In this document: in pieces, positions 1 through 20,000 of the stretch | Layout: the number at the start of each line of letters is the position of its first letter | How positions within the stretch are numbered: position 1 is the stretch's first letter | Source: Craspedostauros australis | Taxonomy: Eukaryota | DNA: 20,000 bases | Reading direction: 5' to 3' | Assembly (NCBI GenBank): GCA_030167865.1 | Contig: JALAGF010000911.1 | Span: 50,721-70,720, forward strand | Position numbers and translations under genes: made by a program | Notes under the pieces: model-generated | The model's input: the letters and a program-made list of their open reading frames with translations, nothing else | The model's database searches: none | What the model was told of the DNA's origin: nothing

Positions 1-62
1 TTTCTCGAACACCAGTGCTGTAACCACATCCACAATCACAATCACAATCGCCAGACACAGAC

Positions 63-2176
63 ATGACGTGCGATCCAACCAGCATGGGCGCAGCCGCCTG
101 CGACGACCTGATACGGGAGTACATCCACATCGACGATGATCCGCAACCCATCCTGGACAAAGACTCGCCTATTTTTAGTGAATTTGGCACCAGCAATTCG
201 TACGATGACTTGGACGATGATGGCCGCTTCAGCTCCATGGAGTACGGAGCTTCGGAAGGGGTCGAGCAAGGTTATGGCCATGGCAACAAGACGAGCGAGC
301 ACGGGGACACGATAGATGACACCTTCTACTCCGAGCCCACCTACGGCAGCAACGGGGTCATCAAGAGCGTCGAGCCCCAGCCCGAACGCGGCGGACGTCG
401 TCGCAAGTTTGCCTTCCTGTGGCTCCTTGTCGTGGGCGCCATCATCGGTGGAGCATTCGCCATTGCGGCCAGAGCAAGGAGGGAGGACGATGATGCACCT
501 GACACGACCGGCAACGAAGCCGTGCAGCAGGATCGCGACATCATCATCACGGCAAGCCCAACTTCCGCGCCTGTTCAGAAGGAGGAGGAGACAGCTGAGC
601 CAACCGCAATGCCAAGCGCAGCAACTGGCGCACCAACTGTGAGTCCCATTGAGGGCACCACGCATGTGAGTCCTGATATTTGATACTCTGCTCACAAACT
701 GCCGCAGACGCAAGCGCAATGCCATGCAATGCAATGCAAACTGCGTGCTTGAGGGGCGACACTTTGCGAGCATAGCCCATCTTGCGGAGAGCATCGGAGA
801 GTTGGAAACAACAGAACAATCCTCATCATTCATCGCTCTTCATTTGTCACTCACACCGTCTCAATCCACATTTGTAGCCGACTCTGCGGCCCACTCTTTC
901 ACCAACTTCGCAACCATCTCCGACACCAATGTCACAAACAACTTCACAACCGACTTCACAACCAACCTCGCAGCCGACGTCTCAGCCGACGTCTCAGCCA
1001 ACGCTGAATCCGAGCTCGAAACTGACCTCTGCACCAACAGAACAGCAAGTCCTCTCGACGTCTTCGCCAACAGCCGCTCCATCAAAGGCAACACCGGTGC
1101 CAACGACGGAACCAACGTCTTTCCCAACGCGCTCTGGTTCCAGAATCACCGTGGGTGTGTACTACTACGCGAATTACGGTCAGAATGGTCTCTTCACGCC
1201 AGACGACTACTTGAGGGATAGCATTGGCCAACGGCCGACGCTGGGCGATTACAGCAGCAACGATCCTGAAACCGTCAGACGGCATCTTGAGTGGAGCCGC
1301 AAGGCCAACATCGGCCTCTGGGTCACGTCGTACCGTGGTGAAGGAACCCCGGAGGATGTGGCACTGCAGCAAACCATCTTGAAGCATGAGAACCTCCGCG
1401 ACATGCGGATTGCCCTGATGTACGAATCGATGGAACGAGTGAAGGCGTCCGAGGGATACACCACGCAGCGTGTCAAGAATGACATGCAGTACATGTGCGA
1501 CAACTACTTCAACCGTGCAAACTATTACCGCATCGATGGCCGGCCGATCGTCGTCATCGCCCTCACCAGAGTTCTGGAACGTCACGAGGCGCTGGCTGAT
1601 GTGATCTCGATCATGCGATCCATCGATGGCTGCGACCCCTACCTCATCGGCGATCATGCCTTCCAGCTGGCTCCGGATATCGGCCACCAATCCGTAGCAT
1701 TCGACTCCCTGGACGCCATCACGAACCATGACGTGTACGGTGGCATGATGACTGTGGATAACTACGTTGGCGAGGACACCATTGAGAACTACTACTTGGA
1801 GCAGTCCAATTGGAAGCTGCACACTGTGCTGAGCAAGATCGGCTTCATCCCGTCCGTCACGCCCGGCTTCAACAACCGCGCATTCGACCCGCAGTCTTCC
1901 CTCACGCCCATGGCACGCAAGCTGACTTCCCTCTCGGACTCTGGCAGCACGTTCCGTTTCGCGCTGGGAGAAGCCCGGCGGCAGGTGACACAAGGCACCA
2001 ACAACCTCCTGCTGGTCAACTCTTTCAATCATTGGATCGACGACACGCAGATCGAGCCGGTCACCGGCGCGCCGTTATCGGGTGTCGAAAGCTTGACGCA
2101 GGGGATCGACTACGAGGCGTACCGCGAGCAGTACTTGAACATTCTGAATGAACGCACGGAAGGGCAGATGCGTTGA
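63..2176 (+). CDS. GH99-like type II membrane protein, copy 1 (2 exons: 63..638 or 63..665, then 878..2176; 624 or 633 aa), catalytic motif altered
   Basis: Exon 1 encodes an acidic tail, RRRK and a TM segment (FAFLWLLVVGAIIGGAFAIAA). GTGAGT donors at 639 and 666 are both phase 0. A CTCAC branch-like site at 850 and a TAG acceptor at 875-877 join in frame to the PTSQ-repeat stalk. The catalytic domain follows (VGVYYY, PTLGDYSS, HLEWSRKANIGLWVTS, IDGRP, PGFNN, NSFNHWIDDTQIEP). Confidence 0.85.
639..877 (+). other. Intron of copy 1 (donor at 639, alternatively 666)
   Basis: GTGAGT...CTCAC...TTTGTAG; removal joins ORFs 63..683 and 929..2176 in phase 0. Confidence 0.7.
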
Positions 2177-2969
2177 AAAACGAATCAATCGGGAAGAGGA
2201 GGGGAGGGAAGGGAATTGCATGTGCTTCTTTTGTTTTGAAGTGAAGGATTGAATTTGTAATGCATTGTCCTACTACTACAAATACCAACAGTAGAATAGG
2301 CACACCATTGAAACAACAACAACAACCAATGTCACCCGCGATGGAATACTCCCCTCCAGAGTGCTATCGGCATGGCACCGTACCTATTTTATTTCATCCC
2401 GCCAAGTGAGGACACCACGGAACATCATTGGATGTTTGGACCCTGAGTGAAGCGTTTTCCCATGTGTTCGGATGGTGTGAAGTGGAGCATTGTGCGTAGT
2501 CGAGCTGCGTGTGTGATGATACCAAATGATGAACACAACGGGTTCCATTGGCAAAAAATGCGAAGAGATGACAACCAATGATGATTCATGCGAAGTCGCC
2601 CTTGTGGCTTTGCGGTCGGTTGGGGTCGTGTATAATAGCTGCTGCCTTAATTAGATTCGTCGCCATGGCGCCCATCGAGAGACAGGTGGTCATAATTTTG
2701 GTGACAAATTTGTGAACATCCATGTGGAACATGGCGACGATTGTGGATGTGATCAATGGCCGTTGAAGATGGCGGCGTGCGCAGTGGTGGCGATTGTGTG
2801 AGCAGAGCAGAGCGCAGTGGAAGAGAGTGAGGTGGGGCAGAGTGCTCACCCTCACACTCACACTCATACTCACACTCAACCATTGGATACTCTGCTCTAA
2901 TCCATTGGAATAACAGAGCAACATACTACTCTAGTGGTACTATACTCTGCCTCATTGAACATCACCACG

Positions 2970-5207
2970 ATGGCGTCGTTCTCGTTCTTCTCCCAATCGG
3001 AAGATGGCTTGAATTCTCCCAACGCCAACTCGCACAACGACGAGGAGGAGGGTCGCGGCATGCACATTCACTATGATGCGGCCGAGATTGTGAGGATCCG
3101 CAATGGCGCATCGGCATTCGAAGAAGACGAATGGAGCCGCGAAGATGGTGCTCCCAGCTTCGACGACCGCAGTGAAACCAACGTGGCCATCGAAACGACC
3201 ATCGCCAAGCCCAATCCCAACGACATCTCCTGCGATACGTACGTGATGTACGCCAAGCATGTTCCTGACGATGATGATAAGAGCGAAGGCGACATCGTTT
3301 GCGGGTTCTTCTGTTGCTGCTGCACGTCGAGGTTCCTCAAATGGATGCTTCTCGTCCTGCTTCTGGCAGCAATCGCCACGGGGGTCACCGTCGGTGTGCT
3401 GCATCGTCGGAACTCGGTTTCTAAAACCACAGTCGCTGGGGCAAGGGGCGGCATCGAAGAGCCAGCGGGAGAGGATAACAGCAACACTGACAGCAATGGC
3501 AGTAATGACAACGATAACGTTGGTGGCATTGACACCAACACTGACAATAGTGACAATGAGGGAGAGGGGAATGGGGAAGATGGTGCCAATGATGGCAAGG
3601 GGGAGGGGAAAGACAAGGATCCCGACGACGCAAACACCGATCAGCCAACATTGAGCCCTACGAGCACGGGCACAACAAGTTCTGGTTCGCGGGAAGTGTC
3701 ATCCGTTCCAACAAGTGCCCCAACAAATAATCCAACGGCGTTGCCAACCAGCAATCCGACGACGATGCCAACGAAGCGACCGACAACGAGTCCAACCAGT
3801 CAACCGACGGCCACACCAACGCAGCGGCCAACATCCATGCCAACGAGTTCACCCACCACGAGGCCAACCAGTCAACCGACGGCCACACCAACGCAGCGGC
3901 CAACATCCATGCCAACGAGTTCACCCACCACGAGGCCGACGGCTTTCAAATCGTCCGGGGCGGAGCTAACCGTCGGCGTGTACTACTACCCCTGGCATGG
4001 CAACAACTTTCATGGCAGACGCTACTTGCGACAATACTTGCAACCTCGGCATTTTCCTGAGCTGGGCGAGTACGACGACTCCAAACCGGAGACCGTCACG
4101 CAGCATCTCAAATGGAGCCGGCAGGCTAACGTCAATCTGTGGGTCACCAGCTGGTGGGGTCCCGACAGCCGCGAAGATAAGACGACGAAGGACGTCATTT
4201 TGCCGCACGAGGATCTGGGGGATATGAAGATCGCCTTGCATTACGAGACGACCGGCCGCATGAAGGACAACCTGGGTGGGTACAACACGGACAGGGCCTT
4301 CGATGATATCATCTACATGTGCGACAACTACTTCTCCCATCCCAACTACTACCACATCGATGGCCGCCCGGTCCTCGTCCTCTACATCACGCGATGGGTC
4401 GAGAACCGGGGGTTGCTCTCCGAATTGATCAGCCAGATGCGGGCGGCCGGGGAGTACTGCGGCACGGGTGTCTACCTCATCGGCGATCACGTCTTCAACT
4501 CGCCACCTCCGTCGGACGGACCCTACTTGCCCCTTCTCTACCTCGACGGCGTCACCAATTACGACGTCTACGGCGCCATGCGCAGTCCAACGTACTATGC
4601 TGGCGAAGATGTCGTCAACGCCTACTTTGACGTGCAGAACCAATGGCGCACGCGAGCCCGCGAACACAACTGCGCCTACATTCCGGCCGTCAGTCCTGGC
4701 TTCAATGACAGAGGCGTGCGGTTGGAGGTGGATCATCAGCCGCTGTCGAGGCGGTTGACGCCAGATTCCGAGCCAGGCAGCCTCTTCCGGTACGCATTGC
4801 GGAAGGCGAGACACACGGTCGATGAGACTTCGGACAACTTGATTCTGATCAACTCTTTCAATGGTGAGTCTCGATGGGCTTTGTTGGTTTCAATGTCTTC
4901 GGTGTCGTGTGGAATCGTCTGCTTGTGTGGATAGATAGTACTTTCTTCTATTGTTTGCTACGTCACACAACAGGTAATACGTATGACTGCATACTCACAC
5001 ATAATGGACATTCATTGATATCTTGGCCTTGCACACGTCCTGTTTTCTCCTATTTTTGCAGAATGGCATGAGGACAGTCAGATCGAGCCTGTTGCCGTTG
5101 GTCCAGCCAGCGCCAGCGAACCATTCGACATGACAAAGGGTGTTGAGTACGAGGCTTATGGAGAGCTGTACTTGAACATCTTGCGTGACGAGACGGTGAC
5201 TGAATAA
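2970..5207 (+). CDS. GH99-like type II membrane protein, copy 2 (exons 2970..4863 and 5062..5207; 679 aa)
   Basis: ATG at 2970, long acidic tail, Cys cluster, TM (WMLLVLLLAAIATGVTVGVL), D/N/G-rich then PTxx stalk. Motifs YYYPWHG, PELGEYDDS, TSWWG, YFSHPNYYHIDGRP, PGFNDRG. Splicing G|AA restores NSFNEWHEDSQIEP. Stop TAA at 5205-5207. Confidence 0.92.
3792..3935 (+). repeat. Perfect 72-bp tandem duplication in the copy 2 stalk (PTSQPTATPTQRPTSMPTSSPTTR x2)
   Basis: 3792-3863 and 3864-3935 are identical, including third codon positions. Confidence 0.95.
4864..5061 (+). other. Phase-1 intron of copy 2 (198 nt)
   Basis: AATG|GTGAGT...TATTTTTGCAG|AATGGCATGAGGAC. Confidence 0.92.
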
Positions 5208-5497
5208 ACCAGCATCGCCATGGTCATTTGCAGAAGTCATGTCCATGTCGATGCCCATGCAGTTTGAGTGTGATGCAACCCAGCAAAGTGTTTTGATGGA
5301 TCCACATTTGTCCGAGACTTCGTGATGCGTCCACTCCGTCATTCGCAGGAAATGGCCCGAAGACCGTGAAGACCGTGAAGACGATACCTCAATTCAGTTG
5401 GGCCTCATGGAGTCTTCTGAACTCAAGTACTCTCCTTGCATAGTACTAGTCCGCATTCCATTAGACTGGCTACTCGCCTATCGAAATCATCATCTAC

Positions 5498-7022
5498 TCA
5501 CATGTCAAAGCAAGCTCCATCAGGCACCGTGCAAGATCGGAGAATGTCGAGGTACAGTTCTCCGTATCCATCGTAGGAGATACCGCGGGTGACGGATCCG
5601 GGCGAGGTTGTCACTTCGCCAGATGTCGGTTCAATCTGGGTATCCTCATGCCATTCTACTAGTATCAATGTCCACAACGTGTTGTGTTGGCAGTATTGAA
5701 AAGAGACGGCAATAGTCGTAGAACAGATTCGAGTGATGTGGAGTGGCGTAGAGTATGGTACATACACGCGCAGCACGCAAGAGCCGTTTGGTGAGAGACT
5801 GTGCGAGAAAGGAGACATGCCATACCATGCACACTGTTCCATTGCTTCGCACAACGAACTTACCGTTGAATGAATTGATCATGAGAATGTTGTTTGCGGT
5901 CGAATCCGCCAGCTTCGTGGCTCTCGACAGTGTGGCACGGAACAAGCTCCCCTCCTCCATCTGCGCCGTGAGACGACGGGACAGCGGATGATGGTCTGCA
6001 TCTGGCCGTACACCGAGATCGTTGAATCCTGGAGATGCCGCCGGAATGTAGCTGCAATTGTGCGCCAGCGCTTGTGCCTTCCACTGCAGCTGTCTGTCGT
6101 AGTACTTGTCCAGGGCTTCCAAGCCGGCGTACGATTCTTGGTAGGTCATGCCACCGTAGACATCGTACGTCGTAACCGCATCCAGGATGTTGAATGGACC
6201 GTATTCCCCATCCTCCGAAGGTGGAGCGCGGAATGTGTGGTCGCCGACGATGTAGATCTTCTTACCGCATGCTTCTGTCACGCCAGCTCTCATCTCATCA
6301 ACGACTGTTGACAGCTTGTCCACTCGCCACAGCACGCGTGATAGGTAGACGAAGAGGACTGGCCTGCCATCGATCGTGAGGTAGTTGGGATGATCGAAGT
6401 ACTCGGCGCACATGAATTTCAAGTCAGGACGGATGCGCTGCGTGCTGTAGTCCTCCGACTTCTTCACACGGTTGGTGGTCTCGTAGAACAGAGCGATCTT
6501 GTGATCTTGCAGATCTTCGTGCGCCAGAATGGTGTTGCGTATCGTGGTGTCTTCTCGCTCTCCTTCGCCCCACCAACTCGTCACCCAGAGCCCGATGTTT
6601 GCCTGCCGACTCCAGACAAGGTGCTGCGTCACGGTCTCGGGCTTCGAGTCATCGTATTCGCCCAGTGTGGGTGCTTGGAGGGGGTCCAGCTGTTCGCGCA
6701 GGTATCCCTGACCGCGATGGAAATCATCCGAATGCCAGGGGTAGTAGTAGGCGCCGACGAGTATGTCGGGCGAGATCGTCGCGTTCCATCTGAAGTTGTC
6801 CAACCAGGCCTCAATGCTATCGGCGCGCTTCTGATTCCTCGCTTCAACGTCGACATCTTCAACTCTCTTGCCGCTGGCTTCGGCGGCCGCGGTGTTGCGT
6901 TGAGTCACGACGTAGGCAGCTACCGACCCGAAGATCACCACGCATACCATCAGGGTGACCCCCGACCAAAACAACCGCTTGCGACCGCTCTTGCGCTCGT
7001 GACTTCCCATGGCACCCAACAT
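5498..7022 (-). CDS. GH99-like type II membrane protein, copy 3 (exons 7022..5864 and 5655..5498; 438 aa; very short stalk)
   Basis: ATG at 7022 gives MLGAMGSHERKSGRKR, which aligns with the N-termini of copies 4 and 5. TM segment, YYYPWH, PTLGEYDDS, TSWWG, YFDHPNYLTIDGRP, PGFNDLG, spliced NSFNEWHEDTQIEP. Confidence 0.9.
5656..5863 (-). other. Phase-1 intron of copy 3 (208 nt) with TAGTAG tandem acceptor
   Basis: Minus strand AACG|GTAAGT...ATACTAGTAG|AATGGCATGAG. Confidence 0.88.
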
Positions 7023-7582
7023 GTTGCAGTCGTTCTCAGAAAGTCTCTTCACTTGCTGGCTTCTTCGCTTGATACCCAGCTCGTTTGGTTGCTTGTGCGA
7101 TGTTTTCCTGTCCTGTTCTTGTCACAAAAATGTGACGATCCGGGATTTCTCACGCTGGTGAACAATGGGAGAAATGGAACGATTTTGTCGACGCGTGTCC
7201 GCACATCCACGATCATGTCGCAGAGTTTCTCTTTTCTTCGAATGCGATCAGTTTGGCGAAAGAACAAGTGTCATTGAGACATATACCGTTATTTAGCGTT
7301 ATTTCGGCGCCATTTCCTTTGCGTTTCATGTCTGAGTCGTGGATCGTCTCAATCATGAGTGTGTTTTTCTTCACTCACAAAATCGAGGCAGCGGAAACAC
7401 TTTTCGATCTGTTGTGCCGAAGTCACACCTCCCGACTCTTCATGGGCATGGTGCAAGGACGACGGAATAGAGTAAGTAAAGCACTGTGCTTCTATGTGCT
7501 TTTATTTTCTAAATTGTATGGTATATCACCAACCATTCTCAATTCGGCGGGACTGTTCTATGGTGCGATTCTATTCCTCTCT

Positions 7583-10111
7583 TCAGTACGTTGTCGACGG
7601 CGTCGACGAATTGAAGCACGTTGAGCCACCCAACGTGCACTCTCGGAGGATGTCAAGGTACAGCTCTCCGTACCCGTCGTATTCGATGCCACGGGTGAGT
7701 TCGAAAGGCGATGTGGTCACATTTCCGGCCGTTGGTTCGATCTGGGTATCCTCATGCCATTCTGTGGTTGTCGTGGCCATCGTTGTTGTTGTTGTTGGTG
7801 GTGGTGGTGGTGTGCGAATGAGCAGAGCAAGGCAGATTTTGCAGTTGAGAAGCTGTGGACACAAACCGAACGCGGCAAGCAGACAAGTAGATCAAGCACA
7901 TGCTTGTGCATCAGCCAAGCGCTCGTTCGTTTCCGCCAATCCATGTACATACGCAGGGTTACACTTACCATTGAATGAATTGACCATGAGGATGTGCTTC
8001 GATGCCTTATTCGTCATCTTCATGGCCCTCGAAAGGGCAGCGCGGAGCAGGGTGCCCTCGTCCATCTCTGGAGTGAGACGGCGTGACAGTGGCGGATGGG
8101 CGGCTTCGAGCCGGACACCCAGGTCGTTGAATCCTGGAGTCACGCCGGGGATGTAAGTGCAGTTGTGCGTATCGGCCAACGCCATCCACCTCAGCTGCCT
8201 GATGTAGTACTTGTCGACATTCTTGATGCCGGCGTAGTACTCCTGTTGAGTCATGCCGCCGTAGACGTCGTATGACGTTGCAGCATCCAGGATGTTGAAC
8301 GCGCCGTATTCCAAGTAAAGCAACGGCGGTCCGCGGAAGGTGTGGTCGCCGACGACGTACAGGTCTTTGCCGCATTTGGCCTTGACGGTTTCTTTCATCT
8401 TGGCAACGACGGCCCCGAGGGCTCCAACCTGCCACAGCACTCGGCTGAGGTAGATGAAGAGCACGGGCCGGTCGTCGATCGTGAGGTAGTTGGGGTGGTC
8501 GAAGAAGTTCTCGCACATGAACTCCATGTCGGGACCGACACGCTGGATGGTGTAGTTCTCTGCGTGCTTCACGCGGCTTGTGGTTTCGTAGAGGAGAGAG
8601 ATCTTGTGATCCCCGAGGTCTTCGTGAGGGAGGATGGTGTTGCGGATGGTCCAATCGTCGCGTCCACCTTCGCCCCACCAGCTGGTAACCCACAGCCCGA
8701 TGTTCGCCTGCCGACTCCACGCAAGGTGCTGCGCCACGGTCTCGGGCTTGGAGTCGTCGTACTCACCCAGCGTGGGGAGTTGGATTGGATCCAGCTGGTG
8801 GCGCAAGTAAGTCTGGCCGTAGTGGAAGTTGTCCCCGTGCCACGGATAGTAGTATGCGCCAACCAACATGTCGGGTGAGATGGTGGTATCCCAGTTAAAA
8901 TTCTTCAAGAAGTTCTCAACTTTCTCCCCGCGCGCCCGATTCTCTTCGGTATTGGGATTGTTGTTTCCATTGCTGTTGCCATCGTTTTCTCCTCCAGCAC
9001 CATTGGAATCGTCGACAGCATCATCAGCATCGTCAGCATCGGTTGCATCGTTTGCATCATCGACGTCGTTTTCATCTGTGTCATTGGCATCGCTGGTATC
9101 ATCGACATCTTCGTCAGCATCGGCATCTTCGTCAGCATCTGTTGTGTTGTTGGCGGCATCCACATCTTCGTCCGCGTCTGTTGTATTGTTGGCATCATCG
9201 ATGTCGACGTCGGTAGTGTTGGCACCGTCGGTATCGGTTGCGTTGTTGGCATCATCGACATCCACGTCGGTAGTGTTGTTACTGTCTGTGTTAGTTGTGT
9301 TGGTGCCATCGACGTCCACATCGGTAGTGTTGGCACCGTCTGCGTCAGTTGTGTTGGTGCCATCGATGTCCGCATCGGTAGTGTTGGCACCGTCGGTATC
9401 GGTTGTGTTGTTGGCATCATCGATGTCGACGTCGGTAGTGTTGGCACCATCGATATCGGTTGCGTTGTTGGCACCATCGATATCTTCGTCGGAATCAGTA
9501 GAGTTGTTGGCACCGTTGGTATCATCGCCAGCATCGATGTCTTCGTCAGCGTCAGTAGAGTTGCTGGAGCCATTGGTATCATCAACAGCATCGCTGTCTT
9601 CGTCAGTATTGTCCGTGACGCCCGAACCATCCATGCTGTTGATAATCTCATCTGTGTCTTCGTCTTCATCTTTGTCGTCGGTGTTGCCATTGCTACCATC
9701 GTTGACATCATCCGCATCACTTCCGCCATCACTTCCGCTGTCACCGTTGTTGCCGTCAGTACCGTCCTCCGTTCCAGAGCCATCCGTGCTGTTCTTGGTA
9801 CCATCTTCATCAGTATCCTCAACGTCGCCACTGGCACCGCCATTGGCATCATCAACAACCACCTCATCTGTGGTGCTGTCGTTTCCTGTATCGCCATTAA
9901 TGTCCACGCCAGGGATATCCCTGGCGACGCTCTCGATGTCATTGTCATCCAGAACAACATCGGCAAGAGAACCCTTTCCGTTATCTTGCTGCGACACCAC
10001 GATGCCGGCGACCACTCCGATGAGCACAATTAAAACCACCAGGATGAGAGCCAAACAAAGCACCCCCCTGCGCTTAGTTCTGCGTTCGTCGCCTCCGACC
10101 GGACCTGCCAT
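7583..10111 (-). CDS. GH99-like type II membrane protein, copy 4 (exons 10111..7969 and 7761..7583; 773 aa; long Asp/Asn/Thr-rich stalk)
   Basis: MAGPVGGDERRTKRR, TM segment, ~350-aa acidic repeat stalk, YYYPWHGD, PTLGEYDDS, TSWWG, PGFNDLG, spliced NSFNEWHEDTQIEP; TGA at 7585-7583. Confidence 0.92.
7762..7968 (-). other. Phase-1 intron of copy 4 (207 nt) containing a (CAC)n(CAA)n microsatellite
   Basis: Minus strand AATG|GTAAGT...CCACAG|AATGGCATGAG; GTT/GGT triplet run at ~7782-7812 on +. Confidence 0.9.
9050..9600 (-). repeat. Degenerate coding tandem repeats (DxDGANTT / DxDxDDANNTT) in the copy 4 stalk
   Basis: Recurring blocks such as GTTGGCATCATCGATGTCGACGTCGGTAGTGTTGGCACC (~9188 and ~9410) and repeated NxT peptides in the translation. 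Confidence 0.85.
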
Positions 10112-11267
10112 CTTACTTTGCTTGTTTGGTGTTGTGCTGTTGTTGATGAGGTTCTTGGTTGTGATGAATTATGATCTCATCTCGTCGTTTGTGTTTCCGT
10201 TCGGTCGGTTTGTGCCAGTTTGGTTGACTATGCCAGTGATGCAAACGCGCTGTGGCGTCGATTAGTAGTAGCTGTGGCATCGATTGACCGGTCCTCCAAT
10301 GGACCAAAAAGACAACGGAATGAGAATAATTGTGGAGTGTGGTACTTTGTGCCAGCAGCCACGACCAGGGATGGGACGAGAATTTGGGCGAGGTGAGTGA
10401 GGCAAGTTTCATCATTGGTTCTCCTCTGTGCCAAACTTGTGATGATGGTGGTGCTGGTTGGATCCAAGAGAGAATTTGTCTTTGTGATGGACGTTCTGAG
10501 AAACGGAGTTGCAAAATGAGAGAACAGACGTGGATGATTGTGTGGTGGCGGTGGATTGGAAGATTGAGCAAACTGCCGGACCAATCACAGATCTTTAATA
10601 TCCACGACTACTCGCCTCGATTGACGTGTTGGGCATACCAACCAACACGCCTGCGCACGATCCAGATCGTGCGAACTTTCGGTTGGATCTTGCCTTGCCT
10701 AAGTAGTGTTGGACTGATCGCAAGTGCTTACGTCATCTGTCCGTTGTTGAATTATGTCGTCAAATCGACTTCCTCTGTTTGGTTCCTCACGTGTTAATCG
10801 CGCCGATTTGAACACGAGCTGTAGTCCCTGTACGCACTCAATAGCGCTTTGGAGGACCTTGGAGAACTCTGGCGAAGCTTTTTGAAAACAAACATAGCAA
10901 CGACATTTACACTGGGTTAAGTGGACGATTTGTATTCCAACTCCGTCGTTTTCATCGTAACGGCTATATCGGATCCCACGAAGTCACGACTGACATGACC
11001 AGGTCAGCTGAGTCATGAATTTCTGAGTCATGGATATCATGTCAATGGCCTGTACGTCGACCTGTCACAGAACTCATACGGCACATTCTCCTCTTCTGCG
11101 ACGAGTATGCCCGTAAGATCTTCATCGAACTCGGCGAGACTATTCGAATACGAGTTACGAGGTAAGAATAGCGTTGTACTATACACAACATACACTCTGC
11201 TCTGCATTGGATTAGAGTGACGGGAGTGTTGCTGCATTTGTATTTGTCCTGTGGCAGAGTGCGGGGC

Positions 11268-12982
11268 TCATGATGTCGCATTGAAACATACTGAGTTGGG
11301 AGTTGTGCACTCTCGGAGGATGTCAAGATACAGCTCTCCGTACCCGTCGTATTCGACCCCACGGGTGAGAAGCTCGGGTGATGTGGTCACACCGCCGGTT
11401 GTAGGTTCAATCTGGGTATCCTCATGCCATTCTGCTCGGAGAACGTACAGAAGTTTGGTTTCATATCATGTCATGCCATGCCATTTGTTGATGTTGTTGT
11501 TGTGAATAGGATTCGGGATTGCAAATCAGAGAACGCAGTGTGAGGATTGAGTGCGTGTGCTCCGTCGACCTCTTCAATGGTGTGCTTCGTGCTTCACATT
11601 CATCCAGTACATCTTCGGCTTGTACTGCGTCACTTACCATTGAACGAGTTGATCATGATCATGTTGCGCGCTGCTGGATCCGTCATCTTCGTGGCCCTCG
11701 ATAGACCCGCGCGGAACAATGTACCCTCCTCCATCTCCGGGGTGAGGCGGCGTGACAGCGGAGGATGGTCTGCTTCGAGCCGGACTCCGAGATCGTTGAA
11801 GCCGGGCGATGCGGCGGGAATGTAAGTACAATTGTGGGCATCGGCCAATGCCTTCCACTTGAGCTGCCTGTTGCTGTAGTATTTGTCCACGGCTTCGATA
11901 CCGGCATAATGCTGCTGTTGCGTCATGCCGCCGTAGACATCGTAGGATGTTGCCGCATCCAGGATGTCGAACGCGCCGTATTCCTCATCCAGCGATGGTG
12001 GTCCGCGAAAGGTGTGATCTCCGACGACGTAGAGGTCTTTGCCACATGTGGCCTTGACGGTCGCTTTCATCTCGGCCACGACGGGACCCAATGCGTCAAC
12101 TTGCCACAGCACACGAGAGAGGTAGACGAAGAGGACTGGTCTGCCATCGATTGTGAGGTAGTTGGAATGATTGAAGTACTCGGCACACATGAACTCCATG
12201 TCAGGACCGACCCGCTGGATGGTGTAGTTCTCCGATCTCTTCACGCGGCTTGTCGTTTCGTAGAAGAGCGCGATCTTGTGATCCCCGAGATGCTGATGGG
12301 GCAGGATGGTGTTGCGAATCGTGGTGTCGTCACGTCCGCCTTCGCCCCACCAGCTGGTCACCCACAGCCCGATGTTCGCCTGCCGACTCCACGCAAGGTG
12401 CTGCGCCACGATCCTGGGATCGGAATCGTCGTACTCCCCCAGCGTGGGAAGTTGGATCGGATCCAGCTGCTCACGCAAGTAGCTCTGACCATAGTGGAAG
12501 TCATCTCCGTGCCAAGGATAGTAGTATGTGCCGACGAGCATGTCCGATGCGACCGTGATGTTCCAATCAAAGTTGTCCAACCACTCCTGGATCTCCTCAG
12601 CTCGTTTCTGCTTCGCATCTTCATCCGAGTCAGCATCGTTGCTGTTGTTGCTGTTGTTGCTGTTGTCGTTACTACCGCCTCCATCGCCGCTTCCATCATC
12701 GCTGCCGTTGCCTCCGGCTGCGCCTGCGTCGTCGGCACTATCCTTCTTGCCAGCACCATCATCGCTGTCCTTCGCACCATTCGCAGCCTCGCCACCATTC
12801 TGATCACTGTCGCTATCACCACGAGCAGCATCCGACGCAGAACCATTGCCATCCTTGCCTCGCGTGACAACGATGCCGATCACCAATCCAAAGATGATGA
12901 TGAGGACCACCAGCGCAATGGCCGCCCAAAGCAACCGCCTGCGCTTCTTCTTGCGTTCGTACGCTCCAGCTGAACCCGCCAT
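11268..12982 (-). CDS. GH99-like type II membrane protein, copy 5 (exons 12982..11638 and 11431..11268; 502 aa)
   Basis: MAGSAGAYERKKKRRR, TM segment, G/D/N-rich stalk, YYYPWHGD, PTLGEYDDS, TSWWG, PGFNDLG. Exon 2 read by hand: EWHEDTQIEPTTGGVTTSPELLTRGVEYDGYGELYLDILRECTTPNSVCFNATS*. Confidence 0.92.
11432..11637 (-). other. Phase-1 intron of copy 5 (206 nt)
   Basis: Minus strand AATG|GTAAGT...CCGAGCAG|AATGGCATGAG. Confidence 0.9.
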
Positions 12983-13214
12983 GTCTGCACTTCGTTATTC
13001 TCCGTGGTGCATGTGCGGCAGAGAGGCGTCTGCTTTCCTTCGCTCCGCTCTGCTATACTCCACGGATACTCTGCAAGTGCTGTTGCGGCGACAGTATGGT
13101 ATAGAACAGAACAGGAGAGTACGGTGAGAAGGACGGTAGTGCTGCACGATCTTTTGCCTGCATCGACAATTCGTTGTTGTGTGTTTGTCCCTCCTTTCAT
13201 GATTGTGTCAAAGA

Positions 13215-13459
13215 TGTGATGATCGCAGAGCGAGCAAAGAATGCGCCATGTTGCCAAAGTTGTCATCGTTCCGATTCATCACTGTTGTCAACACAAACTT
13301 TCCCAACAACGTCCATTCGTGTTTGCGATTTCTCGGAAGTACATTTCTGTCAGCGTCTGTCCTTCTGTCCTTCCATGTGGGTGGAGGAACAATGACACAC
13401 ACACACAAGGTAACCTCATAAATTCGGTTCCTTCTTCTTTTGTGCAAGGGATTATCACA
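13215..13459 (+). repeat. Putative 5' LTR (245 bp)
   Basis: Starts TGTGATGATC and ends GATTATCACA: TG...CA termini with a 9/10 terminal inverted repeat. It ends 75 nt before the gag ATG and is followed directly by a PBS-like GGTTTTGGCC. No second copy is available in the window to confirm it. Confidence 0.7.
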
Positions 13460-13470
13460 GGTTTTGGCCT
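13460..13470 (+). promoter_or_regulatory. Putative primer-binding site
   Basis: GGTTTTGGCC abuts the LTR CA and resembles the half-tRNAiMet PBS of Drosophila copia (GGTTATGGGCC); the match is imperfect. Confidence 0.4.
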
Positions 13471-13533
13471 TTCTTTCAAGGCTTCGCAGCATTGCAACAA
13501 CAACTCTTCCTCTTCCACCTCCTCTTCTTCAAG

Positions 13534-15315
13534 ATGGTGGCCACCCGGTCCGCTACGTCTTCAACCGACGGTGACGGGTCCAGCCCACCTCCACCTCGTG
13601 TTGGTGAGGGCAACAACGATGTCCCGTCGCTTGCTGCCCGCAATGGCGCGCCCACGGCGTTTGACCCTCGAGCCGAAGCACGGCGCATTCTTCGAGTCGC
13701 GTCTGTTCCCGCGGATGCCATCCTCATGGTACTGCCCCTTTTTGAAAGTGAAACCCAACCAGCCTCGTTCTACGGTCGCCTCAACCACGTACTCAATCTT
13801 GACACTGCAGGCATCAGCCAGATGCTGGAGGTGCACTCCATAGAAATCTCGGGCCCTGCCAAGTACTGGCTTGTCACGTTCGCCAAATGGTGGCGAAGCA
13901 CGGGTTTTGGAGCGGGCTTCGACTGGTCGTCGTTCGACAGTGCGTACTACAATGGTGGCGTCCCCATCGCCTCTACCACTGCATTCTCTGACGACACCAC
14001 CATCACTGACAACCACGACAACAACGGCAATGAGACCACTGTCCGCATCGGTGTGCGCCGTGAGACACGCGCCAACGCAGGCGCCCAGACCATGACAGGA
14101 CGCACTGTGGTGGCTGAAGGCGGTCGCGATCGCGGCGCCACACGCTCCGAGCGGCGTGACACCAGCGCATTCTCCAGAAGCTACTTCGAGGATGTCATCA
14201 ACGACGCATCCTCGGCTGACAGCTCTGGGAAGCCACGTGCGCTGTACGGCGCGGCCCTCGCACCACATCCGCAATGGAAAGTGGACGCTCAGCGCAACGT
14301 CGTTGTCCAAGCGGAGAACTTTGGCAAGGCTGAGGTCGCACGTCTCTCCGACGGTACGTACCAAGGCATCAAGCATTGGTACGAGCGGCTGCATGTCATC
14401 GCCGATACATACGGCATAGAGCTGATTCCGTTCAGCCAATTCGACCCGAAGTACGTGGTGTTTCCCAATCGCCCGTCCCACAAGGTCACCGCCATGAACA
14501 CTGCGCTCAAGATGAAGTTCATGGCCACTGGAAACGTCGACGCTGAAGCCCCGTGGCTCCAGCTGTTCTACAAGCACCACATGGTGCACAACGCCACTGG
14601 GAACCTCGCGGCGTTCGACTTCATCCATCAAGTGCTGGTGCATGCGGAGCAACAACGAGGTAACGCTGGGCTCCCACAGGTGCCAACGTTGTCAAGTGGC
14701 ACCAGTGTGGTGGACTTTGCATCCCGTCTGATGGACTACATGCAGGATCATGGGTCCCAGGGTGGGTTCACCGACCGACAAGCAGCTATACATTTTCTGC
14801 AAGAAGTCAGGGGACACGGCCTTGACGTGGGCCGCTTGCAGCTCGATTTGGACGCGATCCCACCTGGCGACAGCCTGCCAAGCACGTTCGGTGTGATGGC
14901 CATGACTACGGAAGTCCAACGAGTCAACAAGGGTGATGCACGTGTGCACAAGCTCACGAATCCATACTCCAAGAGAGGCCCAGACGAGAAGGCAACTAAG
15001 CCTACCGCAGGCAGAGACAAGACGACCACAGACAATCCTTTCCGACAACCGGTGCCTGGCGCCCTCTGTGCGGCATGCAACCGGAAAGGTCATGAGGCCA
15101 CATCGTGCATATACCTTGCTCGGTTCGCCGTGATGTCCGACTTCCACCAGAAGAACGGGGAACTCGCCAACAAGCTCGCAGCACACCTCAAGGCATACTA
15201 CTCCAAGGATGATCGCAAGGCTGCAGTGCGAAAAATCGTTGCAGCCGGCGCTGATGAGGACTCCGATGAGGCACTGATGGCGTGGATGGTCTTCCACGAA
15301 CAACATTTTCCGTAA
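13534..15315 (+). CDS. gag: Retrotransposon Gag (593 aa) with a C-terminal zinc knuckle
   Basis: ATG at 13534 (MVATRS); CAACNRKGHEATSC fits C-x2-C-x4-H-x4-C at 15067-15108; lies between the LTR and pol. Confidence 0.88.
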   Translation: MVATRSATSSTDGDGSSPPPPRVGEGNNDVPSLAARNGAPTAFDPRAEARRILRVASVPADAILMVLPLFESETQPASFYGRLNHVLNLDTAGISQMLEVHSIEISGPAKYWLVTFAKWWRSTGFGAGFDWSSFDSAYYNGGVPIASTTAFSDDTTITDNHDNNGNETTVRIGVRRETRANAGAQTMTGRTVVAEGGRDRGATRSERRDTSAFSRSYFEDVINDASSADSSGKPRALYGAALAPHPQWKVDAQRNVVVQAENFGKAEVARLSDGTYQGIKHWYERLHVIADTYGIELIPFSQFDPKYVVFPNRPSHKVTAMNTALKMKFMATGNVDAEAPWLQLFYKHHMVHNATGNLAAFDFIHQVLVHAEQQRGNAGLPQVPTLSSGTSVVDFASRLMDYMQDHGSQGGFTDRQAAIHFLQEVRGHGLDVGRLQLDLDAIPPGDSLPSTFGVMAMTTEVQRVNKGDARVHKLTNPYSKRGPDEKATKPTAGRDKTTTDNPFRQPVPGALCAACNRKGHEATSCIYLARFAVMSDFHQKNGELANKLAAHLKAYYSKDDRKAAVRKIVAAGADEDSDEALMAWMVFHEQHFP

Positions 15316-18300
15316 GCCGGCCGCCCGCAATCCAGGGTGGTGAACGGCTTTTATTGGGAAACTGCGGGCCCATGGCCGCAGCTCCAGCAAGCAAGGAGCT
15401 CCGGGCGCCGCCGATGATGCAGGCCGAACACGTGTCCACGGCAGGACCCGCGCCCGTCGCTCACGCGTGTAGGATGACGTGGGACCCCGGGGATCATCAT
15501 CCTAGCTTCCTTCTCGCAGACGAGACTCAAGCCAATCACTCATCGACGGTTCACTTGGTCGGTGTTCGACGGAGCCAGCAAGGTCAGTGTGACCTGGGAG
15601 CGAACGTCTCGGTCACTAACAATCGCAACATTCTGCATGGGGTCACAACACTCGGTGTTCCTCTGCGCGTCTCTGGCATGGACTCGTCCAGCCCGGACGT
15701 GGTATGTCGAGAGATTGGCACGGTGCACCTCCCGGTGACGGGGCTTCGACAGGTGAACGCGAGGGTACACTACAGCCCTCGGGTGAGCGGGACCATCTTG
15801 TCCCCGCAAGCCATCTGTGATCATGAGAGAGAGTTCCACTCCTTTGTCATCGACATACGTCCAGAGCGATCAAGCCTCGCGTTTCGAGACAGGTCGGATG
15901 CTGTCCTTGCTCGTGCGGCGCTCGTACAACACAATGGGCTCTTCTACTTTGAACCGCTGAGCTCCGAGAGTGCTGTGGTGCAGTCAACTCAGGCGGGAGA
16001 GTCCATGCTCAAGTACGAGCTGTGGCATCAACGACTCGGGCACCCGGGCGCCACTCAGATGCAGCACATACAGGGTGCGGCAGACGGCGTGCCAGACGGC
16101 CTCCATCGTTGTTCGCATCCGCACCGGTACTGTCCCATTTGCGTGGAAGCGCATGCGGTGAGGCCGGCGCGAGGGCCAACAGTTTCAACAGATTCACTAC
16201 GCCCGGGGTCCAGATTTCACGTGGATTTCGGGTTCATGCGCGCGAGTTCCAATGCTTACGGCGTGGGACGCAAGGGCCAGCGCGTGGTGCGGTCGTTTGA
16301 CGGGTGCACAGCGTATCTCGTCGTCGTCGATGCGAAGACAAGGTACTCGTGGGTTTTTCCAACGGTCGGCAAGAAGCCACCCGTGGACATCCTCAGCCAA
16401 CATCTGAAAAGATTTGGCTTACCTGATGGATACCGGAGCATCCGGATTGATCATGGTGGGGAGCTCTATGGGTCGCAGCAGGTACTGCAGGCCGTGGCGG
16501 ACGCTGGATACTGTGTGGAGCCCACTGGTGCAGGTGTACATCACCGCAACGGCAAGGTGGAACGTCTAAATCGGACATTCTCGGTGCAGGTACGAGCGCT
16601 TCTTTATGGCGCAGGGCTGCCTCCGCAGTACTGGTCAGCGGCACTCACTCATGCGGTGTACCTGAAGAACCGTCTTTGGCATTCTGCCATTGACATGTCC
16701 CCGTACGAGGCATGGAATGGTCACAAACCCAACATCGCACATCTTCGCGTGTTTGGTGCTCGCGTACTTGAACGGAAGCCCAACATGCCGGCTGCAAAGC
16801 TTGACAAGCACACCTACACGGGTGTGTTCTTGGGTTTCAGCGGCGATGGTGCCAACATGCGGTATCTCGACATCCTCTCGGGCGTGGTCAAGACAGGGGC
16901 AACATTCTCCTTCGATGAGTCACACTACTCCCTGGCGAGCCGCCCGCCCGCTGCGCAGTTCCTGTACAACCTCGGGATGCGTGAGATGGAGGGTGCGGTC
17001 AGCAACGAACCCCGGGCAACGGCAGAAACCTCCGGAACACCCGTTGTGCCCGCGATAGTCCCGCGTGCCATGGTGAAGACGCCGAAGGAGGCGCTGATGA
17101 CCCAGCTACCGTTTGGAGAGGTGGTGTCGATGCCGGCGCATGCATCAGCAGCGACGGTGGAGACGCCCGCGCGCGCAGGATCGGAGTGGTCCATACGGGA
17201 CGTCGCAACGATCGAGGTCTCTGATGATCCGTTTGTCTTCTCTTTTGGACAGGAGTGGAACGTCGGCAATGATCATGAATACGCGGGCATGGTTCTACAA
17301 GAGGACCCACAACGTCGCCGCGTGCAGCTGGTGGACATCGCTGTCGGCACGGCTGCTCGACACATTCCACGATGGAGAAGTCGGCTGCGCATGGCGTACC
17401 TGCTCCGCGTTGGAGGCGTGGAGGTCCGTACCGAGACAGATGTGAAGGACGCGATCTCTGAGGCGCGCAAGGCTGGACAAGGCGCCGTTGAGGCGACGTT
17501 CGCCCATGACGATGTTCGAAATGCAATGGGCGCCACAGGTCTCATGCATCTGTACTTTGATCAGTGGAGGGATATTCGCGACATACGGCATCAAGCGCGA
17601 GATGCCGCACGAAGCACGCGTGCGGTCCTCAAGCTCAAGCGATCCGACCTCGCCGCAAGTGCCGAGTGGGAGCTGTGGAGAGCGGCGGAACACAAGCAAC
17701 TGGACCAGTACGAGTCTCAGGGCATGTTTGGTGCTCCGACGTCCATGCAACCAGGCATGCTGGCATTCCACTGGGTTTGGATCTACGTCCTGAAGGAGAA
17801 CCCCACTGAAACAAGACGCAAAGCGCGAACGGCGTGTGATGGGTCACCTCGAGCGGGACAAGCCAAGATCACCGGGCAGACGTACACGCCTACTCCAGAT
17901 CAGACGGATATGAGGCTCTTTGTGGCCTTGGCGGCCACAGCAGGAATGACTCTGTACAGCGCCGACGTGAGCAATGCATTCGCAGAGGCCGACAGAGGCG
18001 AACAGGAGTACTTCATGCGGGTGGATAAGCAGTTCCAGGATTGGTGGGCGCAGAAAGGACGAGCGCCGATTCCCTATGGATGTGTCATCCCAGTGTTGAA
18101 GAACCTACAGGGACATCCGGAAGCTCCACGTCAGTGGGCGAAACACATCGACAGGATTCTCCAAGACCTTGGATTCATCCCGACCACGCATGCAAAATGC
18201 CTATACCGACGATCAATTCAGGGGAGGTGCATGTATCTTATCCGGCAGGTCGACGACATCGCAGTTGCGACTGCTCGGCGGGCAGATTTCGACAGAGTTT

Positions 18301-19394
18301 GTGATGAAATCGACCAACGGCTATCGTCTCCGCTCAAGCGCTTCTATCAAGTCGTGCATTTCAATGGGCTGGATTTCGTGCAAACCAGGCACTTCATCCA
18401 CATCCACGCTCAAACTTACCTGGAAAAGGTGTTCGAGCGGCACTCGTGGCAGGATCTCAACCCACAACAGATGCCGATGCAGAGCAGTAACTCGTACATG
18501 CGGGAGCTTGACGAAGAGCCGGCATTGAACGAACAGGAGAAACGCGTTGCTGAAGCCAAGCGATTTCGATACAGACAGGCGATGGGGGAACTCATCTGGC
18601 CAGCGGTAACGTGCCGCCCGGATATAGCGTTCCCCGTGGTGAAGCTTTCACAGTTCTCAAATCGCCCTGGGGTGAAACACTACGAAGCCGCCAAGAAGGT
18701 GTTTCGATACCTCAAGAAGGACACAAGGGCAGGGCTAACATTCTGGCGACAGACACCGGCGGAAGGGTTACCAGAGGAGCCACCGCCGGCGCGAGCCAGT
18801 GAGCCCCACGATGACGTCCATGAGGATGCCATTTCTCGTTTTGCACCTGTGGAGCTCTACGGGTATGCCGACAGTGACTGGGCAATGGACACGACACATC
18901 GCAGGTCCATCTCAGGCGTCACATTCAAGTTAGCCGGGGCTGCAGTCGCATGGAAATGCAGGGTGCAAACCGTGGTTGCGCACTCCTCGACGGAGGCGGA
19001 GCTGATATGCGCTGCGGATGCGGGCAGGATGGCCATGTGTCTCCGCGCAATCCTCTCCGAAATTGGGCATGTACAGACCACGCCAACAGTACTATACGAG
19101 GACAATAGAGGGGCGGTCCTGGTGTCTAATGCGGGACAATCCACCAAGCACACTCGTCACATCGACATAAAAGTGTTTGCACTGCAGGACTGGGTGGATC
19201 AAGACTTTCTGGTCCTTCAGCAGATCGCGTCCGATCTCAACGCGGCGGACGCGGAAACAAAACAGGTGATGGCGAGGCTCTTCCTTCGTCACATGGATAA
19301 CATTACTGGGCGGTTGATGCCGCTCTGGGCCTCAGCGCGAAGTGCAAGCCGGGACAACGCACCGGCGGTCCAAGTCCGTGAGTCACACGGGTGA
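15282..19394 (+). CDS. pol: Copia Pol polyprotein (protease, GAG-pre-integrase/HHCC, integrase, PDZ-like insert, RT, RNase H), probably entered by a -1 frameshift near 15306
   Basis: DLGAN protease-like motif (15591); LWHQRLGH...CPIC; integrase FHVDFG / RIDHGGE / NGKVER; RT KARTACDG, ADVSNAF, LQGHPEA, RQVDD; RNaseH YADSDWA, STEAE, YEDN, RHIDIK, NAAD. The 1370-codon frame is uninterrupted. Confidence 0.95.
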   Translation: MDGLPRTTFSVSRPPAIQGGERLLLGNCGPMAAAPASKELRAPPMMQAEHVSTAGPAPVAHACRMTWDPGDHHPSFLLADETQANHSSTVHLVGVRRSQQGQCDLGANVSVTNNRNILHGVTTLGVPLRVSGMDSSSPDVVCREIGTVHLPVTGLRQVNARVHYSPRVSGTILSPQAICDHEREFHSFVIDIRPERSSLAFRDRSDAVLARAALVQHNGLFYFEPLSSESAVVQSTQAGESMLKYELWHQRLGHPGATQMQHIQGAADGVPDGLHRCSHPHRYCPICVEAHAVRPARGPTVSTDSLRPGSRFHVDFGFMRASSNAYGVGRKGQRVVRSFDGCTAYLVVVDAKTRYSWVFPTVGKKPPVDILSQHLKRFGLPDGYRSIRIDHGGELYGSQQVLQAVADAGYCVEPTGAGVHHRNGKVERLNRTFSVQVRALLYGAGLPPQYWSAALTHAVYLKNRLWHSAIDMSPYEAWNGHKPNIAHLRVFGARVLERKPNMPAAKLDKHTYTGVFLGFSGDGANMRYLDILSGVVKTGATFSFDESHYSLASRPPAAQFLYNLGMREMEGAVSNEPRATAETSGTPVVPAIVPRAMVKTPKEALMTQLPFGEVVSMPAHASAATVETPARAGSEWSIRDVATIEVSDDPFVFSFGQEWNVGNDHEYAGMVLQEDPQRRRVQLVDIAVGTAARHIPRWRSRLRMAYLLRVGGVEVRTETDVKDAISEARKAGQGAVEATFAHDDVRNAMGATGLMHLYFDQWRDIRDIRHQARDAARSTRAVLKLKRSDLAASAEWELWRAAEHKQLDQYESQGMFGAPTSMQPGMLAFHWVWIYVLKENPTETRRKARTACDGSPRAGQAKITGQTYTPTPDQTDMRLFVALAATAGMTLYSADVSNAFAEADRGEQEYFMRVDKQFQDWWAQKGRAPIPYGCVIPVLKNLQGHPEAPRQWAKHIDRILQDLGFIPTTHAKCLYRRSIQGRCMYLIRQVDDIAVATARRADFDRVCDEIDQRLSSPLKRFYQVVHFNGLDFVQTRHFIHIHAQTYLEKVFERHSWQDLNPQQMPMQSSNSYMRELDEEPALNEQEKRVAEAKRFRYRQAMGELIWPAVTCRPDIAFPVVKLSQFSNRPGVKHYEAAKKVFRYLKKDTRAGLTFWRQTPAEGLPEEPPPARASEPHDDVHEDAISRFAPVELYGYADSDWAMDTTHRRSISGVTFKLAGAAVAWKCRVQTVVAHSSTEAELICAADAGRMAMCLRAILSEIGHVQTTPTVLYEDNRGAVLVSNAGQSTKHTRHIDIKVFALQDWVDQDFLVLQQIASDLNAADAETKQVMARLFLRHMDNITGRLMPLWASARSASRDNAPAVQVRESHG
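15304..15350 (+). promoter_or_regulatory. Candidate -1 ribosomal frameshift signal (U-run plus 13-bp stem-loop)
   Basis: CAT TTT CCG TAA at the end of gag; pol is in the -1 frame. Stem AAGCCG-GCCGCCC / GGGTGGT-(GAA bulge)-CGGCTT with an 8-nt loop. Confidence 0.65.
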
Positions 19395-19397
19395 GCG

Positions 19398-19533
19398 CCG
19401 ACACCGCGGTTAGCGCGGTCGGAGGCCAGTTCTGCGGTTAGCGCGGATACAACGGCGTTTCGCGATTAGCGCGAACGGTGAGGCGGTCCCACGATTAGCG
19501 TGGGTTCTGACACACCCCGCGAATAGCGCGGGG
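19398..19533. repeat. Array of five periodic hairpins with a conserved RWTAG loop
   Basis: accgcg-GTTAG-cgcggt, tctgcg-GTTAG-cgcgga, ttcgcg-ATTAG-cgcgaa, cccacg-ATTAG-cgtggg, ccccgcg-AATAG-cgcgggg; loops start at 19409, 19437, 19465, 19494 and 19522. Confidence 0.92.
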
Positions 19534-19609
19534 ACTTCTCTTGTGTTTGCTTCTTCTTTTCGGTCCACAAAGCGCCAGTCTAGTGCCTCAAACAAACGGA
19601 CCCCAAAAA

Positions 19610-19877
19610 TTGGCGATTATTGGCGATTATTGGCTACAGTTGGCTACAGATTTTGGATCAGTTTTTCCCAAACTCCGCCTTCGTTTNATAGACACTCAAT
19701 CCAACATCTCTTCACATCTACGTAAACTTAAGAGCCAGGGCTATCCAGGCAAGTGTTAACATTATAATGTTGTTACTACCATCTCATCGATCTTTTTGTG
19801 TTTGTTGACCCCCTTGGTGTGGTTTTGCCTTCGGACGAAGGACGGACCGGGTTTTCATTGGCTACATTTGGCTACAA
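19610..19877 (+). repeat. Two clusters of 10-bp TTGGC-headed tandem repeats
   Basis: TTGGCGATTA x2 and TTGGCTACAG x2 at 19610-19649; TTGGCTACAT and TTGGCTACAA at 19858-19877. Confidence 0.8.
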
Positions 19878-20000
19878 GTAGGATTCTACAGGGGTCTGGT
19901 AGGATCTGGCCTCTTGTTTCGAGAAATTCGACCCTCCATCTTTGAAGTCTCCGCGCTGAGCATTCTTTGGCTCAATCTGTACAATAGATATCATTTCAGA

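Follow-up and report, generated by a model that had tools for sequence, protein, structure and literature searches.

The element and its hairpin array

The 20,000-nt stretch of DNA analysed here (the window) carries a Ty1/copia-type retrotransposon. Its gag and pol ORFs overlap, with pol in the -1 frame relative to gag (Table 1). Pol matches RVT_2 and the retroviral SH3-like domain above the Pfam cut-offs, and a GAG-pre-integrase domain is found just under its cut-off (24.5 vs 28.4 bits). A Pfam search with Gag yielded no match. In tblastn, Gag weakly matches the upstream ORFs in 13 related loci, and its zinc knuckle is located near the C-terminus. The Pfam matches of Pol and the CCHC knuckle of Gag confirm the copia-type gag-pol host named in a preliminary description of the locus. 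The diatom ('CoDi') affiliation proposed at the same time is plausible, but just one named homologue, from Chaetoceros tenuissimus (38% identity), is found among the 120 pol matches listed. In the protein search, the best pol homologues are metagenome proteins, MMETSP transcripts and one Chaetoceros protein, with identities of up to 60% over the C-terminal part.

The gap between gag and an upstream GH99-like host gene measures only ~550 nt. Downstream of pol, no ORF was found up to the end of the window. This region contains four tandem ATTGG decamers and two further decamers of this type at 19857-19877. Altogether, the decamer motif has 6 matches vs 1.0 expected, and it possibly represents a promoter-type motif cluster. 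A TATAAT-like stretch is located near 19760.

At the end of the pol gene, six hairpins follow each other in phase (19375-19533). Five of them, U1 to U5, are present after the pol stop with exactly those stems, loops and spacings that the preliminary description had listed. The sixth, U0, was added by a phased-hairpin scan: it lies within the last six pol codons, its loop at 19381 is positioned exactly 28 nt upstream of the U1 loop, and this loop departs from the RWTAG sequence of the others. U1 begins 8 nt past the TGA. The loops of U1 to U5 start at 19409, 19437, 19465, 19494 and 19522, which corresponds to spacings of 28, 28, 29 and 28 nt. Their stems comprise 6, 6, 6, 6 and 7 bp, and the loop-closing pairs are C-G and G-C. 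The core of each unit is a CG and a CG that close the loop, extended to GCG...CGC in four of the five units U1 to U5. Within the loop, the core T-A-G is invariant in these five units. The motif CG-N-W-TAG-CG has five matches on both strands of the 20 kb, all of them inside the array. In addition, the array is the CpG-densest stretch of the window, with 26 CpG in 161 nt and an observed/expected ratio of 1.54.

Table 1. Features of the locus in window positions. Hairpins are written as arm / loop / arm; pair probabilities refer to RNA of the + strand in a 538-nt context.
Feature	Position	Strand	Description	Pair probability	Energy (kcal/mol)
GH99-like host gene	11633-12982	-	upstream of gag		
gag ORF	13534-15315	+	593 aa; one CCHC zinc knuckle, CAACNRKGHEATSC; intact		
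pol ORF	15282-19394	+	1370 aa; Ty1/copia-type; protease, integrase, RT, RNase H; intact		
Hairpin U0	19375-19391	+	TCCGTG / AGTCA / CACGGG; phased-hairpin scan	0.69	-7.0
pol stop codon	19392-19394	+	TGA		
Hairpin U1	19403-19419	+	ACCGCG / GTTAG / CGCGGT	0.66	-10.3
Hairpin U2	19431-19447	+	TCTGCG / GTTAG / CGCGGA	0.04	-8.5
Hairpin U3	19459-19475	+	TTCGCG / ATTAG / CGCGAA	0.77	
Hairpin U4	19488-19504	+	CCCACG / ATTAG / CGTGGG	0.99	
Hairpin U5	19515-19533	+	CCCCGCG / AATAG / CGCGGGG (7 bp)	1.0	-14.8
Tail	19536-19579	+	44 nt, pyrimidine-rich; directly 3' of the hairpin array		
Four tandem decamers	19609-19649	+	TTGGCGATTA twice, TTGGCTACAG twice; ATTGG-containing; downstream of the array		

Pairing, loop and spacing within one copy

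The outer stem bases of the units had been reported to vary and yet to pair, and this is borne out: in the six inner pairs of U1 to U5, all 30 stem cells are paired. Changes on both sides are found at three stem pairs (5 cells), namely from C-G to U-A or A-U, from C-G to U-A and from G-C to A-U, and a wobble occurs at one pair. In U4, an A-T pair replaces G-C with both sides changed, and U0 adds one more double change, T-A for C-G. At the two next outer positions, pairing is observed in just one of the five units each. The covariation score, which was calculated between the paralogous units of a single copy, amounts to 0.45 vs 0.19 in shuffles, and none of 500 shuffles reached 0.45. When the partners were slid by 1-3 columns, scores were much lower. 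In a neutral simulation with 11 random substitutions in the 60 stem sites, all pairs were kept in none of 300,000 trials. A phased chain of six hairpins never appeared in 200 first-order Markov windows. The longest chain was 2 in 151 of these windows, 3 in 37, 4 in 4 and 5 in a single one.

All linkers are 11-12 nt long and 23-26% identical, as expected for random sequences. The identity between units is 80% for the loops and 67-73% for the arms. Tandem Repeats Finder called no repeat in 19375-19535 at a score of at least 30, because the units are too unlike. This blank result and the low linker identity rule out an ordinary tandem repeat or minisatellite with units alike throughout. The linkers are as dissimilar as the preliminary description had stated, and its view that the units are not simple slippage copies is supported. 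The linkers have become random, whereas the pairing, the loop and the spacing have been maintained and, as judged from this single copy, look constrained. The randomised linkers beside preserved pairing, three preserved loop bases and a preserved spacer length indicate units that are probably old and diverged. As the gag and pol ORFs are intact, the diverged array has apparently passed through active copies and has not decayed in place. The pattern argues for a constraint on hairpin structure or for a mutation process that restores palindromes. Selection on structure, as claimed earlier, is consistent with the pattern of constraint within the copy, but palindrome-restoring mutation fits this pattern as well.

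The minimum-energy fold of the + strand RNA recovers all five hairpins U1 to U5. For 19385-19550, the RNA z-score is a modest -2.6 on the + strand and -0.8 on the - strand, and for 19323-19572 it is -1.9. Folds with DNA parameters are equal on both strands (z -4.45 and -4.06). In the 538-nt RNA context, the - strand pair probabilities of U0 to U5 are 0.82, 0.76, 0.44, 0.71, 0.88 and 0.89, and the mean probabilities are similar on + and - (for + see Table 1). The only real difference between the strands lies in two T-G pairs, one in U2 and one in U0. Both can form on the + strand and turn into C-A on the - strand, and no wobble is confined to the latter. The T-G (G-U) pair of U2 corresponds to a C-A mismatch on the - strand, and the energy of this hairpin is -8.5 kcal/mol on + vs -3.0 kcal/mol on -. 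The folding models point weakly to a preference for the + strand. The argument from the G-U pair in favour of this strand holds in so far as the two T-G pairs work there, but the DNA folds are equal and the + strand probability of U2 is low. A search of 19000-20000 against Rfam 15 returned as its only match a chance-level lncRNA (19659-19736, E = 7.7).

Three simple roles for the hairpins were considered. Kissing-loop dimerisation was rejected, because inspection by eye revealed no self-complementarity of the loops. Readthrough of the stop codon, also traced by eye, would gain only 24 codons and end at the TAG in the loop of hairpin U3. Cruciform extrusion in duplex DNA is unlikely with arms of 6 bp and loops of 5 nt.

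Relatives of the element and the pol-LTR junction

As relatives, 80 loci on metagenome contigs with 33-52% pol identity were collected by means of an alignment of 21 of the homologous proteins. L006, a locus on a viral contig with 29% identity, was left out as too distant. None of the 80 loci contains the array. In their 0.52 Mb, no cluster of the loop motif but ten single occurrences were detected, and among the hairpins within 400 nt past the pol stop in the 69 loci having a stop, no such array was found. Furthermore, viral contigs and contigs of prokaryote genomes were scanned with a pattern of three phased RCG-RWTAG-CGY units. The five matches in viral contigs are all short-period tandem repeats. 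In prokaryote genome contigs, 33 stretches matched, 29 of which had at least three motif copies on scanning. Stems of just 2-4 bp are present in 28 of these 29, and the exception, L088, is a 13-nt tandem palindrome. A stricter pattern, which required differing loops, had no match in either viral or prokaryote contigs.

The relatives allow the position of the array to be judged. Their polypurine tract consists of 7-8 consecutive G immediately before the LTR and is located at the pol stop or up to ~100 nt past it. In several of them, the pol ORF extends into the LTR. The pol stop itself is found 3-228 nt beyond the conserved end of pol. In seven relatives with a whole LTR pair, the LTRs are 83-117 bp long, and in two others, whose pairs are cut by the contig end, 123 and 223-229 bp. 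The LTRs start with TGTTAG, TGTCAG, TATTAG or similar sequences, and a GGTTATGAG-type primer site comes after them. Because polypurine tract and LTR of the relatives lie at the pol stop, the array sits where the U3 of the LTR or a linker would be expected. By homology, it probably takes the place of the polypurine tract and the start of U3 or that of a pol-LTR linker, the latter being hardly present in relatives.

In this copy, neither a G-run nor a clear polypurine tract is seen beside the array. LTRs were not found in the window by searches for direct repeats, by blastn with word size 7 or by Smith-Waterman alignment. The best Smith-Waterman score of 12941-13540 vs 19381-20000 was 23 (shuffle mean 20.4, maximum 32), and nothing upstream of gag resembles 19395-20000. 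By eye, a 113-nt TG...CA stretch at 12982-13094, followed by TGGTATAGAAC, fits the short LTR and primer site of the relatives. If it is the 5' LTR, the 3' LTR lies beyond the end of the window and the array in a long internal linker.

A different placement follows from a sequencing run, X1 (0.05 share of words), which was compared with 13000-19680. Its cover is restricted to 19580-19680 and consists of seven short contigs; the missing cover over pol and the array is no proof that they are absent. In record 1, the sequence upstream of 19580 consists of 35 letters that differ from the window. By eye, they can be translated to ...GAVQREGAT-stop vs ...PAVQVRESHG-stop in the window, and a purine run and then TG lead straight into 19580. 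The alignment of this single short contig, made by eye, is suggestive of a sibling element whose pol end, polypurine tract and sequence from 19580 onward would be contiguous, with no array between them. Compared with this sibling, the extra block of the window would be 19403-19579, i.e. the array and its 44-nt tail. If this reading is right, U3 begins ~12 nt before the array, and this copy has lost its 5' LTR. Under either placement, the array would be within the 3' region of the full-length RNA, as far as its place in the transcript can be derived from the relatives.

Absence from related elements had been named in advance as an observation that would speak against a selected structure. The array is missing in all 80 loci and seemingly in the sibling contig. 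Conservation of the array across elements is refuted for relatives of at most 52% identity and doubtful for the sibling. It is a recent, lineage-specific gain and not ancestral to the group of elements. Since 80 loci and apparently one sibling do without it, the array is not essential to the group.

Structure as such is not confined to this copy. For a folding test of the 250 nt past the conserved pol end, 68 loci were listed, 21 were dropped because they had too little sequence and 47 with at least 250 nt were kept. In 43 of these 47 relatives, the segment folds better than its dinucleotide shuffles. The mean z over the 47 loci is -1.76 vs +0.32 for a coding stretch 1 kb upstream (paired Wilcoxon p = 5e-9, with loci that are not all independent). 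In the 69 relatives, hairpin density is mildly raised, from ~0.1 per 100 nt in coding sequence to 0.27-0.29 past the stop. One relative, L010, has seven perfect hairpins of 5-9 bp between the pol tail and the polypurine tract (L010 positions 9690-9890; z -6.4). They are irregularly spaced, have no common loop and are unrelated to the array, and the run has no nucleotide homologue in other related loci. This means, structure at the junction recurs in the group, and a single lineage has it in the form of the regular array.

Possible functions and comparison with known systems

The array is tentatively interpreted as a platform of protein-binding hairpins in the 3' part of the genomic RNA. Six evenly spaced hairpins would act in cis when the stretch is single-stranded, and the active form would most likely be the 3' part of the full-length genomic RNA and not a cDNA strand. 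Each hairpin would present a five-base loop R-W-U-A-G, in which U-A-G is invariant. The stem sequence would be free to drift provided that pairing is kept, and the spacers of 11-12 nt would matter by their length alone. The whole may constitute a multivalent binding platform. Its most likely ligand would be the element's own Gag, which could capture the RNA into particles via its CCHC zinc knuckle. The second most likely would be a host RNA-binding protein that acts in export or stability of the unspliced RNA. Selection, and not mutational bias, would then maintain the pairing.

Action in the genomic RNA is favoured by the combination of a loop that is asymmetric and invariant, stems that vary freely but pair, and spacers fixed in length but random in sequence. 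A most-conserved asymmetric loop is typical of loop-specific hairpin recognition, whereas in a double-stranded palindromic site such a spacer would be unusual. Additional points in favour of a platform are the excess of structure past pol in 43 of 47 relatives and the unrelated hairpins of L010 at the equivalent place. Points against it are the weak strand preference, the RNA z-score of only -2.6, the single copy and the absence of an Rfam match. In addition, the covariation between units could stem from template switching that restores palindromes. Known retroviral packaging signals are located in the 5' leader and not at the 3' end.

Should Gag or a host factor bind the hairpins, they would form a compact cis-element open to mutational dissection, with six sites, a loop of 5 nt and a phase of 28 nt. 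It would concern algal copia elements, whose RNA biology is almost uncharted, and would demonstrate de novo gain of such elements at the pol-LTR junction. The over-structured 250 nt past the pol end in the 47 relatives may be of wider use. A more specific proposal is an 'MS2-array-like' cassette, in which repeated duplication at the polypurine-tract/LTR junction and subsequent selection would have generated six phased hairpins with loops ending in UAG, as a high-avidity 3' signal for capture by the element's zinc-knuckle Gag. This version is decidedly unlikely. If true, the lineage could out-compete sibling elements for particles. To our knowledge, and in the literature searched, a 3'-terminal packaging signal built from repeats is not described for LTR retrotransposons.

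A regulatory repeat at the DNA level, the strongest alternative, is somewhat unlikely. In this case, palindromic protein-binding boxes would form a Sirevirus-like CpG island in U3 of the LTR or in the linker, upstream of a promoter, and serve as enhancer, stress-response module or methylation target. Such a repeat would accommodate the LTR start of the relatives at or within ~100 nt of the pol stop, directly after the G7-8 tract, as well as the purine run and TG before 19580 in the X1 contig, which by eye place the array ~12 nt inside U3. The CpG density of these 161 nt, the highest in the window, and the six ATTGG decamers and the TATAAT-like stretch near 19760 downstream agree with it, too. 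The RM boxes of Sireviruses are likewise described as palindromic and clustered, with a CpG core and conserved symmetry (PMC2829016, PMC4728375). However, the palindrome centre is the least conserved part of the boxes described for Sireviruses, whereas the 5-nt centre is the most conserved part of the array, and the CGG-CCG core is absent. Transcription-factor sites are not expected to change in both arms in a coupled manner or to have a spacer of fixed length. Moreover, the array should be present in the 5' LTR, too, but nothing similar to 19395-20000 exists upstream of gag.

It is unlikely that the array is a functionless minisatellite at a hypervariable pol-LTR junction whose pairing is kept by mutational bias, i.e. 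by intra-strand template switching or snap-back copying, in which reverse transcriptase or the replisome uses one arm as the template of the other. The restriction of the array to one lineage, with absence in 80 relatives and probably in the sibling, is in accordance with this proposal. The same is true for the free variation of the pol-LTR interval among relatives (stop 3-228 nt past the conserved end) and for the unrelated hairpin run of L010 without nucleotide homologue elsewhere. Reverse transcription has been proposed as the source of palindrome gain and loss in Sireviruses (PMC4728375). Arm-to-arm copying accounts for the pairing, but not for the invariant loop T-A-G, and it leaves the fixed 11-12 nt spacers with randomised sequence unexplained. 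It would also convert the T-G pairs into perfect pairs, and prolonged neutral decay in place is hard to reconcile with the intact ORFs.

An aid to reverse transcription, in which hairpins beside the plus-strand priming site would modulate cleavage by RNase H or pausing at the polypurine tract, or assist in strand transfer, is very improbable: the position corresponds to that of the relatives' polypurine tract, the excess structure is a general property of the group (z is negative for 43 of the 47 loci) and such a role was proposed for an inverted repeat at the PPT/LTR junction in Sireviruses and in certain classic copia elements (PMC2829016), but no clear polypurine tract is found beside the array, the 44 nt that flank it are rich in pyrimidines on the + strand, and priming needs one structure and not six phased ones with a common loop.

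The platform reading has its closest counterparts among RNA signals. With the packaging signals of ssRNA viruses, the array shares stem-loops that carry a common loop motif on variable stems. In these viruses, the common motif, the variable stems and a defined spacing enable multivalent binding of the capsid protein. Satellite tobacco necrosis virus, for instance, is reported to have five stem-loops in its 5' 127 nt (PMC5699041, PMC3593212). Coat protein binding has been demonstrated there, whereas the array is known from its sequence alone, has another loop motif and is located at the 3' end of a retrotransposon. Retroviral psi hairpins are bound by the zinc knuckles of NC, reside in the 5' leader and are not phased repeats. 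The element analysed here encodes a CCHC Gag as well, and its loops expose an unpaired G. In contrast to psi, however, the array is found near the 3' end, beside the pol stop, and not in the 5' leader or gag start, and the two are not homologous. RNA transport elements of retroelements, among them the CTE of MPMV, the RTE of IAP, the MTE of MusD and the MER11-derived element of SERV-K, are described as multi-stem-loop structures gained by single lineages and situated between the last ORF and the polypurine tract/LTR or in U3 (PMC11379458). The array resembles them in its multiple stem-loops, its comparable position and its gain in a single lineage. They comprise hundreds of nt with complex folds, whereas the array is short and regular and has no match in Rfam.

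In the literature searched, phased hairpins with a conserved loop were not found to be reported from a copia pol stop, and the words 'hairpin', 'stem-loop', 'PPT' and 'tandem repeat' are absent from the main text of a report on diatom retrotransposons (PMC2806351). The preliminary statement that copia elements have no described equivalent is nevertheless not tenable, since palindromic boxes are known from Sireviruses. These plant Ty1/copia elements are described to contain clusters of GC-rich palindromic boxes, which form CpG islands, in U3 and immediately 5' of env (PMC2829016, PMC4728375). The boxes, termed RM boxes, are able to form hairpins, and their symmetry is retained despite changes in sequence; their function is still unproven (PMC2829016, PMC4728375). 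Their core signature is CGG-CCG (PMC2829016), and they occur in irregular clusters with an average of 7.3 per LTR.

The array differs from them in its core, CGCG without CGG-CCG, in an asymmetric 5-nt centre that is most conserved, and in the strict spacing of 28-29 nt. Furthermore, it is not seen in both LTRs, no LTR pair having been found in the window, and judged from homologue matches, its host lineage is not that of the plant Sireviruses. The likeness comprises a copia-type host, clustered short GC-rich palindromes, the dyad symmetry of all six units, richness in CpG, the ability to form hairpins and, possibly, the position just after pol. Palindrome arrays have thus been described before in plant copia elements, and the present array is a variant of them that is specific to its lineage. 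If its units are regulatory palindromes of the Sirevirus type, this design extends from plants to a distant eukaryotic lineage.

Predicted structure downstream of pol in related elements

In the relatives, predicted RNA structure is in general excess in the 250 nt past the conserved pol end. Folding energy of this region was scored as z against shuffled sequence, with negative values denoting greater stability. It was negative in 43 of 47 related loci, and the mean z over these loci was -1.76, compared with +0.32 for coding controls. One relative, L010, carries seven consecutive perfect hairpins of 5-9 bp (positions 9690-9890) that span the region from the pol tail to the polypurine tract. This run has a z of -6.4, and none of 200 shuffles was equally stable. 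The seven hairpins have no loop in common, and no homologue of the run was found in the other 79 loci.

Further features of the window

Downstream of the phased hairpin array at the pol stop, decamer repeats are found (see table), with 6 matches against 1.0 expected. Every repeat includes ATTGG, the inverted form of CCAAT. Of the whole element, sequencing run X1 yielded the decamer stretch alone, in several variants. A single N at window position 19687 makes the assembly uncertain about 150 nt past the array.

At the other end of pol, 34 nt are shared between gag and pol, the latter being read in the -1 frame. By eye, a canonical slippery heptamer (X XXY YYZ) is lacking from this overlap, which shows only T TTT C, two codons upstream of the gag stop.

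Five consecutive genes of the window are paralogues that encode a glycosyl hydrolase family 99 (GH99) domain. Several of them have long N-terminal parts that are of low complexity or PT-repeat type, and internal tandem repeats. The copia element directly adjoins the start of the fifth gene.

Features of the window by coordinate
Feature	Window position	Strand
GH99-domain gene 1	929-2173	+
GH99-domain gene 2	2934-4931	+
GH99-domain gene 3	5649-7052	-
GH99-domain gene 4	7895-10111	-
GH99-domain gene 5	11633-12982	-
113-nt TG...CA stretch, then TGGTATAGAAC	12982-13110	
gag-pol overlap	15282-15315	
Decamer repeats TTGGCGATTA and TTGGCTACAG/T	19609-19649, 19857-19877	

Terminal repeats and a possible origin of the hairpin units

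Very short LTRs characterize this group of copia elements, with lengths of 83-117 bp in seven related loci (L010, L013, L015, L018, L028, L038 and L045). In L017 and L050, where a contig end truncates the LTR pair, the lengths are 123 and 223-229 bp. The relatives' LTRs begin immediately 3' of a G7-8 tract, which often overlaps the pol end. Their primer site is of the GGTTATGAG type, presumably the complement of the initiator tRNA-Met anticodon arm.

In 4 of 12 relatives inspected, the LTR starts with TGTTAG or TATTAG, bases 2-6 of which equal the array loops GTTAG and ATTAG. In addition, linker 1 with the U2 arm (GGCCAGTTCTG) resembles window 19570-19583 (GCGCCAGTCTAG) by eye. The array units may have been derived by duplication of the polypurine-tract/LTR junction; this reading was made by eye, and the likeness could be due to chance.

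A candidate 5' LTR of the window's own element was likewise recognized by eye (see table). No matching 3' copy was found within the window. Judged from sequence, this candidate and the adjoining TGGTATAGAAC resemble the short LTR and primer site (GGTTATAGAGCC type) of the relatives.
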